This document shows, piece by piece, positions 1 through 64,000 of a DNA stretch of 64,000 bases. The stretch lies in assembly GCF_003790525.1 (NCBI RefSeq), contig NZ_CP033635.1; one strand, written 5' to 3'. The notes under the pieces were generated by a model, which was not told where the DNA came from, searched no databases, and saw only the letters and a list, made by a program, of their open reading frames with translations. Positions within the stretch are counted from its first letter, which is position 1, and every line of letters begins with the position of its first letter. This DNA comes from Escherichia coli (GTDB lineage: Bacteria; Pseudomonadota; Gammaproteobacteria; Enterobacterales; Enterobacteriaceae). Made by a program: the position numbers and the translations under genes.

Positions 1-1089
1 AATTCCGGCAGGTTGATCGTTCACCAGCCAGCTACCAATCAGCATATAGCTGTCGCCGAATTTCGGTAACGGGTGGAATTGCTGAACAATCATCCCTTCT
101 TCGCCATACGGACCTTCCGCTGCTTCAATGGTTTTGCCGTTCTCAATGATCGACACGTTTGCGCCTTCACGGGAGAAGATCGGTTTAACCACATATTTTT
201 CCATTTGCGGATGATCATCTTCCGCAAAATAAGCGGGCAGCAGGTTCGGGTGATTCGGGAACATCTCCCACAGTAGCGGTAGAAGCGCTTTGTTGGAGAT
301 AATGCTCTTCCACGCCGGTTCCAGCCAGCGTACGCCTGCATCCTCCAGCTTGGTGGAGAACATCTCACGCAACATAAATTCCCACGGATACAGCTTGAAC
401 AGGTTGGAAATCACCTGATCCTGTAAATCCGTGAACTGACCTTTTTCACCTAACCCGATATCGTCGATGTAGAGGAACTCGGTAGCGATTTCAGCTTCCG
501 TCGCGCAGTCCTGCAAATACTGAATGGTTCCGCGATCTTCCACCGTGTCGCGACAGCAGGTGAGATGCAGCAACTGGAAGCCATACTGTTCACGCAGCTC
601 AACGAAGCGATCGATCAGCTTTTCTTGCAAACTGTTAAACTGGTCGCTGCCCTCCGGCAAGTTACCGGCGTTAAGCTGATCTTCCAGCCAGATCCACTGA
701 AAGAACGCCGCCTCGTATAGTGACGTTGGCGTATCGGCGTTATTTTCCAGAAGCTTAGGTTCGCCAGTGCCATCCCACGCCAGATCAAGACGCGAATAAA
801 GCGATGGCTGGTGCGTCAGCCATGACTGGCGCACAAAACTCCAGGTGTGTTTTGGTATGCGGAATTTGGTCATCAGCTCATCGCTGGCGATCACTTTTTC
901 CACCACTTTCAGGCACATCTGGTGCAGTTCGGCGGTGACTTCTTCCAGCTTTTCAACCTGAGCGAGGGTCAACTTGTAGTAAGCATCTTCACACCAGTAC
1001 GGCTCGCCGTACATGGTGTGAAAATTGAAACCGTATTCGTGGGCTTTTTCGCGCCAGTCCGGGCGCTCGGTAATACTGACTCTTTCCAT
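1..1089 (-). CDS. ygiC: glutathionylspermidine synthase-like ATP-grasp protein YgiC (3' end runs off window start)
   Basis: Reverse-strand ATG at 1089-1087; hand translation [24 protein letters not shown]... is continuous to position 1 with no stop; stop codon lies outside the window. Confidence 0.85.
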
Positions 1090-1094
1090 CGGTA

Positions 1095-1766
1095 TCAGCC
1101 ACCCATTGAACGAGAAGAGGTGCCGGTTGCGCTACGCTGCATAGTGCTTTGTTTGGCAACAGATTCACCAAAACCGCCACGGGTAACGGTAGTGGTGGTC
1201 GCCGGTTTTGGTGCCATTGCCGTCTTCGGTACGGTCATGGTGCGGCCTGGCTGGGCTGCGCCATAGTTTTTACCCGTCGCGTCGGTATATTTACCGTAAG
1301 CCGGGCTGGCCGGGTTTTTCGAGGAGAACAGCGGCTGCTGTGCAAATCCCGCGCCGCCGCCCATCAGACGCCCCATCATGTAACCGGCCATCAGCGGCAT
1401 CCAGAAACTTCCGCTGGATTGCTGGGCCTGCGCCTGGTTTTCTGGTGCCATACCAGCCTGGGCTGGTGCCTGCTGGCACTGACCTTCACCAAATTCAGCA
1501 ACACAGTCTTCACGGGTGGCGTATTTCGGCGCAGTACGTTCGGCTTCTTTCAGCGCATTGTTGTACGCGGTGGTACATTCGGCGCTTTTGCCTGGGTTTG
1601 CAGCTGAACAGTCGTCAGCATTTTGATAGAGAGACACTGTTTCATCACTCTTTTCACAGCCAGCCAGCATAAAAACAGTGGCAACCGCGAGAGCGACTGG
1701 TGTCAGATGGCGTGCGCTCCAGTTTTTGCGGAACGATGCGTGGCGTATGGATTTTGTCCGTTTCAT
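1095..1766 (-). CDS. ygiB: DUF1190 family lipoprotein YgiB
   Basis: ORF 1095-1799 trimmed to internal ATG at 1766 ([16 protein letters not shown]...); hydrophobic stretch ending LAGC suggests lipobox; 5 bp downstream gap to ygiC start. Confidence 0.85.
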
Positions 1767-1913
1767 TTTTGTCTTCCGGGACCAGTGGTAAATACCCATC
1801 AGAATAGAGGATGGCTGGTCGAAATTGAAGCGAGAAGGGGGAAGAATGCGGCAGATAACCCGTATCTTTACGTTGCCTTACGTTCAGACGGGGCCGAAGC
1901 CCCGTCGTCGTCA

Positions 1914-3395
1914 TCAGTTACGGAAAGGGTTATGACCGTTACTGGTGGTAGTGCGTGCGGATGTTTGCTGAACGACGGGTGCCGGGCTATCAGGCGCATA
2001 ACCATCAGCAATAGCATTCTGTTCCGGCGTTTGCGGGGCAACGTTTTCCGGATTAGTGGAAACCGGTTTGCTCAGCGCATTGTTCAGTGCCAGAAGATCC
2101 TGCTCGTTCAACGTACCCAGAGCTGATTTAATATTCAACTGGTTAATCAGGTAGTTATAACGCGCATTTGCCAGCTCTTGCTTGGCGTTGTACAGCGTGG
2201 TGGTCGCATCCAACACATCAACAATGGTACGCGTACCGACCGAGTAACCCGCTTCCATCGCGTCTAATGAGCTTTGAGCGGAAACTACGGCTTGTTTGTA
2301 GGCGTTAATGCTACTGATAGAAGCATTAATGTTGTTGAAGGAGGAACGTACGGTTTGTACGACGCTACGATGCGCGCTTTCCAGTTGCTCGCTGGCACCA
2401 ACAAAGTTGTACTGGGCCTGTTTCACCTGCGAGTTAACCATTCCGCCCTGATAAATCGGCAGCGAGAAGCTCAGGCCAACTTTGTTCTGGCCCATATTGC
2501 TATCGTCATACTGGGTACCAGCGGCACCACGGGTTTTCGAACCGCTATAAGAGGTGTCAGAAATCCCGGTAGAAGCCGTTAAATCCAGAGTCGGTAAGTG
2601 ACCATCCTGCGCCTGGCGAATTTGCTCGCGCGCCAGGTCCTGGCTCAAGCGCGCCTGTAACAACGACAGGTTGCGTTTTTCGGCTTCTTTCAGCAGCGTG
2701 TTAACCGGCTGTGGTTTGTCGGTTTTAAAGTTTTCGACATTCAGCGCCGCCAGTTCCGGATAGTAGTTACCGGTGATCTGGCGCAGCTGCTCTACCGCGT
2801 TATCAAGGTTATTACGTGCGGTCACTTCGTTCGCCAGCACGGTATCGTACTGTGCGCGGGCGTTCTGCACGTCAGTGATCGCTACCAGGCCCACGTTAAA
2901 ACGTTGGGTGGTTTGATCTAATTGACGGTAGATCGCTTCTTTTTGCGCCTGTGTATAGGAAAGAACGTCAATAGCATTCAACACGTTGAAATAAGCGGTC
3001 GCGGTGTTGAGGATCAAAGTTTGTTGATCGGTCTGATACGTGACGTCCTGAATCCCAGCTGCTTTTTCCTGCAGCGTTAACGCACGCCATTTCGACATAT
3101 CAAAAATGGATTGAGTTAACTGCAGGGACGCACTGGTCGCGTTAGAGTTGATGCCGTTCGCGTCGCGGTAGCCGTTGCTATAGGTGTAATCTGCACCTAA
3201 ACCTAGCTGTGGCAGTAATGGACTGCGCGCTTCATTAATTTTTTCAAAGGCAGCATCACGATCGGCGGCAGACTTACGCAATTCCGGGTTACTAAGGCGT
3301 GCTTGCTGATAAACTTGCATCAGGTTCTCGGCCTGGCTCAACGAACTGAAACCAGAAAGGCTCAGGCCGATAAGAATGGGGAGCAATTTCTTCAT
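1914..3395 (-). CDS. tolC: outer membrane efflux channel TolC
   Basis: ORF 1914-3434 trimmed to ATG at 3395 giving 493 aa with signal peptide MKKLLPILIGLSLSGFSSLSQA; sequence recognised as TolC. Confidence 0.95.
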   Translation of the reverse strand: MKKLLPILIGLSLSGFSSLSQAENLMQVYQQARLSNPELRKSAADRDAAFEKINEARSPLLPQLGLGADYTYSNGYRDANGINSNATSASLQLTQSIFDMSKWRALTLQEKAAGIQDVTYQTDQQTLILNTATAYFNVLNAIDVLSYTQAQKEAIYRQLDQTTQRFNVGLVAITDVQNARAQYDTVLANEVTARNNLDNAVEQLRQITGNYYPELAALNVENFKTDKPQPVNTLLKEAEKRNLSLLQARLSQDLAREQIRQAQDGHLPTLDLTASTGISDTSYSGSKTRGAAGTQYDDSNMGQNKVGLSFSLPIYQGGMVNSQVKQAQYNFVGASEQLESAHRSVVQTVRSSFNNINASISSINAYKQAVVSAQSSLDAMEAGYSVGTRTIVDVLDATTTLYNAKQELANARYNYLINQLNIKSALGTLNEQDLLALNNALSKPVSTNPENVAPQTPEQNAIADGYAPDSPAPVVQQTSARTTTSNGHNPFRN

Positions 3396-3475
3396 TTGCA
3401 TTCCTTGTGGTGAAGCAGTATTTAGCGCGATCAAACTGTAAAATTATTGCGGATTCTAGCAGAAGCCGCTACCGC

Positions 3476-3498
3476 AAAAGGTTGGCGTTACGTGCCAT
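3476..3498 (-). promoter_or_regulatory. candidate MarA/SoxS/Rob box in tolC promoter region
   Basis: Minus-strand sequence ATGGCACGTAACGCCAACCTTTTG fits the marbox consensus AYnGCACnnWnnRYYAAAY; tolC is a known mar/sox regulon member (from memory). Confidence 0.35.
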
Positions 3499-3599
3499 AG
3501 GGCGTTAATGTGCCTCAATTTAACACATGACTGCTCAAACGGCAGTCAAACGTCGCTGAAATTCACATTTAATTCACTATTAGTGCCAGGACATTAACA

Positions 3600-4229
3600 A
3601 TGCTTAAGCCAGACAACCTGCCCGTTACATTTGGCAAAAACGATGTAGAAATTATTGCACGAGAAACACTTTATCGCGGCTTTTTTTCATTAGATCTTTA
3701 TAGATTTCGTCATCGTCTATTCAACGGGCAAATGAGTCATGAGGTACGGCGGGAAATTTTTGAGCGCGGTCACGCCGCAGTCTTGCTACCCTTTGACCCA
3801 GTACGTGATGAAGTTGTGCTGATTGAGCAGATTCGAATTGCCGCGTACGACACTAGCGAAACCCCCTGGCTACTGGAGATGGTTGCCGGGATGATTGAAG
3901 AGGGTGAAAGTGTGGAAGATGTTGCCCGTCGCGAAGCGATTGAAGAGGCGGGGCTGATAGTCAAACGGACCAAACCGGTGTTAAGTTTCCTGGCAAGCCC
4001 GGGGGGCACCAGTGAGCGTTCGTCAATTATGGTGGGCGAAGTGGACGCCACGACCGCAAGCGGTATTCACGGTCTGGCTGATGAAAACGAAGATATTCGC
4101 GTTCATGTGGTAAGCCGGGAACAGGCATACCAGTGGGTAGAAGAGGGGAAAATCGACAACGCAGCGTCGGTCATCGCTTTGCAATGGCTGCAGCTGCATC
4201 ATCAAGCGTTAAAAAATGAGTGGGCATAA
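3600..4229 (+). CDS. nudF: ADP-ribose pyrophosphatase (Nudix hydrolase)
   Basis: 209 aa ORF with Nudix box region ([22 protein letters not shown]); divergent from tolC as in E. coli. Confidence 0.92.
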
Positions 4230-4652
4230 ATGAAGCGTTACACACCTGACTTTCCTGAAATGATGCGCCTGTGCGAGATGAACTTTTCACAATTGCGCCG
4301 TTTGTTACCGCGCAATGACGCACCCGGCGAAACTGTAAGCTATCAGGTGGCAAACGCACAATATCGGCTGACGATTGTGGAATCGACCCGATACACTACC
4401 CTGGTGACAATAGAACAGACTGCGCCCGCGATCAGTTACTGGAGCCTTCCGTCAATGACGGTGCGTCTGTATCATGACGCGATGGTGGCTGAAGTGTGTT
4501 CAAGCCAGCAGATTTTTCGCTTCAAAGCGCGGTATGATTATCCTAATAAAAAGTTGCATCAACGCGACGAAAAGCATCAAATTAATCAGTTTTTAGCGGA
4601 CTGGTTGCGATACTGTTTAGCACATGGAGCGATGGCGATTCCGGTTTATTAG
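4230..4652 (+). CDS. yqiB: DUF1249 family protein YqiB
   Basis: 140 aa ORF immediately after nudF stop; position and sequence match yqiB. Confidence 0.85.
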
Positions 4653-4676
4653 CGTCGTGAAACCTAAGGACACCAT

Positions 4677-5504
4677 TTGGAAAGCCTGTTAACCCTTCCT
4701 CTGGCTGGTGAGGCCAGAGTCAGGATTTTACAAATTACCGACACTCACCTGTTTGCACAAAAGCACGAAGCCCTGTTAGGGGTAAACACCTGGGAAAGCT
4801 ACCAGGCGGTGCTGGAGGCGATTCGGCCACACCAGCACGAATTCGACCTGATTGTCGCGACAGGTGATTTAGCGCAGGATCAATCCTCTGCGGCCTATCA
4901 GCATTTCGCTGAAGGCATCGCAAGTTTTCGTGCGCCCTGCGTCTGGCTGCCGGGCAACCACGATTTCCAGCCCGCGATGTACAGCGCGTTACAGGATGCG
5001 GGTATCTCCCCGGCGAAGCGGGTGTTTATTGGTGAGCAATGGCAAATCCTGTTGCTGGATAGCCAGGTGTTTGGCGTGCCGCACGGTGAGCTGAGCGAGT
5101 TTCAGCTTGAGTGGCTGGAACGTAAACTGGCCGATGCGCCAGAACGCCATACGTTGCTGCTGCTGCATCATCATCCGCTACCTGCGGGTTGTAGTTGGCT
5201 TGATCAACACAGCCTGCGTAACGCGGGCGAACTGGATACCGTGCTGGCGAAGTTTCCGCACGTCAAATACTTGCTGTGCGGTCATATTCATCAGGAGCTG
5301 GATCTCGACTGGAACGGTCGCCGCTTGCTGGCAACGCCGTCGACCTGTGTGCAGTTTAAGCCGCACTGTTCTAACTTTACGCTGGACACCATCGCGCCCG
5401 GCTGGCGTACTCTCGAGTTACATGCTGATGGCACGCTGACCACCGAGGTGCATCGCCTGGCGGACGCACGCTTCCAACCTGATACCGCTTCAGAAGGCTA
5501 CTGA
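4677..5504 (+). CDS. cpdA: 3',5'-cyclic AMP phosphodiesterase CpdA
   Basis: 275 aa ORF ([26 protein letters not shown]...) with metallophosphoesterase motifs (GDLAQD, GNHD); track start is a TTG at 4677 preceded by AAGGA. Confidence 0.9.
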
Positions 5505-6085
5505 TGTCTACGCTTCTTTATTTACACGGTTTCAACAGCTCGCCGCGCTCTGCAAAAGCGAGCTTGTTAAAAAACTGGTTGGCGGAACATCACCCTGACG
5601 TAGAGATGATCATTCCGCAGTTGCCGCCGTATCCTTCCGATGCGGCAGAACTGCTGGAATCCATTGTCCTGGAACATGGCGGCGATTCGCTGGGTATTGT
5701 CGGTTCGTCACTGGGGGGATATTACGCCACCTGGTTGTCGCAATGTTTTATGCTGCCCGCAGTGGTGGTAAACCCGGCGGTGCGCCCGTTTGAACTGCTG
5801 ACGGACTATCTCGGTCAGAACGAGAACCCCTACACCGGGCAGCAATATGTGCTAGAGTCACGCCATATTTACGATCTCAAAGTCATGCAGATTGACCCGC
5901 TGGAAGCGCCGGATTTGATCTGGCTGCTGCAACAGACGGGAGATGAAGTGCTGGATTACCGCCAGGCGGTGGCGTACTACGCTTCCTGCCGCCAGACTGT
6001 CATAGAAGGCGGCAACCACGCATTCACGGGCTTCGAAGATTATTTCAACCCGATCGTCGATTTTCTTGGTCTGCACCATCTCTGA
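5504..6085 (+). CDS. yqiA: esterase YqiA (alpha/beta hydrolase)
   Basis: 193 aa ORF ([19 protein letters not shown]...) overlapping cpdA stop by 1 nt; GSSLGG serine hydrolase motif. Confidence 0.9.
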
Positions 6086-6110
6086 CGATCAACTCGAATT
6101 GCTAACTTAA

Positions 6111-8006
<1,896 letters not shown>

Positions 8007-8034
8007 TAATCCTCCCGCCAGAAGAATAAAACAT

Positions 8035-8067
8035 AGCCCGGTATACAAGTGTATACCGGGCTTTTTT
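8035..8067. terminator. bidirectional rho-independent terminator between parE and the TonB-dependent receptor gene
   Basis: Perfect hairpin AGCCCGGTATAC-AAGT-GTATACCGGGCT followed by TTTTTT; A-rich on the other side. Confidence 0.75.
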
Positions 8068-8069
8068 GA

Positions 8070-10211
8070 TCAAAATTCCATTTTCACCGTGAATTGCACT
8101 TCACGAGGATCGCCAATCTGGTTGCCCAGATTATTTGTGGCGATGGAAGAGGTGTAATACGTTTTATCAAACAGGTTTTTGACGTTTAATTGCAGTGTGA
8201 CCGGATACTGCAATTTCATTTTGTATGCGGCGAAGGCATCGGCAACGAAATAGCCTGGCAGATAATAGTCAGCCCCATTGGTTGCCGAACGACGGCTTAC
8301 GCCATGTCCACCACCGCCAAACGTCAGTGTGTTATTGCCAGGCATGTTATGAATGTCATAAGTCAGGAATAGCGAACCGGTATGACGAGGAACATTCGGC
8401 AATGGTTTCCCTGCATAATCAGGATCCTCCAGAACCTTAGCATCGGTATAGCCGTAGCTGGCAATGATATTAATGTTTTCAGTTAATGCTCCCGCAAGGT
8501 CGACTTCTACCCCTCTTGAACGAACACGGCCTGCCGTTTTGGCAATGGTTTCATCACCAACACTTTCGGTATACAACACATTACGTTTATGGATATCAAA
8601 CAGCGCAATATCTGCGGTGATACCATCGAATAGCTCGAATTTTGCCCCGACTTCGTAAGCATTAGATGATTCCGGTGGAAGATCGCCAATGTAGCTGGCA
8701 ATTGACGACTGCGGCATAAATGTTTGCGAATAATTGGCAAATAAGGATACCGATGGCGTCAGTTTGTAGACTAACCCCAGTTTGGGAGTCCATTGTTCAT
8801 CGCGGCTGTCAGTATTGACATTAAAAGGACGGCCTTTACCCGCATACTGCGTGTAATACTGATAGCGGATCCCGGCGACGGCAATCCAGTTATCGGTCAG
8901 ATAGAGTGCGTCCTGTGCATACGCTGAGTAGCTCTCCTGTTTGATCGTCTGATCACTGTCCGACGCCGAAACCGTTGTACATTTGCTGGTATTACCATAA
9001 ACAGGGTTGTAGATATTGAAATCTTTAGCTTTTTTACAGCGAATCATATCTGTACGCAGAAGATCATAATATTCATATGACACCCCACCCAGAATCTCAT
9101 TATAGAATCCGGCAATATCAACATTCCCTTGCAGATCCGCACGAGTAGCATGCATACGCTGGGTAGATCCCTGAGTTGCATCAACACGCCGTGTCAGTGT
9201 TCCTGTCGTTGCATCATACGCGGTAACACGCGCCTGATTATCGCTGTATTTATCCTGGCTGTAGCTGTAATCAAAGCGCGCTGTCCACTGGCTATTGAGA
9301 TGATATTCTGCGTTGAGTTGCGCCAGATCGGACTTTCCATCTGTAATATTAAACGGTTCGTCAAAACGTATTTTTCGATCAACGTTTACGGGCTGTTTCG
9401 TCGTAAGGTCGAAAATCGTTCCACGATCGAACGGAGTTTTATAGTCCCGATGGGAATAGAGCATAGTTACTGTTGCATTATCACCAAACCAGGTGAGTGA
9501 CGGGGCAATAAATGTACTGCGCTCTTTACCGAAGTTTCGCCAGTAATCTTCATCCTGCACTTCCCCGGTAAGGCGATACGCCAGCTGAGTGCCTTCAATG
9601 GGACCTGTGATATCAAGTTGCCCAGTGCCGCCACCAAAACTGGAGGAGGTGGCTGAAACCGAACCATGGAATGTTTTTTCCGGGCGCTTGGTCACGACGT
9701 TAATCAGTCCACCAGGATCGAGAATGCCATACAGCGTGGAGGCCGGACCTTTTAGCACTTCCACACGTTCTGTGGCGGCGTTGAAACTGCGAGGAAGTAC
9801 AGTTCGCAGGCCGTTGGTCATGATGGAGCCATCCCGGTTAGCACCAAACCCACGACGTACAAAGGCGTCCTGAGTTCCGCCTAATGTATTGGTCTGTACC
9901 ACGTTACTGACGTTATAAAGCGCTTCATCCAGCGTCGTCGCATTCTGATTTTCCAGAACCTGATCGCTAACAGTATTGACCACCTGCGGGATATCCAGCA
10001 TCGGCATATCGGTTAATGTCGCCGTGGAAGTGCTCAGAGGTTGATAACCATCGGTTGCCTCAGTTGCGGTATTTGCATCTGCTGTAACAGTGATTGTTTC
10101 GCCATCTTTGGTCGTTACAGAGTCTGTTGCATGAATCATCGGTGCCGCAAAAAGCAGTGAAAAGAGCGCCCGACCTTTGAGTCCTGAGAATGAAGGTGTG
10201 AACATAGCCAT
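8070..10211 (-). CDS. TonB-dependent siderophore receptor (Fit-like outer membrane receptor)
   Basis: 713 aa ORF; signal peptide, TonB-box-like ETITVTA near N-terminus, C-terminal ...TVKMEF with terminal Phe typical of beta-barrel OMPs; organisation resembles the E. coli Fit system as I recall it. Confidence 0.85.
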   Translation of the reverse strand: MAMFTPSFSGLKGRALFSLLFAAPMIHATDSVTTKDGETITVTADANTATEATDGYQPLSTSTATLTDMPMLDIPQVVNTVSDQVLENQNATTLDEALYNVSNVVQTNTLGGTQDAFVRRGFGANRDGSIMTNGLRTVLPRSFNAATERVEVLKGPASTLYGILDPGGLINVVTKRPEKTFHGSVSATSSSFGGGTGQLDITGPIEGTQLAYRLTGEVQDEDYWRNFGKERSTFIAPSLTWFGDNATVTMLYSHRDYKTPFDRGTIFDLTTKQPVNVDRKIRFDEPFNITDGKSDLAQLNAEYHLNSQWTARFDYSYSQDKYSDNQARVTAYDATTGTLTRRVDATQGSTQRMHATRADLQGNVDIAGFYNEILGGVSYEYYDLLRTDMIRCKKAKDFNIYNPVYGNTSKCTTVSASDSDQTIKQESYSAYAQDALYLTDNWIAVAGIRYQYYTQYAGKGRPFNVNTDSRDEQWTPKLGLVYKLTPSVSLFANYSQTFMPQSSIASYIGDLPPESSNAYEVGAKFELFDGITADIALFDIHKRNVLYTESVGDETIAKTAGRVRSRGVEVDLAGALTENINIIASYGYTDAKVLEDPDYAGKPLPNVPRHTGSLFLTYDIHNMPGNNTLTFGGGGHGVSRRSATNGADYYLPGYFVADAFAAYKMKLQYPVTLQLNVKNLFDKTYYTSSIATNNLGNQIGDPREVQFTVKMEF

Positions 10212-10308
10212 TTAGTCTGTTATCCCAAAAACTCGCGGATTGTCGCGAGTGAAAATTGTTTCTTATTGCTCACTAAGCACTATCCGTTTGTTATTTCGCC
10301 ATCGGATA

Positions 10309-10330
10309 TGTAATTGAGAATCATTCAATC
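10309..10330. promoter_or_regulatory. candidate Fur box in divergent receptor/ABC operon control region
   Basis: TAATTGAGAATCATTCAATC resembles Fur consensus GATAATGATAATCATTATC; a second AATGAGAAAT-like element lies about 25 bp downstream; sits in an AT-rich 373 bp intergenic. Confidence 0.45.
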
Positions 10331-10584
10331 ACGCAGTAATGTAGTAGTAAATGAGAAATAACAAAAAATTGCTACATGTGTTTTTATGAAAAGTTTATAC
10401 AATTTGATTGCTTTTAATTTATTGATATTTAATGGTTTTGTTTTTATGTGCAAAAATATTTTACCTGTTATTTACCTTGTTTTTGTGTGGCTTTTAACTG
10501 CTTGACTACTACATTTTGTGGCGTCAAACTCTCAAAGGAGAATGAGTTTTATTTTTGTTTGTCTTTGATTAAGTTGGCGTACAC

Positions 10585-11394
10585 GTGGCACATAACGCAA
10601 AAGGGCAGGGGCTGATCCTCGACAATGTTTCTGCCGGGTATCACAAGAAAATCATTGTTGATGGTGTTTCTTTCTCCGTTCCCACAGAAAAAATGACCGT
10701 TCTGGTTGGGGCAAACGGCTGTGGAAAGTCGACGCTGCTCAGCACCATTGCTCGTATCTTGCAACCCATGGGCGGTTCGATATTGCTGGATGGTAAAGCG
10801 ATTCACGAGCAACCAACGAAAGCGTTATCCCGTAGACTTGGGATCTTGCCGCAGTCGCCATTATTGCCGGAGGGCTTAACCGTTTATGAACTGGTGTCGC
10901 GTGGGCGTTTTCCCTGGCAGAATTTCATTCGTCAATGGAGCGACGCCGATGAGCTGGCGGTAGAAGAGGCCCTGAAATTAACGGGTACGCAGGAGTTTGC
11001 ACATTTACCTGTTGAAAAACTCTCTGGTGGGCAGCGCCAGCGTTGCTGGATTGCGATGGTGTTGGCGCAAAAGACGCCTTATATCCTGCTGGATGAACCC
11101 ACAACCTGGCTTGATTTACGTTATCAGGTTGAAATTCTTGAGTTATTACATGATTTAACGCGTCATCACGGGCGTACAGTCGTCGTGGTGTTGCATGATC
11201 TGAATTTTGCCGTCAATTATGGCGATACGTTGATATTTTTACGCCAGGGGAAAGTGGTGCGTGTGTTGAATGAGGGGGAGCATTGCACGCCTGAGCTGGT
11301 AAAAGCGGTCTTTGACGTTGATGTTCACGCATCAATAAATCCTCTGACGGGAAAGCCGTTCTTCATGCCGTTTCGTGGTGTAGAAAAAGTATGA
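10585..11394 (+). CDS. iron-siderophore ABC transporter ATP-binding protein
   Basis: 269 aa from GTG at 10585 (exact start uncertain); Walker A GANGCGKST, ABC signature LSGGQRQR, Walker B ILLDEPTTWLD. Confidence 0.85.
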   Translation: MAHNAKGQGLILDNVSAGYHKKIIVDGVSFSVPTEKMTVLVGANGCGKSTLLSTIARILQPMGGSILLDGKAIHEQPTKALSRRLGILPQSPLLPEGLTVYELVSRGRFPWQNFIRQWSDADELAVEEALKLTGTQEFAHLPVEKLSGGQRQRCWIAMVLAQKTPYILLDEPTTWLDLRYQVEILELLHDLTRHHGRTVVVVLHDLNFAVNYGDTLIFLRQGKVVRVLNEGEHCTPELVKAVFDVDVHASINPLTGKPFFMPFRGVEKV

Positions 11395-12374
11395 TGCGCA
11401 CAGGGCTGGTTACTGTAATTTTCCTCGCCTTACTGCTGGTGGGATGCGTGGTATATCCAGGGATTGGTGCCCGATTTATTGCACCACAAACGGTGTTGCA
11501 GGCATTTCTTCATTTTGATCCGCAAAACTTCGATCACAACGTAATTGTAAGACTCCGTTTGCCGCGTTTAGCGGCAGCATTGCTTACCGGTGCTTCTCTT
11601 GGAGTTGCTGGTGCTTTGTTGCAGGCTGTCATTCGTAACCCATTGGGGGAGCCACATATTTTAGGCTTAAATGCCGGAGCCGCTCTTGCTGTCGTTGCTG
11701 CCAGTGCGCTTGGGCTGGCCTTTCCGGTTGGACGCCCACTGCTGGCATCTACGGGCGGCGCGTTATTGTTCCTGTTGATATTGCTGCTTTCCTCCGCAGG
11801 GCGTTCAGGGTTAACGCCAATGAAAGTTACTTTATGCGGCGTGGCGCTATCGGCGTTCGTGTCCTCAATAACGGCTGCAATCCTGATTCTTGACGAACAA
11901 ACACTGCTGGCGATGCGGACATGGCTAGCAGGTGATTTAGCGGGGCAGGATTGGGCGACGCTGGGTACGTCCGCCTGGTTTTCTCTGGGGGGATTTGTGT
12001 TAGCCCTTTACCTTGCACCCTCCCTTAACATGTTGGCACTGGGCGATCGCATGGCGCAGGGGCTGGGCGTCTCTGTATTCCGCACGCGAACATTCACCCT
12101 GCTTGCGATCGCGTTGCTCTGTGGCGCAGCCGTATCGATTGCTGGCCCCATTGGTTTTGTCGGCCTGCTAGTACCGCAGATTGTCCGGCGTCTGGTATCA
12201 GCGGATCTGCGCGTTCTGCTCCCTCTTTCAGCTTGTGTCGGCGCACTTTTGTTATTACTGGCAGATATTATTGCCCGTACGCTTTTCACACCCCATGAGT
12301 TAGCGACCGGTGTCATGACGGCGTTAGTTGGTGCGCCTGTTTTTGTCATTATGGCGACGAGGATGTTCAAATGA
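11391..12374 (+). CDS. iron-siderophore ABC transporter permease (FecCD family)
   Basis: 327 aa polytopic hydrophobic ORF; 4 nt start/stop overlap with upstream ATPase gene. Confidence 0.85.
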   Translation: MMRTGLVTVIFLALLLVGCVVYPGIGARFIAPQTVLQAFLHFDPQNFDHNVIVRLRLPRLAAALLTGASLGVAGALLQAVIRNPLGEPHILGLNAGAALAVVAASALGLAFPVGRPLLASTGGALLFLLILLLSSAGRSGLTPMKVTLCGVALSAFVSSITAAILILDEQTLLAMRTWLAGDLAGQDWATLGTSAWFSLGGFVLALYLAPSLNMLALGDRMAQGLGVSVFRTRTFTLLAIALLCGAAVSIAGPIGFVGLLVPQIVRRLVSADLRVLLPLSACVGALLLLLADIIARTLFTPHELATGVMTALVGAPVFVIMATRMFK

Positions 12375-13420
12375 GTCGGATAATGAACGTCGGGCTACGC
12401 CCACTACGTGTTGGTAAGTTTTCGACACTGGTACGCCCTAAAAATCTGCTGTTGCTTGGTGGGCTGTTCCTGCTTGCGGTTGGAATACTGATATTCGGTC
12501 TGATGCAGGGTTCTTTCTCTGTTCCGGCATCGGAAGTAGGACGAGCGTTGTTTGCTCCAGAAAACGTAAGCACAGACGCACGTTATATTGTGCAGGATAT
12601 TCGCTTGCCGAGAGTCATCATGGCATTGCTATGCGGGGCCATGTTAGGTATGGCAGGGGCCGCAATGCAATCCATTGCACGTAACGGCCTTGCCGATCCT
12701 GGTTTAATCGGCGTCAAAGAAGGATGTAGCGTGGCTGTGCTGTGGCTGATTTTCCAGTTTCCAATGCTGGGAATGTTCTGGCGTCCAGTGGCTGGTCTTG
12801 CTGGTGGCCTGTTGGTGGCTTTAATCGTGATTTTTTGTGCGCGCGATATTTCCCGCCCGCGATTTGTTCTGATTGGTATTGGTGTTTCCTGGTTTTTCGC
12901 CGCCGGTATCGGTGTATTTATGACCACTGCAGATGTTCGAGATGTACAAACTGCATTGATGTGGTTATCGGGAAGCCTGCATGCAGCTAACTGGATGTTA
13001 GTCGCTATTTCAGCCTGTTGGATGTTGCCAGCCGCTCTTTTATTGCTGTTCACCGCCAGGACGGCGGATATCGCTCTGCTTGGTCATCAGGTTGCAACCG
13101 GGTTAGGGGTGAATAGTTCTCGTCTGGCGTTGTTACGTGTCGCTGCACCCATAATCCTGACAGCCGTCTGCGTTTCGTGTGTTGGTAACATCGGTTTTGT
13201 CGGATTGATAGCACCCCATATATCACGTTTTATTCTACGTGGCGGGCAGACGACATTACTGCTGGGGAGCGCGGTATCGGGGGCGTTGTTAGTTATTCTG
13301 GCGGATAGCATTGGTCGTTTGGCTTTTTTGCCTTTGCAACTGCCTGCCGGAATCATTATCTCACTGATTGGTGGACCATTTTTTTTGCTACTGCTCTGGC
13401 AGCGCAGGAACAGTTTTTAA
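12371..13420 (+). CDS. iron-siderophore ABC transporter permease (FecCD family), second subunit
   Basis: 349 aa hydrophobic ORF paralogous to the preceding permease; 4 nt overlap with it. Confidence 0.85.
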   Translation: MSRIMNVGLRPLRVGKFSTLVRPKNLLLLGGLFLLAVGILIFGLMQGSFSVPASEVGRALFAPENVSTDARYIVQDIRLPRVIMALLCGAMLGMAGAAMQSIARNGLADPGLIGVKEGCSVAVLWLIFQFPMLGMFWRPVAGLAGGLLVALIVIFCARDISRPRFVLIGIGVSWFFAAGIGVFMTTADVRDVQTALMWLSGSLHAANWMLVAISACWMLPAALLLLFTARTADIALLGHQVATGLGVNSSRLALLRVAAPIILTAVCVSCVGNIGFVGLIAPHISRFILRGGQTTLLLGSAVSGALLVILADSIGRLAFLPLQLPAGIIISLIGGPFFLLLLWQRRNSF

Positions 13421-13430
13421 CGGGAGTTAT

Positions 13431-14378
13431 ATGCGTTTATTTTTTTCTCTGCTGATACTGTTGTCATTTTTTTCCCGTGCAACAGAACCTGTTCAGGTAT
13501 TTACTGATGATTTAGGGCGCAAAGTCACTGTTCCTGCTCATCCAAAGAGAATTGTCTCTTTACACGATCTTGATATCACTATTCCTCTGATTGAGCTCGG
13601 TGTACCTCCTGTCGCCAGCCACGGGCGAACTCGGCCTGACGGTAGCCATTTCATTCGATCTGGCGCGTTATTGACAGGTGTCGACTTTGATAATTCATCG
13701 ATCGCCTTTATTGGTACCGCTGATATTGATATTGAAGCGATTGTGGCGGCAAAGCCTGACCTGATCATCACAGAACCGACCCGTAATACGCCCATTGAAC
13801 AACTTGAAAAAATTGCGCCCACGGTGAGCATTGATCATCTCAAAGGGGGCGCGCCAGAAATCTATCGCAAGCTGGCAGAACTTACAGGAACGCAGTCGCA
13901 GCTGGCGATACTTGAACGCCGCTATCAGGCACAAATCAATGCGCTGAAGGCGACGCTGGACAGCCAAAAAATAACGGTATCGGTGATTCAGGCAAACCAG
14001 GGAAAAATTAATGTGATGCATAGCTATCATTCGCTGGGGCGGGTATTACGCGATGCTGGTTTTCGTTTTCCGCCGCTGATTGAGAGCATTCCTGAAGGTG
14101 GGCGAATGGATGTGAGCGCGGAGCGTTTACCTGAACTGGATGCCGATTTTGTTTTTGCAACCTGGCGCGGTGACACCGGTGGTAAACCTCAGGATGAGCT
14201 GGCAGCAATGGAAAAAGTCATGCCGGGATGGTGTCAGTTTCTGACTGCCTGTCGTTCCGGGCGTTATGTGCTGATTTCTCGTGAAGAGGCGATTTCTAAC
14301 TCCTTTGCATCTCTGGGGCTGATGGCTGCGCAGATACAATCACAAATTGCAGGGCGACCTCTACCGGAGGATAAATGA
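13431..14378 (+). CDS. periplasmic siderophore-binding protein (ABC substrate-binding, class III)
   Basis: ORF 13368-14378 trimmed to ATG at 13431 preceded by GGGAG; signal peptide MRLFFSLLILLSFFSRA. Confidence 0.8.
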   Translation: MRLFFSLLILLSFFSRATEPVQVFTDDLGRKVTVPAHPKRIVSLHDLDITIPLIELGVPPVASHGRTRPDGSHFIRSGALLTGVDFDNSSIAFIGTADIDIEAIVAAKPDLIITEPTRNTPIEQLEKIAPTVSIDHLKGGAPEIYRKLAELTGTQSQLAILERRYQAQINALKATLDSQKITVSVIQANQGKINVMHSYHSLGRVLRDAGFRFPPLIESIPEGGRMDVSAERLPELDADFVFATWRGDTGGKPQDELAAMEKVMPGWCQFLTACRSGRYVLISREEAISNSFASLGLMAAQIQSQIAGRPLPEDK

Positions 14379-15262
14379 TCCAGAAAGATAAAGCGCGGGT
14401 TGATATTTTTGGTGAGCGTTTTCGCACTCGCGCGAGTCAGTTAACGCCTGGGTTAAGAGTTGTCGCCAGCTACATTAATGAGCATCGTGAAGTGGTACTC
14501 GAGCAAACGGCGATGGAAATTGCGGCCACGTTGAACACTTCCGATGCCACAGTTATCAGGGCTATACAGGCCCTGGGGTTTGCCGGGCTGCGTGATCTGA
14601 AACGCACTCTGGAACAGTGGCTTGGTCCAGCCCTTAGTTCCAGCGAAAAGATGTCTACGACGGTGAGTAACTTGACGAGCGATGTTAACACCGCAATCGA
14701 CTTTGTTCTTGAAGGGCATTTGTATACCTGTAATGTCCTGTCAGAGCCTGAAAACCGCCACGCGCTTGCGCAAGCTGTAGCGTTGTTGGTGCAGGCACGG
14801 CAAGTCGCTATTTTTGGCATTGGCGCTTCGGGTATCCTGGCGGACTATACCGCACGACTATTCAACCGCATAGGTTTGCCTGCCACGGCACTAAACCGTA
14901 CGGGTATTGGCCTTGCCGAGCAACTGATCGCGCTTCAACGTGGCGATGTTCTGATCATGATGGCGCAAAAATCTGCGCACCGGGAAGGGCTGACAACGCT
15001 TCGTGAGGCGAGGCGGCTGGGGATCCCTGTTATTTTGCTGACAAACGCGCTGGATTCACGTTTTAGCAAAGACGCCAGTATCGTGATTCATGTTCCGCGC
15101 GGGGATGAAAAAGGGAAAACGCCGCTACATGGTACGGTATTGTTGTGTCTGGAAATGATTGTCTGGTCGGTAGCTTCCGCAGTGCCGCAGCGTGCGGTTA
15201 AAACCATTAAGCGAATTAACGATTTCCATCGAGGACTGAAAACGGGAAGAAAGAATGGCTAA
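14375..15262 (+). CDS. RpiR/MurR family transcriptional regulator (HTH plus SIS domain)
   Basis: 295 aa; N-terminal HTH region and C-terminal SIS-like sugar-phosphate binding region (IFGIGASG...); 4 nt overlap with binding-protein gene. Confidence 0.8.
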   Translation: MIQKDKARVDIFGERFRTRASQLTPGLRVVASYINEHREVVLEQTAMEIAATLNTSDATVIRAIQALGFAGLRDLKRTLEQWLGPALSSSEKMSTTVSNLTSDVNTAIDFVLEGHLYTCNVLSEPENRHALAQAVALLVQARQVAIFGIGASGILADYTARLFNRIGLPATALNRTGIGLAEQLIALQRGDVLIMMAQKSAHREGLTTLREARRLGIPVILLTNALDSRFSKDASIVIHVPRGDEKGKTPLHGTVLLCLEMIVWSVASAVPQRAVKTIKRINDFHRGLKTGRKNG

Positions 15263-15306
15263 TCTGGGCTGAGACCGGTAGCAACACCGGCCTCTTTTCA
15301 GGAATG

Positions 15307-15621
15307 TTAAATCCCCGGTTGCAGGATGCGGATATTCATCTCCAGCACATCGCCTTTTACGGCCTCGCTGTACGCTTTCATGTGCGGGGTCTGCAAGTGC
15401 GCTTCAAGATGCGCGATGCTTTCCCACTGCTCAATCATCACGATAGAATCCGGTGCCATAGACTGGAAACTCACGCCAGCAGCGCAATCCACCATTGGCG
15501 CATAGCCGTGGCAACCTTCTTCTTTCAGTACGGTTGGAACGATTTTAGCAAACTGATCCAACACTGCCTGACGGTGATGTTGACCAGGACGAGTACGGAT
15601 TTCTGCGATTACTGTAATCAT
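15307..15621 (-). CDS. ygiN: quinol monooxygenase YgiN
   Basis: 104 aa ORF MITVIAEIRTRPGQHHRQAVLDQF... recognised as YgiN (ABM domain). Confidence 0.92.
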   Translation of the reverse strand: MITVIAEIRTRPGQHHRQAVLDQFAKIVPTVLKEEGCHGYAPMVDCAAGVSFQSMAPDSIVMIEQWESIAHLEAHLQTPHMKAYSEAVKGDVLEMNIRILQPGI

Positions 15622-15651
15622 GGTTAACTCCTTCTAAAGCCAGAGCTCTAG

Positions 15652-16233
15652 TTAACCAAAAATTTCCACAAGATGCTTGCGATATTCTTCAGTATAGCGG
15701 GGAACATCAGGCATTTTTATCACGTCATTAGCGATAAATGTCGGCAGCGGTTCCATGCCAAGGAATTGGTTTGCTTTATGAAACGGCAGGTACACACCGT
15801 CAACACCAACGCCGTGGAAGAACTGATCTTTTTCGGTGAAGGCTTCCATTGGTGCGTTCCAGGTCAGAGAAAGCATATATTTTTTGCCCTGTACCAGGCC
15901 GCCGGAGCCGTATTTTTTCGACGGATCTTTGCGGGTACGACCATCGCTGGCATACAGCGTCCCGTGACCTTCGGTGAATACATCATCAATGTATTTTTTC
16001 ACTGTCCACGGCGCGCCCATCCACCAGCCTGGCATCTGCCAGATCACCACATCAGCCCAGAGAAAGTTTTGTACTTCCGCTTTGACATCGTAGTCGCTGT
16101 CGGCGCGAACGATGCGGACATCATGCCCGAGGTCGCGCAGTGTGCCATCCGCGACTTCGGTCAGGGTGTCGTTCAGTTGACCATTGGAGTGGGCGAATTT
16201 TTTCGCGCCGTTGATAATCAGGATGTTGCTCAT
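15652..16233 (-). CDS. mdaB: NADPH:quinone oxidoreductase MdaB
   Basis: 193 aa ORF MSNILIINGAKKFAHSNGQLNDTL... recognised as MdaB; operon with ygiN. Confidence 0.92.
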   Translation of the reverse strand: MSNILIINGAKKFAHSNGQLNDTLTEVADGTLRDLGHDVRIVRADSDYDVKAEVQNFLWADVVIWQMPGWWMGAPWTVKKYIDDVFTEGHGTLYASDGRTRKDPSKKYGSGGLVQGKKYMLSLTWNAPMEAFTEKDQFFHGVGVDGVYLPFHKANQFLGMEPLPTFIANDVIKMPDVPRYTEEYRKHLVEIFG

Positions 16234-16342
16234 TTTTTAACCTTAAGGTGAGACGTTTGCCGACTATAGTACGTCACAGAGCGGTACGGTGAAATTAGCA
16301 AAATGTGCAAAGTCTTTTGCGAATTTAGCAAAAGTCTTACCC

Positions 16343-17692
16343 TTACCAGCTTACTTTCGCCTCAAATCCACCTTGTTCCGCATTCCCAAACTCAACATTC
16401 ATGTCATGCAGCTTGGCGATTCGCTGGACAATTGAAAGCCCAAGTCCACTGCCGGTAGCGGTTTGTCCGGGTGGGCGATAGAAGCGTTCGCCAATTCTCG
16501 CCAGTGCCTCTGGCGTCACACCGGGGCCGTTATCCTTCACGATGAAATTATCGGCATTCAGCGTGACGTCCACCACGCAGCCCTGTGGACTGTAGCGCAC
16601 GGCGTTATCCAGAAGGTTTCGTACCAACAAACTTAGCAACAGCGGTTGTCCGGTGCGTTTGATGCCGTGGGCATTGAGTGTCAGTCGCACGTCAATTTTC
16701 GCCTGCTGCGCCGTGTGGTAAATATCCATCACCGACGATTGCAGGAGATCTTCAAGCGGGATCTCCGCGACGTCCTGAAGGTTATCCAGTGAGTCCAGCC
16801 GCGATAGCGTGAGCAGTTGATCAACCAGACGAGTAGCGCGATCGATCCCGGAATGTAATTGGAGCAGCGCTTTTTTCCGCGCCTGCGGATCATCGTCAGA
16901 GAGCTGAGCAACTTCGGTTTGCACTTTCAGCGCCGTTAACGGGCTACGAAGTTCGTGAGCTGCGTCGGAGGTAAAGCGTCGTTCACGAACCATCATCGCA
17001 TGTGTGCGGGCGAACAGTTGATTCAACGACTCAACCAGTGGGCGCACTTCGCTGGGTACGCCCGTCGCGTTTAGTGGTTTTTCCGAGTCTGGGTCACGCA
17101 TACGTAGTGCCAGCGCCAGTTTGTTCAGCGGCGCGAGTTCACGACCCAGTAGTACCATCATGATGATTAACATAATCGGCAGTGCGACCAGCCACGGGAT
17201 CAATTGTCCGGCAACAATCGCCAGCGCCATGTCTTCACGGTATTCCCATTCCTGACCAACAACAATGCGATATTTGCCATCAGGTGAGGTCATCCAGACA
17301 AAACGCCATTGATCTTTATCGCCCACCAGTTGCCCGTCAGCAAAACCTTCTCGTTGATAGCTATAAGGAATATCTTCTCCATTATCGCCATCGTTAAGGA
17401 CCATTCTGCCGTCGTGGGTAAAGATGGCAAAGGTCAGCGCATCGTCATCAACATGACCGTGTTTTAATTTATTTGGCGTCTGTGCCATGCGATCCGCCGC
17501 GTTGATTTCGTTGAGATCGAGCGTACTTAACCGTTTGGCAAACAGCATCAGTTGGGTGTCGAACAACTCATCGACGTTATCCGTTGTTTGTTTCCAGGCG
17601 ACAAAGCTGGAAAGCAGCCAGGTCACCGAGGCCAGAATTAAAAAGATTAGCGTTAGCCTGACTCGCAGACTAAGACGTTGGGTAAATTTCAT
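16343..17692 (-). CDS. qseC: two-component sensor histidine kinase QseC
   Basis: 449 aa; two TM segments, HAMP, H-box ([10 protein letters not shown]), HATPase_c motifs; 4 nt overlap with qseB. Confidence 0.93.
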
Positions 17693-18348
17693 TTCTCACC
17701 TAATGTGTAGCCAATACCATGAACGGTACGAATAAAATCACTGCCGAGTTTGCGTCGCAGATGATGCACATGCACTTCAACGGCATTACTGGTGACCTCT
17801 TCGTCCCAGGTATACAGTTTCTCTTCAATCAGTTTGCGCGGCAGTACCCGACCAGCGTTACGCATCAGTAATTCCAGCAGGGCAAATTCTTTTGGCTTCA
17901 GCGTTAAGGGTTCGCCAGCCAGCGTGGCGATACGTTTGCCGGGGTCGAGCATGACGTTGCCGTGGCGCAGCTCGTTGCTGGCCTGGCCGTTGGTTCGGCG
18001 CATCAGAGCTTCCAGCCTGGCGGCGACTTCTATCAACGCAAAAGGTTTACACAGATAATCGTCAGCTCCCAGACGCAGCCCTTCTACACGTTCCGCCAGC
18101 GCATCGCGCGCGGTCAGGATCAAAACCGGCTCACGCTGACCTTTTTCTCGCCATTCGCGCAAAATATCGCGACCATCCATGCCCGGTAAGGTTAAATCCA
18201 GGATCACCGCATCATAAGGTGCGCTATATAGCGCCTCTTTTCCCTGACGACCTTGTGTAAACCAGTCGACGCTAAAACCCATTTTACTAAGGCCCGTTTT
18301 GATGCCGTCGCCAATCAGCATGTCATCTTCTATCAGTAAAATTCGCAT
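17689..18348 (-). CDS. qseB: two-component response regulator QseB (OmpR family)
   Basis: 219 aa [16 protein letters not shown]... receiver plus winged-helix output domain. Confidence 0.93.
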
Positions 18349-18499
18349 TTTTTCATCCCTGCGATAACCGTATTTGCTGCCAGTAAACCGTGTTGTAACG
18401 CGCTCTGTACAGCATTAAATTTTATTTTTTTCCCTTAAGAAGTTGTTAAGGACTATCTTGTTAAATGCTCGGAAACAGACATTAAAGGGAGTAATAAAC

Positions 18500-18892
18500 A
18501 TGAAAAAATACGCAGCAGTAATCGCAGTAATGGCCCTGTGCAGTGCACCGGTTATGGCAGCAGAGCAGGGAGGTTTTTCTGGCCCATCGGCAACGCAAAG
18601 TCAGGCCGGAGGATTCCAGGGGCCGAATGGCAGCGTAACGACTATAGAAAGCGCAAAATCCCTGCGTGACGACACCTGGGTAACCCTGCGCGGCAATATC
18701 GTTGAACGCATCTCTGACGATCTCTACGTGTTCAAAGATGCCAGCGGTACTATCAATGTTGATATCGACCACAAACGCTGGAACGGCATGACGGTGACGC
18801 CGAAAGATACGGTTGAGATTCAGGGTGAAGTCGATAAAGACTGGAATTCTGTTGAAATTGACGTCAAACAGATCCGCAAAGTAAATCCGTAA
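18500..18892 (+). CDS. ygiW: periplasmic OB-fold (BOF) stress protein YgiW
   Basis: ORF 18443-18892 trimmed to ATG at 18500 (MKKYAAVIAVMALCSAPVMA signal peptide), 130 aa; divergent from qseBC. Confidence 0.9.
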   Translation: MKKYAAVIAVMALCSAPVMAAEQGGFSGPSATQSQAGGFQGPNGSVTTIESAKSLRDDTWVTLRGNIVERISDDLYVFKDASGTINVDIDHKRWNGMTVTPKDTVEIQGEVDKDWNSVEIDVKQIRKVNP

Positions 18893-18944
18893 TTGTTACC
18901 GCTCCCGGGACACGTTCCCGGGAATAATTTCGCAGGGAGGCAAA

Positions 18945-19427
18945 ATGACAAACCTGACACTGGATGTAAATATTATCGATTTCCCATCAATCCCTGTGGC
19001 GATGTTGCCGCACCGCTGTAGCCCTGAGTTGCTCAACTACAGTGTGGCGAAATTTATCATGTGGCGTAAAGAGACGGGGCTTTCTCCTGTTAACCAAAGC
19101 CAGACTTTTGGCGTCGCCTGGGACGACCCTGCCACCACCGCACCAGAAGCGTTTCGCTTTGATATCTGCGGCAGCGTTAGCGAACCGATCCCCGATAATC
19201 GTTATGGCGTAAGTAATGGTGAACTTACCGGTGGACGTTATGCTGTGGCCCGCCATGTTGGCGAGCTGGACGATATTTCACACACGATATGGGGCATCAT
19301 TCGCCACTGGCTTCCGGCAAGCGGCGAAAAAATGCGCAAGGCCCCGATCCTGTTTCACTACACCAATCTTGCCGAAGGGATGACAGAGCAGCGACTGGAA
19401 ACAGATGTTTATGTGCCGTTGGCGTGA
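18945..19427 (+). CDS. ygiV: GyrI-like effector-binding domain protein YgiV
   Basis: 160 aa ORF recognised as YgiV. Confidence 0.88.
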   Translation: MTNLTLDVNIIDFPSIPVAMLPHRCSPELLNYSVAKFIMWRKETGLSPVNQSQTFGVAWDDPATTAPEAFRFDICGSVSEPIPDNRYGVSNGELTGGRYAVARHVGELDDISHTIWGIIRHWLPASGEKMRKAPILFHYTNLAEGMTEQRLETDVYVPLA

Positions 19428-19535
19428 TGAAGAATCTTTACCGGAGTGTGAGCCAAATCACTCGCGATAAGTTTGAGCGAACAATGCCACAGGCGTATTG
19501 TTGTTGGGCTTATAATTTCTCCGGTAAGGAATACC

Positions 19536-21143
19536 ATGTATACGCGAAATTTATTATGGCTGGTCAGCCTGGTAAGTGCGGCTCCTCTCTACGCTGCTGA
19601 CGTTCCCGCCAACACACCGCTCGCCCCGCAACAAGTCTTTCGTTACAACAATCATAGCGACCCAGGCACGCTCGACCCGCAAAAGGTGGAGGAGAATACT
19701 GCCGCGCAGATTGTGCTGGATCTGTTTGAAGGTCTGGTATGGATGGACGGTGAAGGCCAGGTGCAGCCCGCTCAGGCTGAACGCTGGGAGATACTGGACG
19801 GCGGCAAGCGCTATATTTTCCATCTGCGTAGCGGTTTGCAGTGGTCAGACGGTCAGCCTCTGACGGCAGAGGATTTTGTCCTCGGCTGGCAGCGCGCGGT
19901 TGACCCGAAAACGGCAAGCCCTTTTGCTGGCTATCTGGCACAGGCGCACATTAACAATGCCGCGGCTATTGTTGCGGGTAAAGCAGATGTTACATCGCTG
20001 GGTGTCAAAGCGACGGATGATCGTACTCTTGAAGTTACGCTTGAGCAGCCAGTTCCTTGGTTCACGACGATGCTCGCCTGGCCGACGCTGTTCCCGGTTC
20101 CTCATCATGTCATCGCTAAACATGGCGATAGCTGGAGTAAGCCAGAGAACATGGTTTACAACGGTGCCTTTGTGCTTGATCAGTGGGTAGTTAACGAAAA
20201 GATTACTGCACGCAAAAATCCAAAGTACCGCGATGCGCAACATACAGTATTGCAACAGGTTGAGTATCTGGCGCTGGATAATTCGGTCACCGGCTATAAC
20301 CGCTATCGCGCGGGAGAGGTCGATCTCACCTGGGTTCCGGCGCAGCAAATTCCCGCCATTGAAAAATCACTGCCTGGCGAGCTACGAATTATTCCGCGTC
20401 TGAACAGCGAATATTACAACTTCAACCTTGAGAAACCGCCATTTAACGATGTGCGGGTGCGTCGGGCGCTATATCTTACGGTTGATCGACAGCTTATTGC
20501 GCAAAAGGTACTGGGGTTGAGAACGCCCGCAACTACGCTGACGCCGCCAGAGGTAAAAGGCTTTAGCGCGACGACGTTCGATGAACTGCAAAAGCCGCTG
20601 AGTGAGCGCGTCGCGATGGCAAAAGCCTTGTTGAAACAGGCGGGATACGACGCCTCTCATCCGCTTCGCTTTGAGCTGTTCTACAACAAGTACGATCTGC
20701 ATGAAAAGACCGCGATAGCGTTGTCTTCCGAATGGAAAAAATGGCTGGGTGCACAGGTGACGCTGCGCACAATGGAGTGGAAAACTTATCTTGATGCCCG
20801 ACGAGCCGGTGATTTCATGTTGTCTCGGCAGTCGTGGGATGCGACGTACAATGATGCCTCCACCTTTCTGAACACGCTTAAGAGCGATAGCGAGGAAAAT
20901 GTCGGCCACTGGAAAAACGCGCAGTATGACGCCTTACTAAACCAGGCGGCACAAACGGCTGATGCAACAAAGCGTAATGCGTTGTATCAGCAGGCAGAAG
21001 TGATCATCAACCAGCAGGCACCGCTCATTCCTGTCTATTATCAGCCGTTAATCAAACTGCTTAAACCCTACGTTGGCGGTTTTCCGCTGCATAATCCCCA
21101 GGATTATGTCTACAGCAAAGAGTTGTATATCAAGGCACATTGA
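19536..21143 (+). CDS. ygiS: periplasmic oligopeptide-binding protein (ABC substrate-binding family 5) YgiS
   Basis: ORF 19473-21143 trimmed to ATG at 19536 preceded by AAGGA; 535 aa with signal peptide MYTRNLLWLVSLVSAAPLYAA. Confidence 0.9.
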   Translation: MYTRNLLWLVSLVSAAPLYAADVPANTPLAPQQVFRYNNHSDPGTLDPQKVEENTAAQIVLDLFEGLVWMDGEGQVQPAQAERWEILDGGKRYIFHLRSGLQWSDGQPLTAEDFVLGWQRAVDPKTASPFAGYLAQAHINNAAAIVAGKADVTSLGVKATDDRTLEVTLEQPVPWFTTMLAWPTLFPVPHHVIAKHGDSWSKPENMVYNGAFVLDQWVVNEKITARKNPKYRDAQHTVLQQVEYLALDNSVTGYNRYRAGEVDLTWVPAQQIPAIEKSLPGELRIIPRLNSEYYNFNLEKPPFNDVRVRRALYLTVDRQLIAQKVLGLRTPATTLTPPEVKGFSATTFDELQKPLSERVAMAKALLKQAGYDASHPLRFELFYNKYDLHEKTAIALSSEWKKWLGAQVTLRTMEWKTYLDARRAGDFMLSRQSWDATYNDASTFLNTLKSDSEENVGHWKNAQYDALLNQAAQTADATKRNALYQQAEVIINQQAPLIPVYYQPLIKLLKPYVGGFPLHNPQDYVYSKELYIKAH

Positions 21144-21280
21144 TGTCTTTATCGCCGTCGGAGCACGTCCGGCGGCGCTATTCACGCTGATCTCCTGTGA
21201 CTCGACGCGGCAGATAATGTAGTATCTCCGGCAATATTGCCCCTTTGAAGGCTGGCGAATAAGTTGAGGAATCAGAATTA

Positions 21281-32469: not shown

Positions 32470-32791
32470 TATGCTCTTACTCCTGGTGGCTTGTGTGTAT
32501 ACCAATTTACATAATTCACTAGACCAAAAACAGAGAGATGCATCACGCTTGCAGAGAAAGGTAAAAGTACGAAACAGAACAACAAGGCGTTATTTATATC
32601 TGTATCAATGAGTTATATGAATAAAATGAAAGGAAAGTTTTTTAGAGGTCAGTTTTTGGGATAATTGCCGCTAATCTAAGATATCTGATGATAGTCGATT
32701 TATTAGACCAATTGAAAAGAGAGCGTGTACCAGTGGAGGGCGGAAGGCAGAGCCGGCGTTATTTTTCCCGCCAGCTCTGGACTAATGAAGG

Positions 32792-33541
32792 TTAACGAGC
32801 GAAGAAAAAGTCATCAAAATCGCTGATGGAAGCGTCTTGTTTGAAGATTTTGATCAGTTCATTTTTGCTGTTTTCCAGATGTCTCCAGGATGCTTCCCTG
32901 GCGAGCTCTGAATCTTTCTGTTGTAGCGCAAGGAAAATAGCCCGGTGATCTTCCAGCCATTGCAGACGCAAATGCTTTTCATGCAGGTACTTGTAGTTAA
33001 GTTTCTTCCAGCGGGGGTTTTCTGTACGAACTGCCCGCCATAATTCAGCAGCTTGTTTGATGAGTACCCGATTTTGCGTCGCTTCGGCAATAATGCTATG
33101 AAATCGGTGATCCAGGTCTTCAAATTTATCACTTTCCGCAGCGATAGCGTTTTCCTGCAATCTAATGATTTTCTTTAACTCTTGTAACTCGTTAAAGCTA
33201 ATCTGGCTGGCTGCAAAACCAGTAATATTGCTCTCAATCACCTGACGCGCCTGCAACAGTTCAAACGGGCCAATTTCTGAATAGGGCATTAATGATTTCT
33301 GGTTGAGCTTATCGGTGGAGTCGACAAAGAAAATCCCTGACCCTTGCTTCACATTCAATACGCCTTTCAGTTCCAGCATAATGATGGCTTCACGAATGGT
33401 AGTTCGGCTGGTATTAAACCGCTCGCTCAGTTCACGTTCTGAAGGTAAGCGTTCTCCGGCCTTAAATACGCCTGAATACAGCAGCTCTTCAATCTGTAGA
33501 CCAATATCGTAATAGCGGCGCTTTGTAATAACCTGTTCCAT
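32792..33541 (-). CDS. GntR family transcriptional regulator (FadR/FCD subfamily)
   Basis: 249 aa; N-terminal winged HTH (LPSERELSERFNTSRTTIREAIIMLELKGVL) plus C-terminal FCD-like helical domain. Confidence 0.85.
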   Translation of the reverse strand: MEQVITKRRYYDIGLQIEELLYSGVFKAGERLPSERELSERFNTSRTTIREAIIMLELKGVLNVKQGSGIFFVDSTDKLNQKSLMPYSEIGPFELLQARQVIESNITGFAASQISFNELQELKKIIRLQENAIAAESDKFEDLDHRFHSIIAEATQNRVLIKQAAELWRAVRTENPRWKKLNYKYLHEKHLRLQWLEDHRAIFLALQQKDSELAREASWRHLENSKNELIKIFKQDASISDFDDFFFAR

Positions 33542-33792
33542 ACCTTGCCTTACTGTGGGTGTCCTCGGATAGCCGATCGTCGTGCAATATGATTTGAACG
33601 TTGCTGATCGGCATAAATAGTAGCGGCAGTTGCCACGATACCGCCAGCCTTAAATGTGCTTGCCCAAGTCGGGCAGTGAAAAACCTCACCAGGGTATTTC
33701 GCCACCGTTCATCAACATCACTTCATTTCCGCGCGTGATACAGCGTATAATCCCCGGCCTTTGATTATTTTTTTATCATTTCTGGAAGCAAA

Positions 33793-36012
33793 ATGAGCTC
33801 TATCTCCCTGATCCAACCGGATCGCGACCTGTTCTCCTGGCCGCAGTACTGGGCCGCCTGTTTTGGACCGGCACCGTTTTTGCCGATGTCACGTGAAGAG
33901 ATGGATCAACTTGGCTGGGATAGCTGCGACATCATTTTGGTTACTGGCGACGCGTATGTCGATCACCCAAGCTTCGGGATGGCGATTTGCGGTCGTATGC
34001 TGGAAGCGCAGGGCTTTCGCGTCGGGATCATCGCCCAGCCAGACTGGAGCAGCAAAGACGACTTTATGCGTCTGGGTAAACCGAATCTGTTTTTCGGCGT
34101 TACTGCTGGCAACATGGACTCGATGATCAACCGCTATACCGCCGATCGCCGTTTACGTCATGACGATGCCTACACGCCAGATAATGTCGCGGGTAAGCGT
34201 CCGGATCGCGCCACACTGGTTTATACCCAACGTTGTAAAGAGGCGTGGAAAGATGTGCCGGTGATCCTCGGCGGTATTGAGGCCAGCCTGCGCCGTACCG
34301 CGCATTATGATTACTGGTCCGATACCGTGCGCCGTTCCGTGTTGGTGGATTCGAAAGCCGACATGCTGATGTTTGGTAACGGTGAGCGTCCGCTGGTGGA
34401 AGTGGCGCACCGTCTGGCGATGGGCGAGCCGATTAGTGAAATCCGCGATGTGCGTAATACCGCGATTATCGTAAAAGAGGCGTTGCCAGGCTGGAGCGGC
34501 GTGGATTCCACCCGTCTTGATACCCCAGGGAAAATCGACCCAATCCCGCATCCGTATGGCGAAGATTTGCCGTGCGCGGATAACAAACCGGTAGCTCCGA
34601 AAAAGCAGGAAGCCAAAGCTGTAACCGTGCAGCCACCACGCCCGAAACCGTGGGAAAAAACCTACGTGTTGCTGCCTTCTTTCGAGAAAGTGAAGGGCGA
34701 TAAAGTGCTGTACGCCCATGCTTCGCGCATTCTGCACCACGAAACTAACCCAGGCTGCGCCCGCGCATTGATGCAAAAACATGGCGACCGCTATGTATGG
34801 ATCAACCCGCCTGCTATTCCGCTTTCTACCGAAGAGATGGATAGCGTCTTTGCGCTGCCGTACAAGCGCGTGCCGCATCCGGCTTACGGTAATGCCCGAA
34901 TTCCGGCTTACGAAATGATTCGTTTCTCGGTCAACATTATGCGTGGCTGCTTTGGCGGCTGCTCTTTCTGTTCTATTACCGAGCACGAAGGGCGCATTAT
35001 TCAGAGCCGTTCCGAAGATTCGATTATTAATGAGATCGAAGCGATCCGCGACACTGTTCCAGGTTTTACGGGCGTGATTTCCGATCTCGGTGGGCCTACT
35101 GCCAACATGTATATGTTGCGCTGCAAATCGCCACGCGCTGAGCAAACCTGCCGTCGTTTGTCGTGCGTTTATCCGGATATTTGTCCGCACATGGACACTA
35201 ACCATGAACCGACCATCAACCTCTATCGCCGCGCTCGTGATCTGAAAGGCATTAAAAAGATCCTCATCGCCTCTGGTGTGCGTTATGACATCGCCGTAGA
35301 AGATCCGCGCTATATCAAAGAGCTGGCGACCCATCACGTCGGCGGTTATCTGAAGATTGCCCCGGAACATACCGAAGAAGGGCCGTTATCGAAGATGATG
35401 AAGCCGGGCATGGGCAGCTATGACCGCTTTAAAGAGCTGTTCGATACTTACTCGAAACAGGCAGGTAAAGAACAGTATCTGATCCCGTATTTCATCTCCG
35501 CGCACCCGGGTACGCGTGATGAAGATATGGTGAATCTGGCGCTGTGGCTGAAAAAGCATCGTTTCCGTCTCGACCAGGTACAGAACTTCTACCCATCGCC
35601 GCTGGCTAACTCGACCACCATGTATTACACCGGGAAAAACCCGCTGGCGAAGATTGGTTATAAGAGTGAAGACGTCTTCGTACCGAAGGGCGACAAACAG
35701 CGTCGTTTGCATAAAGCGTTGTTGCGTTACCACGATCCGGCAAACTGGCCGTTAATCCGTCAGGCGCTGGAAGCGATGGGCAAAAAGCATCTGATTGGCA
35801 GCCGTCGCGATTGCTTAGTGCCTGCGCCAACCATTGAAGAGATGCGTGAAGCTCGCCGCCAGAACCGCAATACCCGTCCGGCGTTGACTAAACATACGCC
35901 GATGGCGACCCAGCGTCAGACGCCTGCTACGGCAAAAAAAGCGTCGTCTACGCAATCTCGCCTGCAGAATGCTGGTGCGAAGAAACGCCCTAAAGCGGCG
36001 GTTGGACGTTAA
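33793..36012 (+). CDS. ygiQ: radical SAM family protein YgiQ (UPF0313)
   Basis: 739 aa ORF recognised as YgiQ; Cys-rich stretch [10 protein letters not shown] resembles a radical SAM cluster motif. Confidence 0.92.
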
Positions 36013-36017
36013 AAAAT

Positions 36018-36052
36018 ATCCCCGGTAACAGAATGCTGCCGGGGATTTTTTT
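36018..36052. terminator. bidirectional rho-independent terminator between ygiQ and yqhH
   Basis: Hairpin CCCCGG-N13-CCGGGG followed by ATTTTTTT; A-tract on opposite side. Confidence 0.7.
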
Positions 36053-36053
36053 A

Positions 36054-36311
36054 TCATTCTGCGTACATACGCAAGCAGCGCAGGCAGTCGAAATAGTCCT
36101 GTGCATCAAGACGCGTATTGGCTCTGTTAGCTTCGGATTTGGCAGCATAGATTTGTGGGCGTAATGCTTTCATATCCTGCTCAAGCCGGGCGATTTTGGC
36201 ATTTAATGTTTGCACATTGCTCGCCAGCTGATTGACCTTTTGCTCATTGACGCAGCCACTGAGCAAGCAGGTTGCCAGAACAACAGCTCCCACGGTGAAA
36301 ATCGTTTTCAT
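36054..36311 (-). CDS. yqhH: lipoprotein YqhH (Lpp-like)
   Basis: 85 aa; lipobox LLSGC and coiled-coil region. Confidence 0.85.
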
Positions 36312-36361
36312 ATAGTGTTCCCTTTTATTTATTGTTCCGGCTAATTGTTATTTAATTCAGC

Positions 36362-37288
36362 TCATTGCTTTAATCTGGCGGCGGTTTTTGCCTCAATCTG
36401 CTTAAGTAGGCTGCCGCTATTCGGGCGGATAAAATCAGCGATTTCCCACTTACCTTCGCGCCGCTGTAAAACCAGTTCTTGCTCTTCGTTGTTGCCATTG
36501 CTCAGCGTAAAACGAACATGAATGCGGGCGGAATCGGCGGTTTTCTCCAGGACACGGATTTCATCAACGCGTGAAAATAGCGACTCTTCGCCAAAACAGA
36601 TCGGATTGTCGTAAATAAATTGCCGTTCTATTTGCATATCTTCATCGGGATTGTTGGTAGTCTTGAAGGTGGTTTTATAGAAGGCATTGACCGCCTGGCG
36701 GTAAGAGTCGGAAACCACCCACGTCCACGGCCAGCTATAATCAGCAATATGTTCAAAGAGTTCGGCAACAAAGGCTTCCGGCTGTTCTTTTTGCAACGAA
36801 GCTATAGCGGCCAGCGTTTTTTCATTCTCGCTATTTACCGCTTGTAAGACGCTGCCATGATTGCTGACAATATCGTCAATGACCCAACGACCATTTTCCG
36901 CCACCATTTTCAGTGTCTGCGTGGTCTTTTCTTTATCGTCTTTAAAGATACGAAAGCGCACAACGGCATCGGCATGATCGGCGTCAGGTTGGGTTATCGC
37001 TACGCTTTCTAACACCAGATCGCCAAAATCCTGACAATCACAAACCGGATCATAATCCAGCCAGCCAATATTGCCCGGTAGTGTAAGATTGTCGTTCAGG
37101 GTAAGCGCCTGTTGAATACGCGCAGAAGTTATCGCTCGCTCTCCGGTTTCACCAAAATAAGGCGTACTGGCATCTGATTTATAGTTCTGATAAATCTGCC
37201 GGACTGTTTGTTCTACGGTCTGTGAAGAAGGCTGCGCCTGTACGGTAAAACTTGCCAGGGCTGCTAAAAACAGAAGTATTATTTTCAT
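36362..37288 (-). CDS. yqhG: DUF3828 family protein YqhG
   Basis: 308 aa with signal peptide MKIILLFLAALASFTVQA. Confidence 0.85.
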   Translation of the reverse strand: MKIILLFLAALASFTVQAQPSSQTVEQTVRQIYQNYKSDASTPYFGETGERAITSARIQQALTLNDNLTLPGNIGWLDYDPVCDCQDFGDLVLESVAITQPDADHADAVVRFRIFKDDKEKTTQTLKMVAENGRWVIDDIVSNHGSVLQAVNSENEKTLAAIASLQKEQPEAFVAELFEHIADYSWPWTWVVSDSYRQAVNAFYKTTFKTTNNPDEDMQIERQFIYDNPICFGEESLFSRVDEIRVLEKTADSARIHVRFTLSNGNNEEQELVLQRREGKWEIADFIRPNSGSLLKQIEAKTAARLKQ

Positions 37289-37487
37289 CTGTTTTTCACC
37301 TCTCCGTTGCGTTTATCCCGGGTGTAGATGAGTTGTTCCTTTAAGAGCTTCCGGCTCTGCATGATGATGTCCTTATATTTGGCATTCCTGAACAAGGAAG
37401 AGTAACAATGGGCAAGACGCGAGGGGAATAAATGATTTCTGAAAAGTCCGGTAGCGGAACATTACCGCCACCGGGAGAATTTGCCCG

Positions 37488-38315
37488 TTAGCCGCCAAAC
37501 TGGTCAGGATCGGGACCGAGACGCTTGCCCTGATCGAGTTTTGCAATTTCGCCGAGTTCGTCTTTGTCGAGACGGAAATCCCAGACATCAAAGTTTTCGG
37601 CAATACGTGAAGGTGTGACCGATTTCGGGATCACCACCAGGCCGCTATCCAGATGCCAGCGGATAACAATCTGCGCCGGGGTTTTGCCGTATTTATCTGC
37701 CAGATCGCGAATGACTTTCTGATCGAAAACGCCTTTCCCTCCTTGCGCTAATGGGCTCCAGGATTCGGTCTGGATTTTGTGTGTCGCGTTCCAGGCATGT
37801 AGCTGGCGTTGTTGCATCAGCGGGTGAAGTTCGATCTGATTAATAACAGGCGTCACGCCAGTTTCATCAATCAGGCGTTGCAGGTGATGGATCTGGAAGT
37901 TGCACACGCCAATGCTTTTGATTAATCCCTCTTTTTGCAATTCGATCATGCCCTTCCATGCTTCGACATAATGGTCGATAGCGGGAACGGGCCAGTGCAT
38001 TAAATAGAGGTCGATATAATCAAGCTGGAGTTTTTTCAGGCTGTCGAGCAGGGCTTCGCGGGGGCGCTTGTGGTCGTCGTTCCACAGCTTAGTGGTGATG
38101 AACAGTTCTTCTCTGTTGACTGAGGCATTTTTCAGGGCTTTGCCGACACCTTCTTCGTTCTTGTAGGCCGCGGCGGTATCAATCGAGCGATAACCCACGT
38201 CTAACGCTTTTTGAATGGCGGTGATTACTTCCTCATTACTTGCTTGCCAGACGCCCAGTCCCAACTGGGGCATGACATTGCCATCCTGTAGCTTAATAAC
38301 GGTTGGATTAGCCAT
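37488..38315 (-). CDS. dkgA: 2,5-diketo-D-gluconate reductase A / methylglyoxal reductase (aldo-keto reductase)
   Basis: 275 aa AKR family ORF MANPTVIKLQDGNVMPQLGLGVWQ... recognised as DkgA. Confidence 0.92.
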   Translation of the reverse strand: MANPTVIKLQDGNVMPQLGLGVWQASNEEVITAIQKALDVGYRSIDTAAAYKNEEGVGKALKNASVNREELFITTKLWNDDHKRPREALLDSLKKLQLDYIDLYLMHWPVPAIDHYVEAWKGMIELQKEGLIKSIGVCNFQIHHLQRLIDETGVTPVINQIELHPLMQQRQLHAWNATHKIQTESWSPLAQGGKGVFDQKVIRDLADKYGKTPAQIVIRWHLDSGLVVIPKSVTPSRIAENFDVWDFRLDKDELGEIAKLDQGKRLGPDPDQFGG

Positions 38316-38419
38316 ACGTTCCTCCTTTATATGAACTCACCGGAGCAGGCTCCGGTGAGGTGTTGTGAACTTAAGTCTGGACGAAATGCCCGAAAACGAA
38401 AGTTTGAGGCGTAAAAAGC

Positions 38420-39583
38420 TTAGCGGGCGGCTTCGTATATGCGGCGGCTGACATCCAGCGTAATGTCATGATTTTCGCCCAGTTGGGTCATACCGTGCTC
38501 TTCCAGTTTTTTCAACAAAGCCGGGATGGAGCTGCCGTCCAGACCGTAGTCGGAGAGGTGGGTCGGCACGCCTAATTGCTCAAAGAAATTGCGGGTTGCG
38601 GCAATCGCGGCGTCAATACGCTCATCGTCGGAACCTTCAGTGATGTTCCAGACGCGTTCAGCATATTGCAGCAGCTTAGCGCGCTTGGTATCGCGTTTTT
38701 CATTCCACAGTGCAGGCAGGACGATAGCCAGTGTTTGTGCGTGATCCAGACCGTGCATCGCAGTCAGTTCGTGGCCTAGCATATGCGTTGCCCAGTCCTG
38801 CGGTACGCCAGCGCCGATCAAACCGTTCAGCGCCTGAGTCGCCGCCCACATAACGTTGGCGCGCACATCGTAGTTTTCTGGCTCTTTCAGGGCTTTCGGA
38901 CCATCTTCGATCAGCGTCAACAAAATGCCTTCTGCGAAACGGTCCTGAATTTTGGCATCAACCGGTTTGGTAACATACTGTTCCACGGTGTGCACAAAGG
39001 CATCCACTACACCGTTAGCCACCTGACGCGGCGGCAGGGTGTAGGTATAAACCGGATCGAGCACGGCAAATACCGGCTGAACATGGGCGGAATGGAATGC
39101 CTGCTTGTCGCCTGTGGTTTTACGGGAGATCACCGCGCCTGCGTTGGATTCTGAACCGGTTGCTGGCAGCGTCAGCACACAGCCCATCGGGATGGCGCTT
39201 TTAATCTCTTTGCCGCCCGTTTGCAGAATGTGCCACGGATCGATATTTTCCGGATAATTAGCCGCTGCGGCGATAAATTTGGTGCCGTCCAGTACAGAAC
39301 CGCCGCCAACCGCCAGCAGGAAAGTCACTTTTTGTTCGCGAACCAGTTTCACGGCGTTCATCAGCGTTTCATAAGCCGGGTTTGGCTCAATACCGCCAAA
39401 TTCCAGCACGTCCATGCCTTTCAGGGCATCCAGAACTTGATCGAGAACGCCGGTTTTTTTCACGCTGCCGCCGCCGTAGGTAATCAATACGCGTGCATCG
39501 TGAGGAATTTGCTCGCGTAAACCAGCGATTGCGCCTTTACCAAACAGAATGCGGGTTGGGGTGTGCAGATTAAAGTTGTTCAT
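38420..39583 (-). CDS. yqhD: NADPH-dependent aldehyde reductase (iron-containing alcohol dehydrogenase family)
   Basis: ORF 38420-39607 trimmed to ATG at 39583 ([17 protein letters not shown]...), 387 aa. Confidence 0.92.
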
Positions 39584-39719
39584 TACTTGCTCCCTTTGCT
39601 GGGTCAATATGAGGGCAGAGATCGGTCTGCCTGATGTTTTTCATTGTGGTCGCCAGCGCCGTACCTCTCAATGCTCATTTCTGCCAATGTCTTGCCTATT
39701 TCTCCAGAGTGCTGGAGAA

Positions 39720-40676
39720 ATGCTACAAAATTGCGCACAATCAAATTGCCGCATTATTCCTAAGAAATTACGCGATATGAAACGTGAAGAGATTTGCCGC
39801 TTGCTGGCGGATAAAGTTAATAAACTGAAAAATAAAGAAAATAGTTTGTCAGAGCTGTTGCCCGATGTGCGTTTGTTGTATGGCGAGACGCCTTTCGCAC
39901 GCACACCGGTGATGTACGAGCCTGGCATCATAATTCTCTTTTCCGGACATAAAATCGGTTATATCAATGAACGCGTGTTTCGTTATGATGCCAATGAATA
40001 CCTGCTGCTGACGGTGCCGTTGCCGTTTGAGTGCGAAACCTATGCCACGTCAGAGGTGCCGCTGGCAGGGTTGCGTCTCAATGTCGATATTTTGCAGTTA
40101 CAGGAACTGTTGATGGACATTGGCGAAGATGAGCATTTCCAGCCGTCGATGGCAGCCAGCGGGATTAACTCCGCCACGTTATCAGAAGAGATTTTATGCG
40201 CGGCGGAGCGGTTACTCGACGTGATGGAGCGACCGCTGGATGCGCGTATTCTCGGCAAACAGATCATCCGCGAAATTCTGTACTACGTGCTGACCGGACC
40301 TTGCGGCGGCGCGTTACTGGCGCTGGTCAGTCGCCAGACTCACTTCAGCCTTATTAGCCGCGTGCTGAAACGGATTGAGAATAAATACACCGAAAACCTG
40401 AGCGTCGAGCAACTGGCGGCAGAAGCCAACATGAGCGTATCGGCGTTCCACCATAATTTTAAGTCTGTCACCAGCACCTCGCCGTTGCAGTATTTGAAGA
40501 ATTACCGTCTGCATAAGGCGCGGATGATGATCATCCACGACGGCATGAAAGCCAGTGCGGCAGCGATGCGCGTCGGTTACGAAAGCGCATCGCAATTTAG
40601 CCGTGAGTTTAAACGTTACTTCGGTGTGACGCCGGGGGAAGATGCGGCAAGAATGCGGGCGATGCAGGGGAATTAA
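39720..40676 (+). CDS. yqhC: AraC family transcriptional activator of yqhD-dkgA
   Basis: ORF 39549-40676 trimmed to ATG at 39720 preceded by GGAGA, 318 aa; C-terminal AraC-type HTH; divergent from yqhD. Confidence 0.88.
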
Positions 40677-40715
40677 ATACGTTCCCGGTACAGCAACCGG
40701 GAACGGGGAAAATCG

Positions 40716-41375
40716 TCAGGCGTTACAGTATTTTTTTTTAATCACCACAAACAGCGTGCCCAACAAGCCAGCGGTTAACAAGGCAATTGGCAGGATCATC
40801 AGGAACGTCATTACCTGATCTTCATGGCGTTTAACAAACGGAATCATACTTAATGCATAGCCGAAACTGGTTACCACGCTGACCCACAGCAATCCGCTTA
40901 ACCAGTTGAAAAACTGGAAACGGCGGTTTGGCAAACCGGAAATACCTGCCATGGTTGGCAGCAGCGTACGGACAAATGCAAGAAAACGTCCAGCCAGCAG
41001 CGCCAGCAGACCGTGGCGGTCAAACATGCAGGTGGCGCGCTGGTGATATTTAGCAGGAAGCTGTGCCAGCCAGCCTTTCACCGTTTTGGTATTTCCTAAC
41101 CAGCGCCCCTGAATATAACTTAGCCAGCAGCCCAGACTTGCTGCGGCGGTCAGAATCGCAATCGTAGGCAGAAAATCCATAACCCCCTGGGCAATCAATG
41201 CGCCAGCCAATATCAACAAGCTGTCGCCTGGCAAAAATGAGGCGGGCAGCAGGCCGTTTTCTAAAAACAGCGTGGCAAACATGACAAAGTAAACAACGCT
41301 AACAATATGAGGATCCGCCAGCGCGGCAAAGTCGTGTTGCCAGAGCGCAGCGATGATATCTTGAATAACAGCCAT
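40716..41375 (-). CDS. yghB: DedA family inner membrane protein YghB
   Basis: 219 aa hydrophobic ORF recognised as YghB. Confidence 0.9.
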
Positions 41376-41514
41376 GGACTTTCCTGTGGAACAGCGTTTA
41401 AGCCTTTATCTGCCTATTGTACTCCTGAATCGTCCGGGACGCCTTGATCCCGGACGCAACAATTTAAGACTTTTCACAATAAAATGTCTGCAAAATTGTC
41501 CAAAAGTGGCAATG

Positions 41515-42702
41515 TTATACAATTCGCGCAAAACCGGCATCCAGATCGGCAATCAGATCGTCGACATCTTCCAGACCAATATGCAGGCGAATCAAGGTCC
41601 CGCTAAAATCGATCTCGCCTTGTGGGCGAATGGCGGCGATATGTTCTGGTTGATTTGCCAGGATCAACGATTCATACCCGCCCCACGAGTAGGCCATGCT
41701 GAATAAACTGAAGTTATCCAGATAGTTCGCCAGTTCTTCATCATTGAGCTTTTTCTTAAGCACAAAGGAAAATAGCCCGCTGCTACCTGTAAAGTCTCGT
41801 TTCCAGAATTCGTGGCCTTTACTGCCAGGCAGAGCAGGGTGGTTAACTCGCGCTACTTGGGGATGTTCTGCCAGCCATTCAGCCACTTTCAGACTGCTTT
41901 CATGATGTTGACGCAGGCGAACACCCAAAGTGCGCAGGCCACGGCTGGTTATATAGGCGGTATCGGCATCGACCATCTGGCCCATCAGATAGGCATTCTC
42001 TCGCAGCTGCTCCCAGCAACGGGCATTGCACACCGCAGTGCCAATCATCGCATCTGAATGCCCAACCAGATATTTGGTAGCGGCCTGAATGGAAACATCA
42101 ATGCCAAAATCCAGCGCCTTAAACAGCACACCGGCTGCCCAGGTGTTGTCGATCATAATGATGGCATCCGGCACCACACTGCGTACGGCGGCAACAATCG
42201 CCGGAACGTCGTGGACTTCCATGGTGATGGAGCCTGGCGATTCCAGAAACACGATTTTAGTGTTTGGCTGCAGATGCTTAACGATATCGGCACCAATCAG
42301 TGGATCAAACCACGATGTCGTTACGCCCAGTTTGCTGAGGATTTTGCTACAGAAATCCTGACTCGGTTCATAGGCGGTGTTGGTCATCAACACATGATCG
42401 CCCTGTTCGACAAAAGCAAGAATCGAATTAGCAACCGCCGCCGCCCCGCAGGGAAATAGCGCGCAGCCTGCGCCACCTTCCAGTTCACACATCGCTTGTT
42501 GTAAGGAAAAATGGGTTAACGTTCCGCGCCGCCCATAGAACAACTCGCCATTGGCGCGATTGCGTGTCGCGTGCTTTTTGGCTTCCACACTGTCAAAGAC
42601 CAGCGAAGAAGCGCGCTGAATCACGCTATTTACCGCGCCGAGAGTGTATTTTTTGCTGCGTCCTGCATTCACCAGTTGAGTATCAAGCTTTTTGTCCGCC
42701 AT
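41515..42702 (-). CDS. metC: cystathionine beta-lyase
   Basis: ORF 41515-42837 trimmed to ATG at 42702 ([20 protein letters not shown]...), 395 aa; PLP-binding Lys region. Confidence 0.93.
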
Positions 42703-42865
42703 GTCGGGATTCCTGTTTTTATACGTCTGGATGTCTAAACTAGCATGAATATTCGCGGGCGCATCCTGAAGAATTGGCATAAAGCAGAAAATTTTCGCAA
42801 ATGGCGTGCTGGTGACTTTTTTACTGCGTAAACGCAAGGAAAAGAACGCAAAGGTACGGCAGTAT

Positions 42866-42890
42866 GCAAATAGTAATGAGAACGACTATC
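42866..42890. promoter_or_regulatory. candidate Fur box upstream of exbBD
   Basis: GCAAATAGTAATGAGAACGACTATC resembles the Fur consensus; exbBD is a known Fur regulon member. Confidence 0.5.
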
Positions 42891-42953
42891 AATTCGACGT
42901 CGTTTTGATATTATTATGCGCAGATTTTGTGACTTGCGTCCTGGAGATACACA

Positions 42954-43688
42954 GTGGGTAATAATTTAATGCAGACGGACCTTTCCGTCTGGGGTATGTA
43001 TCAGCACGCCGATATTGTCGTTAAGTGCGTGATGATTGGGCTTATTTTGGCCTCCGTAGTCACCTGGGCAATCTTCTTCAGTAAGAGCGTAGAGTTCTTC
43101 AATCAGAAGCGTCGCCTTAAGCGCGAGCAGCAACTGCTGGCTGAAGCGCGTTCCTTAAACCAGGCCAACGATATCGCCGCTGATTTTGGTAGCAAAAGCT
43201 TAAGCCTGCATTTGCTCAATGAAGCGCAGAATGAGCTGGAACTGTCAGAAGGCAGCGACGATAACGAAGGTATTAAAGAACGTACCAGCTTCCGTCTGGA
43301 GCGTCGGGTCGCCGCAGTAGGTCGTCAAATGGGCCGCGGTAACGGCTATCTGGCAACCATCGGCGCGATTTCGCCGTTCGTTGGTCTGTTTGGTACGGTC
43401 TGGGGCATCATGAACAGCTTTATTGGTATCGCGCAAACGCAGACCACTAACCTGGCAGTCGTTGCGCCGGGTATCGCAGAAGCTCTGTTAGCAACGGCAA
43501 TCGGCCTCGTGGCAGCGATTCCGGCGGTCGTTATCTATAACGTATTTGCACGCCAGATTGGCGGCTTTAAAGCGATGCTGGGTGATGTTGCAGCGCAGGT
43601 ATTGTTGCTGCAAAGCCGTGACCTGGATCTGGAAGCCAGCGCCGCTGCGCATCCGGTTCGTGTCGCACAAAAATTACGCGCAGGATAA
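42954..43688 (+). CDS. exbB: TonB-system energiser ExbB
   Basis: 244 aa MotA/TolQ/ExbB family membrane protein. Confidence 0.95.
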   Translation: MGNNLMQTDLSVWGMYQHADIVVKCVMIGLILASVVTWAIFFSKSVEFFNQKRRLKREQQLLAEARSLNQANDIAADFGSKSLSLHLLNEAQNELELSEGSDDNEGIKERTSFRLERRVAAVGRQMGRGNGYLATIGAISPFVGLFGTVWGIMNSFIGIAQTQTTNLAVVAPGIAEALLATAIGLVAAIPAVVIYNVFARQIGGFKAMLGDVAAQVLLLQSRDLDLEASAAAHPVRVAQKLRAG

Positions 43689-43694
43689 TGTCCG

Positions 43695-44120
43695 ATGGCA
43701 ATGCATCTTAACGAAAACCTCGACGATAACGGCGAAATGCATGATATCAACGTGACGCCGTTTATCGACGTGATGTTGGTTCTGCTGATTATCTTTATGG
43801 TGGCGGCACCGTTAGCGACGGTAGATGTGAAGGTGAACTTGCCTGCTTCTACCAGCACGCCGCAGCCGCGCCCGGAAAAACCGGTTTATCTGTCGGTGAA
43901 GGCAGACAACTCGATGTTTATCGGTAACGATCCGGTCACCGATGAAACAATGATTACGGCGTTGAATGCGTTAACCGAAGGCAAGAAAGACACCACCATC
44001 TTCTTCCGAGCGGACAAAACCGTCGATTACGAGACGTTGATGAAGGTAATGGATACGCTGCATCAGGCGGGTTACCTGAAGATAGGTCTGGTTGGCGAAG
44101 AAACTGCCAAAGCGAAATAA
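43695..44120 (+). CDS. exbD: TonB-system energiser ExbD
   Basis: 141 aa ExbD/TolR family ORF. Confidence 0.95.
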   Translation: MAMHLNENLDDNGEMHDINVTPFIDVMLVLLIIFMVAAPLATVDVKVNLPASTSTPQPRPEKPVYLSVKADNSMFIGNDPVTDETMITALNALTEGKKDTTIFFRADKTVDYETLMKVMDTLHQAGYLKIGLVGEETAKAK

Positions 44121-44124
44121 AAAT

Positions 44125-44160
44125 GATGCCCGGTTGCTTTTCACAACCGGGCATTTTTTA
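44125..44160. terminator. rho-independent terminator after exbD (bidirectional with yghA)
   Basis: Hairpin ATGCCCGGTTG-CTTTTCAC-AACCGGGCAT followed by TTTTTTA. Confidence 0.75.
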
Positions 44161-45042
44161 ACCTAAATGCTCGCCGCCGCACACGCCGTGCACTTCTGCG
44201 GTGACGTAGCTCGATTCCTGACTTGCCAGATAAACATATACAGGGGCCAGTTCCGCCGGTTGCCCCGCACGTTTCATCGGCGTTTGCTGACCAAACTGCG
44301 GGATCTTATCCTGCGTTTGCCCGCCGGAAATTTGCAGTGCTGTCCAGATCGGGCCTGGCGCGACAATATTCACCCGAATACCTTTCTCCGCGAGCTGTTT
44401 TGCCAGGCCTCGGCTGTAGTTCAGAATCGCCGCCTTCGTAGCCGCATAGTCCAGTAAATGCGGGCTTGGCTGGTATGCCTGGATTGACGAAGTGGTGATA
44501 ATACTTGCACCTTTCGGTAGCAGGGGGATCGCTTCCTGGGTTAGCCAGAATAGCGCGAAAACGTTAATGGCAAAGGTCTTTTGAAACTGTTCGCTGGTGA
44601 GGTCTGCAATATCAGGAATGGCAACCTGTTTCCCGGCGACCAGCGCCATAATATCCAGCCCGCCTAAGGCCTTATGCGCTTCGTGAACCAGCGAACGGGC
44701 AAATTTCTCATCGCTTAAATCGCCTGGCAGCAGAACGGCTTTGCGTCCGCATTCTTCAATGATCTTTTTCACATCCTGAGCGTCTTCTTCTTCCACGGGA
44801 AGATAACTGATCGCCACGTCAGCCCCTTCACGCGCGTAAGCGATGGCGGCAGCGCGACCGATTCCGGAATCGCCCCCTGTCACCAGTGCCTTACGATCTT
44901 TCAGGCGACCGCTACCAACATAGATTTTCTCGCCGCAATCCGGTACCGGTGTCATCTTCGCCTGGATGCCTGGCGTCGGTTGTTTCTGTTTGGGATATTC
45001 ACCAGTGTAATACTGCGTGGTCGGGTCTTTTAAATGAGACAT
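44158..45042 (-). CDS. yghA: NADP-dependent short-chain dehydrogenase/reductase YghA
   Basis: 294 aa SDR with [12 protein letters not shown] cofactor motif. Confidence 0.9.
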
Positions 45043-45163
45043 TGTTTTTCTCCCTTCAGGTTCAACGTCCTTTAAGGGTAGACGCTCTCGATGCGTTGAT
45101 AAGGGAACCAGGAAGATCCCTAAACCTCGGATTTATGCGACAAAGGTTTAACGGATATGTTGA

Positions 45164-45727
<564 letters not shown>

Positions 45728-45734
45728 TCTGATT

Positions 45735-45760
45735 CGGGCGCGGTTCTCGCGCCCGTTATT
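45735..45760. terminator. bidirectional terminator hairpin between yqhA and yghZ
   Basis: Hairpin CGGGCGCG-GTTC-TCGCGCCCG followed by TTATT. Confidence 0.65.
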
Positions 45761-45766
45761 AACAGG

Positions 45767-46807
45767 TCATTTATCGGAAGACGCCTGCCACAGATTCAGC
45801 TCGCCATCGGCGATATGCTGATCAATCTGCGCCAGCTCCTCGGTGCTAAATGTCAGATTATTCAGCGCCTGCACGTTCTCCTCAAGTTGCTCCGCGCGGC
45901 TGGCACCAATCAATACCGACGTCACGCGATCATCTTTCAGCAACCAGCTTAACGCCATTTGCGCCATTGATTGTCCACGCTGCTGTGCCATTTCATTCAA
46001 TAACCGCAGGCTGTTGAGGTTGGCTTCGGTGAGCATTTTCGGCGTCAGACCACGAACTTTATTCCCTTCACGATGCATCCGTGAATCTTGCGGAATGCCG
46101 TTGAGATATTTTCCGGTCAGCAATCCCTGAGCCAGAGGAGTAAAGGCAATGCAGCCCACGCCGTTATTTTGCAGGGTATCCAGCAGGCCGCTTTTATCCA
46201 CCCAGCGGTTCAGTAAATTGTACGAAGGTTGATGAATTAACAGCGGAATTTTCCACTCGCGCAGTAACTCGACCATTTTTTGCGTCCGCTCTGGCGAGTA
46301 AGAGGAGATCCCGACATACAGCGCCTTACCGCTTTGTACCGCATGAGCCAGCGCAGAGGCGGTTTCTTCCATCGGCGTATTTTCATCGACGCGATGAGAG
46401 TAAAAGATATCGACATACTCAAGCCCCATCCGCTTCAGGCTTTGGTCGAGGCTGGCGAGCAGGTATTTACGTGAACCGCCAGAGCCGTAAGGGCCGGGCC
46501 ACATATCGTAGCCAGCCTTGGTAGAGATAATCAGTTCATCGCGATAAGCGGCAAAATCCTCCCGCAGCAGGCGACCAAAGTTCTCTTCTGCGCTTCCTGG
46601 AGGTGGCCCGTAATTGTTGGCTAAATCAAAGTGCGTAATGCCCAAATCAAACGCTTTACGCAGGATCGCACGCTGTGATTCCAGCGCGTTAACGTGACCG
46701 AAATTGTGCCATAAACCGAGCGATAACGCGGGCAGGCGTAAACCGCTTTTTCCGCAATAGCGGTACTGCATCTGCCCGTAACGTTCGGGATTCGCTAACC
46801 AGACCAT
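45767..46807 (-). CDS. yghZ: L-glyceraldehyde 3-phosphate reductase (aldo-keto reductase)
   Basis: 346 aa AKR ORF recognised as YghZ. Confidence 0.9.
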   Translation of the reverse strand: MVWLANPERYGQMQYRYCGKSGLRLPALSLGLWHNFGHVNALESQRAILRKAFDLGITHFDLANNYGPPPGSAEENFGRLLREDFAAYRDELIISTKAGYDMWPGPYGSGGSRKYLLASLDQSLKRMGLEYVDIFYSHRVDENTPMEETASALAHAVQSGKALYVGISSYSPERTQKMVELLREWKIPLLIHQPSYNLLNRWVDKSGLLDTLQNNGVGCIAFTPLAQGLLTGKYLNGIPQDSRMHREGNKVRGLTPKMLTEANLNSLRLLNEMAQQRGQSMAQMALSWLLKDDRVTSVLIGASRAEQLEENVQALNNLTFSTEELAQIDQHIADGELNLWQASSDK

Positions 46808-46963
46808 GACCTCTCCTTTCCACCGTTCAATTTCGAAACAATGTTTCTAGTTTAGCGATTCGCCAGCGCGTATCCCGTAGTCTGGCTCACAGAGTGACGA
46901 AAAACTGGGCGAAAACACGTGCTTATGCTTTGCTTAAAAAAACACCAGTTGAGGAGTGCAACG

Positions 46964-47851
46964 ATGCCGCGTTTAACCGCCAAAGATTTCCCACAAGAGT
47001 TGTTGGATTACTACGACTATTACGCTCACGGGAAAATCTCGAAACGTGAGTTCCTCAACCTTGCGGCGAAGTATGCGGTAGGCGGGATGACGGCATTAGC
47101 GTTGTTTGATTTGCTCAAGCCAAATTATGCGCTGGCGACTCAGGTAGAGTTTACCGACCCGGAGATTGTTGCTGAGTACATCACGTATCCTTCGCCAAAT
47201 GGTCACGGCGAGGTACGGGGTTATCTGGTGAAACCCGCAAAAATGAGCGGCAAAACGCCAGCCGTGGTGGTGGTGCATGAGAATCGTGGACTGAATCCGT
47301 ATATCGAAGATGTGGCACGGCGAGTGGCGAAGGCGGGGTATATCGCCCTGGCACCTGACGGCTTAAGTTCCGTTGGAGGTTATCCGGGAAATGATGATAA
47401 AGGTCGTGAGCTGCAACAGCAGGTTGATCCAACCAAACTGATGAATGATTTCTTTGCCGCAATTGAGTTTATGCAACGCTATCCGCAAGCGACAGGCAAA
47501 GTGGGTATTACCGGATTTTGCTATGGCGGTGGCGTATCGAACGCGGCGGCTGTCGCGTATCCGGAACTGGCCTGCGCGGTGCCGTTTTATGGTCGCCAGG
47601 CACCCACTGCCGATGTGGCGAAGATTGAAGCGCCTTTACTACTCCACTTCGCGGAACTGGACACCCGAATCAACGAGGGCTGGCCTGCTTACGAGGCGGC
47701 GTTGAAAGCCAATAATAAGGTTTATGAGGCGTATATCTATCCGGGGGTTAATCACGGATTCCATAATGATTCCACGCCCCGTTATGACAAATCTGCCGCC
47801 GATCTTGCCTGGCAAAGGACACTGAAATGGTTCGATAAATATCTCTCCTGA
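46964..47851 (+). CDS. yghX: dienelactone hydrolase family protein YghX (intact)
   Basis: ORF 46919-47851 trimmed to ATG at 46964 preceded by GAGGAG; uninterrupted in this sequence; hydrolase motif GFCYGG. Confidence 0.8.
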   Translation: MPRLTAKDFPQELLDYYDYYAHGKISKREFLNLAAKYAVGGMTALALFDLLKPNYALATQVEFTDPEIVAEYITYPSPNGHGEVRGYLVKPAKMSGKTPAVVVVHENRGLNPYIEDVARRVAKAGYIALAPDGLSSVGGYPGNDDKGRELQQQVDPTKLMNDFFAAIEFMQRYPQATGKVGITGFCYGGGVSNAAAVAYPELACAVPFYGRQAPTADVAKIEAPLLLHFAELDTRINEGWPAYEAALKANNKVYEAYIYPGVNHGFHNDSTPRYDKSAADLAWQRTLKWFDKYLS

Positions 47852-47969
47852 TAGGTTTATCTCTTACGGGATTACGTCTTAAACAAGCATGAAAAAATAG
47901 CGTGCGCAAAAGTCGTTCTTTGCCTAAAATATCGCTATATATGACAATATATAGCGAATGAGGTGAACG

Positions 47970-48257
47970 ATGAATAACCATTTTGGTAAAGGCTTAATGG
48001 CGGGATTAAAAGCAACGCATGCCGACAGTGCGGTTAATGTGACAAAATACTGTGCCGATTATAAACGCGGTTTTGTATTAGGCTACTCGCACCGGATGTA
48101 CGAAAAGACCGGAGATCGCCAGCTCAGCGCCTGGGAAGCGGGTATTCTGACGCGCCGCTATGGACTGGATAAAGAGATGGTAATGGATTTCTTTCGTGAG
48201 AATAATTCCTGTTCTACGTTGCGCTTTTTTATGGCCGGTTATCGCCTCGAAAATTGA
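47970..48257 (+). CDS. yghW: DUF2623 family protein YghW
   Basis: 95 aa ORF recognised as YghW. Confidence 0.85.
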
Positions 48258-48445
48258 TCAAACATACGTATTATCTTGCTTTAATTAATTACACTAATGC
48301 TTCTTCCCTTCGTTTTAGCGCCCCGCCGCAGTATCATGATATCGATAACCATAATAAATGTGTGGTAAATGGCGCATCGATCGCATTATTGATTTTGCGA
48401 TTGAGGCAAAATATATGCCAGGTCTTCGCAACGGAATAACTATAA

Positions 48446-49564
48446 ATGACTGGAGATAACACCCTCATCCATTCTCACGGCATTAACCGTCGTGATTTCA
48501 TGAAGCTTTGTGCAGCATTAGCCGCCACCATGGGGTTAAGTAGCAAAGCCGCTGCAGAGATGGCCGAATCGGTTACTAACCCGCAGCGTCCGCCAGTTAT
48601 CTGGATTGGCGCGCAGGAGTGCACCGGTTGTACGGAATCTCTGCTTCGTGCAACGCATCCAACGGTAGAAAACCTCGTGCTGGAGACTATCTCTCTGGAG
48701 TATCACGAAGTGCTTTCCGCCGCCTTCGGTCATCAGGTCGAAGAGAACAAACATAACGCACTTGAGAAGTACAAAGGGCAGTATGTGTTGGTTGTGGATG
48801 GTTCCATCCCATTAAAAGATAACGGTATTTATTGCATGGTTGCTGGTGAGCCGATTGTGGATCACATCCGCAAAGCGGCAGAAGGCGCAGCAGCGATTAT
48901 CGCTATCGGTTCCTGCTCTGCGTGGGGCGGTGTTGCCGCAGCTGGAGTTAACCCAACTGGCGCAGTCAGCCTGCAAGAAGTTCTGCCAGGCAAAACCGTT
49001 ATCAATATTCCGGGCTGCCCGCCGAACCCGCACAACTTCCTCGCGACCGTTGCGCACATCATCACTTACGGCAAACCGCCGAAACTGGATGACAAAAATC
49101 GTCCGACCTTCGCCTATGGCCGTCTGATTCACGAACACTGCGAACGTCGCCCGCACTTCGATGCTGGTCGTTTTGCCAAAGAGTTCGGTGATGAAGGCCA
49201 CCGCGAAGGCTGGTGCCTGTACCACCTCGGCTGTAAAGGGCCAGAAACTTACGGCAACTGCTCAACGCTGCAATTCTGCGATGTTGGCGGTGTGTGGCCG
49301 GTGGCGATTGGTCACCCGTGCTATGGCTGTAACGAAGAAGGTATCGGCTTCCATAAAGGCATCCATCAGCTTGCCAACGTCGAAAACCAGACTCCGCGTT
49401 CACAGAAACCGGATGTTAACGCTAAAGAAGGCGGCAACGTCTCGGCAGGCGCTATTGGTTTGCTCGGCGGTGTGGTTGGGCTGGTTGCCGGTGTCAGCGT
49501 GATGGCGGTTCGTGAACTGGGTCGTCAGCAAAAGAAAGATAACGCTGACTCACGGGGAGAATAA
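48446..49564 (+). CDS. hybO: hydrogenase 2 small subunit
   Basis: 372 aa; Tat signal ([16 protein letters not shown]), [NiFe] hydrogenase small-subunit Cys motifs. Confidence 0.95.
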
Positions 49565-49566
49565 CC

Positions 49567-50553
49567 GTGAACAGACGTAATTTTATTAAAGCAGCCTCCT
49601 GCGGGGCATTGCTGACGGGCGCGCTGCCGTCTGTCAGTCATGCGGCTGCTGAAAACCGCCCGCCAATTCCGGGATCGCTGGGGATGTTGTACGACTCGAC
49701 CTTGTGCGTTGGCTGCCAGGCGTGCGTCACCAAGTGTCAGGATATCAACTTCCCTGAACGTAACCCGCAAGGGGAACAGACCTGGTCGAACAACGACAAA
49801 CTGTCGCCGTACACCAATAACATCATTCAGGTGTGGACCAGCGGCACAGGGGTCAACAAAGACCAGGAGGAGAATGGCTACGCGTACATTAAGAAACAGT
49901 GTATGCATTGCGTCGATCCGAACTGTGTCTCTGTGTGCCCGGTCTCTGCACTAAAAAAAGATCCGAAAACCGGCATTGTCCATTACGACAAAGATGTGTG
50001 CACCGGCTGCCGTTACTGCATGGTCGCCTGCCCATACAATGTGCCGAAGTACGACTACAACAACCCGTTTGGTGCGCTGCATAAGTGCGAGCTGTGCAAC
50101 CAGAAAGGTGTGGAACGTCTCGATAAAGGCGGTCTGCCTGGCTGCGTAGAAGTGTGCCCGGCGGGCGCGGTGATTTTCGGTACGCGTGAAGAGCTGATGG
50201 CGGAGGCGAAAAAACGTCTGGCGCTGAAGCCTGGCAGCGAATACCACTATCCGCGTCAGACGCTGAAATCTGGCGACACTTACCTGCATACGGTGCCGAA
50301 ATATTATCCGCATCTGTACGGCGAGAAAGAGGGCGGCGGTACTCAGGTTCTGGTACTGACGGGTGTGCCTTATGAAAATCTCGACCTGCCGAAACTGGAC
50401 GATCTTTCTACCGGTGCGCGTTCCGAAAATATTCAACACACCCTGTATAAAGGCATGATGCTACCACTGGCTGTGCTGGCGGGCTTAACCGTGCTGGTTC
50501 GTCGCAACACCAAAAACGACCATCACGACGGAGGAGACGATCATGAGTCATGA
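49567..50553 (+). CDS. hybA: hydrogenase 2 iron-sulfur ferredoxin-type subunit
   Basis: 328 aa; Tat signal and multiple CxxCxxC 4Fe-4S motifs. Confidence 0.95.
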
Positions 50554-51721
50554 TCCACAACCGCTGGGCGGCAAAATCATCAGTAAACCGGTCATGATTT
50601 TTGGACCGTTAATCGTCATCTGTATGCTCCTGATTGTGAAGCGTCTGGTGTTCGGTCTGGGCTCAGTCTCTGACCTGAACGGCGGCTTCCCGTGGGGCGT
50701 GTGGATCGCGTTTGACCTGCTGATCGGCACCGGCTTTGCCTGTGGCGGCTGGGCGCTGGCGTGGGCGGTATACGTCTTTAACCGTGGGCAATACCATCCG
50801 CTGGTGCGTCCGGCGCTGTTGGCGAGTCTGTTTGGTTACTCACTGGGTGGCTTGTCGATCACTATTGACGTGGGTCGCTACTGGAACCTGCCGTACTTCT
50901 ACATTCCGGGTCACTTCAACGTGAACTCGGTACTGTTCGAGACGGCGGTCTGTATGACCATCTACATCGGCGTGATGGCACTGGAGTTTGCTCCAGCACT
51001 GTTTGAACGTCTGGGCTGGAAGGTGTCGCTACAGCGTCTGAACAAGGTTATGTTCTTCATCATTGCACTTGGCGCGCTGCTGCCGACCATGCACCAGTCT
51101 TCAATGGGGTCGCTGATGATCTCGGCGGGCTACAAGGTGCATCCGTTGTGGCAGAGCTATGAAATGTTGCCGTTGTTCTCGCTGCTGACGGCGTTCATCA
51201 TGGGCTTCTCGATTGTCATCTTTGAAGGTTCGCTGGTGCAGGCGGGTCTGCGTGGCAACGGTCCGGATGAAAAGAGTCTGTTCGTTAAGCTGACCAACAC
51301 CATCAGTGTGTTGCTGGCGATTTTCATCGTGCTGCGCTTTGGCGAGCTTATCTATCGCGACAAGCTGTCGTTAGCGTTTGCCGGTGACTTCTATTCCGTG
51401 ATGTTCTGGATTGAAGTCCTGCTGATGCTCTTCCCGCTGGTCGTTCTGCGTGTGGCGAAGCTGCGTAATGATTCCCGCATGCTGTTCCTGTCAGCACTGA
51501 GCGCGCTGTTAGGTTGTGCAACCTGGCGTCTGACCTATTCGCTGGTGGCATTCAACCCGGGTGGCGGTTACGCCTACTTCCCGACCTGGGAAGAACTGTT
51601 GATTTCTATTGGTTTTGTGGCTATTGAGATTTGCGCTTACATCGTACTCATTCGTCTACTGCCGATACTTCCTCCTTTAAAACAAAACGATCATAATCGT
51701 CATGAGGCGAGCAAAGCATGA
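50543..51721 (+). CDS. hybB: hydrogenase 2 membrane anchor subunit (NrfD/PsrC-like)
   Basis: 392 aa polytopic ORF overlapping hybA by 11 nt. Confidence 0.95.
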
Positions 51722-53421
51722 GCCAGAGAATTACTATTGATCCGGTAACCCGTATTGAAGGGCATTTACGCATCGATTGCGAAATCGAAAATGGCGTCGT
51801 TTCGAAAGCATGGGCTTCCGGTACCATGTGGCGCGGCATGGAAGAGATCGTGAAAAACCGCGATCCGCGCGATGCATGGATGATTGTGCAACGTATCTGT
51901 GGCGTATGTACTACCACTCACGCGCTGTCTTCCGTTCGTGCGGCAGAAAGTGCACTGAATATCGACGTTCCGGTTAACGCGCAATACATCCGTAACATCA
52001 TTCTGGCTGCGCACACCACGCATGACCATATCGTTCATTTCTATCAGCTCTCGGCGCTGGACTGGGTGGACATCACTTCTGCACTGCAAGCTGACCCAAC
52101 CAAAGCCTCCGAAATGCTGAAAGGTGTTTCGACCTGGCACCTGAACAGCCCGGAAGAGTTCACCAAAGTTCAGAACAAGATTAAAGATCTGGTTGCCAGC
52201 GGTCAGTTGGGGATTTTCGCCAATGGCTACTGGGGTCACCCGGCGATGAAACTGCCGCCAGAAGTGAACCTGATTGCGGTAGCGCACTACCTGCAGGCGC
52301 TGGAGTGCCAGCGTGACGCTAACCGCGTCGTGGCGCTGCTGGGCGGTAAAACGCCACACATTCAGAACCTGGCGGTAGGTGGGGTCGCTAACCCAATCAA
52401 CCTCGACGGTCTGGGCGTGCTGAACCTTGAGCGCCTGATGTACATCAAGTCTTTCATCGATAAACTGAGCGACTTTGTTGAGCAGGTTTATAAGGTTGAT
52501 ACCGCGGTTATCGCCGCGTTCTACCCGGAATGGCTGACGCGCGGTAAAGGTGCGGTGAACTACCTGAGCGTGCCGGAATTCCCGACCGACAGCAAAAACG
52601 GCAGCTTCCTGTTCCCGGGCGGCTACATTGAGAATGCGGATCTGTCCTCGTATCGCCCGATCACTTCCCACTCCGATGAATACCTGATTAAAGGCATTCA
52701 GGAGAGCGCGAAGCACTCCTGGTATAAAGACGAAGCGCCGCAGGCACCGTGGGAAGGTACCACCATTCCGGCTTATGATGGTTGGTCTGACGACGGTAAA
52801 TATTCCTGGGTGAAATCACCGACTTTCTACGGCAAAACGGTAGAAGTGGGTCCGCTGGCTAACATGCTGGTGAAACTGGCGGCAGGACGCGAGTCTACCC
52901 AGAACAAACTGAATGAAATCGTTGCGATTTATCAGAAACTGACTGGCAACACGCTGGAAGTGGCGCAGCTGCACTCCACGCTGGGCCGTATTATTGGTCG
53001 TACCGTTCACTGCTGTGAATTGCAGGATATCCTGCAAAATCAATACAGTGCACTGATCACCAATATCGGCAAAGGCGATCACACCACCTTTGTGAAGCCG
53101 AACATTCCGGCAACGGGTGAGTTCAAAGGCGTAGGTTTCCTCGAAGCACCGCGCGGTATGCTCTCTCACTGGATGGTTATTAAAGACGGTATCATCAGCA
53201 ACTACCAGGCGGTTGTTCCATCAACCTGGAACTCTGGTCCGCGTAACTTCAATGATGACGTCGGTCCTTACGAGCAGTCGCTGGTGGGTACGCCGGTTGC
53301 CGATCCGAATAAACCGCTGGAAGTGGTGCGTACCATTCACTCCTTCGACCCGTGCATGGCCTGTGCGGTACACGTAGTGGATGCTGACGGCAACGAAGTG
53401 GTTTCAGTGAAGGTTCTGTAA
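51718..53421 (+). CDS. hybC: hydrogenase 2 large subunit
   Basis: 567 aa; N-terminal RICGVCTTTH and C-terminal DPCMACAVH nickel-binding motifs. Confidence 0.96.
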   Translation: MSQRITIDPVTRIEGHLRIDCEIENGVVSKAWASGTMWRGMEEIVKNRDPRDAWMIVQRICGVCTTTHALSSVRAAESALNIDVPVNAQYIRNIILAAHTTHDHIVHFYQLSALDWVDITSALQADPTKASEMLKGVSTWHLNSPEEFTKVQNKIKDLVASGQLGIFANGYWGHPAMKLPPEVNLIAVAHYLQALECQRDANRVVALLGGKTPHIQNLAVGGVANPINLDGLGVLNLERLMYIKSFIDKLSDFVEQVYKVDTAVIAAFYPEWLTRGKGAVNYLSVPEFPTDSKNGSFLFPGGYIENADLSSYRPITSHSDEYLIKGIQESAKHSWYKDEAPQAPWEGTTIPAYDGWSDDGKYSWVKSPTFYGKTVEVGPLANMLVKLAAGRESTQNKLNEIVAIYQKLTGNTLEVAQLHSTLGRIIGRTVHCCELQDILQNQYSALITNIGKGDHTTFVKPNIPATGEFKGVGFLEAPRGMLSHWMVIKDGIISNYQAVVPSTWNSGPRNFNDDVGPYEQSLVGTPVADPNKPLEVVRTIHSFDPCMACAVHVVDADGNEVVSVKVL

Positions 53422-53915
53422 TGCGTATTTTAGTCTTAGGGGTCGGCAATATTTTGCTGACCGATGAAGCCATCGGCGTGCGGATTGTCGAAGCGTTAGA
53501 GCAACGATACATTCTGCCGGATTATGTTGAGATCCTCGATGGCGGCACGGCGGGAATGGAGCTGCTTGGCGACATGGCAAATCGCGATCATCTGATTATT
53601 GCGGATGCCATTGTGTCGAAAAAGAACGCGCCGGGAACGATGATGATCCTGCGGGATGAAGAAGTTCCGGCGTTGTTTACCAACAAAATCTCTCCGCATC
53701 AGCTTGGCCTGGCCGACGTATTGTCGGCCCTGCGCTTCACCGGCGAGTTTCCGAAAAAGCTGACCCTGGTCGGCGTGATCCCGGAATCACTGGAGCCACA
53801 CATCGGCTTAACGCCGACGGTCGAAGCGATGATTGAACCTGCGCTTGAGCAGGTTCTGGCTGCGCTGCGCGAATCAGGCGTGGAAGCTATCCCACGGGAG
53901 GCGATTCATGACTGA
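53421..53915 (+). CDS. hybD: hydrogenase 2 maturation endopeptidase
   Basis: 164 aa MRILVLGVGNILLTDEAIG... HybD/HyaD family; start overlaps hybC stop. Confidence 0.93.
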   Translation: MRILVLGVGNILLTDEAIGVRIVEALEQRYILPDYVEILDGGTAGMELLGDMANRDHLIIADAIVSKKNAPGTMMILRDEEVPALFTNKISPHQLGLADVLSALRFTGEFPKKLTLVGVIPESLEPHIGLTPTVEAMIEPALEQVLAALRESGVEAIPREAIHD

Positions 53916-54396
53916 AGAGATAGCAGGTTTCCAGACCTCCCCGAAGGCGCAAGTACAGGCAGCGTTTGAAGAAATTGCCCGGCGTTCGATGCACGATCTC
54001 TCTTTTCTGCATCCTTCAATGCCGGTGTATGTTTCTGACTTTACGCTGTTCGAAGGTCAGTGGACGGGGTGTGTGATCACCCCGTGGATGCTGAGTGCAG
54101 TTATCTTCCCCGGCCCGGATCAACTCTGGCCGCTGCGCAAAGTGAGTGAAAAAATTGGTCTGCAACTGCCGTATGGCACTATGACCTTTACCGTTGGCGA
54201 ACTGGACAGTGTTTCGCAATACCTCTCCTGCTCGCTGATGTCGCCGCTTTCGCACAGCATGTCGATTGAAGAGGGCCAACGGCTGACGGATGACTGCGCC
54301 CGAATGATCCTTTCGCTGCCAGTCACCAATCCGGATGTACCACACGCAGGGCGTCGTGCCCTGCTATTTGGCCGCAGGAGTGGCGAAAATGCATGA
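53908..54396 (+). CDS. hybE: hydrogenase 2-specific chaperone
   Basis: ORF 53833-54396 trimmed to ATG at 53908 (162 aa) overlapping hybD stop by 8 nt. Confidence 0.88.
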   Translation: MTEEIAGFQTSPKAQVQAAFEEIARRSMHDLSFLHPSMPVYVSDFTLFEGQWTGCVITPWMLSAVIFPGPDQLWPLRKVSEKIGLQLPYGTMTFTVGELDSVSQYLSCSLMSPLSHSMSIEEGQRLTDDCARMILSLPVTNPDVPHAGRRALLFGRRSGENA

Positions 54397-54730
54397 GTTG
54401 TCGCTTTGCCAGAGCGCCGTTGAAATTATCCAACGGCAGGCGGAGCAGCACGATGTTAAGCGCGTCACCGCCGTGTGGCTGGAAATTGGTGCGCTCTCCT
54501 GCGTTGAGGAGAGTGCCGTCCGTTTTAGTTTTGAAATTGTCTGCCACGGAACGGTGGCGCAAGGGTGCGATTTACATATCGTCTATAAACCCGCCCAGGC
54601 CTGGTGCTGGGATTGCAGCCAGGTGGTGGAGATTCATCAGCACGATGCGCAGTGTCCGATCTGTCATGGCGAGCGGTTGCGTGTCGATACCGGCGATTCG
54701 CTGATCGTCAAAAGTATTGAAGTTGAATAA
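54389..54730 (+). CDS. hybF: hydrogenase nickel incorporation protein (HypA-like)
   Basis: ORF 54335-54730 trimmed to ATG at 54389 (MHELSLCQSAVEII...), 113 aa with CxxC...CxxC zinc motif. Confidence 0.9.
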   Translation: MHELSLCQSAVEIIQRQAEQHDVKRVTAVWLEIGALSCVEESAVRFSFEIVCHGTVAQGCDLHIVYKPAQAWCWDCSQVVEIHQHDAQCPICHGERLRVDTGDSLIVKSIEVE

Positions 54731-54742
54731 CCGGAGTTAACA

Positions 54743-54991
54743 ATGTGTATTGGCGTTCCAGGCCAGGTGCTGGCTGTCGGTGAAGATATTCACCAGCTTG
54801 CGCAGGTTGAAGTATGTGGTATCAAGCGCGACGTGAATATCGCCCTGATTTGTGAAGGTAACCCTGCCGATCTGCTGGGCCAGTGGGTACTGGTACACGT
54901 CGGATTTGCCATGAGCATTATCGATGAAGACGAAGCCAAAGCCACATTAGACGCACTGCGCCAAATGGATTACGACATTACCAGCGCGTGA
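54743..54991 (+). CDS. hybG: hydrogenase maturation factor (HypC-like)
   Basis: 82 aa; N-terminal MCIGVPGQV with Cys2 characteristic of HypC family. Confidence 0.92.
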
Positions 54992-54999
54992 TGATTAAA

Positions 55000-55033
55000 G
55001 CCGGATGCGGCGTAAATGCTTTATCCGGCTACA
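55000..55033. repeat. REP (repetitive extragenic palindromic) element
   Basis: GCCGGATGCGGCGTAAATGCTTTATCCGGCTACA matches the canonical E. coli REP/PU consensus; between convergent hybG and yghU. Confidence 0.8.
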
Positions 55034-55060
55034 TAGCGATAAGCCTGCCAATGTTGCGAC

Positions 55061-55927
55061 TTACCCCTGACGCTTATCTTCCGTATTCGTCTCGAAATCA
55101 CTGGCGTCATGGCGCTCATGCAACTGCTCGTTCAGCGGCCCGTTGGTGCGGTTAACAATACGCCCACGCTTCACCGCCGGACGTTCGCCCACTTCTTTCG
55201 CCCAGCGTTGTACGTGTTTATAACTTCCCGCATCAAGAAACTCTGCGGCATCATACACGCCGCCTAACACCACGTTGCCAAACCACGGCCAGATCGCCAT
55301 ATCCGCAATGGTGTACTCATCGCCCGCAACAAACTTGTGCTGCGCCAGTTGCTTATCCAGCACGTCGAGCAGGCGCTTGGCTTCCATGGTAAAGCGGTTG
55401 ATGGCGTACTCAATTTTCACCGGCGCGTAATGGTAAAAGTGACCAAAACCACCGCCGAGGAACGGTGCCGCGCCCTGTAACCAGAACAGCCAGTTCAGCG
55501 TTTCAGTCCGTTTTGCCAGATCCTGCGGCAGGAAGTAGCCAAATTTCTCCGCCAGATAAAGCAGAATCGATCCAGACTCAAACACGCGGATCGGTGGATT
55601 ATGGGTATGGTCGCGCAATGCCGGGATCTTCGAGTTTGGGTTCACTTCGACAAAGCCGCTGGAGAATTGATCGCCATCGCCAATACGAATCAGCCAGGCG
55701 TCGTACTCTGCACCAGTAACGCCCAGCGCCAGCAGCTCCTCAAGCATAATCGTTACTTTCTGTCCGTTTGGCGTTCCCAGCGAATAGAGTTGCAGCGGAT
55801 GTTTGCCCACCGGCAGCGTTTTTTCATGCGTCGGACCAGAAACCGGGCGATTGATATTGGCGAACGCGCCGCCAGCGGATTTATCCCACGTCCAGACTTT
55901 CGCGGGCTGATAAGTATTGTCTGTCAT
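55061..55927 (-). CDS. yghU: glutathione S-transferase-like disulfide reductase YghU
   Basis: ORF 55061-55975 trimmed to ATG at 55927 (MTDNTYQPAKVWTWDKSAGG...), 288 aa. Confidence 0.9.
   Translation of the reverse strand: MTDNTYQPAKVWTWDKSAGGAFANINRPVSGPTHEKTLPVGKHPLQLYSLGTPNGQKVTIMLEELLALGVTGAEYDAWLIRIGDGDQFSSGFVEVNPNSKIPALRDHTHNPPIRVFESGSILLYLAEKFGYFLPQDLAKRTETLNWLFWLQGAAPFLGGGFGHFYHYAPVKIEYAINRFTMEAKRLLDVLDKQLAQHKFVAGDEYTIADMAIWPWFGNVVLGGVYDAAEFLDAGSYKHVQRWAKEVGERPAVKRGRIVNRTNGPLNEQLHERHDASDFETNTEDKRQG

Positions 55928-64000: not shown

Follow-up and report, generated by a model that had tools for sequence, protein, structure and literature searches.

YgiC as a probable peptide-polyamine ligase paired with the DUF1190 lipoprotein YgiB, and its anciently diverged paralog Gss, in a stretch of Escherichia coli DNA

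Organisation of the tolC-ygiB-ygiC and gss loci

The window, a stretch of 64,000 nucleotides of Escherichia coli DNA, harbours ygiC and gss together with ygiB and tolC (Table 1). It shows three mismatches in 64 kb to E. coli SMS-3-5. Of the complete E. coli genomes, 5426 in number, one lacks the region and the other 5425 contain it. DNA identity with the ygiC locus of E. coli K-12 is 98.7%, and the K-12 locus has an identical tolC-ygiB-ygiC context. In the SMS-3-5 background ygiC is followed by the assT-dsbL-dsbI island, whereas in K-12 ygiD follows directly.

Table 1. Coordinates of the features discussed, numbered from the first letter of the window.
Feature	Position	Strand	Description
ygiC	1..1089	-	Codons 1-363 of 386; partial CDS, stand-alone GSP_synth ATP-grasp acid-amine ligase
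ygiB	1095..1766	-	DUF1190 lipoprotein, 223 aa; PF06693 187 bits, NF008655 404 bits
YgiB Ser-Met-Gly-Gly codons	1098..1109	-	Putative; proposed acceptor site of YgiC
CpxR-like box GTAAGGCAACGTAAA	1867..1881	-	Pattern match in the tolC-ygiB gap, ~100 nt upstream of the ygiB ATG
tolC	1914..3395	-	Outer-membrane channel gene, upstream, 147 nt from ygiB; ORF and RefSeq annotation
gss	56132..57991	+	Bifunctional glutathionylspermidine amidase/synthetase, 619 aa; ORF, RefSeq annotation
Gss CHAP amidase domain	56285..56578	+	Residues 52-149, including Cys59; PF05257 at 42 bits
Gss GSP_synth domain (pre-ATP-grasp and ATP-grasp)	56882..57976	+	Residues 251-615, the YgiC-homologous part

Translation of the minus strand from the ATG at position 1089 opens a frame of 363 codons. 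Because ygiC passes the edge of the window, its final 23 codons and the stop are absent, and catalytic Arg366 is among the missing residues. The initial annotation had given the coordinates and strand of ygiC correctly, without mentioning that the gene runs off the start of the window. All 363 encoded residues are identical to those of the E. coli K-12 crystal structure PDB 7UK8, and the cut at the window edge is the sole difference from K-12 YgiC (b3038; UniProt "putative acid--amine ligase YgiC"; RefSeq NP_417510.1 "peptide--spermidine ligase YgiC"). The protein matches PF03738 (GSP_synth) with 507.1 bits (E = 4e-152; cut-off 29.3). The AlphaFold model of YgiC, with pLDDT mostly above 90, aligns with 7UK8 at a TM score of 0.94 (Foldseek). 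Crystal structures of this group are available for YgiC (7UK8, 7UKA) and for the related YjfC (7UK6, 7UK7).

YgiB possesses a basic, conserved N-terminal region, the lipobox LAGC, four more invariant cysteines, the motifs FMPxMxGxMxG and RGGFG, and a basic tail with SMGG as its last residues. This tail was present in 79 of 79 Enterobacteriaceae YgiB orthologs among the matches listed. Five nucleotides separate the ygiB stop from the ygiC ATG. Two 569-aa proteins from E. coli assemblies (P0001 and P0002), which resemble fusions of DUF1190 and GSP_synth, are frameshifted read-throughs and not real fusions.

The gss gene lies where the initial annotation had placed it, and its product belongs to the NCBIfam equivalog NF007801 (1281 bits; cut-off 882). 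It also matches PF03738, with 221.4 bits (E = 2.7e-65; cut-off 29.3). The synthetase domain uses ATP and Mg2+ to phosphorylate the glycine carboxylate of glutathione, with N1 of spermidine as the acceptor of the acyl group, and the CHAP domain hydrolyses the product. Activation of a peptide C-terminal glycine carboxylate has been described for the chemistry of Gss (PMC2427367). According to the RefSeq annotation, gss adjoins yghU, which encodes a glutathione-dependent oxidoreductase.

Comparison of YgiC with Gss

The paralogy of YgiC with the synthetase domain of Gss, as proposed in the initial annotation, was confirmed by pairwise alignment and by their common PF03738 domain. Residues 22-362 of YgiC align with residues 241-594 of Gss at 27% identity (BLASTP, E = 8e-35), and identity ranged from 27 to 29% across the alignments made. 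The similarity extends to the fold, as Foldseek pairs the AlphaFold model of YgiC with structure 2IO8 of Gss at a TM score of 0.75 (E = 1e-30); other structures of Gss are found among PDB 2IO7-2IOB and 3O98. YgiC scores 154.8 bits against NF007801, below the cut-off of 882, and is thus not a Gss equivalog. The predicted lack of an N-terminal CHAP domain also held, as PF05257 matches Gss and not YgiC, and neither YgiC nor YjfC has residues aligned opposite C59 or H131 of Gss.

The seven catalytic residues that serve ATP and Mg2+ in Gss all have identical counterparts in YgiC, in line with the homology that the initial annotation had expected. R316, D318, E330 and N332 of Gss correspond to R100, D102, E115 and N117 of YgiC, and K498, K533 and R598 to K267, K302 and R366; the first six YgiC residues are encoded inside the window and R366 outside it. 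Their roles in triphosphate, Mg2+ and transition-state binding are taken from work on Gss (PMC2427367). Glu391 of the polyamine site of Gss is likewise present, as E184. In contrast, the glutathione pocket differs, with one of five residues identical (D387 of Gss, D181 of YgiC) and the others replaced (S335 by T120, E392 by D185, A443 by P235, and T446 by F238). In addition, C338 of Gss is S123 in YgiC, and the charges of K607 and D610 are swapped in D375 and R378. This remodelling of the peptide pocket suggests that YgiC would not make glutathionylspermidine.

This is in agreement with the published biochemistry, as related at second hand in reviews, citing papers and database names. Both YgiC and YjfC reportedly lack Gsp synthetase activity (Sui et al. 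2012, via PMC11762307 and PMC12506659), and peptide-spermidine ligase activity in vitro was reported in 2023 (Pederick et al., via PMC11762307; also PMC12568646). Activity on short peptides in vitro is related at second hand in PMC11762307, which gives the physiological substrate as unknown. The initial annotation, which called the substrate unresolved, still stands for the physiological substrate, and is dated with regard to the crystal structures, the in vitro activity published in 2023 and the RefSeq name of the protein. The amine used by YgiC in vivo may be other than spermidine.

Conservation of the gene context

Synteny was examined in the 80 closest Enterobacteriaceae orthologs, obtained from a scan of genome contigs with an alignment of YgiC and YjfC. 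Among the matches listed, the gene immediately preceding the ligase gene was ygiB in 74 of 74 loci, at a distance of 2-6 nt, and tolC was upstream of ygiBC in 65 of 65 loci. For a wider sample, a library of representative proteins was searched with YgiB and eight distant DUF1190 loci were inspected. A GSP_synth gene followed the DUF1190 gene in seven of these eight lineages, and tolC was beside the DUF1190 gene in none of the eight loci. The conserved partner of ygiC is ygiB, the DUF1190 gene, whereas adjacency to tolC was confined to the Enterobacteriaceae sampled.

Transcription and probable Cpx control of ygiBC

The assignment of tolC, ygiB and ygiC to one operon was borne out, as the three genes lie on one strand with gaps of 147 and 5 nt, and the region between tolC and ygiB shows no terminator-like site on the minus strand. 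A simple sigma-70 scan of this gap found no promoter. The gap contains a CpxR-like box, both half-sites of which were present in 57 of 57 Enterobacteriaceae loci checked among the matches listed, with one variable spacer base. A preprint on C. rodentium describes a Cpx-induced promoter of ygiB's own, and opposite Cpx regulation has been reported for ygiB and tolC. From the motif and the C. rodentium preprint, ygiB in E. coli appears to have its own internal Cpx-type promoter. The ygiBC transcripts would have two sources, read-through of tolC transcription and, probably, this separate promoter.

Probable function of YgiC and its proposed relation to YgiB

Gss and YgiC are best explained as two known enzymes of the E. 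coli core genome that belong to the glutathionylspermidine-synthetase ATP-grasp family and separated anciently, with YgiC as a peptide-polyamine ligase; we give this reading a probability of about 0.85. YgiC retains the complete ATP/Mg2+ and acyl-phosphate machinery and would work as an ATP-dependent peptide-polyamine (spermidine) ligase. The homology, domains, catalytic residues and gene context come from the present analysis, and the biochemistry of YgiC comes from the literature, as cited in later papers. The paralogy, the missing amidase domain, the structure of YgiC and the in vitro activity are already published, and both genes are annotated.

ygiC and the translationally coupled ygiB probably act as a unit, and this pair may be part of a Cpx/Psp-type envelope-stress response and not of efflux as such. 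An envelope-stress context for the DUF1190-ligase pair is suggested by the yjf-type operon with its PspA homolog, by the conserved CpxR-like box and by the reported Cpx induction. The initial annotation had hinted at a role linked to the envelope or to efflux. The envelope part is plausible as a link to envelope stress, whereas the efflux part fails beyond the Enterobacteriaceae sampled, given the distant loci without an adjacent tolC. An efflux link of ygiBC, for which the published genetic interaction with tolC is the sole support, is not generally supported.

That gss and ygiC share one window, as the initial annotation had pointed out, could be read as a local duplication or as a glutathione-polyamine supercluster. 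The two genes are on one replicon, 55 kb apart, and yghU is located beside gss. However, they are separated by some 45 unrelated genes, among which are the hyb operon, exbBD, parC/parE and qseBC, and no gss was present near the distant ygiC-type loci examined. Neither a sister relation of YgiC to enterobacterial Gss nor conserved gss-ygiC linkage beyond the Enterobacteriaceae was seen. YgiC shares 27-29% identity with Gss as against 51% with YjfC, whose gene is at 4.41 Mb in K-12, and the chance that some two of three paralogs come to lie no more than 55 kb apart is about 0.065-0.07 for a genome of 5.07 Mb. With such low identity, so many unrelated genes in between and this chance arithmetic, a duplication or supercluster is very improbable and was rejected. 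The co-location itself is unremarkable, as chance gives it at ~0.07, the two paralogs diverged anciently and the closer YjfC is encoded elsewhere.

Two proposals concern the substrate of YgiC. In one, the enzyme turns a cytoplasmic peptide or metabolite other than glutathione into a small soluble peptide-polyamine conjugate, which would be exported or would be sensed by the envelope. YgiB would be a partner in the periplasm, for binding or for metal chelation, and TolC would be the exit; this corresponds to the efflux link hinted at in the initial annotation. We know of no candidate small-peptide substrate for YgiC, and we consider the proposal possible but somewhat unlikely. It fits the invariant tolC-ygiB-ygiC order in the Enterobacteriaceae loci listed and the short-peptide activity reported at second hand. 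It also fits the description of DUF1190 as a metal-chelating lipoprotein of polyamine-linked PspA operons, since the conserved cysteines and Met-rich motifs are compatible with binding of a ligand or metal. It is further in keeping with a published genetic interaction, in which loss of ygiBC and yjfMC was associated with the growth defect of tolC on minimal glucose. Deletion of ygiBC, however, reportedly did not affect the localisation, folding or activity of TolC (PMC11762307), which speaks against the proposal. The opposite Cpx regulation reported for ygiB and tolC also counts against it, as does the absence of tolC next to the eight distant DUF1190 loci and to yjfM-yjfC of E. coli.

In the other proposal, the natural "peptide" of YgiC is YgiB itself. 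The terminal glycine carboxylate of its SMGG end would be phosphorylated and amidated with spermidine or another polyamine, in the cytoplasm or at the inner membrane, before or during export, and YjfC would modify YjfM (HWGG) likewise. This would refine the best explanation and not exclude it, and as a specific claim we regard it as doubtful. It is consistent with the tight adjacency of DUF1190 and GSP_synth genes, seen in both E. coli pairs, in all 74 Enterobacteriaceae loci among the matches listed and in seven of the eight distant lineages. The extreme C-terminus of DUF1190 is also conserved. In 108 representatives, clustered at 50% identity, it has S in 73%, W or F in 65%, G in 87% and G in 83%. 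Of these tails, 81% terminate in GG, compared with 2.8% expected from tail composition, and no final residue other than G, S, A or T occurs. Nonetheless, the YgiB-type tail is of low complexity, with internal SWGG-like repeats in many homologs, and in ~19% of DUF1190 members S, A or T stands at the end in place of GG while the ligase gene is still adjacent. The chemistry would suit a protein tail, as Gss activates a peptide C-terminal glycine carboxylate and the activity reported in vitro is peptide-spermidine ligation. There is a eukaryotic chemical precedent, in which the C-terminal GG of SUMO or ubiquitin is joined to N1 of spermidine (PMC12270671). The pocket residues by which YgiC departs from Gss (T120, T122, S123, P235, F/W238, D375 and R378) are mostly kept in DUF1190-linked ligases, which were compared at 43-59% identity and carry single substitutions in three cases. 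However, no covariation between the tail type (GG or S) and the ligase pocket residues was detected in ten pairs.

Localisation limits this proposal further. YgiB has a lipoprotein signal peptide, the cysteine of which is 99% conserved in DUF1190, and it was found in outer-membrane vesicle proteomes, whereas YgiC has no N-terminal signal peptide evident by eye and is classed as cytoplasmic by proteomics. A lipoprotein and a cytoplasmic enzyme could therefore meet only before export. The N-terminal region of the DUF1190 signal peptide, MKR[TS]KxINLxR[FM]RK, is unusually conserved and could be a cytoplasmic docking leader, and YgiC has been recovered from inner-membrane fractions. When YgiC was modelled with AlphaFold with the C-terminal 34 residues of YgiB attached through a linker of 30 residues, the tethered tail gave no docking signal, with a pLDDT of ~25 that equalled the reversed-tail control (enzyme part above 90), and the model was thus uninformative about the tail. 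A second transmembrane segment in YgiB, which would put the tail in the cytoplasm, was unsupported, as the central segment has a Kyte-Doolittle value of 0.7-0.8. A Tat signal on DUF1190 is also unlikely, as a twin-arginine-like motif was present in one of 101 family members.

If YgiB were indeed modified, E. coli would possess an envelope lipoprotein with a covalently tethered polyamine, controlled by a stress response of the Cpx/Psp type. Such a modification would be new among those described for bacterial proteins, and it would account for the widespread two-gene module. For YgiC as a peptide-polyamine ligase, the conserved DUF1190-ligase pair, the near-invariant GG tail and the apparent stress wiring move the question of the substrate from TolC to YgiB.

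Comparison with known systems

RimK is an ATP-grasp ligase that acts on the C-terminal carboxylate of ribosomal protein S6. It is a precedent for the hypothesised chemistry alone, as it adds glutamates and belongs to another ATP-grasp clade than YgiC. Similarly, SUMO-spermidine conjugation serves as a precedent alone, since it proceeds through E1/E2 adenylation and thioester chemistry, unlike the route proposed for YgiC.

A closely related protein is YjfC of E. coli (b4186; RefSeq NP_418607.1 "peptide--spermidine ligase"), which is 51% identical to YgiC and has the same active-site residues, with W in place of the pocket residue F238. Similar to ygiC, yjfC is located directly after a DUF1190 lipoprotein gene, yjfM, the product of which also ends in GG. 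Unlike ygiC, it has no tolC adjacent and belongs to the yjfIJKLMC operon, which is of an envelope-stress type (PspA/DUF2170/DUF2491/DUF350).

Trypanothione synthetase-amidase of trypanosomatids (PDB 2VOB, 2VPM and 2VPS) has a synthetase domain homologous to YgiC (phmmer E = 2.7e-34; TM 0.65-0.67) and shares the ATP-grasp acyl-phosphate mechanism with the Gss/YgiC family. Unlike YgiC, it is bifunctional, and its substrates are glutathione together with spermidine or glutathionylspermidine.

ygiC and gss in the window

The window differs from positions 3346032-3410031 of E. coli SMS-3-5 (NC_010498.1, reverse complement) by three mismatches in 64 kb, and 5425 of 5426 complete E. coli genomes carry its first 3.5 kb. 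The encoded YgiC is identical at 363/363 residues to the crystallised K-12 protein (PDB 7UK8). Since complete ygiC has 386 codons, the stop and the 23 codons before it lie outside the window, a truncation absent from the initial annotation. The position assigned there to gss is borne out by a full ORF scoring above the cut-off (882 bits) of NF007801, the equivalog for bifunctional glutathionylspermidine amidase/synthase.

In the SMS-3-5-type background, an aryl-sulfate sulfotransferase-dsbL-dsbI island separates ygiC from ygiD, left of window base 1 (NC_010498.1 3410588-3413756; 1648-3444 of contig locus L001), unlike K-12, where ygiD directly follows ygiC. The divergent yghU and gss, about 200 bp apart, form a small glutathione-related pair. 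tolC begins at the ATG at 3395 rather than at the TTG at 3434. For ygiB, a mechanical ORF list uses the ATG at 1799 (234 aa; 1767-1799, minus strand), and the annotated ATG at 1766 is preferred because M1, K2 and R3 are conserved in the family alignment.

Features of the window
Feature	Coordinates	Strand	Remarks
ygiC (partial)	1-1089	-	ATG at 1089, stop-free frame to base 1, 363 codons
ygiB	1095-1766	-	5 nt gap to ygiC
CpxR-like box GTAAGGCAACGTAAA	1867-1881	-	tolC-ygiB gap, ~100 nt upstream of ygiB
tolC	1914-3395	-	147 nt from ygiB
TonB-dependent siderophore receptor, FecCD-type ABC transporter, MurR/RpiR regulator genes	8070-15262		between parE and ygiN
TRAP transporter small-permease gene	27383-27865	-	RefSeq pseudogene, internal stop; strain-specific sugar-acid/TRAP cluster
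yghU	55061-55927	-	glutathione-dependent disulfide oxidoreductase
gss	56132-57991	+	619 aa; 1281 bits vs NF007801

Relationship between YgiC and Gss

YgiC and Gss are paralogs. BLASTP aligned residues 22-362 of the window's YgiC with 241-594 of Gss (27% identity, E = 8e-35), and both match PF03738 (GSP_synth; 4e-152 for YgiC, 2.7e-65 for Gss). The AlphaFold model of YgiC (enzyme pLDDT mostly >90) matches Gss 2IO8 with TM 0.75 (E = 1e-30), YgiC 7UK8 with 0.94, YjfC 7UK6 with 0.95 and trypanothione synthetase with ~0.66; glutathione synthetases match more distantly. Pfam detected the CHAP amidase domain only in Gss (residues 52-149). Both the homology to the Gss synthetase domain and the lack of CHAP in YgiC, as initially annotated, thus hold.

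This paralogy is already known, given published reviews, PDB structures (YgiC 7UK8, 7UKA; YjfC 7UK6, 7UK7) and RefSeq, which names both K-12 products "peptide--spermidine ligase". A 2025 TolC review (PMC11762307) describes tolC as expressed together with ygiB and ygiC, and YgiB as a lipoprotein predicted to reside in the outer membrane, its function unknown. The review cites Sui et al. (2012) for YgiC being homologous to the Gss C-terminal domain yet without Gsp synthetase activity, Pederick et al. (2023) for peptide-spermidine ligation by YgiC in vitro, and Dhamdhere and Zgurskaya (2010) for the association of ygiBC with the impaired growth that tolC mutants show on minimal glucose. The missing synthetase activity is likewise stated in PMC12506659, and the ligase activity in PMC12568646. 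The initial annotation was largely right and partly outdated: its view of the YgiC substrate as unresolved still applies to the physiological substrate, but not to the in vitro reaction.

The presence of gss and ygiC in one window is not meaningful. They lie 55 kb apart with ~45 unrelated genes between them, YgiC is 27-29% identical to Gss versus 51% to YjfC, and yjfC is located at 4.41 Mb in K-12. By arithmetic, some pair among three family members falls within 55 kb in a 5.07-Mb genome with a chance of ~0.065.

Seven residues that bind triphosphate and Mg2+ and stabilise the transition state are strictly conserved between Leishmania trypanothione synthetase and E. coli Gss (PMC2427367, which also names the Gss residues touching glutathione (S2) and the polyamine (S3)). 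A three-way alignment found all seven in YgiC and YjfC; the initial annotation had suggested checking such catalytic conservation. In the glutathione pocket the sole identical residue is an Asp (D387/D181); in the polyamine cleft E391 is retained and the K607/D610 pair is charge-swapped. By this residue comparison, the ATP-grasp acyl-phosphate machinery of YgiC is intact and its acid-substrate pocket remodelled, which agrees with its score of only 155 bits against NF007801.

Corresponding active-site residues
Site	Gss	YgiC
ATP/Mg2+ site	R316, D318, E330, N332, K498, K533, R598	R100, D102, E115, N117, K267, K302, R366
Glutathione pocket	S335, D387, E392, A443, T446	T120, D181, D185, P235, F238 (YjfC W236)
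Polyamine cleft	S337, C338, E391, K607, D610	T122, S123, E184, D375, R378

Genomic context of ygiC

The proposed tolC-ygiB-ygiC operon agrees with the co-orientation and short gaps of the three genes, and no minus-strand terminator-like site was found in the tolC-ygiB gap. Among the best 80 Enterobacteriaceae loci listed, ygiB lies directly upstream of ygiC in all 74 whose flanks were long enough, at gaps of 2-6 nt, and tolC precedes them in 65/65. The CpxR-like box fits the CpxR consensus given by a study on C. rodentium; 57/57 Enterobacteriaceae loci preserve its two half-sites, and one spacer base is the sole variable. This fits the report from that study that ygiB has its own, Cpx-induced promoter, while tolC expression is reduced by Cpx.

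We also examined eight distant representatives of DUF1190, the lipoprotein family of YgiB and YjfM, 29-43% identical to YgiB. A GSP_synth gene follows immediately downstream in seven, the exception being on a 1.5-kb contig. None is adjacent to tolC, and the usual neighbours are DUF350, K+ channel or DUF2491 genes, a yjf-type context. The second E. coli paralog pair, yjfM-yjfC, has the same layout within a PspA-containing operon, which a published comparative study describes as well. Because of these loci, DUF1190 plus ligase appears to be the conserved functional unit, whose associations point to envelope stress, with a lineage-specific tolC linkage. The envelope part of the role initially suggested for YgiC is plausible, whereas its efflux part over-read a neighbour constant only in the Enterobacteriaceae sampled.

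On metagenome contig Ga0172367_10006822 (locus L086, 991-2154), two GSP_synth genes flank the DUF1190 gene; the upstream copy is probably catalytically dead, since E115, N117 and K267 are replaced by A, S and H. Two apparent DUF1190-GSP_synth fusions from E. coli (P0001, P0002; VEE15_39300, VEE48_08280; 569 aa) are frameshifted ygiB-to-ygiC read-throughs, that is, sequencing artefacts or pseudogenes and not natural fusions.

The YgiB C-terminus as a candidate substrate

YgiB (…SSRSMGG) and YjfM (…ARGHWGG) both end in Gly-Gly. With YgiB as query, phmmer identified 794 relatives among 1.84 billion representatives, from which 108 near-full-length, non-frameshifted DUF1190 representatives clustered at 50% identity were analysed. 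Their tails carry S at position -4 (73%), W or F at -3 (65%), G at -2 (87%) and G at -1 (83%); no tail ends in anything but G, S, A or T. Gly-Gly termini make up 81%, versus 2.8% expected from tail glycine content. The family also possesses the lipobox Cys (99%), four more invariant Cys within an acidic domain, FMPxMxGxMxG and near-invariant RGGFG motifs, and a basic tail. At the position following the lipidated Cys, DUF1190 members differ (S 35, G 19, D 18, E 17), so they are not all sorted alike between the inner and outer membranes.

The Gss reaction proceeds through activation of the carboxylate on a peptide's C-terminal glycine (PMC2427367), and YgiC reportedly ligates peptides to spermidine. 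By analogy, each ligase may amidate the last Gly of its partner (YgiC on YgiB, YjfC on YjfM), a tentative proposal to which we assign a probability of about one in four. DUF1190-linked ligases largely share the pocket residues that set YgiC apart from Gss, with single substitutions in three. However, YgiB bears an export signal of the lipoprotein type and has been found in vesicle proteomes, while YgiC is cytoplasmic, though recovered in inner-membrane fractions, so modification would have to precede or accompany export. The N-terminal part of the signal peptide ahead of the lipobox, MKR[TS]KxINLxR[FM]RK (P0121-P0270), is more conserved than is usual for signal peptides, which might point to recognition in the cytoplasm. 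Roughly one in five family members terminates in Ser, Ala or Thr instead of GG yet still has an adjacent ligase, and tail type does not visibly covary with pocket residues in 10 pairs. When AlphaFold modelled YgiC with the YgiB tail joined to it, the tail pLDDT was ~25, equal to that of a reversed-tail control, which bears neither way on the proposal. Spermidine amidation of C-terminal Gly-Gly, as proposed here for YgiB, is known on eukaryotic SUMO and ubiquitin, by different enzymology (PMC12270671).

Follow-up and report, generated by a model that had tools for sequence, protein, structure and literature searches.

What are the six genes that lie between parE and ygiN in an Escherichia coli chromosome (GCF_003790525.1, NZ_CP033635.1), what do they import, and how did they come to occupy that position? 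The initial annotation of the window, meaning the whole stretch of 64,000 nucleotides that was analysed, described a receptor gene divergent from five transport and regulatory genes, and tentatively ascribed the group to the Fit iron-uptake system. Both the open reading frame (ORF) list and RefSeq's annotation of a 100%-identical genome confirmed that the parE–ygiN gap holds six genes with the receptor divergent, and the ORF list contained no further ORF of at least 80 aa in the parE–receptor or regulator–ygiN gaps. The layout is given below in window coordinates.

6114-8006, plus strand: parE (ORF list, RefSeq)
8035-8062, no strand assigned: bidirectional terminator-like hairpin common to the convergent parE and fitA; 12-bp stem, 7 of its pairs being GC, and T-runs on either strand
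8070-10211, minus strand: fitA, TonB-dependent outer-membrane siderophore receptor, 713 aa (profile match, primers)
10212-10584, no strand assigned: divergent fitA/fitB promoter-operator spacer, 373 bp, AT-rich (GC 0.36)
10585-11394, plus strand: fitB, ABC ATPase with a GTG start (family match, primers)
11391-12374, plus strand: fitC, FecCD-family permease (family match, primers)
12383-13420, plus strand: fitD, FecCD-family permease (RefSeq start; alternative ATG at 12371 in the longest ORF)
13431-14378, plus strand: fitE, periplasmic siderophore-binding protein of the single-hinge, group III type (PDB match, primers; longest ORF from 13368)
14375-15262, plus strand: fitR, RpiR/MurR-family repressor with HTH_6 and SIS domains (Pfam, primers)
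15275-15290, plus strand: weak terminator-like hairpin 3' of fitR, a five-pair stem followed by CCTCTTTTCA
15307-15621, minus strand: ygiN (ORF list, RefSeq)

The parE–ygiN stretch carries the fit locus

The six-gene stretch is the already published E. coli fit iron-uptake locus, in which fitA diverges from fitBCDE-fitR. Each of the 17 published fit primers (PMC2593036, Table 2) has its site where it was expected, with 0-1 mismatch, and the sites follow the expected gene order: the fitA qPCR primers fall at 9391-9410 and 9448-9467, those for fitB, fitC, fitD and fitE each lie inside the respective gene, and the cloning and qPCR primers for fitR map inside fitR. Gene content, order and orientation also match the roles assigned to the fit genes in the same study, which described the system in strain i484 (Ouyang & Isaacson 2008; PMC2593036). 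FitE aligned with PDB entries 3BE5/3BE6 (E = 1e-194, chain residues 1-297), which are cited as E. coli FitE (PMC10553834), and a 2026 genome paper records that MG1655 lacks a 7,193-bp "fit operon" region (PMC12928451). With the primers, the structure match and that report in agreement, the tentative identification was verified. The allele examined here is 98.6-98.8% identical in nucleotide sequence to those of Nissle and the other listed genomes and 100% identical to that of strain CREC-544; it differs in nothing material from Fit of strain i484 and is an allele of the published locus. The locus was reportedly described earlier by Ouyang & Isaacson 2006, and the FitE structure by Shi et al. 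2009. The best explanation of the stretch, to which we assign a probability of roughly 0.93, is that it is the chromosomal fit locus, encoding a TonB-dependent, iron-regulated route of ferric-chelate uptake.

The genes from fitB through fitC, fitD and fitE to fitR are at most 10 nt from their neighbours whichever fitD start holds, which supports the single operon that had been proposed on the basis of three start/stop overlaps. The ATGA overlaps at 11391-11394 and 14375-14378 were confirmed, but that at 12371-12374 is conditional on use of the upstream ATG, as PGAP places the fitD start at 12383.

Distribution and origin of the locus

The cluster is present in 1,870 of 5,426 complete E. coli genomes (34%), the others matching the flanks only. 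As the initial annotation had it, the genes are missing from this position in K-12: in the derivative C600, parE is followed directly by ygiN across a 47-bp spacer, and alignment of the junctions showed that this spacer is wholly replaced where fit is present. One could envisage a virulence island of extraintestinal E. coli acquired recently between parE and ygiN, given that K-12 and 66% of complete genomes lack the cluster, that the K-12 spacer is entirely replaced, and that fit has been associated with phylogroup B2 and with adherent-invasive and clinical isolates (PMC9409007, PMC5907654). Several observations make this origin unlikely. Neither the ORF list, the junction alignment nor the composition profile revealed an integrase, transposase, tRNA, flanking repeats or deviant composition, so that the borders are as free of mobility genes as first described, and the GC content of the cluster is about that of its flanks. 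The same parE/ygiN site is occupied by fit in E. whittamii, a cryptic Escherichia lineage, Enterobacter spp., Silvania and Huaxiibacter, and the Fit proteins are 70-89% identical to those of these genera, in the same range as the flanking YgiN, MdaB and QseC (65-89%). The probiotic strain Nissle also carries the cluster, and the description of Fit as a system of extraintestinal E. coli, although right about Fit, was too narrow. Since fit occupies this site in Enterobacter and its relatives too, it was probably present ancestrally and then lost from K-12-type lineages, instead of having arrived as an island.

The receptor, the importer and their probable cargo

With 375 bits, FitA exceeded the cut-off of 223.5 for TIGR01783, the model of TonB-dependent siderophore receptors, which combine a plug with a 22-strand barrel, but it failed the B12 (BtuB) model (44 against a cut-off of 600) and the heme receptor model (98 against 317), in keeping with the siderophore-type receptor first proposed. 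It fell below every equivalog cut-off, namely those for FhuA (231 against 803), FoxA (167 against 1300), FhuE, Fiu, FecA, BtuB and the heme receptors, and its nearest solved structures are FoxA, FetA and FhuA. Residues 38-44 of the translated ORF form a TonB-box-like ETITVTA, which resembles the TonB box DTITV of FhuA, and FitA carries no N-terminal signalling extension.

The remaining transport genes make up a FecCD-type (type II) ABC siderophore importer, with two FecCD permeases, an ABC ATPase and a Peripla_BP_2-type binding protein; Pfam FecCD and Peripla_BP_2 domains are likewise recorded for the orthologous genes of other loci. The importer proteins match Fec, Fhu, Fep and Btu components strongly, each under the equivalog cut-off. 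FitB is closest to FecE (282 bits, under the cut-off of 375), FitC to FecC (239 bits, under the cut-off), and FitD to the C-terminal half of FhuB (197 bits) and then to FecD (187), both under the cut-off. The PDB relatives of FitE, which are YfiY, FhuD, SirA, FepB and CeuE, all bind siderophores. Neither result that the initial annotation had named as a refutation was obtained: receptor and binding protein do not group with a cobalamin, heme or other non-siderophore family, and K-12 lacks the genes at this site.

Where binding proteins of the FitE class serve FecCD importers, the cargo is a chelate and not a free ion. This, together with the siderophore-binding relatives of FitE and a receptor that passes the siderophore model while scoring far under the B12 and heme cut-offs, renders it extremely unlikely that Fit imports heme, cobalamin or free metal ions (Fe2+, Co2+, Cd2+). 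The published control of fit by Fur (PMC2593036) also argues against such a cargo, which is suggested by the description of the fit operon as "related to Fe2+, Co2+ and Cd2+ uptake" (PMC12928451).

Judging by the relatives of the Fit proteins, a hydroxamate-type or mixed xenosiderophore is the most likely cargo. The receptor families nearest FitA are FhuA, FoxA and FhuE, the closest relatives of FitE are YfiY and FhuD, and a second type of FitR-linked module (see below) pairs a FoxA/FhuA-like receptor with a ferrichrome/ferrioxamine-type binding protein. Some fit modules contain a PepSY_TM gene, a family to which the ferrioxamine reductase FoxB belongs. Since no component reaches the equivalog cut-off of any characterised system, the chemical class is a lean rather than a result. 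Enterobactin is not a Fit substrate (PMC5907654).

FitR and its SIS domain

The RpiR/SIS assignment of the last gene was confirmed by Pfam (HTH_6 at residues 15-81, E = 1.9e-9; SIS at 138-247, E = 1.3e-13), although the regulator was not newly noticed, as a 2008 study had already shown FitR to be an autorepressor that acts independently of Fur and binds fitA-fitB intergenic DNA (PMC2593036). Wherever a FitR orthologue occurs, a TonB-dependent receptor accompanies it, and the modules are of two types, the fit type and the FoxA/FhuA-like type mentioned above.

The initial annotation took the regulator as a hint that the substrate or inducing signal of Fit may be sugar-derived. In that reading, the SIS domain of FitR would have a classical pocket and sense a phosphosugar or another signal derived from sugar. 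The SIS domain is bona fide and retains the first glycine-rich loop, G-I-G-A-S-G; however, the Ser/Thr-rich phosphate loop, which reads S-x-S-G-x-S/T in SIS domains that bind phosphosugars (SQSGRS in 8k3b, SSSGST in 4ivn and SNSGET in 5uqi), is missing from FitR, where AQKSAH aligns with it. The non-canonical FitR loop, A197-Q-K-S-A-H-R-E204, is invariant as AQKS(A/P)HRE in 12 orthologues and is replaced by AYGxxYxE in the wider clade (30-50% identity). Its conserved basic residues K199, H202 and R203 could bind an anion, and PstS-like (phosphate-binding-type) periplasmic proteins occur in some fit-like modules, yet no sugar-metabolism gene is conserved beside fit across genera, the flanks varying by genus, and no experiment ties sugars to fit. 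With the phosphate loop replaced both in the orthologues and in the wider clade, we regard the sugar hypothesis as very unlikely.

Candidate operators in the fitA-fitB spacer

The primers published for the "fit promoter" lie at 10233-10254 and 10568-10591 and delimit the fragment that was shifted by FitR in gel-shift assays and that drives both lacZ fusions (PMC2593036). The following elements were located in the spacer.

10232-10249, minus strand: fitA leader hairpin, CUCGCG-ACAAUC-CGCGAG followed by U5 (mRNA sense)
10309-10328, no strand assigned: invariant 20-mer TGTAATTGAGAATCATTCAA, Fur-box-like (12/19 at 10310-10328)
10340-10351, minus strand: candidate FitR operator A, TTTACTACTACA, overlapping the putative fitA -35
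10502-10513, plus strand: candidate FitR operator B, TTGACTACTACA, overlapping the putative fitB -35, TTGACT
10538-10556, plus strand: Fur-box-like element GAGAATGAGTTTTATTTTT (13/19), at or just past the putative fitB transcription start

Operator B is an inverted copy of operator A, 165 bp apart. The 9-mer core of A is exact in 58 of 58 fitA-fitB spacers and in 17 of 17 spacers that separate receptor and fitR in the second type of module, and B is exact in 57 of 58 spacers. The fetched loci, 1.6 Mb in all, contain 153 copies of the 9-mer ACTACTACA, where chance would give about 12; 134 of the 153 sit in receptor-fitB or receptor-fitR spacers as defined here, and 15 more adjoin FitR-linked genes in loci outside the spacer definition. 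It is also kept beside the second receptor class, which is only about 35% identical to FitA. Because the motif is concentrated in these spacers and retained with the second receptor class, we infer that the invariant TT(G/T)ACTACTACA marks the promoters of both module types and is a candidate FitR operator overlapping the -35 hexamers. It could instead be a promoter feature or the site of another protein, since the motif is non-palindromic, unlike typical operators of helix-turn-helix dimers, and overlaps the -35 elements.

No sigma-70-like site turned up in the spacer when it was scanned with the promoter consensus, and the putative promoter hexamers score 8/12 each. The putative fitB -10 is CAAACT (10525-10530), and a -10-like CAnnnT lies 17 nt 3' of operator B in 12 of 12 aligned genera. 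On the other side, the TGTAATTGAGAATCATTCAA 20-mer overlaps the putative fitA -10, TTGAAT (10328 to 10323, minus strand); it is invariant in 12 genera in an alignment in which the surrounding DNA is 59% identical, and the block recurs upstream of the second receptor class. The GAGAATGAGTTTTATTTTT element, a conserved alignment block, is the best match to the Fur consensus in the spacer. The Fur-box scoring of 10212-10584 that had been suggested thus gave weak matches, 13/19 and 12/19 at best, and no site in the whole window lies within three mismatches of the consensus. The two GAGAAT-containing blocks (10309-10328 and 10538-10556) may nevertheless be Fur sites. The fitA leader hairpin keeps its position while its sequence varies across 52 distinct leaders, and its mean folding energy is -9.1 kcal/mol, whereas shuffles average -3.7 and other spacer windows -2.7.

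Discussion

Fur also represses fit; loss of fur alone raised fitA 23-fold, and loss of both fur and fitR raised it 52-fold (PMC2593036). In a working model, Fur-Fe2+ would repress both divergent promoters of the 373-bp spacer when iron is plentiful, and FitR, the product of the last operon gene, would bind the same spacer and keep expression low; FitR is encoded in the operon whose spacer it represses, and the operon is therefore negatively autoregulated. Upon iron starvation, FitA would be produced and bind the ferric chelate, TonB-ExbBD would power passage across the outer membrane, and periplasmic FitE would deliver the chelate to the FitC/FitD permease, with FitB supplying the energy. A molecule that binds the atypical SIS domain, perhaps the imported chelate itself or something made from it, may lift repression by FitR.

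The best-scoring characterised relatives of Fit are Fhu (FhuA with FhuCDB) and FoxA/FoxB, which share with it the receptor subfamily, the single-hinge binding protein and the FecCD-type importer. The scores nevertheless lie far under the equivalog cut-offs, the Fit permease is encoded by two genes rather than a fused FhuB, and Fit, unlike Fhu and Fox, has a dedicated RpiR-type repressor. Alignment offsets show that FitA lacks the N-terminal signalling domain of Pseudomonas aeruginosa FoxA. Fec (FecABCDE with FecIR), to whose FecE and FecC proteins FitB and FitC score best, resembles Fit in having a regulator of its own, which few E. coli iron transporters do; however, Fec uses cell-surface signalling through a sigma/anti-sigma pair that activates transcription, whereas Fit has a cytoplasmic HTH-SIS repressor and a receptor without a signalling domain.

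The AraC-type proteins PchR, YbtA and AlcR are pathway-specific regulators of siderophore receptor genes that act atop Fur and respond to the cognate siderophore, but they are mainly activators and belong to another protein family than FitR. Within its own family (RpiR/MurR/HexR), FitR shares the HTH_6 and SIS domains with HexR, MurR and NanR of Vibrio vulnificus, and is, as a repressor, presumably ligand-responsive. It is only about 25% identical to these proteins, its Ser/Thr-rich phosphate loop is replaced, and it targets TonB-dependent uptake genes where its relatives control sugar catabolism; the conserved DNA motif linked to FitR, set against those of the family, has no obvious palindrome.

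The locus is a known and ordinary one, the published fit system. To it are added here the shared parE/ygiN site in other genera, the two types of FitR module and TT(G/T)ACTACTACA as a candidate operator.

Layout, identity and distribution of the cluster

The ORF list of the window agrees with the RefSeq annotation of strain CREC-544, whose genome is 100% identical here, in placing six genes between parE and ygiN, which confirms the arrangement proposed in the initial annotation:

6114-8006, plus strand, parE (ORF list and RefSeq)
8035-8062, strong bidirectional terminator hairpin
8070-10211, minus strand, fitA, receptor gene (713 aa)
10212-10584, AT-rich spacer between fitA and fitB (373 bp, GC 0.36)
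10585-11394, plus strand, fitB, ATPase
11391-12374, plus strand, fitC, permease
12383-13420, plus strand, fitD, permease
13431-14378, plus strand, fitE, binding protein
14375-15262, plus strand, fitR, regulator
15307-15621, minus strand, ygiN

The five plus-strand genes, from the ATPase through the regulator, are tightly packed. Two of the three start/stop overlaps initially cited are firm, and the third, at 12371-12374, hinges on the choice of start codon.

FitE matched PDB entries 3BE5/3BE6 with E = 1e-194; the FitE structure was reportedly described by Shi et al. in 2009 (Proteins 75:598). These entries are referred to as E. coli FitE (PMC10553834). All 17 published primers (Table 2, PMC2593036) match the window with 0-1 mismatch, each in the gene expected for it and in the right order; they tag fitA, fitB, fitC, fitD, fitE and fitR, and the "fit promoter" primers fall at 10233-10254 and 10568-10591. 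The primers and the FitE match bear out the initial match to the Fit system: the cluster is the fit locus of Ouyang and Isaacson, and what was recognized, correctly, is a known and experimentally characterized locus. It was described about 20 years ago and serves as a marker of phylogroup B2, to which fitA has been tied (PMC9409007), and of adherent-invasive E. coli; in a genome comparison published in 2026, a "fit operon" region of 7,193 bp is missing in MG1655 and common to extraintestinal and adherent-invasive strains (PMC12928451). Enterobactin has been excluded as the Fit substrate (PMC5907654), and the literature searched, in which the 2006 primary paper is represented through later papers, gives no later identification of the substrate.

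FitA scored 375 bits against the NCBIfam model for TonB-dependent siderophore receptors (cut-off 223.5) and came nowhere near the models for cobalamin and heme receptors, so that the siderophore-type assignment stands and the affinity to cobalamin or heme receptors that would have spoken against it was not seen. The other Fit proteins scored best against Fec, Fhu and Fep components, all under the equivalog cut-offs, and FitR carries the Pfam domains HTH_6 and SIS.

The cluster was found in 1,870 of 5,426 complete E. coli genomes, the remainder matching the flanks only, and its reported absence from the K-12 position was borne out in C600, a K-12 derivative in which ygiN directly follows parE. 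The 47-bp parE-ygiN spacer of K-12 is wholly replaced by the cluster. An island acquired by pathogens was considered; neither the window ORF list nor the junction alignment revealed mobility genes, tRNA or repeats at the borders, in agreement with the initial view that mobility genes were lacking there. The parE/ygiN site is likewise occupied in E. whittamii, a cryptic Escherichia lineage, several Enterobacter species, Silvania and Huaxiibacter, with Fit protein identities to those genera of 70-89% and similar values (65-89%) for the flanking YgiN, MdaB and QseC. The simplest reading of these comparisons is that fit would be an ancestral locus lost in K-12-type lineages and not a pathogen-acquired island.

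Elsewhere in the window, the mdaB-qseC gap (16234-16342) is only 109 bp long and lacks ygiZ, which K-12 has there; Nissle carries an Hcp-family type VI secretion gene, a hypothetical gene and ygiZ at this site. A second cluster, at about 26068-33541 between ygiQ and ftsP, is presumably not at this position on the K-12 map; 1,201 of the 5,426 complete E. coli genomes have it at full length. Its genes specify a TRAP transporter, with an internal stop in the small permease, a GntR/FadR regulator and three enzymes or enzyme-like proteins: a mannitol-dehydrogenase-family protein, a Zn-dependent alcohol dehydrogenase and an Ldh-family oxidoreductase. The exbB and exbD genes, at 42954-44120 and approximately 28 kb from fit, encode the TonB-system energizers on which FitA would depend; the RefSeq product name of exbB, "tol-pal system-associated acyl-CoA thioesterase", looks like a misannotation.

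Conserved DNA in the fitA-fitB spacer

FitR represses both divergent fit promoters, and the purified protein specifically shifts the intergenic fragment (PMC2593036, 2008). The regulator had been singled out as unusual in the initial annotation; it is indeed of the RpiR/SIS type, and it was already the subject of that 2008 paper, titled "a novel regulator". When fitA-fitB spacers from 12 genera were aligned, columns were 59% identical on average, and four invariant or near-invariant blocks stood out:

10309-10328, block 1, invariant 20-mer, TGTAATTGAGAATCATTCAA
10340-10351, block 2, TGTAGTAGTAAA
10502-10513, block 3, TTGACTACTACA
10538-10556, block 4, GAGAATGAGTTTTATTTTT

Blocks 2 and 3 are inverted copies of one motif, TT(G/T)ACTACTACA, which is not palindromic. 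Each overlaps a -35-like hexamer that is followed 17 nt downstream by a conserved -10-like element; these hexamers are given by conservation and spacing, and a consensus promoter scan, which did not flag them, returned no site in the spacer. The predicted transcription starts lie near 10316 on the minus strand and near 10537 on the plus strand. The 9-mer core of the motif, at 10340-10348 and 10505-10513 in the window, was counted 153 times in the fetched loci (1.6 Mb in all), compared with approximately 12 copies expected by chance. Most of the copies (134 of 153) lie in the receptor-fitB or receptor-fitR spacers as defined for this analysis. Of the others, 8 precede fitB in loci that gave no FitA match, 2 precede fitR in a single additional locus, 5 lie shortly before the binding-protein gene of a second module type, in which fitR is divergent from another receptor class and fitBCDE is missing, and 4 are elsewhere. 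Both the motif and the invariant 20-mer are retained beside the unrelated receptor of the second module type and therefore travel with FitR, not with FitA. We propose TT(G/T)ACTACTACA as a candidate FitR operator, and its position over the -35 hexamer fits a repressor. All four blocks fall inside the fragment shifted by FitR in the published gel shift (PMC2593036), any pairing of a protein with a block being putative.

In five loci of the second module type (L082, at about 7445, and L063, L073, L085 and L086), a third exact copy of TGTAGTAGT lies in the 3' end of the receptor gene, approximately 70 nt upstream of the binding-protein gene, which suggests a possible internal FitR-controlled promoter. 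The spacings between the two motif copies (164-166, 178 and 184-189 bp) are out of helical phase, so DNA looping is not claimed.

No match to the Fur consensus with up to 3 mismatches was found in the whole window. The best Fur-like sequences of the spacer are the two of the four blocks that contain GAGAAT (at 10316-10321 in block 1 and 10538-10543 in block 4); they agree at only 12 and 13 positions of the 19-bp consensus, so that on sequence alone they are no more than candidate Fur sites.

A hairpin in the fitA leader

A hairpin at 10232-10249 on the minus strand, approximately 20-40 nt upstream of the fitA start codon, is followed by U5 in E. coli. Among 52 distinct leaders from other genera its position is kept and the stem sequence varies, and the mean folding energy is -9.1 kcal/mol, compared with -3.7 for shuffles. 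RNAalifold returned no structure on MAFFT-aligned fitA leaders, since stems that differ in sequence are beyond what MAFFT can align, and whole-segment z-scores were weak (mean -0.7); a position-fixed 30-nt test detected the hairpin. It could act as an attenuator, an mRNA stabilizer or a small-RNA target. Upstream of it in the mRNA sense, at about 10262-10270 of the predicted leader, lies a conserved box, TTATTGCTC (TCATTGCCC in most genera), which may be a Fur-like or small-RNA site.

FitR relatives are linked to TonB-dependent uptake genes

A scan of one genome per species yielded 125 stretches encoding FitR relatives, and all of the matches listed (80 of 125) are from Enterobacterales. A tblastn survey of the fetched loci was used to type their arrangements. 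At least 58 loci carry the full module (Type 1), with fitA divergent from fitBCDE-fitR; among the matches listed, these are from Escherichia, Enterobacter, Kosakonia, Phytobacter, Citrobacter, Klebsiella, Raoultella, Kluyvera and some Erwinia. At least 17 loci are of the second module type (Type 2), in which fitR (65-73% identity) is divergent from a receptor approximately 35% identical to FitA; among the matches listed, they are from Pantoea, Erwinia, Serratia, Rahnella and, at one locus, Tatumella. In the Type 2 locus of Pantoea ananatis, a ferrichrome/ferrioxamine-type binding protein follows the receptor.

In a variant, locus L003, fitE and fitR are separated by a PepSY_TM gene and two PstS-like genes, and an approximately 3-kb gap in the tblastn survey suggests that L044 and L048 share it. 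PepSY_TM with one or two genes for PstS-like (PBP_like_2) periplasmic proteins of the phosphate-binding type occupies this position in L003 (7007-10004) and L090 (6010-7946); FoxB, the ferrioxamine reductase, is a member of the PepSY_TM family. In a distant module, a FitR relative (45% identity) closes a receptor-ABC-binding-protein operon with a PstS-like gene among its members. Of four distant relatives viewed in context, P0126 alone was still linked to a receptor and ABC importer; P0123, P0129 and P0132 had uninformative surroundings or lay on short contigs. These Type 1, Type 2, variant and distant contexts thus tie FitR-type regulators consistently to TonB-dependent uptake genes. Because the nearest characterized relatives of the FitR-linked uptake genes are hydroxamate systems, we lean toward a hydroxamate or mixed xenosiderophore as the probable cargo.

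At locus L007, from Erwinia sp. E602, fitR is followed 2 kb downstream by a small cluster (12773-16697) that is missing from the related locus L006. It encodes an MFS_3 exporter, an ATP-grasp protein and an NAD_binding_9 oxidoreductase, with N-acetyltransferases on both sides, and might serve the biosynthesis of a small chelator.

The SIS domain of FitR lacks the classical phosphate loop

FitR was aligned with the solved SIS proteins 8k3b (HexR-like), 4ivn (Vibrio NanR) and 5uqi, in which one aligned loop reads SQSGRS, SSSGST and SNSGET, respectively. Following the GlmS and NanR structures, we take this loop to make the phosphate contact in phosphosugar binders. FitR has A-Q-K-S-A-H-R-E at the same position, and Q198, K199, S200, H202, R203, E204 and G205 are invariant in 12 orthologues (69 to 88% identity). 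In distant relatives (30-50% identity), recovered when 1.84 billion representative proteins were searched exhaustively, the loop reads AYGxxYxE and invariance is limited to E204 and H252. FitR therefore belongs to an SIS clade without the classical phosphate loop; the conserved basic residues of its loop would still suit an anionic ligand. Across the genera compared, no sugar-metabolism gene is conserved beside fit, the flanking genes varying by genus. The initial hint of a sugar-derived signal gains no support from these comparisons, which do not refute it either.

One possible reading, to which we assign a probability of about 0.3, is that FitR represents an Enterobacterales RpiR/SIS clade re-tooled from a phosphosugar to a chelate-type ligand and controlling TonB-dependent ferric-chelate uptake. 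The clade may be marked by the loop Q-K-S-x-H-R-E and by the DNA signature TT(G/T)ACTACTACA with the invariant block TGTAATTGAGAATCATTCAA, and may have become joined to two or more unrelated receptor modules; the inducer would be the imported chelate or its breakdown product. If this reading is true, the SIS domain of FitR would sense a ligand of the siderophore type, of which we know no report. Handles on the Fit cargo and the FitR ligand are offered by residues K199, H202, R203, E204 and H252, by the candidate FitR and Fur sites and by the sister modules in Pantoea, Erwinia and Serratia. If fit is an ancestral locus rather than a pathogenicity island, its association with virulence would have to be read differently.

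Follow-up and report, generated by a model that had tools for sequence, protein, structure and literature searches.

The bidirectional promoter of the fit iron-transport locus of Escherichia coli has been described by Ouyang & Isaacson 2008 (PMC2593036). In that study, lacZ fusions were iron-repressed in both directions, both fit promoters were repressed by Fur and by FitR, fitA was induced 23-fold in a fur mutant, and a 347-bp intergenic fragment was shifted by FitR; the exact Fur and FitR sites were left unmapped (PMC2593036). A more recent Fur study contains further data on the same intergenic region in its supplement (Gao 2023, PMC10164565). It lists two Fur ChIP-exo peaks there in CFT073, two in Sakai and three in 042, and its differential-expression table gives positive log2 fold-changes of 3.5–8.1 for fitA and 1.8–5.9 for fitB. 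The fit genes appear in that study under locus tags only, partly labelled 'fecD, fepC', with no discussion as a fit locus, and the peaks are 13-bp intervals unassigned to operator sequences (PMC10164565); they are assigned to sites here. A literature search for start-site or locus-tag data found nothing useful. A related arrangement is found in the enterobactin cluster (fepA-fes, fepB-entC and fepD-entS), which likewise consists of back-to-back iron-uptake units with Fur boxes over their promoters.

Identity and composition of the intergenic region

The window analyzed here is a 64-kb stretch of E. coli DNA. The region under study, 10212–10584 (373 bp), is bounded in the open reading frame list by a receptor ORF at 8070–10211 (minus strand) and an ABC ATPase ORF at 10585–11394 (plus strand, GTG start), and the gene ends around it are identical in the RefSeq annotation of an identical genome. 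The locus is laid out as follows.

10212–10584, fitA–fitB intergenic control region, the bidirectional fit promoter (373 bp, 31.1% G+C; from gene content, literature and RefSeq name)
8070–10211, minus strand, fitA, TonB-dependent siderophore receptor (NCBIfam TIGR01783, E = 7e-112; RefSeq annotation)
10585–15262, plus strand, fitBCDE-fitR operon (NCBIfam assignments; RefSeq annotation)
10585–11394, plus strand, fitB, ATPase, GTG start
11391–12374 and 12383–13420, plus strand, permeases fitC and fitD
13431–14378, plus strand, fitE, binding protein
14375–15262, plus strand, FitR, RpiR/SIS regulator with HTH_6 + SIS architecture

This gene set and order, compared through NCBIfam, RefSeq and the published gene description (PMC2593036), place the genes in the fit iron-transport locus of E. 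coli. The flanking genes are parE and ygiN, and the Sakai orthologue ECs_3917 is named fitA in RefSeq. The locus DNA matches E. coli chromosomes at 100% identity, and 1870 of 5426 complete genomes, about a third, carry it. Raoultella, Sodalis and Kosakonia have the same gene order, fitR included; gene context in these other genera was taken from FitR homologues, and exact-sequence look-ups of Citrobacter and Erwinia FitA gave no match. For comparison across genera we used an orthologue set of 40 loci from about 17 genera.

The intergenic region is the already described Fur- and FitR-repressed bidirectional fit promoter, and the system is a known one. The preliminary description of this DNA, which read the region as a divergent Fur-controlled segment with a receptor gene on one side and an ABC operon on the other, was correct in this respect. 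The published promoter is the same object, with the same genes, order and intergenic fragment and no difference in kind (PMC2593036), and no follow-up as a discovery is therefore needed. What is added to the published account here is the placement of the Fur sites and the proposal of a FitR site.

The region is also as conspicuously AT-rich as had been claimed, with 31.1% G+C, whereas the fit coding sequence has 50.1% and the window 50.7%; only 0.2% of 373-bp windows across the 64 kb are as AT-rich. Both this composition and the length could in principle stem mainly from silencing of horizontally acquired DNA by H-NS or another nucleoid protein, with Fur playing a minor part. The locus is indeed accessory, being absent from K-12, BL21 and W, and within the 31% G+C region, positions 10416–10425 differ by one mismatch from TCGATAAATT, which we take to be the H-NS nucleation motif. 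However, the G+C content of the fit genes equals that of the rest of the window, so the locus is not an AT-rich island; only the 373-bp region is AT-rich. In addition, part of the region is conserved in length and not in AT content alone (see below), and fur mutation by itself gives the 23-fold derepression (PMC2593036). We consider silencing quite unlikely as the main explanation.

Fur operators and predicted promoters

Counting matches to the Fur consensus GATAATGATAATCATTATC was non-discriminating: the window has about 90 sequences with 12–13 matches out of 19, a level that the proven exbB site itself, with only 13, does not exceed. A weight matrix of footprinted sites was therefore used instead, built from 15 footprinted or gel-shifted K-12 sites with the enterobactin-cluster sites among them. 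These training sites score 11.1–23.5 bits, as scored with the matrix built from those same sites. The sites and promoters discussed in this section are listed here.

10310–10328, unstranded, Fur box A, GTAATTGAGAATCATTCAA, 10.9 bits, overlapping the predicted fitA −10 and start site
10538–10556, unstranded, Fur box B, GAGAATGAGTTTTATTTTT, 16.7 bits, spanning about +1 to +19 of predicted PfitB
10323–10351, minus strand, predicted PfitA: −35 TTTACT (10351–10346), 17-bp spacer, −10 TTGAAT (10328–10323), start near 10315
10502–10530, plus strand, predicted PfitB: −35 TTGACT (10502–10507), 17-bp spacer, −10 CAAACT (10525–10530), start near 10537
10414–10435, unstranded, semi-conserved centre, TTAATTTATTGATATTTAATGG, with weak Fur-like matches (4.9–6.6 bits), an IHF-like core and an H-NS-like core

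The preliminary description had proposed at least two Fur boxes, the first of which, TAATTGAGAATCATTCAATC, lies at exactly 10311–10330. This box matches the matrix as Fur box A. Its score ranks ninth in the window. Of the 40 loci, 38 have a site of at least 8 bits where it aligns, and the exact 19-mer is also present in Raoultella and Sodalis. The fitA-side Fur ChIP-exo peaks of CFT073 and 042 map to 10321–10333. Taken by itself, the match is not significant against AT-rich shuffles, 10.7% of which contain two sites of at least 8 bits; its support thus comes from conservation and ChIP-exo, not from the score alone. Box A is a genuine Fur operator.

Fur box B is the best match in the whole window, and 0.2% of dinucleotide shuffles of the region reach its 16.7 bits (P = 0.002). 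It is present in all 40 loci with a mean of 15.9 bits, often accompanied by a second site 6 bp further on. The fitB-side ChIP-exo peaks map to 10531–10543 in CFT073 and 10534–10546 in 042, and the distance between the fitA-side and fitB-side peaks is 210–213 bp in all three strains. The mapped peak centres lie 7–10 bp inward of the matrix centres. Mapping was based on CFT073 and 042 because the Sakai coordinates, given on an older version of that sequence (offset about 109–128 bp), can be aligned only approximately to the current record. The third Fur peak, seen in strain 042 only, maps to 10426–10438. Both Fur operators can now be positioned at base-pair resolution, in agreement with ChIP-exo. 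An earlier fit paper (Ouyang & Isaacson 2006, Infect Immun 74:6949) may already show a Fur box.

The expectation of at least two Fur boxes was therefore borne out in number, but the second site is box B, 228 bp away beside fitB, which the preliminary description had missed. Its own second box, given as about 10336–10360, is AATGTAGTAGTAAATGAGAAATAA at 10338–10361. This sequence scores below 4 bits, and conservation is confined to its left half, covering TGTAGTAGTAAAYG but not GAGAAATAA. Two adjacent Fur boxes at these positions would form one central operator serving both promoters. Box A is a real site, the fitA-side peak lies at its right edge, from where Fur might reach towards the second box, and the O157 allele has a 5.4-bit match at 10347–10365. 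A central operator is nevertheless highly unlikely, given the low score and unconserved half of the second box in the window and the position of the second Fur peak, which in all three strains lies 210–213 bp off, on the fitB side, at the 16.7-bit site.

A sigma70 consensus scan of the intergenic region, with a threshold of 9 of 12 positions, called no promoter, and both predicted promoters match only 8 of 12. In PfitA, none of the 40 loci departs from the two hexamers or from the 17-bp spacing. In PfitB, the −35 is invariant and the −10 takes the form CANNNT, with A2 and T6, at a fixed 17-bp spacing, again in all 40. The hexamers and start sites of both promoters are those that we infer, and the overlap between Fur boxes and promoters holds for these predicted promoters.

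Compared to the enterobactin cluster, the fit Fur operators are 228 bp apart with one per promoter, and fit has a dedicated second repressor and a length-constrained spacer. The region is very probably the bidirectional promoter/operator of the fit locus, with one Fur operator per promoter and FitR as second repressor. Two sigma-70-type promoters would fire outwards, PfitA on the minus strand and PfitB on the plus strand. When iron is plentiful, Fur-Fe2+ would occupy one operator at each promoter and block RNA polymerase, with box A covering the fitA −10 and start site and box B covering fitB +1 to +19. FitR, the locus's own RpiR-family repressor, would add a Fur-independent layer of repression. 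The 373 bp could then be budgeted as 104 nt for the structured fitA leader, ~36 bp for each of the two promoter cores, 150 bp for the AT-rich spacer and 47 nt for the fitB leader. Apart from a few conserved features, the region is largely ordinary.

The ACTACTACA motifs, FitR and the spacer

The conserved core of the rejected second box, TGTAGTAGTAAA, corresponds to the predicted fitA −35 together with a 9-mer, ACTACTACA, that recurs in inverted orientation at the fitB −35. The elements concerned are the following.

10339–10353, minus strand, block B, ATGTAGTAGTAAATG, candidate FitR operator, with ACTACTACA at 10340–10348 (minus strand), overlapping the fitA −35 and spacer
10501–10513, plus strand, block D, CTTGACTACTACA, candidate FitR operator, with the inverted ACTACTACA copy at 10505–10513, overlapping the fitB −35 and spacer
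10372–10376, plus strand, third CTACA element, at a distance of 32 bp from block B, with which it makes up TGTAG-N27-CTACA
10352–10501, unstranded, AT-rich spacer between the promoters, almost unconserved in sequence and constrained in length

Blocks B and D are invariant in all loci examined (the 40 genome loci plus Raoultella and Sodalis). The 9-mer occurs twice in the window, both times in the intergenic region, against 0.17 occurrences expected; it is not Fur-like and has no local dyad symmetry. In 30 of 40 loci (Escherichia, Enterobacter, Citrobacter and Kosakonia) the third CTACA keeps its offset; the Kluyvera, Yokenella, Erwinia and Pantoea loci lack it.

The DNA between the two blocks behaves differently. 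Pairwise identity of the spacer between genera is 0.58, compared to 0.53 for shuffled sequence, while the B-to-D distance is 161–163 or 183–185 bp in the 40 loci and 175 bp in Raoultella. Gap lengths in 119 metagenome loci peak at 150/151, 163 and 172–174 bp, with ~6% of the metagenome sequence clusters out of phase; these loci were selected by the ACTACTACA motif and provide no independent evidence on its conservation. A spaced, quantised ACTACTACA pair (~151/163/172 bp) across an unconserved spacer appears to be a new detail. Within the semi-conserved centre, a possible IHF site, TAATTTATTGATA at 10419–10431 (matching WATCAANNNNTTR), was also considered. This idea was downgraded because the core is mutated, to TTAATA, in most E. 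coli alleles; it is only loosely kept in other genera.

FitR most probably acts through the ACTACTACA motifs at both −35 hexamers, an assignment reached by elimination only. FitR is the only locus-specific DNA-binding protein, and it binds the intergenic fragment and represses both promoters (PMC2593036). Extra TGTAG/CTACA copies at conserved offsets also point in this direction. The motif could instead be a promoter feature read by RNA polymerase or a global factor. It abuts or overlaps the −35 in both promoters and sits in the spacer, where RNA polymerase contacts DNA, and its lack of local dyad symmetry fits such a role. Sigma-70 spacers, however, are not normally conserved in sequence, and here 9 bp are invariant in the 40 genome loci, Raoultella and Sodalis. 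A polymerase feature is accordingly possible but rather unlikely, and action through FitR is the reading that we retain.

FitR shares with MurR, HexR and AlsR of the RpiR/MurR family the HTH_6 + SIS architecture, repression of its own operon and binding to its own promoter region. To our knowledge, the characterised operators of the RpiR family are short local palindromes. In contrast to those of MurR, HexR and AlsR, the candidate FitR motif has no palindromic symmetry; it is a 9-mer with two inverted copies about 165 bp apart. This layout, a pair of identical, inverted operator-like motifs lying over two promoters, resembles the repression loops with phased operators of the lac, gal and araC type. 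The separation of the fit motifs shifts in steps of about 10–12 bp. Unlike in those systems, FitR oligomerisation and looping at fit are hypothetical, and ~6% of the metagenome clusters fall out of phase.

The fitA leader

The fitA leader is ~104 nt long and folds into covarying hairpins. Three elements can be distinguished.

10282–10307, minus strand, leader helix P1 (AUCCG...CGGAU) in the fitA 5' UTR
10262–10273, minus strand, single-stranded conserved leader block, GUGAGCAAUAAG here and GGGCAAUGA in most other genera
10219–10249, minus strand, leader hairpin P2 (CUCGCG-ACAAUC-CGCGAG, 10249–10232) and then UUUUUGGGAUAAC, 20 nt upstream of the fitA AUG

P1 is 98% paired by pair counts and encloses a small inner hairpin in most genera except E. 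coli. It covaries in a plain MAFFT alignment analyzed with RNAalifold (AU 21 / GC 14 and CG 25 / UA 9). Across 38 leaders, the single-stranded block does not vary at G47, A49 or A50 and hardly varies at C48 and T51. Nearly all genera have a hairpin in the position of P2, differing in sequence. Whole-segment folding z-scores for P2 are modest (mean −0.8), and the evidence for it lies instead in compensatory changes. Among 14 Enterobacter-group sequences, such changes affect 6 of 9 pairs; in the model-fitted alignment they affect 9 of 9, and within E. coli itself there is a double change from G-C to A-U. The covarying fitA leader also appears to be a new detail.

P2 was not called in the terminator scan and does not qualify as an intrinsic terminator or attenuator, which would have a G+C-rich stem running directly into a U tract. 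Its 6-bp stem followed by UUUUU is borderline in E. coli; the U tail is broken up in Enterobacter, and Erwinia and Pantoea have none. The leader segment GUGAGCAAU, in the conserved single-stranded block, is perfectly complementary to AUUGCUCAC of RyhB over 9 bp in this allele and over 8 bp in others. By our own estimate about 0.01–0.03 such 9-mer complements would be expected by chance, and the match was noticed post hoc; RNAduplex on the full-length RNAs gave meaningless end-to-end duplexes. Pairing of RyhB with the fitA leader may be regarded as a weak lead.

The length of the region had prompted the suggestion of a small ORF or an sRNA, and an independent small protein or free-standing sRNA gene would account for the extra DNA. 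ORFs of 39, 42 and 55 codons are present, as is an 8-codon ORF (MSFIFVCL) preceded by AAGGAGA, and the fitA leader is sRNA-like in layout, with a 5' helix, a conserved single-stranded block and a hairpin with a U tract. The ORFs were rejected as genes because they are not conserved. The long ones lie in the unconserved centre, and the 39-codon ORF stops after 3 codons in 536, O157 and other E. coli alleles; the 8-codon ORF differs in length between genera, from 4 codons to more than 8, and shares its position with Fur box B and with the predicted start site. As for an sRNA, a search of the region against Rfam 15 found no family at the gathering threshold; the best hits, MIR827 (27.6 bits versus 65) and Leu_leader (16.2 versus 50), are noise. 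The structured RNA is also continuous with the fitA mRNA, and the terminator result and the missing U tract in Erwinia and Pantoea argue against a free-standing transcript. A separate small gene is improbable, and the extra length is partly the structured leader and the length-constrained spacer.

It is possible, though we hold it only tentatively, that the region contains two undescribed devices, a FitR bridge between the inverted ACTACTACA motifs and a cis-regulatory fitA leader. In such a scheme, FitR would bind both motifs and bridge them across the spacer as a loop. This would explain why ~150 bp of drifting AT-rich DNA keeps its length in roughly helical-turn steps (about 151, 163 and 172 bp). 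The leader, composed of P1, the GGGCAAUGA block and P2 with its U tract, might serve as a partial attenuator, give rise to a leader-derived small RNA under Fur repression, or offer RyhB a docking site.

For the fit system, which is carried by about a third of E. coli genomes and by many enterobacterial genera, one of the two originally proposed Fur boxes has been shown to be something other than a Fur site, and the FitR binding site left open in 2008 (PMC2593036) now has a concrete candidate. If the phased ACTACTACA pair and the covarying leader are functional, fit would be a compact example of a siderophore receptor under three layers of control, exerted by a global metal sensor, a local repressor of the sugar-phosphate type (SIS-domain) and a leader RNA structure.

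Identity and published regulation of the fit intergenic region

The gap between the two divergent ORFs is exactly 10212–10584 (373 bp) in the ORF list. Its G+C content is 31.1% overall, falling to 25–33% in sliding windows, compared with 50.1% for the flanking fit genes, which are not themselves AT-rich, and 50.7% for the window. ORF ends and composition thus bear out the AT-rich region of the preliminary description. Equally AT-rich 373-bp windows make up 0.2% of those in the 64 kb. The sole stretch that is more AT-rich, at about 57940–58310 (29.8% G+C over 373 bp), is the pitB–gss intergenic region by colinearity with SMS-3-5.

ORFs flanking the gap
8070–10211, minus strand: receptor ORF, 713 aa
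10585–11394, plus strand: right-hand ORF, 269 aa, GTG start

NCBIfam identifies the left gene as a TonB-dependent siderophore receptor and the right operon as an ATPase, two FecCD permeases, a periplasmic binding protein and a MurR/RpiR regulator. parE and ygiN flank the same genes in the RefSeq annotation, where the Sakai receptor gene is named fitA; the locus is the fit locus of Ouyang & Isaacson. Many E. coli chromosomes match the 600 bp surrounding the gap at 100% identity, and 1870 of 5426 complete genomes contain this stretch.

A bidirectional promoter has been described in the fitA–fitB intergenic DNA, with iron repressing lacZ fusions in both directions and purified FitR shifting a 347-bp intergenic fragment; the exact Fur and FitR sites were left to be found (Ouyang & Isaacson 2008, PMC2593036). 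Fur ChIP-exo peaks have since been reported in the gap for three fit+ strains.

Fur ChIP-exo peaks in the gap, in record coordinates (Gao et al. 2023, PMC10164565, supplement)
CFT073: 3607758–70, 3607968–80
042: 3539587–99, 3539695–707, 3539800–812
Sakai: 3917060–72, 3917271–83

The same supplement gives log2 fold-changes in 042, Sakai and CFT073 of 8.1, 3.5 and 3.9 for fitA and of 5.9, 1.8 and 3.3 for fitB, values that we read as that paper's comparison with a fur deletion. A fit orthologue is absent from K-12, BL21, W and the remaining strains of the study. Fur control of the gap has therefore already been demonstrated experimentally. The feature is real: the known Fur- and FitR-repressed bidirectional fit promoter.

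Fur operators at the two promoters

Plain consensus counting for Fur sites was uninformative, and we therefore built a symmetric 19-bp weight matrix from 15 sites with footprint or gel-shift evidence, located through the footprint positions in Chen et al. 2007 (PMC2189734) after conversion to the current K-12 record. The exbB–metC site of this window, confirmed by gel shift (PMC2189734), was a training site and also served as the internal positive control.

Fur matrix matches
10538–10556: Fur box B (fitB side), GAGAATGAGTTTTATTTTT, 16.7 bits, top score in all 64 kb
42872–42890: exbB–metC intergenic Fur box, AGTAATGAGAACGACTATC, 12.8 bits, proven site
10310–10328: Fur box A (fitA side), GTAATTGAGAATCATTCAA, 10.9 bits, rank 9 in the window

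The score of Fur box B is reached in 0.2% of dinucleotide shuffles of the gap. Conservation was followed in orthologous loci: a FitA search with one genome per species returned 39, from Escherichia, Enterobacter, Lelliottia, Silvania, Huaxiibacter, Citrobacter, Kosakonia, Kluyvera, Yokenella, Erwinia, Pantoea and Affinibrenneria, all with divergent fitA and fitB, and the alignment comprised 40 sequences. The column of 10538 holds a Fur site in 40/40 loci (mean 15.9 bits), 13 of them with another site 6 bp on; clustered Fur sites are spaced by 3 or 6 bases (Chen et al. 2007, PMC2189734). At the column of 10310, 38 of the 40 loci have a site of at least 8 bits.

We placed the ChIP-exo peaks of CFT073 and 042 on the window by the gene ends of the two current records. 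Peaks of both strains overlap Fur box B (10531–10546) and Fur box A (10321–10333), and a third, in 042 only, lies in the AT-rich centre (10426–10438). The Sakai peaks, in older-version coordinates, fit only approximately, after a shift of about 109–128 bp. The gap thus holds two real Fur operators about 228 bp apart, one at each promoter.

The preliminary description had proposed a Fur-controlled promoter with two Fur-box-like strings, and both are present, the first exactly at 10311–10330 and the second at 10338–10361 (given as about 10336–10360). The kind of element was right, and the first string is Fur box A, upheld by matrix score, conservation and ChIP-exo overlap. The second was misassigned: 10329–10403, which includes it, stays below 4 bits and is not Fur-like by the matrix, and in the alignment only its ATGTAGTAGTAAAYG portion is conserved, the GAGAAATAA portion not. 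The strongest site, Fur box B, had been missed.

Elsewhere in the window, the second-best match (48338–48356, GATATCGATAACCATAATA, 13.6 bits) lies, by colinearity with SMS-3-5, in the gap upstream of hybO of the hydrogenase 2 operon; an intergenic Fur ChIP-exo peak is assigned to hybG...hybO in 042 and CFT073 (Gao 2023, PMC10164565 supplement). Unnamed genes form a block that runs from ygiQ to ftsP (about 26070–33540) and comprises a GntR-family regulator, a mannitol-dehydrogenase-family gene, a zinc alcohol dehydrogenase, an Ldh-family oxidoreductase and a TRAP transporter; in SMS-3-5 the small permease of this transporter is a pseudogene. This block looks like a second accessory insertion, and matrix matches within its genes (26665, 27410, 33161) are probably chance.

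Predicted divergent promoters, a candidate FitR operator and the spacer

A consensus scan at a threshold of 9/12 matches called no promoter in the gap. The alignment contains two invariant −35-like hexamers, each with a −10-like hexamer exactly 17 bp downstream in 40/40 loci.

Predicted promoter elements
10502–10507, plus strand: PfitB −35, TTGACT, invariant
10525–10530, plus strand: PfitB −10, CAAACT, CAAAAT or CATGAT (always CANNNT in the 40-locus alignment)
10351–10346, minus strand: PfitA −35, TTTACT, invariant
10328–10323, minus strand: PfitA −10, TTGAAT, in 40/40 loci

From these positions, and because length variation is confined to downstream of the fitB −10, transcription is predicted to start near 10537 (fitB) and 10315 (fitA). 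Fur box A would then cover the fitA −10 to about +6, and Fur box B about +1 to +19 of the fitB promoter. The predicted layout is a 104-nt fitA leader, a PfitA core of ~36 bp, a 150-bp spacer, a PfitB core of ~36 bp and a 47-nt fitB leader. Small ORFs in the gap, another earlier suggestion, were rejected on the 40-locus alignment and the comparison of E. coli alleles.

The conserved core of the second string is the 9-mer ACTACTACA on the minus strand (10340–10348), and a second copy lies on the plus strand (10505–10513). Both begin within a −35 hexamer and extend into the promoter spacer. The 9-mer occurs nowhere else in the window (0.17 copies expected, two observed), and the pair is invariant in 40/40 loci as well as in Raoultella and Sodalis. 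In 30/40 loci a third CTACA is present 32 bp from the first motif, with further TGTAG copies at lineage-specific offsets. The motif lacks local palindromic symmetry. Since FitR, the sole locus-specific DNA-binding protein, is present with the locus in all genera checked, binds the intergenic fragment and represses in both directions (PMC2593036), the pair is the best candidate for the FitR operator.

Between genera, spacer similarity scarcely exceeds that of shuffled sequence (0.58 vs 0.53). The motif-to-motif distance is only 161–163 or 183–185 bp in the 40 loci (Raoultella, 175 bp; Sodalis, 184 bp), and the leaders vary far more (fitA, 95–247 nt; fitB, 44–109 nt). Scanning metagenome contigs for the exact motif pair, with gaps of 146–176 bp allowed, gave 119 loci, 100 of them distinct, in 50 sequence clusters.

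Gap between the motifs in metagenome clusters
150–151 bp: 19 clusters
155, 156 and 166 bp: 1 cluster each
160–161 bp: 3 clusters
163 bp: 11 clusters
170 bp: 3 clusters
172–174 bp: 11 clusters

Gap lengths across the 50 clusters are multimodal, with steps of ~10–12 bp, the pattern expected from face-of-helix phasing. Looping would fit such steps and is put forward as a hypothesis, because independent indel events are few and the gap lengths include exceptions. The semi-conserved spacer centre (10414–10435) has weak matches to the Fur matrix, an H-NS-like core with one mismatch and an IHF-like core mutated in most E. coli alleles. H-NS binding in the gap, also raised in the preliminary description, may occur; the fit genes do not share the AT-richness of the gap.

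A third spacer-length class, a 163-bp gap (175 bp motif to motif) carried by L059 (Raoultella), L065 and many more of the metagenome loci, is the commonest single gap length among the metagenome hits (51/119 loci) and is missing from the 39 genome loci found with FitA peptide patterns. The fitB leader (10557–10584 region) is short in Escherichia and Enterobacter (44–53 nt), where a weak Shine-Dalgarno precedes a GTG start; in Citrobacter, Kosakonia, Erwinia and others (loci L015–L039) it has an additional G+C-rich segment of 30–60 nt (GCGCGC...GCGGCGCAGGAG), a strong AGGAG and an ATG start.

A covarying fitA leader

The predicted fitA leader was taken from 38 distinct sequences and folded with RNAalifold on a plain MAFFT alignment. 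Helix P1 covaries strongly (AU 21/GC 14; UA 26/UG 7/CG 5; CG 25/UA 9), and a hairpin, P2, lies ~20 nt upstream of the fitA AUG in nearly every sequence, with differing stem sequences. A hand-drawn three-helix structure for 14 Enterobacter-group sequences is 90.7% paired with 9 compensatory pairs, a level reached by 0/500 shuffles; slid controls are 27–42% paired. A covariance model from these 14 was used to align 34 leaders, of which 89.8% of cells pair, 16/18 pairs show compensatory change and double changes occur in 88 cells (26.7 in shuffles), an alignment that leans towards structure because it was fitted to the model. P2 also has a G-C to A-U double change between E. coli alleles.

A conserved block separates P1 from P2; it reads GGGCAAUGA in most genera and GUGAGCAAUAAG in the window allele. 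After P2, E. coli has UUUUUGGGA, Kluyvera and Citrobacter have good U tracts, those of Enterobacter are interrupted, and Erwinia and Pantoea lack a U tract. A terminator scan did not call P2, and the gap matched no Rfam family. The leader may act as a partial attenuator, affect stability or translation, or serve as a docking site for an sRNA; it contains a 9-bp complement to RyhB that was spotted post hoc. Beyond the structured leader, the sRNA suggested in the preliminary description is a possibility of low probability.

At the fitA start, Enterobacter-type loci (L004–L011, L026, L032–L036) have AUGUAAUG directly 5' of the start (locus position 4001), a start-stop mini-ORF whose stop overlaps the fitA AUG and which is well spaced from a conserved GGGA; E. 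coli has ACUAAAUG in its place. The window allele of fitA begins Met-Ala-Met (ATGGCTATG, 10203–10211), against Met-Ala-Lys in the majority of other E. coli alleles and of other genera.

To a known promoter, the analysis adds a candidate FitR operator pair, its phased spacing and a covarying leader, all of them modest and testable.

Follow-up and report, generated by a model that had tools for sequence, protein, structure and literature searches.

The qseC-mdaB spacer of an Escherichia coli strain without ygiZ is probably the ancestral-type, unoccupied form of an insertion site

The 109 bp between qseC and mdaB in the E. coli DNA analysed here, a stretch of 64 kb termed the window, contain no gene and very probably represent an insertion site of the chromosome in its unoccupied, ancestral-type form. 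In about 85% of E. coli, 5 bp beside the qseC stop codon are replaced by AT-rich DNA which was probably acquired horizontally. This DNA is either a full cassette of hcp, a gene for a putative 236-aa effector and ygiZ (DUF2645, the presumed immunity gene), or a reduced form consisting of ygiZ and a hairpin. The strain examined here, like O157:H7, has neither the full cassette nor the ygiZ-only insert.

Results

The qseC-mdaB interval in the window

From the minus-strand coordinates of mdaB and qseC (Table 1) the spacer is exactly 109 bp long. Beyond qseB the window continues with ygiW, ygiV and ygiS on the plus strand. A preliminary description of this DNA had noted the 109 bp between the mdaB start (16233) and the qseC stop (16343) and had seen no ygiZ-like ORF there; coordinates, ORF list and tblastn agreed with both statements. 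No ORF of about 110 aa matching PF10840 (DUF2645) was present between qseC and mdaB in the window. As positive controls, the YgiZ proteins of K-12 and EC958 matched PF10840. In a tblastn search of the 64-kb window with YgiZ from K-12 and EC958, the cassette Hcp and the 236-aa protein, no homolog was detected (best E = 0.38). The mechanical ORFs which touch the spacer (33 aa, 16230-16331, minus; 48 aa, 16289-16435, plus; 51 aa, 16303-16458, plus) lie for the most part over qseC or the promoter of mdaB. E. coli CFSAN061771 is collinear with the window (zero indels and 154 mismatches over 31.8 kb), and the RefSeq annotation of that genome has no gene in the qseC-mdaB spacer. The contiguous junction is common to 824 complete E. 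coli genomes, thus the absence of ygiZ is no accident of assembly. The empty site is real and ordinary, a routine accessory-gene difference which is already visible in RefSeq annotation.

Table 1. Coordinates of the locus and of the elements discussed; positions are those of the window, except for the last two lines, which refer to the respective loci.
Feature	Position	Strand	Basis or location
ygiN	15307-15621	minus	
mdaB, NADPH:quinone oxidoreductase, 193 aa	15652-16233	minus	ORF list and RefSeq annotation of collinear genome
qseC-mdaB spacer, 109 bp, probable unoccupied ygiZ/hcp cassette site, no gene	16234-16342		
Shine-Dalgarno sequence	16241-16243		77-sequence alignment
-10-like hexamer TACTAT (TAnnAT conserved across species)	16266-16271	minus	
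Deeply conserved block ATT(A/T)TTGC-N7-GCAAAAGACTTTGCACATTTTGCT(A/C)ATTT, presumed mdaB regulatory region	16288-16335	minus	(nearly) invariant columns, 77 sequences
Putative marbox-like element TTTGCACATTTTGCTAATT, 2 mismatches to AYNGCACNNWNNRYYAAAY, overlaps -35 of putative mdaB promoter	16293-16311	minus	
TACCC on plus strand (GGGTA in gene sense), 5 bp directly after qseC stop	16338-16342		junction alignment
qseC, sensor histidine kinase, 449 aa	16343-17692, including stop 16343-16345	minus	ORF list and RefSeq annotation of collinear genome
qseB	17689-18348	minus	
hcp-effector-DUF2645 cassette, Citrobacter werkmanii	L020 2226-3754		between qseC stop and conserved mdaB block
hcp-effector-DUF2645 cassette, Pseudocitrobacter MAG	L079 2123-3646		between qseC stop and conserved mdaB block

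Junctions and structure of the occupied alleles

In K-12 MG1655 ygiZ (b3027, 110 aa, a DUF2645 inner-membrane protein) is located on the opposite strand inside a 696-bp qseC-mdaB interval. The preliminary description had placed a ygiZ gene of about 110 aa between qseC and mdaB in K-12, which is correct. The reservation made there, that K-12 might have an equally short interval with ygiZ elsewhere, can thus be dropped. K-12 and the window share flanking genes and gene order, and the mdaB-proximal 103 bp and the qseC stop codon are common to both. On alignment of the intervals, the check which had been suggested, the window has the 5 bp TACCC, whereas K-12 has 592 bp of AT-rich DNA comprising ygiZ, its promoter region and a hairpin. 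In EC958 (ST131) the interval harbors three genes, hcp (159 aa), a gene for a 236-aa hypothetical protein and ygiZ, and the same 5 bp are replaced by 1,723 bp. On the mdaB side the sequence is common to all alleles as far as ...TTTAGCAAAAGTCT (window position 16337); on the qseC side they coincide once more from TTACCAGC onwards, which is the stop codon (16343). Insertion took place at the outer margin of the mdaB regulatory block and left both this block and qseC intact.

The K-12 and EC958 intervals match at about 94% over the first 177 bp and the last 388 bp, the latter comprising ygiZ and the hairpin. Where EC958 has 1,261 bp of hcp-effector DNA, K-12 has 131 unrelated bp. These features suggest that the K-12 type is the same insertion after an internal deletion, and the allele is best read as a reduced cassette in which ygiZ was kept. 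In K-12-type alleles a segment of 131-181 bp is located upstream of ygiZ; the evidence that it is a decayed 3' end of the effector gene is only suggestive. Local alignments of this segment to the effector 3' end were collinear in MS14384 and E. whittamii, not in K-12, and a single weak blastx match was obtained (E = 0.03). The alignments were not better than those of shuffled sequences, and a proof at the DNA level was therefore rejected.

The inserted DNA has a GC content of 33-35% compared to 51% for the flanks. According to published work (PMC3950696), BglJ-RcsB, which antagonizes silencing by H-NS, activates the promoter of ygiZ. Both properties fit with horizontally acquired DNA. The hairpin in the K-12 insert (-19.6 kcal/mol, z = -4.5) is located 8 nt after the qseC stop codon; it was not called by a consensus terminator scan.

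Frequency of the three alleles in E. coli

The frequency of the alleles was determined in 5,426 complete E. coli genomes, 5,425 of which were matched by an 801-bp probe across the site. With a 120-bp probe centered on the junction the empty site was found to be contiguous in 824 genomes (15%), O157:H7 among them. The K-12 ygiZ gene was found in 4,600 genomes (85%), and the median number of places was one. The segment with hcp and the gene for the 236-aa protein was present in 1,262 genomes (23%), e.g. in ST131 EC958, and roughly 3,300 genomes remain for the ygiZ-only, K-12-type allele. Presence or absence of ygiZ between qseC and mdaB is a common polymorphism with three forms of the site. Of the two options offered in the preliminary description, a strain-variable small insertion is hence the right one.

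The counts for the empty junction and for ygiZ anywhere in the genome are complementary (5,424/5,425). Thus, genomes with an empty site are generally without ygiZ altogether. Just 64 kb of the genome are visible here, and ygiZ might have been relocated or have diverged beyond recognition in this strain so that the gap is only apparent. However, this is very improbable considering the complementary counts, the single place of ygiZ in the median genome and the failure to find a match in the window.

Direction of change across Enterobacteriaceae

Next to E. coli, the site was surveyed across species by an MdaB scan with one genome per species, by which 80 Enterobacteriaceae loci were recovered. 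In 77 of them mdaB directly followed qseC at 102-110 bp after the stop codon, with one exception of 144 bp. Among these are E. albertii, representatives of two further Escherichia species, Salmonella, Citrobacter, Klebsiella, Enterobacter and Kluyvera. The window has the same ancestral arrangement, i.e. co-oriented genes, a spacer of 109 bp and the conserved TTGC-N7-GCAAAAGACTTTGCACATTTTGCT core.

The remaining three loci are occupied. Only ygiZ is present in E. whittamii; the full cassette was found in Citrobacter werkmanii and in a MAG of Pseudocitrobacter, at exactly the same position (Table 1). Identities of the latter two to EC958 were 76 and 69% for Hcp, 73 and 67% for the effector and 64 and 44% for YgiZ, respectively. 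The flanks of both loci are native (QseC 78 and 68%). No integrase or terminal repeats were seen at these two cassette sites. The occurrence at the same site in three genera could mean that an old insertion was lost many times or that one precise site was targeted repeatedly. The divergence of the cassette proteins in C. werkmanii is about that of QseC, hence an old insertion with many losses could account for it.

In gene sense the junction in the window reads TAA-GGGTA-AGACTTTTGC, that in E. albertii TAG-CGGTA-AGAC and that in Escherichia sp. MOD1-EC7003 GAGTA-AGAC. A deletion of the occupied allele via the TTAC microhomology would yield GTCTGATCTTACCAGC, whereas GTCTTACCCTTACCAGC is observed. 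The junction resembles that of E. albertii and is unlike the product of such a deletion, thus it is not a deletion scar. Together with the short spacers in 77 of 80 loci this argues that the short spacer is the ancestral type and that ygiZ is an insertion. Two refinements are hence to be made to the preliminary description: the short interval is the ancestral one, and ygiZ is inserted DNA, which survives as the final gene of a three-gene hcp-effector-ygiZ cassette and is no insertion on its own.

An ancestral-type sequence is also compatible with an occupied ancestor, which could have been reconverted by scarless homologous recombination with an empty allele. Secondary loss of ygiZ or of the full cassette in this lineage, by precise deletion or, more plausibly, by such a homologous replacement, is the less favored history and we consider it rather unlikely. 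An occupied E. coli ancestor is plausible because about 85% of E. coli as well as E. whittamii carry ygiZ. The 801-bp flanks of the window are closer to those of the ygiZ-bearing MS14384 (98.2%) than to those of the empty O157:H7 (97.4%), which suggests mosaic histories, and the similar divergence of cassette and QseC between genera points in the same direction. Yet no remnant of cassette DNA was present in the window, and its junction matches that of E. albertii and of one other Escherichia species. The site in the window is therefore considered as an ancestral-type allele.

Contents of the 109-bp spacer

The spacer was aligned with those of 76 other species, i.e. 77 sequences in total. A deeply conserved block with nearly invariant columns is presumed to be the mdaB regulatory region (Table 1); it abuts the insertion point and is kept in all alleles. 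Within the block the marbox-like element is invariant across the 77 aligned sequences. As such, the marbox pattern with two mismatches was not enriched in the window (11 matches compared to 17.8 expected), and by itself such a match is no proof. In PMC2989944, with reference to Martin & Rosner 2002, mdaB is counted among the members of the mar regulon. A putative marbox-like element at the -35 region of mdaB is therefore backed by conservation and by the cited regulon membership. Of the columns at the -10-like hexamer, T87 is invariant, and G86, A88, A91 and T92 are at least 90% conserved in the 77 sequences; a strict consensus promoter scan did not call TACTAT. Taken together, the 109 bp would constitute the promoter region of mdaB-ygiN, composed of the conserved TTGC-N7-GCAAAAGACTTTGCAC... 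block, the marbox-like element, TACTAT and a Shine-Dalgarno sequence, and do not code for a protein. The best marbox match in the window (one mismatch, 3480-3498, minus strand) is located just upstream of tolC, a known target of MarA, SoxS and Rob, and constitutes an internal positive control.

Could the spacer hide a functional small ORF or a structured RNA in replacement of ygiZ? The spacer is touched by mechanical ORFs of 33-51 aa and contains an imperfect inverted repeat, AGACTTTTGC-N7-GCAAAAGaCT. However, the folding energy of the spacer was no better than that of shuffled sequences (z = -0.08), and RNAalifold with the 77 sequences yielded six invariant pairs with zero compensatory changes, i.e. 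no structure supported by covariation. A consensus scan called neither a Rho-independent terminator nor a promoter in the spacer. A hidden RNA element or terminator was rejected on these grounds, and the entire proposition is hardly credible. The pattern of conservation is that of a sequence-specific promoter/operator block.

The cassette genes

The EC958 Hcp is a full-length TssD/Hcp protein (PF05638, E = 3.5e-20; TIGR03344, E = 5.5e-59). Its identification with the published APEC Hcp2B was rejected because hcp2B is part of an hcp2B-vgrG2-xmtU/V operon in the T6SS2 cluster. hcp is immediately upstream of the effector gene in EC958, Pectobacterium, Serratia and Chania.

For the 236-aa protein no match was obtained in Pfam (E ≤ 0.1), NCBIfam (E ≤ 1) or PDB sequences. 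A fold search predicted a lytic-transglycosylase (lysozyme-like) fold from a model of only moderate confidence. No SLT-type model of Pfam was reached, and the likeness to GH23/SLT is at the level of fold and motifs only. The family consists of 34 clusters and was found exclusively in Enterobacterales (E. coli, Citrobacter, Pectobacterium, Erwinia, Serratia, Chania). Its alignment displays an invariant Glu82 in AWIE(S)GG, a TSxGS...Q segment and an RYNRG motif. These are reminiscent of E-S, GLMQ and AYNxG, which are motifs of the family-1 lytic transglycosylases.

In six genera and four genomic contexts a DUF2645 gene comes next after the effector gene; the two genes overlap or are no more than 10 bp apart. 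Tightly packed triads of hcp, a 237-240-aa protein gene and a DUF2645 gene were found in Pectobacterium between pagP and eamA, in Chania beside a transposase and in Serratia CP072744.1, a record of 75.6 kb with plasmid-type genes (locus L090, 3507-5058). With RepB-type and PLD-type genes near the triad the Serratia record looks like a plasmid. If so, the triad might have spread from genus to genus by way of such a plasmid.

YgiZ is predicted to have three hydrophobic helices. A word-indexed search with YgiZ did not extend beyond Escherichia, Shigella, Citrobacter and Salmonella. Truncated or extended variants (64-172 aa) make up many of the YgiZ clusters, particularly in Shigella, which suggests that ygiZ often occurs in a frameshifted or pseudogene form. 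No paper was found which links ygiZ, DUF2645 or the qseC-mdaB site to type VI secretion.

Discussion

Judged by its gene content, the cassette most likely is an orphan Hcp-dependent type VI module in which a peptidoglycan-cleaving effector would be paired with YgiZ as the immunity protein. The predicted fold and the conservation of the triad in six genera make the K-12 ygiZ look like an orphan T6SS immunity gene. In its full form the cassette is similar to orphan Hcp-effector-immunity modules of type VI secretion, e.g. those of glycoside-hydrolase effectors acting on peptidoglycan with their immunity proteins, such as Tse3/Tsi3 of P. aeruginosa (PDB 4luq). The cassette combines hcp with a gene for a protein of predicted lysozyme/lytic-transglycosylase fold and a small downstream gene, and the genes are tightly packed and mobile between contexts. 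It differs in its effector family, which has no sequence-level match to any described family. A further difference concerns YgiZ. The known immunity proteins against peptidoglycan-degrading T6SS effectors are soluble or lipoproteins in the periplasm, whereas YgiZ is predicted to be a three-helix membrane protein, which would be an unusual partner for a periplasmic glycosidase.

That YgiZ (DUF2645) confers immunity to a previously undescribed, Hcp-linked effector family with a lytic-transglycosylase-like fold is, in our estimate, a proposal with even chances. According to this proposal the site would exist in armed, immune-only and naive forms. Strains without ygiZ, such as the one examined here and O157:H7, would be unprotected against that effector and specifically vulnerable to ExPEC lineages which bear the cassette, such as ST131. 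It would also point to a testable function for an orphan y-gene of K-12, namely immunity, as what is left of a T6SS cassette.

The K-12-type ygiZ, alone after loss of hcp and effector, is reminiscent of orphan immunity genes such as YqhG/Tai3 (DUF3828). The window retains yqhG but not ygiZ; for YgiZ it is the synteny which suggests an immunity role. yqhG in the window (36362-37288, minus strand) codes for two DUF3828 domains and its RefSeq name is 'YqhG/Tai3 family', therefore it is another T6SS-immunity-like orphan. Both yqhG and ygiZ are among ten loci activated by BglJ-RcsB (PMC3950696). This hints that the BglJ-RcsB regulon includes silenced orphan immunity genes.

The preB(qseC)-mdaB region of Salmonella Typhimurium has the same gene order, orientation and conserved core as the window, and the spacers show species-level differences outside the core. 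The Salmonella spacer is 106 bp, and mdaB-ygiN is a separate operon activated by PreA(QseB) which is not co-transcribed with preB (PMC2653508). A single preAB-mdaB-ygiN operon in Salmonella is thus ruled out. The arrangement in K-12 is the derived one, and the short spacer of the window, O157:H7 and Salmonella is the original. By itself the empty site matters little; qseC, mdaB and the regulatory block of mdaB are all unaffected. In occupied alleles AT-rich DNA, including the BglJ-RcsB-target promoter of ygiZ, and a strong hairpin come to lie directly between qseC and the QseB-responsive mdaB promoter. Consequently, studies of qseBC and mdaB in K-12 and in EHEC use different local architectures.

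Other features of the window

A second strain-variable insertion is found a few kb from the ygiZ site. In K-12 the toxin-antitoxin pair mqsR-mqsA is located between ygiV and ygiS. In the window (19427-19536) ygiV is adjacent to ygiS and the pair is missing, as it is at the corresponding position in O157:H7, EC958 and MS14384. Between parE and ygiN, which are adjacent in K-12, the window carries an iron-uptake island (8070-15262) with genes for a TonB-dependent siderophore receptor, an ABC ATPase, two FecCD permeases, a substrate-binding protein and a MurR/RpiR regulator; presumably it resembles the 'fit' locus. Finally, a TRAP transporter small-permease gene (27383-27865, minus strand) has an in-frame TAA at codon 29, in agreement with RefSeq, where the gene of the collinear genome is flagged as a pseudogene ('internal stop').

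Follow-up and report, generated by a model that had tools for sequence, protein, structure and literature searches.

The Escherichia coli strain examined here has no MqsR/MqsA toxin-antitoxin (TA) pair, and the gap between ygiV and ygiS, the address of this pair in K-12, is very probably the original, never-occupied form of the site, an ordinary one among E. coli. The stretch that we analyzed (the window, 64,000 nucleotides in full) belongs to the E. coli chromosome. Over the 1,091 bp tested, it matches strain CFSAN061771 (NZ_CP042896.1), whose source is raw milk cheese (Egypt), at 100% identity. The gene order at the site is mdaB, qseC, and qseB on the minus strand, followed by ygiW, ygiV, ygiS, parC, and plsC on the plus strand, and the RefSeq annotation of CFSAN061771 gives the same genes, with the same ends, as the open reading frame (ORF) coordinates of the window. 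An earlier note on this DNA had placed the end of ygiV at 19427 and the start of ygiS at 19536, with 108 bp between them. These coordinates are correct by the sequence, the ORF list, and the CFSAN061771 annotation in RefSeq: ygiV stops with TGA at 19425-19427, and the ygiS ATG stands at 19536. The features of the site are the following.

18945 to 19427, plus strand: ygiV, GyrI-like/AraC-family regulator, left flank (ORF; Pfam GyrI-like, E 5e-36; RefSeq)
19428 to 19535, plus strand: ygiV-ygiS spacer, the unoccupied mqsRA site, 108 bp (aligned to K-12, other E. coli lineages, and other Escherichia)
19430 to 19434, plus strand: AAGAA, standing where K-12 has a 927-bp cassette (GGGAA in other empty-site E. 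coli)
19435 to 19535, plus strand: conserved right part of the spacer, 101 bp (100% identical in the window, K-12, O103:H2, 042, and O145:H28)
19484 to 19496, plus strand: weak terminator-like hairpin with a T-rich tail, possibly the ygiV terminator (scan: 1 found versus 0.4 expected)
19536 to 21143, plus strand: ygiS, family-5 periplasmic solute-binding protein, right flank, intact (ORF; Pfam SBP_bac_5, E 3e-84; RefSeq)

Neither gene of the pair is present in the window. When K-12 MqsR, a ribonuclease of about 98 aa, was compared by tblastn with the whole 64-kb window, the best match covered 7 aa (E 1.5). MqsA, the antitoxin of about 131 aa with a zinc-binding N-terminal domain and a helix-turn-helix, gave only scattered short matches, the best with an E value of 0.56. 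The DNA of the K-12 cassette, compared with the whole window by blastn at a word size of 7, likewise produced matches at chance level only, so that no cassette fragment is left. The claim that the spacer holds no remnant of mqsRA is thus borne out, the only nucleotides that stand in place of the 927 bp of K-12 being the pentamer AAGAA. Paired MqsA operator palindromes (ACCT-N2-4-AGGT) are missing from 19428-19535, and palindromes of this type occur at chance level in the window as a whole (2 versus 1.3 expected, at 13487 and 16240). The second of these, ACCTTAAGGT at 16240-16249, is perfect and overlaps the ribosome-binding region of mdaB; given the chance-level count, it is probably meaningless. 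The further claim that the spacer contains no ORF needs to be qualified, in that three mechanical ORFs overlap it: 19289-19600 on the plus strand, 19409-19537 on the minus strand, and an upstream TTG extension of ygiS. The first two are out of frame, run into ygiV or ygiS, and have no Pfam match.

We aligned the junction with that of K-12 and with those of mqsRA-negative E. coli, as the earlier note had suggested. The K-12 order that it had given (ygiV, mqsR, mqsA, ygiS) matches MG1655, in which ygiS is b3020, mqsA is b3021, mqsR is b3022, and ygiV is b3023. After GTGATG, which comprises the ygiV stop codon and 2 further nucleotides, K-12 has 927 bp and the window has AAGAA, and both then continue with TCTTTACCGGAG into ygiS. 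The K-12 mqsRA locus (ygiU-ygiT, b3022-b3021) and the window therefore share the same ygiV/ygiS address, colinear flanks, and the identical 101 bp upstream of ygiS, and they differ in that the window lacks the entire cassette and has 5 bp instead. With the flanks intact and colinear with those of occupied genomes, and the difference confined to one indel, a single exchange of 5 bp for 927 bp, the description of the gap as a clean empty site is apt. The cassette consists of the mqsRA promoter, which bears two palindromic MqsA operators (ACCT-TTT-AGGT), mqsR, mqsA, and a terminator-like hairpin. Its GC content is 41%; ygiV and ygiS have 52-53%, and the window as a whole 51%. Our alignment agrees with a previous table (PMC5120126), which lists K-12 spacings of 204 bp between ygiV and mqsR and 132 bp between mqsA and ygiS, a terminator following mqsA, and a putative promoter for ygiS.

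The empty sites of other E. coli are colinear with that of the window. The junction of ATCC 11775, ST131, O157:H7, and O103:H2 reads TGATGGGGAATCTTTACC, and that of the window reads TGATGAAGAATCTTTACC; the window thus carries a lineage-specific variant, with two G>A substitutions at 19430-19431 (GG>AA) relative to GGGAA. To look beyond E. coli, we scanned species-representative genomes with YgiV, which recovered five other Escherichia but neither E. fergusonii nor Salmonella. The five are E. albertii, E. whittamii, Escherichia sp. E1V33, Escherichia sp. MOD1-EC7003, and a divergent genome labelled E. coli SCPM-O-B-8794. None of the five representatives has MqsR or MqsA beside ygiV. In all five, ygiV is followed by ygiS or by ygiS remnants, and the spacer is 108-110 bp in the three with an intact ygiS. 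Their junction, TGAnGGGGA(A)TCTTTACC, is colinear with those of the empty-site E. coli and of the window. ATCC 11775, ST131, O157:H7, E. albertii, E. whittamii, and the other Escherichia therefore resemble the window in spacer length, in architecture, and in the lack of TA genes, and the other E. coli differ from it only in having GGGAA where the window has AAGAA.

These junctions bear directly on whether the window could descend from a K-12-like ancestor by precise deletion of the cassette, with the pentamer as a scar. The K-12 arrangement (…GTGATG/CCTGAC…GCTTTTT/TCTTTACC…) can yield neither AAGAA nor GGGAA, and the window retains no fragment of the cassette. A pentamer reading GGGAA or GGGGA occurs in the five Escherichia species and in other E. 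coli, takes the form AAGAA in the window, and is absent from K-12. Because it is common to the outgroups and to empty E. coli but missing from K-12, the empty site cannot be a K-12 deletion scar. Beyond the absence of the cassette itself, nothing speaks for such a deletion, which the junction sequences effectively refute and which we regard as very improbable. Since the short spacer, free of mqsRA, recurs in five other Escherichia, the ancestral state, judged from these species, is the empty site, and K-12 has the derived form.

The empty site is also the majority state. Among 5,426 complete E. coli genomes, we counted the following states.

927-bp cassette present: 2,299 genomes (42%)
Contiguous empty junction with ygiS intact: 1,754 genomes
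Empty junction with only the first 22 nt of ygiS left: about 1,370 genomes

Overall, the site is empty in about 3,125 genomes (58%), in keeping with the proposal that mqsRA is a strain-variable accessory module. The 2,299 cassette copies are all at least 99% identical to that of K-12 and all chromosomal, with none on plasmids, and every copy inspected lies between ygiV and ygiS. A 308-bp junction query matched 7,722 places in 5,424 genomes; the excess of 2,298 corresponds to the number of cassette carriers, which indicates that carriage of the cassette and the empty site are mutually exclusive. We also searched the E. coli genomes in distant mode with a chimeric query, in which the K-12 cassette was combined with ygiV-ygiS of the window. 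This query matched 5,430 places in 5,425 genomes. With only 5 surplus places for a query that contains the cassette, there is no second locus, and essentially no genome has cassette-like DNA elsewhere. The search for mqsRA at other sites that the earlier note had proposed is therefore negative at the population level, on these aggregate counts. The same numbers speak against an artefact of the assembly or of the window, by which mqsRA would be present in the strain but collapsed out or relocated. The contiguous junction recurs in the 1,754 complete genomes with ygiS and in about 1,370 more without it, relocated copies were not seen in the population-level search, and nothing argues in favor of such an artefact, which we consider scarcely credible.

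Two further observations concern the genes at the site. The first is that ygiS is unstable: roughly one in four E. coli genomes lacks it from the position equivalent to 19558 of the window onward, and in genomes of this kind, such as O103:H2, parC begins about 545 bp after ygiV. Two other Escherichia species have only fragments of ygiS, and the breakpoints differ, so that the gene decayed independently. The affected loci are L002 6484-7028, L003 4553-4922, and L005 3713-4140. The second is that mqsR is split by IS1 or by the IS5-like ISKpn26 in several cassette-positive strains (H31 and H127-H138), where it is annotated in two pieces. The toxin gene would be inactivated in these strains and mqsA would be intact.

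The most probable history of the site, as a whole, is one in which the window preserves an ancestral ygiV-ygiS intergenic region that was never occupied, its lineage never having received the cassette; we hold this explanation with high confidence. A single horizontal transfer would have brought a self-contained, AT-rich cassette of 927 bp into a subset of E. coli, K-12 included, with the loss of 5 bp (GGGAA) immediately behind the stop codon of ygiV. The cassette would then have spread by descent and probably also by homologous recombination through the flanking genes. A single horizontal acquisition is suggested by the low GC content, by the one insertion point, and by the near identity of the cassette across its 2,299 carriers, compared with 95-98% identity to K-12 for the flanking genes of the window. 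The strain of the window would accordingly be one without the MqsR ribonuclease and the MqsA repressor; its ygiS follows ygiV immediately and has a conserved leader of its own.

As to how the cassette may have arrived, its ends in K-12 read CCTGACTCC… and …CTCGCTTTTT, and the alignment of K-12 with the window reveals neither a target-site duplication nor a terminal repeat there, the 5 bp of the target having been replaced. The only genes in the cassette are mqsR and mqsA, with none for a recombinase or integrase. Insertion by a transposon, an insertion sequence, or an integrase thus finds no support, target-site duplications, terminal inverted repeats, and a recombinase gene all being lacking in the K-12 cassette. 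This lack counts against the proposed acquisition, as does the fact that no donor of high DNA identity emerged. MqsR-family toxins with 60-68% amino acid identity are found on plasmids, some of them conjugative, of Rahnella, Rouxiella, Pectobacterium, Yersinia, and many other Proteobacteria, so that a mobile reservoir of related toxins exists. A comparison of MqsR with phage genomes gave no match. We also considered and discarded plasmid-borne mqsRA within E. coli: the two E. coli "plasmid" records in PLSDB that contain mqsR (NZ_MG591698.1 and NZ_CP141089.1) are misfiled chromosomal sequence, one of them carrying parC, qseBC, and ygiS and the other being 4.9 Mb long.

An alternative to a never-occupied site is secondary loss, in which an ancestor of the strain carried mqsRA and the empty allele was restored across ygiV-ygiS by homologous recombination with mqsRA-free DNA. 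Recombination in this region seems to take place, to judge from a comparison of strain 042 with K-12, in which the mqsRA-ygiS-parC tract is 99.8-99.9% identical and the neighboring ygiV, qseC, and plsC are more divergent, at 98.3-98.8%. This single comparison hints that the cassette may move between lineages by recombination in its flanks, with which the 042 tract would fit. Carriage also looks patchy among serotypes, O145:H28 having the cassette and O157:H7 lacking it. However, nothing in the window requires a replacement of this kind, and the empty state is the state both of the majority and of the outgroups. In addition, ygiV of the window, at 95.7% identity to that of K-12, is unlike that of every lineage compared, and the AAGAA variant is specific to this lineage, so that no recently imported tract is seen. 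We accordingly judge secondary loss to be quite unlikely, and we retain the never-occupied site as the explanation of the window.

The 101 bp upstream of ygiS show more conservation than their surroundings, with 94-96% identity in species in which ygiV and ygiS reach only 87-89%. An inverted repeat spans this part of the spacer, with TCTTTACCGGAG at 19435-19446 and CTCCGGTAAGGA at 19519-19530, and a TATAAT hexamer, read directly from the sequence, lies between the arms at 19511-19516. The spacer RNA is predicted to fold at -38 kcal/mol (z score of -3.8; none of 200 shuffled sequences folds as well) into a long hairpin closed by a 12-bp stem, in which TCTTTACCGGAG is paired with CTCCGGTAAGGA. 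The right arm covers the Shine-Dalgarno sequence of ygiS (AAGGA, 19526-19530), and the insertion point of the cassette is exactly the 5' foot of the predicted stem. Covariation across seven Escherichia sequences yielded no compensatory pairs and a few broken ones, so that the hairpin is unsupported beyond thermodynamics. A consensus scan of 19300-19700 found no full match to a sigma-70 promoter, and the ygiS promoter therefore remains putative. An Rfam scan of 19200-19800 returned nothing meaningful, the best match being the sR18 snoRNA at 16.5 bits (gathering score of 45; E 0.32). It is conceivable, if unlikely, that the hairpin would silence translation of ygiS on transcripts reading through from ygiV (from mqsA in K-12), that transcripts from the gene's own promoter, which would lack the left arm, would be translated, and that the cassette went in at the 5' foot of this element without disrupting it. 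If so, the hairpin would provide translational insulation of ygiS from read-through transcripts.

Other differences between the window and K-12 were also observed. The gene ygiZ, encoding a DUF2645 membrane protein, is absent from the mdaB-qseC spacer (16234-16342), where K-12 has about 587 extra AT-rich bp. The ygiZ segment occurs in 4,601 of the 5,426 E. coli genomes; among the outgroups, it is present in E. whittamii and was not detected in E. albertii or in the three other Escherichia loci. In strain 042, a gene for an Hcp-family type VI secretion system (T6SS) effector and a hypothetical gene adjoin ygiZ. The genes parE and ygiN are neighbors in K-12; in the window they are separated by a 7-kb iron-uptake island (8070-15262), which encodes a TonB-dependent siderophore receptor, an ABC ATPase, two FecCD permeases, a substrate-binding protein, and a MurR/RpiR regulator. 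This island, which may resemble the fit ferrichrome-type locus, is found in 1,870 of the 5,426 genomes, including O157:H7. Finally, a block at 26068-33541 that is missing from K-12 lies between ftsP and ygiQ, themselves adjacent in K-12. It comprises a TRAP transporter, three dehydrogenase/oxidoreductase genes, and a gene for a GntR-family regulator; the TRAP small-permease gene has an internal stop and is annotated as a pseudogene.

The site has the features of the strain-variable chromosomal type II TA modules of E. coli, which Fiedoruk et al. (2015, Microbiology 161:158) and Ramisetty and Santhosh (2016, FEMS Microbiol Lett 363:fnv238), both cited in PMC7167474, are said to have described. 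It shares with them a small AT-rich cassette that is present or absent between conserved core genes, with the flanks intact where it is missing. We see no difference of substance, and the site in the window is one more instance. Indeed, the accessory nature of mqsRA and its dependence on phylogroup are already on record, and what the window holds is an ordinary form of a well-known variable locus. The literature describes the TA systems of K-12 as accessory, with an uneven distribution (PMC7167474), and a study of strain NRG857c detected no homologue of MqsRA (PMC7232551). Both the frequencies and the polarity from outgroups that are reported here come from counts made in the present analysis. 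Work on MqsR and MqsA in K-12 has concerned biofilm formation, persistence, bile-salt tolerance through ygiS, and the control of GhoT. The results of that work are not transferable to the strain of the window, nor to the complete E. coli genomes without the module, roughly 58% of the total. Reports in K-12 that tied MqsR to cleavage of ygiS mRNA and to deoxycholate tolerance were later disputed, in part because deletion of mqsRA may be polar on the adjacent ygiS (PMC6918082). The practical value of the finding is modest, and the empty site offers a convenient natural control for the effect of mqsRA on ygiS expression. Its polarity, with the empty site as the ancestral and majority state, judged from the Escherichia compared, and K-12 as the exception, fits a view of chromosomal TA modules as horizontally acquired accessory DNA and not as core regulators (PMC7167474, PMC6918082).

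Follow-up and report, generated by a model that had tools for sequence, protein, structure and literature searches.

The operators of PdhR, LldR and FadR follow the same TTGGT half-site logic as the sites described below and repress by occluding the promoter, but their centre-to-centre spacing is different, the PdhR site, for instance, being TTGGT-N3-ACCAA. A second point of comparison is the E. coli hexuronate regulon, in which the UxuR and ExuR operators have in common a core of TTGGT-NN-ACCAA with A/T flanks. One UxuR site, AAATTGGTATACCAATTT, has been used in a fructuronate biosensor and is functional there (PMC8092373). Here, we analysed a stretch of 64,000 nucleotides of E. coli DNA (the window) that carries a GntR/FadR-subfamily regulator gene, a catabolic operon and a long gap between the two, and we predict that this gap is an operator-promoter region of an ordinary kind, belonging to a new UxuR/ExuR paralogue.

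The window locus is an accessory island in the ftsP/ygiQ interval, which is carried by 1204 of 5426 complete E. coli genomes (22%), with ExPEC and APEC strains among the carriers. A single one of the 1205 matches to the locus in the E. coli genome collection is plasmid-borne and not chromosomal. In a 2026 comparative paper the island appears as 'GR21 ygiQ..ftsP' and is known by annotation only (PMC12928451), and our literature searches returned no paper on the island regulator, its operators or its inducer. The first enzyme of the operon, a fructuronate-reductase-like member of the mannitol-dehydrogenase family, is 49% identical to K-12 UxuB, and the closest solved relatives of the TRAP binding protein are DctP-type proteins, which bind hexuronates. 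The TRAP small-permease gene dctQ (27383-27865, minus strand) has an in-frame stop at codon 29 and is annotated as a pseudogene in SMS-3-5; hence, the island transporter is probably non-functional in the window strain. Given that the regulator gene ends at 32792 and the mannitol-dehydrogenase ATG lies at 32469, the gap spans 32470-32791, and its length of 322 bp, as put forward in a preliminary description of the window, agrees with the PGAP annotation of E. coli SMS-3-5.

Close homologues of the regulator are annotated with PF00392 and PF07729, that is, a GntR winged helix-turn-helix (wHTH) and a C-terminal FCD domain of the FadR subfamily, and PGAP names the protein 'FadR/GntR family transcriptional regulator'. 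Its best NCBIfam matches are UxuR (NF007588, 192.6 bits against a cut-off of 442) and ExuR (NF008571, 184.2 bits against a cut-off of 396), and it is 38% identical to each of K-12 UxuR and ExuR. With scores so far below the cut-offs and an identity of this order, the regulator is a paralogue of UxuR/ExuR and not UxuR or ExuR itself. The recognition helix (SRTTIREAIIMLE, compared with TRTVVREALIMLE and SRTVVREAIIMLE) and the wing are nearly identical to those of UxuR/ExuR. The likeness to the hexuronate system includes the paralogous regulators with their FCD effector domain, sugar-acid catabolic targets with a mannitol-dehydrogenase-family reductase among them, and tandem sites, which upstream of K-12 uxuR are about 20 bp apart. 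In contrast to that system, the window sites keep one good half only, and the Zn-ADH, Ldh_2 and TRAP genes of the island, together with the related 3,6-anhydro-L-galactose genes, lie outside the hexuronate regulon.

A single-protein scan of genome contigs gave 4 close loci only; the more distant loci were reached through the homologous proteins of the regulator and then the contigs that encode them. Four boxes, in two pairs (a/b and c/d), stand out on the gene-sense (minus) strand when the gap is aligned across 11 sequences, which come from E. coli strains, E. albertii, E. whittamii, Klebsiella spallanzanii, Pseudocitrobacter and a metagenomic enterobacterial locus (Table 1).

Table 1. Positions of genes, boxes and other elements, in window coordinates unless a related locus is named.
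Feature	Position	Strand	Remarks
TRAP dctP	27907-28890	-	followed by dctQ (pseudogene) and dctM
Ldh_2 oxidoreductase	28963-29973	-	after Zn-ADH
Zn-ADH	29984-31000	-	second operon gene
Mannitol-dehydrogenase-family gene	30997-32469	-	fructuronate-reductase-like, first gene of the operon; ATG at 32469
RBS AGGAG	32480-32484	-	10 nt ahead of the ATG at 32469; read from the sequence
Box d TTGGTATACACA (with flank TAAATTGGTATAC)	32494-32505	-	putative main operator; overlaps the first motif of the preliminary description
Putative -10 hexamer TAAATT	32504-32509	-	inferred; overlaps box d
Box c TTGGTCTAGTGA	32516-32527	-	promoter-proximal, putative operator; missed earlier
CRP-like site CGTGA-TGCATC-TCTCT (CGTGAtgcatcTCTCT)	32532-32547	-	3 mismatches to TGTGA-N6-TCACA; 4 bp upstream of box c
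AT-rich spacer, unconstrained	32549-32699	.	poorly conserved across the gap alignment
Box b TTGGTCTAATAA	32700-32711	-	upstream, operator-like; missed earlier
Box a CTGGTACACGCT	32722-32733	-	upstream, operator-like, degenerate; overlaps the second motif of the preliminary description
Hairpin, 11-bp stem, 10-nt loop	32748-32779	-	inverted repeat 13 nt past the regulator stop
GntR/FadR-subfamily regulator (wHTH + FCD), 249 aa	32792-33541	-	ORF
Cycloisomerase-like gene	L007/L008 7791-8879; L010 7821-8906; L012 9683-10774		adjoins orthologues of the regulator and the enzyme trio

The preliminary description had picked out two GT(A)TACCA-type half-sites as candidate operators of the cluster regulator, GTGTGTATACCA (32493-32504) and GTGTACCAGTGG (32725-32736), and both are present at these positions on the plus strand. 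The phylogenetic footprint that it proposed as a check places both over boxes that are conserved in orthologous loci, which favours their being operators, but the register was wrong and the set incomplete, with two of the four boxes found (a and d) and b and c, both TAGACCAA, missed. As for the register, conservation at the first site extends toward ACCAATTTA (32498-32509) and leaves out GTGT (32493-32496), and at the A of GTATACCA E. coli strains have either A or C; the motif of the family is the palindrome TTGGT-NN-ACCAA. The first motif does lie close upstream of the RBS, ending 9 nt from AGGAG; the second, said to be next to the regulator stop, does not adjoin it but lies 56-67 nt downstream, with the hairpin in between. 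Generalised to GTRTACCA, the earlier motif has 3 matches on both strands of the 64 kb, compared with 2.17 expected, and two of these three fall in the gap, for which about 0.01 is expected. The half-site TTGGTMTA has 5 matches in the 64 kb, three of them in the gap and all three on the gene-sense strand; a fourth is within the 5' end of the regulator gene.

By comparison across loci, the boxes correspond to the UxuR/ExuR-type motif, TTGGT-NN-ACCAA with A/T-rich flanks, and are candidate operators. A 6-mer count without any prior, made on the cluster intergenic DNA of nine other loci, ranks ATTGGT/ACCAAT at the top (32 observed for ATTGGT versus 4.6 expected, P = 8e-17, present in 9/9 loci), followed by AATTGG, TTTGGT and TTGGTA, with ATCACT also among the enriched words. 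Allowing up to 2 mismatches to TTGGTNNACCAA, the 4.67 kb of intergenic DNA from these nine loci contain 36 sites, whereas shuffles give 2.25 and the rest of the same loci 0.65 sites per kb, a 12- to 16-fold enrichment. The consensus of the position weight matrix (PWM), AAAATTGGTATACCAATTTT, agrees with the published UxuR site, and the PWM gives the sites upstream of K-12 uxuA, uxuR and exuR 16-19 bits; its training sites had been chosen for their resemblance to the consensus, a bias that the 6-mer test mitigates but does not remove. In the more distant orthologous loci many sites are full palindromes (TTGGTTAACCAA, TTGGTATACCAA and TTGGTCAACCAA, for example), and the first two of these have the N2 spacing, unlike the sites of the PdhR/LldR/FadR type, a distinction that the half-sites of the window cannot make. 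The best PWM match in the window (CTGATTGGTGGACCATTTTT, 13364-13383, 15.1 bits) falls within a 349-aa ORF, in its 3' end, and is probably due to chance.

Within the window the boxes keep mainly the left TTGGT half and none is a good palindrome, while positional homologues elsewhere are full palindromes, such as AAATTGGTTAACCAAAA in locus L014 and ACTGGTATACCAAT in L006. Taken alone, the window gives P of about 0.009 under a full-palindrome criterion, and with up to 3 mismatches allowed the gap shows no excess of sites over shuffled sequence (P = 0.13); statistical support from the window is weak, and the case therefore rests on comparison. Box d has 2 mismatches and a PWM score of 13.05, the third best in the 64 kb, and its AAATTGGTATAC (32497-32508) is identical to the 12 nt with which the published UxuR site begins. 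Box c has 3 mismatches and scores 6.2, and it is found at the equivalent position in L007, L009 and L010. The runs TAAATTGGT of box d (32501-32509) and TTTTGGTCT of box c (32521-32529) are invariant in 11/11 sequences, including Klebsiella, Pseudocitrobacter and the metagenomic enterobacterial locus, and the gap has no other long invariant run, although the invariance of box c could in part reflect constraint from a promoter or CRP contacts and not repressor binding. The start-to-start spacing of c and d is exactly 22 bp in every locus; that of a and b is 20-22 bp across loci and 22 bp in the window.

Box b, with 2 mismatches and 10.9 bits, is about the sixth best match in the 64 kb, and its AATTGGTCTA is kept in Escherichia and Klebsiella. 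Box a is the weakest of the four in the window strain (4 mismatches to TTGGTNNACCAA, PWM -2.7), and its counterparts are near-perfect palindromes, TTGGTACACCAT in E. whittamii and CTGGTATACCAA (21.3 bits) in Pseudocitrobacter. Where E. coli strains differ within the boxes, the change is in the right halves or in the central dinucleotide (A/C in box d), and TTGGT is never affected. Box d reads GGTATAC in the window strain, clone D i2 and ST80 and GGTCTAC in ATCC 11775, DFK.1, Z1323 and SCPM, and clone D i2 and ST80 have TAATGA in place of TAGTGA in box c.

The CRP-like site, box c and box d form the only block of the gap that aligns with distant loci, and their order and spacing are unchanged in L006, L007, L009, L010 and L014. 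Within the window alone the CRP-like site is a match of chance frequency; across relatives, 7/7 lineages have such a site, with 1-3 mismatches, at a distance of 3-5 bp on the upstream side of box c, and the relatives have 1-2 mismatches (TGTGACTTCAATCACT in Klebsiella, TGTGATCATATTCACG in Salmonella). The enriched 6-mer ATCACT also speaks for this site. A hexamer with A2/T6 abuts the TGGT of box d in all lineages. If TAAATT is the -10 element, the centre of the CRP-like site (32539/32540) would fall at about -42.5, transcription would start near 32496-32498 and the 5' UTR would be about 28 nt long. A consensus scan detected no sigma-70 promoter in the gap, and the promoter model hence rests on comparative positions only. 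As in class II CRP-dependent promoters, the arrangement combines a CRP-like site about 42 bp upstream of the predicted start with a poor -35 and with operators over the core; unlike in those promoters, the window site has 3 mismatches and draws its support from positional conservation. A second promoter downstream of box b was considered, as TATCAT (32688-32693) has the same offset from box b as TAAATT has from box c, and was rejected: the segment is deleted in E. coli SCPM and in E. albertii.

We put the probability at roughly 0.7 that the gap is the control region of the operon, in which the island repressor binds UxuR/ExuR-type sites, occludes a CRP-dependent promoter and is released by an inducer. 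Repressor dimers would sit on boxes c and d, 22 bp apart and on the same face of the DNA, with box c covering the -35/spacer region and box d the -10/+1 region of a promoter with a weak -35 that depends on a CRP site centred near -42. Bound repressor would exclude RNA polymerase until a sugar-acid inducer, at the metal site of the FCD domain, releases it, so that expression of the operon would need inducer and cAMP-CRP together. The a/b pair, 184 bp upstream and past the U-less hairpin, would be an ancestral operator that is partly degenerate in E. coli and may contribute to cooperative repression or stop transcripts of the regulator gene from reading through. Strict helical phasing of the two pairs, as in a repression loop, is not supported: the inter-pair distance varies across loci (133, 161, 170, 173, 184 and 243 bp, with 184 bp in the window), and not by whole helical turns.

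Another account of the upstream half of the gap starts from related loci that have an additional gene. In the E. coli gyrB-yidB island (L007/L008), in Budvicia (L010) and in Agarivorans (L012), a divergent enolase-superfamily gene lies between the regulator and the operon, with 667 bits to the 3,6-anhydro-L-galactonate cycloisomerase of Vibrio sp. EJY3 (PDB 5xd7). The length of the gap and the a/b pair may accordingly be the relic of a divergent control region left after loss of this cycloisomerase gene, with a/b now functionless, which is possible although we lean against it. Related loci have the gene exactly at the position of the gap, together with a box pair of its own that is 21 bp apart. 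Salmonella Kentucky has a broken cycloisomerase pseudogene (L009 7880-8500) in a 1.2-kb gap between the regulator and mannitol-dehydrogenase genes, with tblastn matches to residues 10-136 and 267-361, and this resembles a transitional state on the way to the gene loss in the window. The relic account is also favoured by L014, which is likewise without the cycloisomerase and retains an inverted copy of box c upstream, by the degeneration of box a in the window strain and by a spacer that tolerates indels and a REP insertion. However, tblastn found no coding trace of the cycloisomerase in the window gap, and the repeat that relates box b to box c (D1) is direct and not inverted; given these two points, a divergent origin is only moderately supported.

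The loss of function that the relic account also assumes has to be set against the retention of the upstream site. An upstream-half motif match is retained in 7/7 lineages, with best scores of 21.3 bits in Pseudocitrobacter, 18.8 in L014, 14.7 in Klebsiella, 14.0 in E. whittamii and 10.9 in the window, and the scores are above the shuffled expectation in all but E. coli SCPM (8.5 bits, P = 0.15). At least one above-chance upstream site thus persists in nearly every cycloisomerase-less lineage despite surroundings that cannot be aligned, which suggests continuing selection. The upstream operator-like site is thus ancestral and probably still under selection, and weakened in E. coli.

A further question is which protein uses the boxes. 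They may be bound also, or mainly, by the core-genome repressors UxuR and/or ExuR of the host, which would make the island part of the hexuronate regulon, and conversely the island regulator may act at the uxu/exu operators. Several observations point this way: the PWM consensus of the island family equals the UxuR site, the K-12 uxuA, uxuR and exuR sites score higher than the window boxes (6-13 bits), the recognition helices are nearly identical and the first enzyme resembles UxuB. However, the boxes co-occur with the regulator gene in every lineage, including the Vibrio and Agarivorans loci, which points to the cognate regulator as the primary binder, and boxes with only one half-site may be too weak for non-cognate paralogues. 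We consider host-repressor binding rather unlikely, and cross-binding by UxuR/ExuR would in any case be compatible with promoter occlusion by the island repressor.

A gap of 322 bp with a stable hairpin at its 5' end and small ORFs of 33-46 aa could also contain an RNA element, such as an sRNA, a riboswitch or a leader-peptide attenuator, in place of or beside protein sites. The hairpin has a fold centroid of -19.2 kcal/mol and is kept within Escherichia only. It is followed by CCUUCCGCCC without a U-tract and is not called by a terminator scan, and was therefore rejected as an intrinsic terminator; it is possibly a 3'-end or terminator-like structure. Deletions have shortened the spacer by 24 bp in E. 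coli SCPM and by 10 bp in E. albertii, and in E. whittamii a REP/BIME-like insertion is found in the middle of the gap (L002, approximately 6880-7040), so the spacer between the box pairs is unconstrained. An RNA element is very improbable and was rejected, given that the region 32350-32900 has no Rfam 15 match at E <=1, the central 150 bp are unconserved and take up these deletions and the REP insertion, the small ORFs are not kept across the indels and the predicted 5' UTR is short.

It is hardly credible that the motifs are GT..AC matches which arose by chance in an AT-rich spacer, and that the gap has no specific operator: each window box is an imperfect palindrome and 3 mismatches give no enrichment, but the boxes are invariant across genera while their flanks diverge, which excludes a chance origin, and the fixed 22-bp phasing, the motif enrichment in orthologous intergenic DNA and the 6-mer result also speak against it.

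The preliminary description also expected that the operators would help to identify the inducer. By themselves they do not, and the lead is instead the gene content of related regulons. In Agarivorans, the motif flanks an aldehyde dehydrogenase gene, the regulator gene, an MFS transporter gene, a kinase-aldolase-cycloisomerase operon and a mannitol-dehydrogenase/Zn-ADH operon, and the window enzymes are 60-73% identical to their Agarivorans counterparts. Because the related regulons are linked to the cycloisomerase, an intermediate of the 3,6-anhydro-L-galactonate cycloisomerase pathway is a reasonable candidate for the inducer. According to a 2024 review, the fate in bacteria of the cycloisomerase product, 2-keto-3-deoxy-L-galactonate (L-KDGal), is unknown (PMC11219438). 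Since the cycloisomerase gene adjoins orthologues of the regulator and of the mannitol-dehydrogenase/Zn-ADH/Ldh_2 trio, the trio is a candidate for the bacterial L-KDGal pathway, and the link to the cycloisomerase clusters suggests candidate enzymes for the bacterial fate of L-KDGal.

A more far-reaching combination would make the island the E. coli outpost of the 3,6-anhydro-L-galactose regulon of marine agar degraders, with the trio as the route from L-KDGal to KDG and with sites shared with UxuR/ExuR. As a whole this is unlikely. If true, the regulator would sense an intermediate in the breakdown of this red-algal sugar, such as 3,6-anhydro-L-galactonate or L-KDGal, and bacteria would convert L-KDGal to KDG by way of the conserved mannitol dehydrogenase, Zn-ADH and Ldh_2. 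With an operator code identical to that of UxuR/ExuR, sites would then be shared by three paralogous repressors in island carriers, which make up 22% of the complete genomes of E. coli, and the island would be tied to hexuronate control. The connection of the island with red-algal sugar catabolism is a more interesting lead than the gap itself. The map of predicted operators and promoter nevertheless offers a direct handle on the inducer and substrate of the island, and it allows cross-talk between an accessory repressor and the core UxuR/ExuR regulon to be tested.

Autoregulation through a box upstream of the regulator gene was rejected, as there is no PWM match in 33542-33792; the only box is intragenic (33489-33508). 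This box, GATATTGGTCTACAGATTGA, lies on the minus strand at codons 12-18 of the regulator gene and is the second-best match to the operator PWM in the 64 kb. Its synonymous positions, a CTA Leu codon among them, are the same in Klebsiella and Pseudocitrobacter, whereas the codons around it have changed, and it may be an autoregulatory site. It is absent from the more distant loci; two of these, L009 and L010, have a box ahead of the regulator gene in its place. Upstream of the regulator gene in the window, the GGCTGGCGGTATCGTGGCAACTGCCGCTACTATTTATGCC block (33600-33650, minus strand), with no operator box within it, is kept in Escherichia and partly in Klebsiella and is presumably the regulator's own promoter, with TACTAT as the -10.

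Follow-up and report, generated by a model that had tools for sequence, protein, structure and literature searches.

An intact yghX gene in Escherichia coli encodes a predicted cysteine-triad hydrolase with a candidate export leader, of which K-12 YqhI is the remnant

The stretch of Escherichia coli DNA analyzed here (64,000 nucleotides, referred to as the window) carries on its plus strand a single open frame at positions 46964..47851 which, according to the open reading frame list and its translation, runs from an ATG at 46964 through 295 sense codons to a TGA at 47849-47851, with a TAG directly 3' of this stop. A Shine-Dalgarno-like GAGGAG (46951..46956, plus strand) is located 7 nt 5' of the ATG and is the same in K-12. 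The original prediction had described an uninterrupted reading frame over this interval, preceded by a GAGGAG ribosome-binding site, and both can be read straight from the sequence. The open frame itself, the NCBIfam model NF041440, the Pfam DLH model and RefSeq all mark the interval as the coding sequence of a YghX family hydrolase (295 amino acids plus the TGA). Its DNA is 100% identical to the yghX annotated in RefSeq for strain CFSAN061771 (WP_001137768.1), and over positions 40000-64000 the window matches E. coli SMS-3-5 and a small number of other strains at 100% identity. A start at an alternative GTG, in frame at 46919, would lengthen the frame by 15 codons. We place the start at 46964 because orthologs begin there and residue 3 of the protein is the first one covered by the NCBIfam model; in orthologs from six genera, the first residue is the equivalent of this ATG (M-P/T-R-L-T-A-K-D-F).

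The gene is flanked by gpr/yghZ (45767-46807, minus strand), which is divergent from it, and by yghW (47970-48257) and hybO (48446-49564), and the order gpr <> yghX - yghW - hybO was found both in the window and in RefSeq strains. A simple promoter scan of the gpr-yghX spacer returned no consensus sigma-70 site, a terminator scan 3' of yghX found none, and the surroundings of the gene are free of chlorocatechol or other aromatic-degradation genes. A conserved partner gene, chaperone or operon was considered for yghX and rejected, as the neighborhoods differ across relatives and none is shared; in E. coli the gene lies beside yghW and hyb, in Enterobacter beside a chemoreceptor gene, and in a metagenomic relative beside GFA, HNH and OYE genes. 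Since the neighborhoods differ and yghX looks monocistronic everywhere, yghW does not qualify as a conserved partner. Plasmid carriage of yghX was likewise rejected: three records labeled as plasmids are of chromosome size (4.8-4.9 Mb) and the fourth is a 354-kb, non-mobilizable record, so that these records provide no evidence for mobility of the gene. The yghX of the window is best described as a single-gene unit divergent from gpr that preserves the intact ancestral allele.

Judged by its sequence, this open frame is a genuine yghX gene and no chance ORF. The protein scored 587.3 bits against NF041440 ("YghX family hydrolase"), for which the curated cut-off is 460 bits, with residues 3-294 covering model positions 1-292 of 292, and the Pfam DLH model (PF01738, gathering threshold of 21 bits) matched residues 84-294 at 164.8 bits over model positions 1-217 of 217. 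Equivalences with the residues of ClcD, the dienelactone hydrolase of Pseudomonas, were counted through a HMMER alignment to the ClcD variant 4u2c (C123S, with Ser at position 123). By this alignment, the catalytic nucleophile is Cys186 (codon TGC, 47519..47521, plus strand), which lies within the motif G-F-C-Y-G-G, an elbow of the form Sm-x-Cys-x-Sm, and corresponds to ClcD position 123; it does not vary among enterobacterial orthologs and is conserved to at least 90% in a diverse alignment. The triad acid is Asp233 (GAC, 47660..47662, plus strand; Asp171 of ClcD), which is invariant or at least 90% conserved, and the base is His264 (CAC, 47753..47755, plus strand; His202 of ClcD), invariant in enterobacterial orthologs, while Glu106 (GAG, 47279..47281, plus strand), the equivalent of Glu36 of the Pseudomonas enzyme, is invariant in orthologs. 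Because a cysteine is aligned at the nucleophile position, the nucleophile of YghX is Cys and not Ser, in agreement with earlier work (PMC11878206; PMC8533429), including the description of PDB entry 4ZV9 as a protein in which the triad serine is replaced by cysteine (PMC11878206). Of the catalytic Ser/Asp/His named in the original prediction, the Asp and the His are thus present, but Ser is absent and Cys186 stands in its place.

The predicted fold is consistent with this assignment. An AlphaFold2 model of YghX superimposed on 4ZV9 with a TM-score of 0.98 and an rmsd of 1.1 Å, and on the Pseudomonas dienelactone hydrolase 1DIN with a TM-score of about 0.84 (normalized to the target). Sequence and model together place YghX among the alpha/beta-hydrolases of the dienelactone-hydrolase family, with a predicted Cys186-Asp233-His264 triad and Glu106. 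In the mechanism that we propose, Glu106 would activate the cysteine of the Cys186-His264-Asp233 triad as in Pseudomonas ClcD, and the predicted reaction would be hydrolysis of an ester, a lactone or a thioester.

Several solved structures can be set beside YghX. The nearest is 4ZV9 (EcoDLH), deposited as an "uncharacterized protein" of O157:H7 Sakai, which comprises YghX residues 59/60-294 at about 98-99% identity; the construct is devoid of the 58/59-residue leader and differs at V69F and S135N. When purified, this protein had no phosphotriesterase activity, being inactive on paraoxon and FDDEP, and its cysteine was oxidized or modified in the crystal (bioRxiv 10.1101/2025.10.30.685675). After 4ZV9, the closest relative of known structure is the putative dienelactone hydrolase 3F67 of Klebsiella pneumoniae, which shares the G-F-C-x-G-G elbow and the H-x-F motif, although identity is 27% and its 241-residue chain aligns from YghX residue 82 and lacks a YqhI-like leader. 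ClcD of Pseudomonas knackmussii (1DIN; EC 3.1.1.45) has the same fold and equivalent Cys123, Asp171, His202 and Glu36 residues, but shares only about 25% identity with YghX. ClcD, encoded in a clc operon, has no leader and acts in the cytoplasm in the breakdown of chlorocatechol, whereas yghX is monocistronic and its product carries a 58-residue leader. An older prediction had listed yghX as a possible cPHB polymerase candidate on account of a GxCxG motif (PMC3709699). Our search of the literature found no functional study of YghX; the mentions that it returned concern use of the gene as an integration site, the cPHB prediction and the negative phosphotriesterase assay. That the allele in the window is functional we infer from its intact, invariant catalytic residues and from the O157 protein, which folds and crystallizes.

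In K-12 MG1655 (NC_000913.3), yghX is annotated as the pseudogene b4658, which overlaps a 47-amino-acid coding sequence, yqhI (b4755). The locus is the same (gpr <> yghX - yghW - hybO) and 99% identical, but K-12 carries two deletions that the window lacks, and only the 47-residue product is made. One is a loss of 2 bp at codon 37 (47072..47073 in the window, plus strand), which is also deleted in related strains, and the other a loss of 1 bp at codon 157 (47433..47433, plus strand). The statement in the original prediction that K-12 yghX is a frameshifted pseudogene was hence right as to the pseudogene, but the alignment maps two deletions rather than one frameshift. Since the two deletions sum to -3, the frame is wrong only from codon 37 to codon 157, and within this segment the shifted frame contains stops. 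The remaining differences between the window and K-12 over the ORF number 8, all of which are synonymous by alignment, and K-12 yghX with the 3 missing bases restored in silico encodes a protein identical to the YghX of the window. The identity of the repaired protein and the purely synonymous differences indicate that the loss in K-12 is recent and has been followed by no further decay.

These deletions also account for YqhI. The K-12 protein (47 amino acids) consists of 36 native YghX residues followed by 11 out-of-frame residues, and the 36-residue Pfam family PF23678 ("YqhI-like") matches YghX residues 1-36. YqhI has been detected as a protein by chromosomal tagging in K-12 (PMC6001520), and its published sequence and detection by tag show the frameshift to be genuine and the promoter and ribosome-binding site of yghX to be active. 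By comparison of the sequences, the "small protein" YqhI of K-12 is the stump of the YghX leader. We found no paper in the literature searched that connects yqhI with the yghX pseudogene, and the recognition that YqhI and PF23678 represent the YghX leader has some novelty.

The intact gene is the common state, and its presence here is unremarkable. Of 5,426 complete E. coli genomes, 5,414 contain the 1.2-kb yghX locus at a coverage of at least 80%. Most E. coli genomes lack the K-12 deletions, and O157:H7, O104:H4, ST131 and ATCC 11775 have a yghX of undeleted length; one strain has the gene interrupted by IS1. The 84-mer that covers the 2-bp deletion in K-12 was found, as an exact match, in at least 1,247 of the 5,426 genomes (at least 23%) and the 85-mer that covers the 1-bp deletion in at least 1,197 (at least 22%), counts which are lower bounds because variants with SNPs, such as strain LST200A, go uncounted. 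Because the identity bands are blurred by SNPs close to the deletion sites, the frequency of the 2-bp deletion was also estimated from evenly spaced samples of the rankings, which put it at roughly 25-30% of the collection. Laboratory derivatives of K-12 are abundant among these genomes, and none of these percentages is therefore a natural frequency. Deleted alleles are flagged as "frameshifted" by PGAP. In two strains, WP4-S18-ESBL-08 and S1-JOR-02-A, the K-12 haplotype bears the 2-bp deletion but not the 1-bp deletion. Such strains give the order of events: in K-12 and a large related clade, the 2-bp deletion at codon 37 came first and the 1-bp deletion at codon 157 later.

Outside E. coli, orthologs from Citrobacter koseri, Pseudescherichia, Enterobacter, Kosakonia, Leclercia and Silvania are 294-299 amino acids long, 85-92% identical and collinear from Met1, and at 100% query coverage the ORF in the window is not truncated relative to them. 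The ortholog of Enterobacter mori is syntenic (yqhA-gpr<>yghX), and wherever 12 orthologs from six genera agree without exception, YghX has the consensus residue as well. The intact outgroup orthologs, the synteny in Enterobacter mori, the E. coli majority and the 2-bp-only intermediates all lead to the conclusion that intact yghX is the ancestral allele, as the original prediction had held for this strain, and also the majority one. We regard it as nearly certain that the window contains an intact, ancestral yghX encoding a predicted dienelactone-hydrolase-family enzyme with a cysteine triad.

The first 58 residues (46964..47137, plus strand) form a leader in which an N-extension is followed by a Tat-like motif, then by a stretch of weak hydrophobicity and finally by A-L-A. 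It lies outside the dienelactone-hydrolase fold, given that ClcD aligns from YghX residue 70 and 4ZV9 begins at about residue 60. The N-extension (T-A-K-D-F-P-Q-E-L-L-D-Y-Y-D-Y-Y-A-H-G-K-I) precedes S-K-R-E-F-L (codons 26-31, 47039..47056, plus strand), which resembles a twin-arginine motif with Lys-Arg (K27-R28) as its basic pair. The motif is followed by Y-A-V-G-G-M-T-A-L-A-L-F and then by K-P-N-Y-A-L-A / T-Q, in which A-L-A (codons 56-58, 47129..47137, plus strand) is a putative signal-peptidase site. In the 12 enterobacterial orthologs, K27, R28, F30 and L31 are invariant, and the A-L-A site is invariant in enterobacterial orthologs as well; in the diverse alignment, R28 is invariant and F30 at least 90% conserved. 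Over positions 11-31 and 53-61, the leader reaches the same degree of conservation as the catalytic domain. An exhaustive search of 1.84 billion cluster representatives gave 4,885 relatives of YghX at E<=1e-10, and leader statistics were taken from those 75 of the best 150 relatives (50%-cluster representatives) whose N-terminus bears the leader motif. Among these 75 leaders, the basic pair is RR in 61, KR in 13 and RK in 1, and an A-x-A follows downstream of the pair in 68. Their uncharged run, in which Ala, Leu, Gly, Val, Thr and Ser abound, has a median length of 15 residues and a mean hydropathy of 1.56. The consensus of the conserved N-extension and motif reads L-x-x-L-Y-D-x-Y-x-H-G-x-I-x-R-R-x-F-L. 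In YghX itself, the uncharged run is Y37-F48, 12 residues between K36 and D49; the 15-residue segment 37-51 has a hydropathy of 1.55, compared with 1.22 for the Tat signal of HybO encoded in the same stretch of DNA.

The Tat-like features suggest that the leader may direct export. In the model that we slightly favor on sequence grounds, residues 1-58 would be an export signal of the Tat type in which a Lys-Arg pair occurs naturally and which has a conserved N-extension of about 20 residues, and the mature enzyme of about 26 kDa would work in the periplasm. Compared with the Tat motif S/T-R-R-x-F-L-K, YghX (S-K-R-E-F-L) lacks the consecutive Arg-Arg, while the other features of a Tat signal are found in F30-L31, the uncharged Y37-F48, K52-P53 and A56-L-A58. 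A single Arg to Lys exchange in the Tat motif is tolerated, and TtrB of Salmonella, whose Tat-like motif (x-K-R-x-F-L) has the Lys-Arg seen in YghX, is a natural KR cargo, described as the only native one known (PMC6708511; PMC1182353). TtrB is however an Fe-S subunit for which Tat export is experimentally established, whereas in YghX export is deduced from sequence and the leader has a long conserved N-extension. The Tat profiles TIGR01409 and PF10518 gave no match to the leader in the window even at E<=10, and against eight homolog leaders with Arg-Arg all profiles stayed below threshold (TIGR01409, 15.6 versus 16.7; PF10399, 20.4 versus 24; TIGR02811, about 15 versus a cut-off of 48). As no profile matched above its cut-off, we do not claim membership of YghX in a Tat signal family; nor did the literature searched contain a paper linking the YghX family to Tat export. 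We put even odds on the broader proposal that YghX-family hydrolases are Tat-exported periplasmic enzymes whose enterobacterial branch uses KR, and that YqhI/PF23678 would be their leader and not an independent family.

Taken as a whole, the best explanation is an intact ancestral yghX encoding a cysteine-triad enzyme of the dienelactone-hydrolase family, lost in K-12 and, somewhat more likely than not, exported by means of its leader; to this explanation as a whole we assign a probability of roughly 85%. Its main competitor concerns the leader, which might instead be a folded three-helix cap or regulatory module on a functional cytoplasmic enzyme, the resemblance of RR/KR-x-F-L and A-x-A to a Tat signal being a coincidence. 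In the AlphaFold2 model, the YghX leader forms three helices of high confidence (pLDDT 90-95), and a homolog whose leader is of the classical Ala-rich kind has the same three-helix layout (pLDDT 79-95); such a confident fold, here in two divergent members of the family, is atypical of signal peptides and, as far as models go, argues against a signal. The same reading gains from the domain-level conservation of residues 11-31 and 53-61, with H22 and Y20 invariant or nearly so, from the Tat HMMs, none of which reached its cut-off, and from the shortness of the E. coli hydrophobic stretch, with its 12 uncharged residues. However, the positions conserved in the leader are those of the Tat consensus (the second Arg invariant, the first R or K, and Phe at +2), the stretch between them is of low complexity (Ala, Gly, Ser, Thr and Leu), freely variable and the least conserved part, and Pro and A-x-A follow at a fixed distance. 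Furthermore, the protein without residues 1-59 is a complete and soluble dienelactone-hydrolase fold, and an equivalent of the module occurs in no solved dienelactone hydrolase; a fold search, too, retrieved no solved structure with an equivalent of the YghX leader. We therefore consider a cytoplasmic cap possible but less likely than export. With export retained as the preferred reading, the three-helix leader might serve, to judge from the models, as a docked pro-segment or as a chaperone or proofreading site, and the Tat-like leader with its KR pair, marked conservation and confidently modeled fold is a part of this work with some novelty.

Two further explanations bear on the gene as such. 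One is that yghX, although open, is decaying in the lineage of the window as well, being silent or crippled by missense changes, so that the word "functional" would be wrong. A large clade of E. coli has lost the gene at no apparent cost, and this, together with the IS1 loss in one strain and the simple scan that found no consensus promoter, would fit such a view. Yet the consensus residues, catalytic ones included, have all been kept at the positions invariant in the 12 orthologs, each of the 8 differences from the K-12 haplotype is silent at the protein level, the promoter and ribosome-binding region drives detectable synthesis of YqhI in K-12, and the locus itself has been kept in all but 12 of the complete genomes, and we regard ongoing decay as very improbable. 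The other is that the difference between the window and K-12 is an artefact, either an error in the K-12 sequence or a reversion or recombination in the strain of the window. Deletions that sum to -3 do superficially resemble alignment or assembly noise, but exactly the same deletions recur in about 1,200 independently sequenced genomes, natural intermediates have the 2-bp deletion only, YqhI tagged at its shifted-frame end was seen as a protein, and the frame is intact in the outgroup genera. The recurrent deletions, the intermediates, the YqhI protein and the intact outgroups refute this explanation, to which we attach next to no probability.

In summary, an intact yghX is in itself already known from RefSeq annotation, a dedicated NCBI model, a crystal structure and the use made of the K-12 pseudogene, and its finding here carries little weight for biology at large. 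Within the species, K-12 is the exception, and most E. coli strains, to judge from their genomes, encode a complete and probably active enzyme. In strain engineering, K-12 yghX is widely used as a neutral site for integration (PMC7677707), and because K-12 is the exception, conclusions drawn there about a "neutral integration site" or a "new small protein YqhI" are not transferable to most E. coli. If export proves true, YghX would be a second native KR Tat cargo besides TtrB, useful for studies of motif tolerance, and it would have been missed as a Tat substrate because the reference strain K-12 carries the pseudogene; the list of E. coli Tat substrates, compiled on K-12, would then be short by one member.

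The small K-12 protein YqhI (b4755) is made up of residues 1-36 of YghX followed by 11 frameshifted residues, and the corresponding part of yghX lies at 46964-47071 in the window and at 3147597-3147740 in K-12 (NC_000913.3). Given this composition, the Pfam family PF23678, named 'YqhI-like', is therefore a model of the YghX leader. The paper on YqhI gave a match to a glycosyltransferase domain and did not mention that YqhI is an N-terminal remnant of YghX (PMC6001520). In the AlphaFold2 model of the window protein, the putative signal or leader (residues 1-58, window 46964-47137) was predicted with very high confidence (pLDDT 90-95) and contains three helices, at residues 11-21, 27-37 and 44-51. 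The leader of a distant homolog, P0137, was likewise modelled by AlphaFold2 with high confidence as three helices, and among 32 diverse homologs the leader residues H22 and R28 are invariant.

Beyond the leader, the crystallized YghX of O157:H7 Sakai (4ZV9) differs from the window protein by V69F and S135N (codons 69 and 135; window 47168-47170 and 47366-47368). All 12 orthologs compared, which come from six genera, have Ser at position 135, so Asn135 of the O157 protein represents a lineage-specific change at an otherwise fixed position.

Downstream of yghX, a perfect inverted repeat with 11-nt arms (TCGCTATATAT-GACA-ATATATAGCGA) occupies 47932-47957 and ends 13 nt before the yghW start codon at 47970; the K-12 copy is identical. 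A constitutive yghW promoter, TTGCCT-17-GACAAT, has been described (PMC3946193), and the repeat overlaps its -10 hexamer, GACAAT. The repeat resembles an operator.

Over the 24 kb from 40000 to 64000, the window shows 100% identity with E. coli SMS-3-5 (NC_010498.1) and with a small number of further strains, and at least 99% identity to this segment was found in only 34 of 5,426 complete genomes; the window therefore belongs to a lineage that resembles SMS-3-5 and is distant from K-12. Three PLSDB 'plasmid' records of 4.8-4.9 Mb (NZ_OL790696.1, NZ_CP141089.1 and NZ_CP134663.1) contain yghX; they are apparently chromosomes that were entered in the plasmid collection by mistake.

In strain IAL7255 (NZ_CM130730.1) yghX is reduced to its last 96 nt (4002-4097 of the extracted locus L005), moved beside mdtM and directly adjoined by an IS1 copy; this loss is an independent, IS-mediated event. 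The alleles of WP4-S18-ESBL-08 and S1-JOR-02-A (465-1350 in both L003 and L006) have the K-12 haplotype and carry the 2-bp deletion without the 1-bp deletion. They are natural intermediates, and the 1-bp deletion is therefore a second lesion, acquired after the gene had already died.

Follow-up and report, generated by a model that had tools for sequence, protein, structure and literature searches.

Does the close packing of the hydrogenase-2 genes in Escherichia coli (GCF_003790525.1, NZ_CP033635.1) indicate that their translation is linked, and can it be used to choose between start codons or to predict equal amounts of product? A sequence-only reading of the 64,000-nucleotide stretch analysed here (the window) had described tight translational coupling through the hyb genes, had regarded it as expected for stoichiometric assembly and had taken the overlaps to confirm the starts chosen for hybE and hybF. 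Our results favor a more restricted view, to which we assign a probability of about 70%: this is a standard hybOABCDEFG operon with boundaries as annotated, whose translation would be coordinated by termination-reinitiation at the tight junctions. Such coupling is plausible given the geometry of the junctions, a layout that permits linked translation and does not prove it.

The region is the hybOABCDEFG hydrogenase-2 operon in the RefSeq annotation of NC_010498.1, with eight genes in the standard hyb order, all on the plus strand. The first cistron, hybO (48446..49564; 372 aa; ATG to TAA), encodes the small subunit with the Tat signal RRDFMK, and is followed by hybA (49567..50553; 328 aa; GTG to TGA) for the 4x[4Fe-4S] ferredoxin-type subunit, hybB (50543..51721; 392 aa) for the NrfD-type integral membrane subunit, and hybC (51718..53421) for the large subunit, a precursor of 567 aa. 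These four genes were found both in the open reading frame list and in RefSeq. RefSeq likewise places the maturation endopeptidase gene hybD (53421..53915; 164 aa), the hydrogenase-2 chaperone gene hybE (53908..54396; 162 aa), hybF for the HypA-type nickel metallochaperone (54389..54730; 113 aa; there named hypA), which begins with MHE, and the last cistron, hybG (54743..54991; 82 aa), for a HypC-type chaperone that begins with MC. The gene identities given by the sequence-only reading are borne out by RefSeq, by Pfam (Fer4_11 for HybA, NrfD for HybB, HycI for HybD, NiFe-hyd_HybE, HypA, and HupF_HypC, which matches HybG from residue 1) and by PDB matches to the Hyd-2 large chain, HybD and HybE. 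Twin-arginine motifs can be read off the translations of HybO (INRRDFMK) and HybA (MNRRNFIK). PDB chains of 567 aa and 552 aa begin at residue 1 of HybC, whose residues 2-552 are visible in the crystal (PMC5902676), and 1CFZ and 2KML align with HybD from residue 1.

The window matches E. coli SMS-3-5 at 100% identity, and its identity to 5,418 complete genomes of the species is 95-100%. In E. coli K-12 (b2997-b2990) the genes, their order and all seven junction distances are the same (PMC10666635 supplement), the differences being strain-level substitutions only; HybE has S at residue 101 here and G in the PDB 2KC5 sequence. The K-12 transcript is recorded as hybOABCDEFG in the same supplement. 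A scan for internal promoters and terminators gave counts at or below shuffle expectation, none of them convincing, and Rfam had no match in 47900-55200.

The six distances reported earlier, over a span (49564-54743) bounded by the final base of hybO and the first of hybG, proved exact. Our own extraction and the RefSeq boundaries agree on +2 for O/A, -11 for A/B, -4 for B/C, -1 for C/D, -8 for both D/E and E/F, and +12 for F/G; comparison with annotated hyb operons, which the earlier reading had named as a check, returns the same values from RefSeq and from the published K-12 table (PMC10666635 supplement), in which these distances were already known. At the hybO/hybA junction (49562..49569, plus strand), TAA is followed by the 2-nt gap CC and GTG, with the Shine-Dalgarno sequence GGGGAG (49554-49559) within the last codons of hybO. 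The hybA frame is shut seven codons upstream, and GTG is the sole start that retains the NRRNFIK Tat motif as read from the sequence. All the other junctions lie on the same strand. hybA and hybB share 11 nt, ATGAGTCATGA (50543..50553), preceded by GGAGGAG (50530-50536; -9.5 kcal/mol); hybB and hybC share ATGA (51718..51721), and hybC and hybD share one nucleotide within TAATG (53419..53423), both as extracted here and in RefSeq. The two 8-nt overlaps are ATGACTGA for hybD/hybE (53908..53915), with GGGAGG at 53896-53901 (-10.3 kcal/mol), and ATGCATGA for hybE/hybF (54389..54396), with AGGAG at 54376-54380 (-7.0 kcal/mol). The 12-nt spacer between hybF and hybG (54731..54742) contains GGAG (54733-54736). 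Shine-Dalgarno pairing is -3.5 kcal/mol at hybD and lies between -5.6 and -10.3 kcal/mol at the other internal genes (hybA, B, C, E, F and G), and at the six tight junctions the downstream motif is embedded in the 3' end of the upstream gene. Each internal gene thus has a Shine-Dalgarno motif of its own, with which independent initiation would be possible.

Taken singly, each of these junctions is ordinary. The spacings -4, -1 and -8 are the commonest in E. coli, where spacings from -8 to +6 account for 24% of all unidirectional pairs (PMC10666635). Six of the seven hyb pairs are no more than 2 nt apart, compared with 7 of 35 other same-strand pairs in the window (Fisher p = 0.002), but the p value is only 0.09 against operon-like pairs no more than 30 nt apart. 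Because of this, and because the individual spacings are common, the run of six represents the tight end of normal operon packing and no anomaly.

Nor is the run an accident of this strain, as judged from the conservation of its geometry across genera. We scored 62-77 loci per junction in about 19 genus-level groups of Enterobacterales and Aeromonas, leaving out four frame-broken loci that are probably assembly errors or pseudogenes. The C/D distance is -1 in 77/77 loci, from Escherichia through Aeromonas; B/C is -4 in 67/70; O/A is +2 in 66 and +3 in 4, with a GTG start in 70/70; and A/B overlaps in 70/70, by 8, 11, 14 or 17 nt. E/F is -8 in 56/62 loci, -1 in five and +3 in one. For D/E, 46 loci have -8 and the others fall between -19 and +16; in Aeromonas the start nearest by homology (+14) is a miscall of hybE, whose real ATG lies 11 codons further upstream with a pairing energy of -10.8 kcal/mol, and weighting by Shine-Dalgarno strength gives -19. 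Close relatives have F/G spacers of anywhere from +2 to +30, and Providencia and Serratia-type operons carry an inserted hypB at this position. The loci behind these counts are not phylogenetically independent (Citrobacter contributes 19, for instance, and Aeromonas 13), and the starts in other species were placed by their homology to E. coli proteins, so that conservation of distance partly mirrors conserved protein termini. The layout is best described as real, ordinary, previously published and conserved.

The starts of hybE and hybF bear on two of these distances. The sequence-only reading chose the short starts at 53908 and 54389, and we find this choice to be correct on independent grounds; its argument that the overlaps confirm the trimmed starts is circular, since the 8-nt overlaps were computed from those very starts. 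The alternative is that one or both proteins begin further upstream, at a TTG at 53833 and an ATG at 54335, which would enlarge the overlaps to 83 nt and 62 nt, respectively. Both longer frames are open in the present strain, and most Escherichia, Citrobacter and Salmonella loci keep that of hybE open. However, neither longer start has a Shine-Dalgarno motif, the pairing energies being -10.3 versus -2.8 kcal/mol for the short and long starts of hybE, and -7.0 versus -1.1 kcal/mol for those of hybF. Many genera also carry in-frame stops 0-8 codons upstream of the short starts: for hybE, the frame is shut 1-8 codons before the ATG in E. whittamii, Morganella, Kosakonia and others, and for hybF, stops occur 0-7 codons upstream of MHE in Limnobaculum, Budvicia, Providencia, Kosakonia and Serratia. 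Furthermore, annotated homologs begin at the short Met. The N-termini of HybE homologs align there, PDB 2KC5 is the 162-aa form, and the Pfam HybE profile begins downstream of it. For HybF, position 1 of the Pfam HypA profile is the Met of MHE (profile positions 1-112 are matched), PDB HypA chains align from their own Met1, and the gene begins with MHE in every locus of the cross-genus set in which it is intact. The N-terminus MHELSLCQ and the two CxxC motifs CWDC and CPIC give HybF the nickel and zinc sites of the HypA/HybF family, in which the N-terminal amine of MHE is a nickel ligand (PMC7055735); this site requires a free Met1 amine. We therefore consider the longer starts extremely improbable and reject both candidate extensions: the 25-codon, TTG-initiated one of hybE (53833..53907, plus strand), for lack of a Shine-Dalgarno motif and of a conserved open frame, and the 18-codon, ATG-initiated one of hybF (54335..54388, plus strand), which has no Shine-Dalgarno motif, meets upstream stops elsewhere and would bury the N-terminal nickel site.

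If the junctions work as we propose, the operon would be read as a single mRNA, ribosomes would load efficiently at an open hybO ribosome-binding site, and at each tight junction a ribosome ending the upstream gene would re-initiate at the start a few bases off, with help from the Shine-Dalgarno motif there. Melting of nearby RNA structure by the upstream ribosome may contribute as well, most plausibly at hybO/hybA. All downstream cistrons would then be translated in coordination with hybO, not necessarily in equimolar amounts, with the probable exception of hybG, which lies 12 nt off with its own motif and may initiate largely independently; the +9 to +12 spacing class, into which hybF/hybG falls, is thought to do so (PMC10666635). 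Both coupling mechanisms have been reviewed (PMC12548453). In tested E. coli pairs, reinitiation requires overlaps or very short gaps and is almost gone at about 20 nt (PMC10666635). The hyb genes resemble the known termination-reinitiation pairs (Huber et al. 2019, PMC6728339; PMC10666635) in being co-directional, in having overlaps of -4, -1 and -8 or gaps of a few nucleotides, in carrying the Shine-Dalgarno motif inside the upstream gene and, for O/A, A/B and B/C, in encoding partners of one complex. Five of the six tight junctions (+2, -4, -1, -8 and -8) fall within the distance window of -8 to +10 nt, and A/B at -11 lies just outside. They differ in that C/D, D/E and E/F join maturation factors rather than complex subunits. 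Our literature searches found no experiment on translational coupling within hyb; the one mention of "translational coupling", in PMC9002611, refers to hypD and hybG co-expressed from a plasmid.

It could be argued instead that the packing is compact and functionally uncoupled, the overlaps being by-products of drift, frozen by two conserved protein ends, while each gene initiates independently. This would fit the Shine-Dalgarno motif at every internal start, the drift of the D/E and F/G spacings between genera and the presence of non-stoichiometric maturation factors at three tight junctions, as well as reports of excess HybC and orphan HybA. Moreover, about 70% of E. coli pairs at -8 to +10 are not complex partners (PMC10666635). 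However, C/D, O/A and B/C vary hardly or not at all among lineages whose HybE proteins have diverged to about 50% identity, and the overlap usually survives changes in length (-8, -11, -14 and -17 at A/B; -8, -11, -17 and -19 at D/E). Reinitiation has also been demonstrated for every overlapping native E. coli pair tested (PMC10666635). Predicted accessibility points the same way: the Shine-Dalgarno sequence of hybO is the most accessible of the eight, with a predicted probability of being unpaired of 0.24 (99th percentile of the transcript), whereas the values for the seven internal genes are 0.0001-0.02, 10- to 2000-fold lower. Given this balance, we regard packing without coupling as unlikely.

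Another mechanism that could link translation is RNA unfolding, in which the ribosome finishing hybO would melt a hairpin that sequesters the hybA GUG. We predict such a hairpin, UCACGG/CCGUGA, at 49550..49570 (plus strand); the Shine-Dalgarno motif and the hybO stop lie in its 9-nt loop, and the GUG is part of its 3' arm. Its 70-nt context is stable (-17.4 kcal/mol, z = -4.13, matched by 0/200 shuffles), about 11 of the 19 genus groups reach z <= -2 for the fold, and most genus representatives have the hybA start codon base-paired in their minimum-energy fold. Each of the inner six base pairs is kept in 26-33 of the 33 representatives. In addition, neither the weak GTG start nor a rare CGG codon in the 5' arm varies, and variable residues just before the conserved C-terminal SRGE of HybO hint at constraint at the nucleotide level. 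The predicted element recalls the unfolding-coupled pairs rpmI-rplT and phage MS2 coat-lysis (PMC12548453), in which the downstream start is likewise sequestered. It differs from them in lacking covariation, since the 33 representatives show neither compensatory changes nor covariation measures above those of shuffles, and in not being universal in relatives: in Morganella, Serratia, Pectobacterium and some Aeromonas it is weak or missing. Nor is it recovered by RNAalifold; the local-fold accessibility of the hybA site is unremarkable within the transcript, and the Shine-Dalgarno motif together with the Tat-signal codons of hybA would also account for the conserved bases. Moreover, by an argument set out in PMC12548453, a ribosome terminating at the hybO stop, only 2 nt away, would cover the hybA site itself. 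We thus consider it doubtful that coupling acts chiefly by unfolding, even at hybO/hybA, and we reject unfolding as the general mechanism of the operon, because the other seven of the eight hyb initiation regions fold no better than shuffled sequence, hybO/hybA being the only unusual fold.

The case for the predicted hairpin as a functional element is suggestive only. It would be tempting to view the junction as a conserved RNA switch, a 6-bp hairpin that restricts hybA to ribosomes that have just completed HybO. This idea is speculative and, in our judgment, rather improbable. If it were true, it would explain the invariant GTG and rare CGG from Escherichia to Aeromonas, and HybA, which aggregates when orphaned and then depends on rhomboid clearance, would be made only behind a ribosome fresh from finishing HybO. 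Of all the features considered here, this start-codon hairpin is the only one that could repay experiment.

Coordination, if it occurs, does not amount to matched amounts. The idea of stoichiometric assembly would suit O, A, B and C only, the structural subunits of Hyd-2 (PMC5902676), and does not extend to C/D, D/E and E/F, which join the protease, the chaperone and the nickel chaperone and are marked as not complex partners in the published K-12 table (PMC10666635 supplement). Cytoplasmic HybC has been reported in excess relative to HybO (PMC5902676), and a GlpG quality-control route has been described for orphan HybA; hyb synthesis thus need not be strictly stoichiometric. According to these published reports, the products of the operon do not all belong to one complex in matched amounts. 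Tight spacing should therefore be read with caution: it neither confirms a start codon nor implies equimolar synthesis, the latter because half of the tight hyb junctions link maturation factors and not enzyme subunits. The significance of the locus goes little beyond annotation quality, in that the hyb genes, among them hybE and hybF with their short starts, have the right boundaries in this strain, and it offers a clean natural case of serial short overlaps.

The fused hyb-hyp clusters of Providencia, Serratia and Budvicia provide a related arrangement. Their hybOABCDE junctions have the same geometry as in E. coli, and a hybF-like gene is then followed by genes for a hypB-type GTPase, hypC/hybG and hypD. 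Unlike these clusters, the E. coli hyb operon retains only the hypA-like (hybF) and hypC-like (hybG) genes.

Each hyb gene was extracted and its frame, start and stop were checked, after which the junctions were measured: +2 nt for hybO/hybA (TAA-CC-GTG), −11 nt for hybA/hybB, −4 nt for hybB/hybC (ATGA), −1 nt for hybC/hybD (TAATG), −8 nt for hybD/hybE (ATGACTGA), −8 nt for hybE/hybF (ATGCATGA) and +12 nt for hybF/hybG, negative values being overlaps. The location and the first six distances are exactly those of the sequence-only reading. Because the RefSeq boundaries coincide with ours, as do all seven distances tabulated for E. coli K-12, where the transcript is recorded as hybOABCDEFG (PMC10666635, supplement), this layout is real but already published, and nothing in it is new. 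The ~9 kb around it shares 100% identity with E. coli SMS-3-5 (NC_010498.1), and among the 5,426 complete genomes of E. coli the region has matches of 95-100% identity in 5,418. RefSeq gives the order yghW, hybO, hybA, hybB, hybC, hybD, hybE, "hypA", hybG and then convergent yghU; Pfam domains support the hyb identities, as do PDB entries (Hyd-2 large chain, HybD, HybE) that match the proteins of the window. The gene at 54389-54730, hybF by position, carries the RefSeq/PGAP name hypA ("hydrogenase maturation nickel metallochaperone HypA"), an inconsistent naming that could mislead automated comparisons.

Taken singly, every hyb junction is ordinary: the three commonest spacings in E. coli are −4, −1 and −8, and the range −8 to +6 nt holds 24% of its unidirectional pairs (PMC10666635). 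Pairs at most 2 nt apart make up 6/7 of the hyb junctions vs 7/35 of the other same-strand neighbours in the 64-kb window (Fisher p = 0.002 against all pairs; p = 0.09 against only pairs ≤30 nt apart). The hyb run thus lies at the compact extreme of ordinary operon packing.

The geometry is widely kept among hyb loci of other species, in which the eight genes were mapped by tblastn, stops were taken as the first in-frame stop, and starts were anchored by homology and then chosen anew under a rule weighted by Shine-Dalgarno strength. Across ~19 genus-level groups, hybO/hybA is +2 in 66 and +3 in four of 70 loci, with a GTG start in all; hybA/hybB overlaps in all 70 (−8, −11, −14 or −17); hybB/hybC is −4 in 67 of 70; hybC/hybD is −1 in 77/77; hybD/hybE is −8 in 46 of 77 and otherwise −19 to +16; hybE/hybF is −8 in 56, −1 in five and +3 in one of 62; and hybF/hybG varies from +2 to +30 (58 loci), counts that come from phylogenetically non-independent loci and to which conserved protein ends contribute, the starts being anchored on E. 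coli proteins. Frame-broken hyb genes led to the exclusion of four loci (L007, L036, L037 and L066: Citrobacter amalonaticus AUH_CA_2023_1, Morganella psychrotolerans DI-3, Trabulsiella odontotermitis 01 and Enterobacter sp. EA-1); these breaks are probably assembly errors or pseudogenes. In Escherichia sp. E1V33 (locus L005, ~2700-2840) the hybF/hybG spacer is 133 nt vs 12 nt, pointing to a small insertion that separates both genes.

The overlaps had also been held to confirm the trimmed starts of hybE and hybF, an argument that is circular because overlap lengths derive from the starts chosen. The short starts themselves are nevertheless correct on other grounds. Shine-Dalgarno pairing is −10.3 kcal/mol for hybE at 53908 vs −2.8 at TTG 53833, and −7.0 for hybF at 54389 vs −1.1 at ATG 54335. 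In the long hybF frame the MHE methionine is residue 19, and it is matched by position 1 of the Pfam HypA profile; alignment with solved HypA homologs begins at their own Met1. HypA-family proteins have a conserved MHE motif whose His2 and N-terminal amine are Ni(II) ligands, and one residue inserted after Met1 alters the nickel site (PMC7055735); an 18-residue extension of HybF would be incompatible with such a site. HybE homologs of Citrobacter, Salmonella, Providencia and Kosakonia start at the same alignment column as short HybE, and PDB 2KC5 is the 162-aa form, weak evidence alone since both follow annotation. The decisive test is frame closure across species (80 loci, one genome per species). 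There, every intact hybF starts with MHE, which an in-frame stop precedes by 0-7 codons in Limnobaculum, Budvicia, Providencia, Kosakonia and Serratia; the short hybE start is preceded by such a stop at one codon in Escherichia whittamii and at 4-8 codons in Morganella, Pseudocitrobacter, Kosakonia and others. Separately, a protein cluster from Logan assemblies (P0004, 273 aa, 101 member sequences) is an in-frame HybE-HybF fusion, in which one A is lost from the GAAAATG run at the 8-nt overlap (cf. 54383-54396), joining ...GRRSGE to MHELS.... The nickel site at the HybF N-terminus would be buried in this product, which may be a natural variant or may stem from an error in sequencing or assembly.

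Tight translational coupling, as proposed from the sequence, is plausible; on the basis of geometry and analogy we put its probability at about 0.7. Two models are current, in which a terminating ribosome reinitiates or an upstream ribosome unfolds inhibitory RNA structure (reviewed in PMC12548453). Reinitiation at native E. coli pairs declines sharply as the distance grows, with almost none left at ~20 nt (PMC10666635); the range −8 to +10 holds 5/6 hyb junctions, hybA/hybB lying just outside, and every internal start has a Shine-Dalgarno motif within the upstream gene. As regards unfolding, hybO/hybA alone among the eight initiation regions folds better than shuffled sequence. Local folding gives the hybO Shine-Dalgarno region a high predicted accessibility (P = 0.24; 99th percentile within the transcript) and the internal ones a 10- to 2000-fold lower one, which fits a model in which ribosomes would load at hybO and downstream cistrons would depend on upstream translation.

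The further idea that coupling serves stoichiometric assembly applies by half. The structural genes are hybOABC only, with the holoenzyme modelled as [HybOCAB]2 (PMC5902676), whereas the other products are a protease (HybD), a chaperone (HybE), a nickel chaperone (HybF) and a HypC-type chaperone (HybG), and hybC/hybD, hybD/hybE and hybE/hybF are marked as not complex partners in K-12 (PMC10666635, supplement). Complexes are 4.5-fold enriched among close E. coli pairs, ~70% of which are not complex subunits (PMC10666635). Moreover, cytoplasmic HybC is reported in excess over HybO (PMC5902676) and the rhomboid protease GlpG recognises and removes orphan HybA (PMC7232013), so that more than translation must set the balance. 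Coupling would co-ordinate expression with hybO, which describes it better than a role in fixing equimolar output.

The hybO/hybA fold (−17.4 kcal/mol, z = −4.13, matched by 0/200 shuffles) contains a predicted hairpin at 49550-49570 (+), whose stem UCACGG/CCGUGA pairs the hybA GUG start with the last codons of hybO and whose loop contains the Shine-Dalgarno motif and the hybO stop. The GTG start (49567-49569) is found in 70/70 loci scored, from Escherichia to Aeromonas, and the rare CGG arginine codon facing it is likewise invariant. Of 33 representatives, 26-33 keep the inner stem, but solely by conservation and G·U wobbles; compensatory changes are absent and shuffles are not exceeded. Because it has neither covariation nor recovery by RNAalifold, and the fold has no exceptional stability in Morganella, Serratia, Pectobacterium and some Aeromonas, we treat this predicted hairpin as a lead rather than a finding.

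Downstream, ~1 kb interrupts the hybF/hybG interval in Providencia, Budvicia, Limnobaculum, Leminorella and Serratia. In the Providencia and Serratia representatives checked, a HypB-type GTPase gene follows the hybF-like gene, then hypC/hybG and hypD, so that the hyb and hyp operons are fused (L051 8900-11353; L067 8848-11139); in Budvicia, Limnobaculum and Leminorella the same place holds an insert of about this size. E. coli hybF and hybG look like a remnant or duplicate of such an arrangement.

The stretch that separates the stop of hybG from that of convergent yghU gave no canonical terminator in a simple scan; it holds a REP-like palindrome (GCCGGATGCGGCGTAAATGCTTTATCCGGC) at 55000-55029. 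A terminator-like 10-bp stem with a weak T tract (GCGCTCTCCTGCGTTGAGGAGAGTGC) lies inside hybF at 54491-54516, and the terminator count overall in the region equals shuffle expectation. Two genes nearby are further cases of a longest ORF that differs from the annotated gene, both ORFs beginning at a GTG upstream of the RefSeq start: yghU (55061-55975, −; 304 aa vs 288 aa in RefSeq) and gss (56129-57991, +; 620 aa vs 619 aa).
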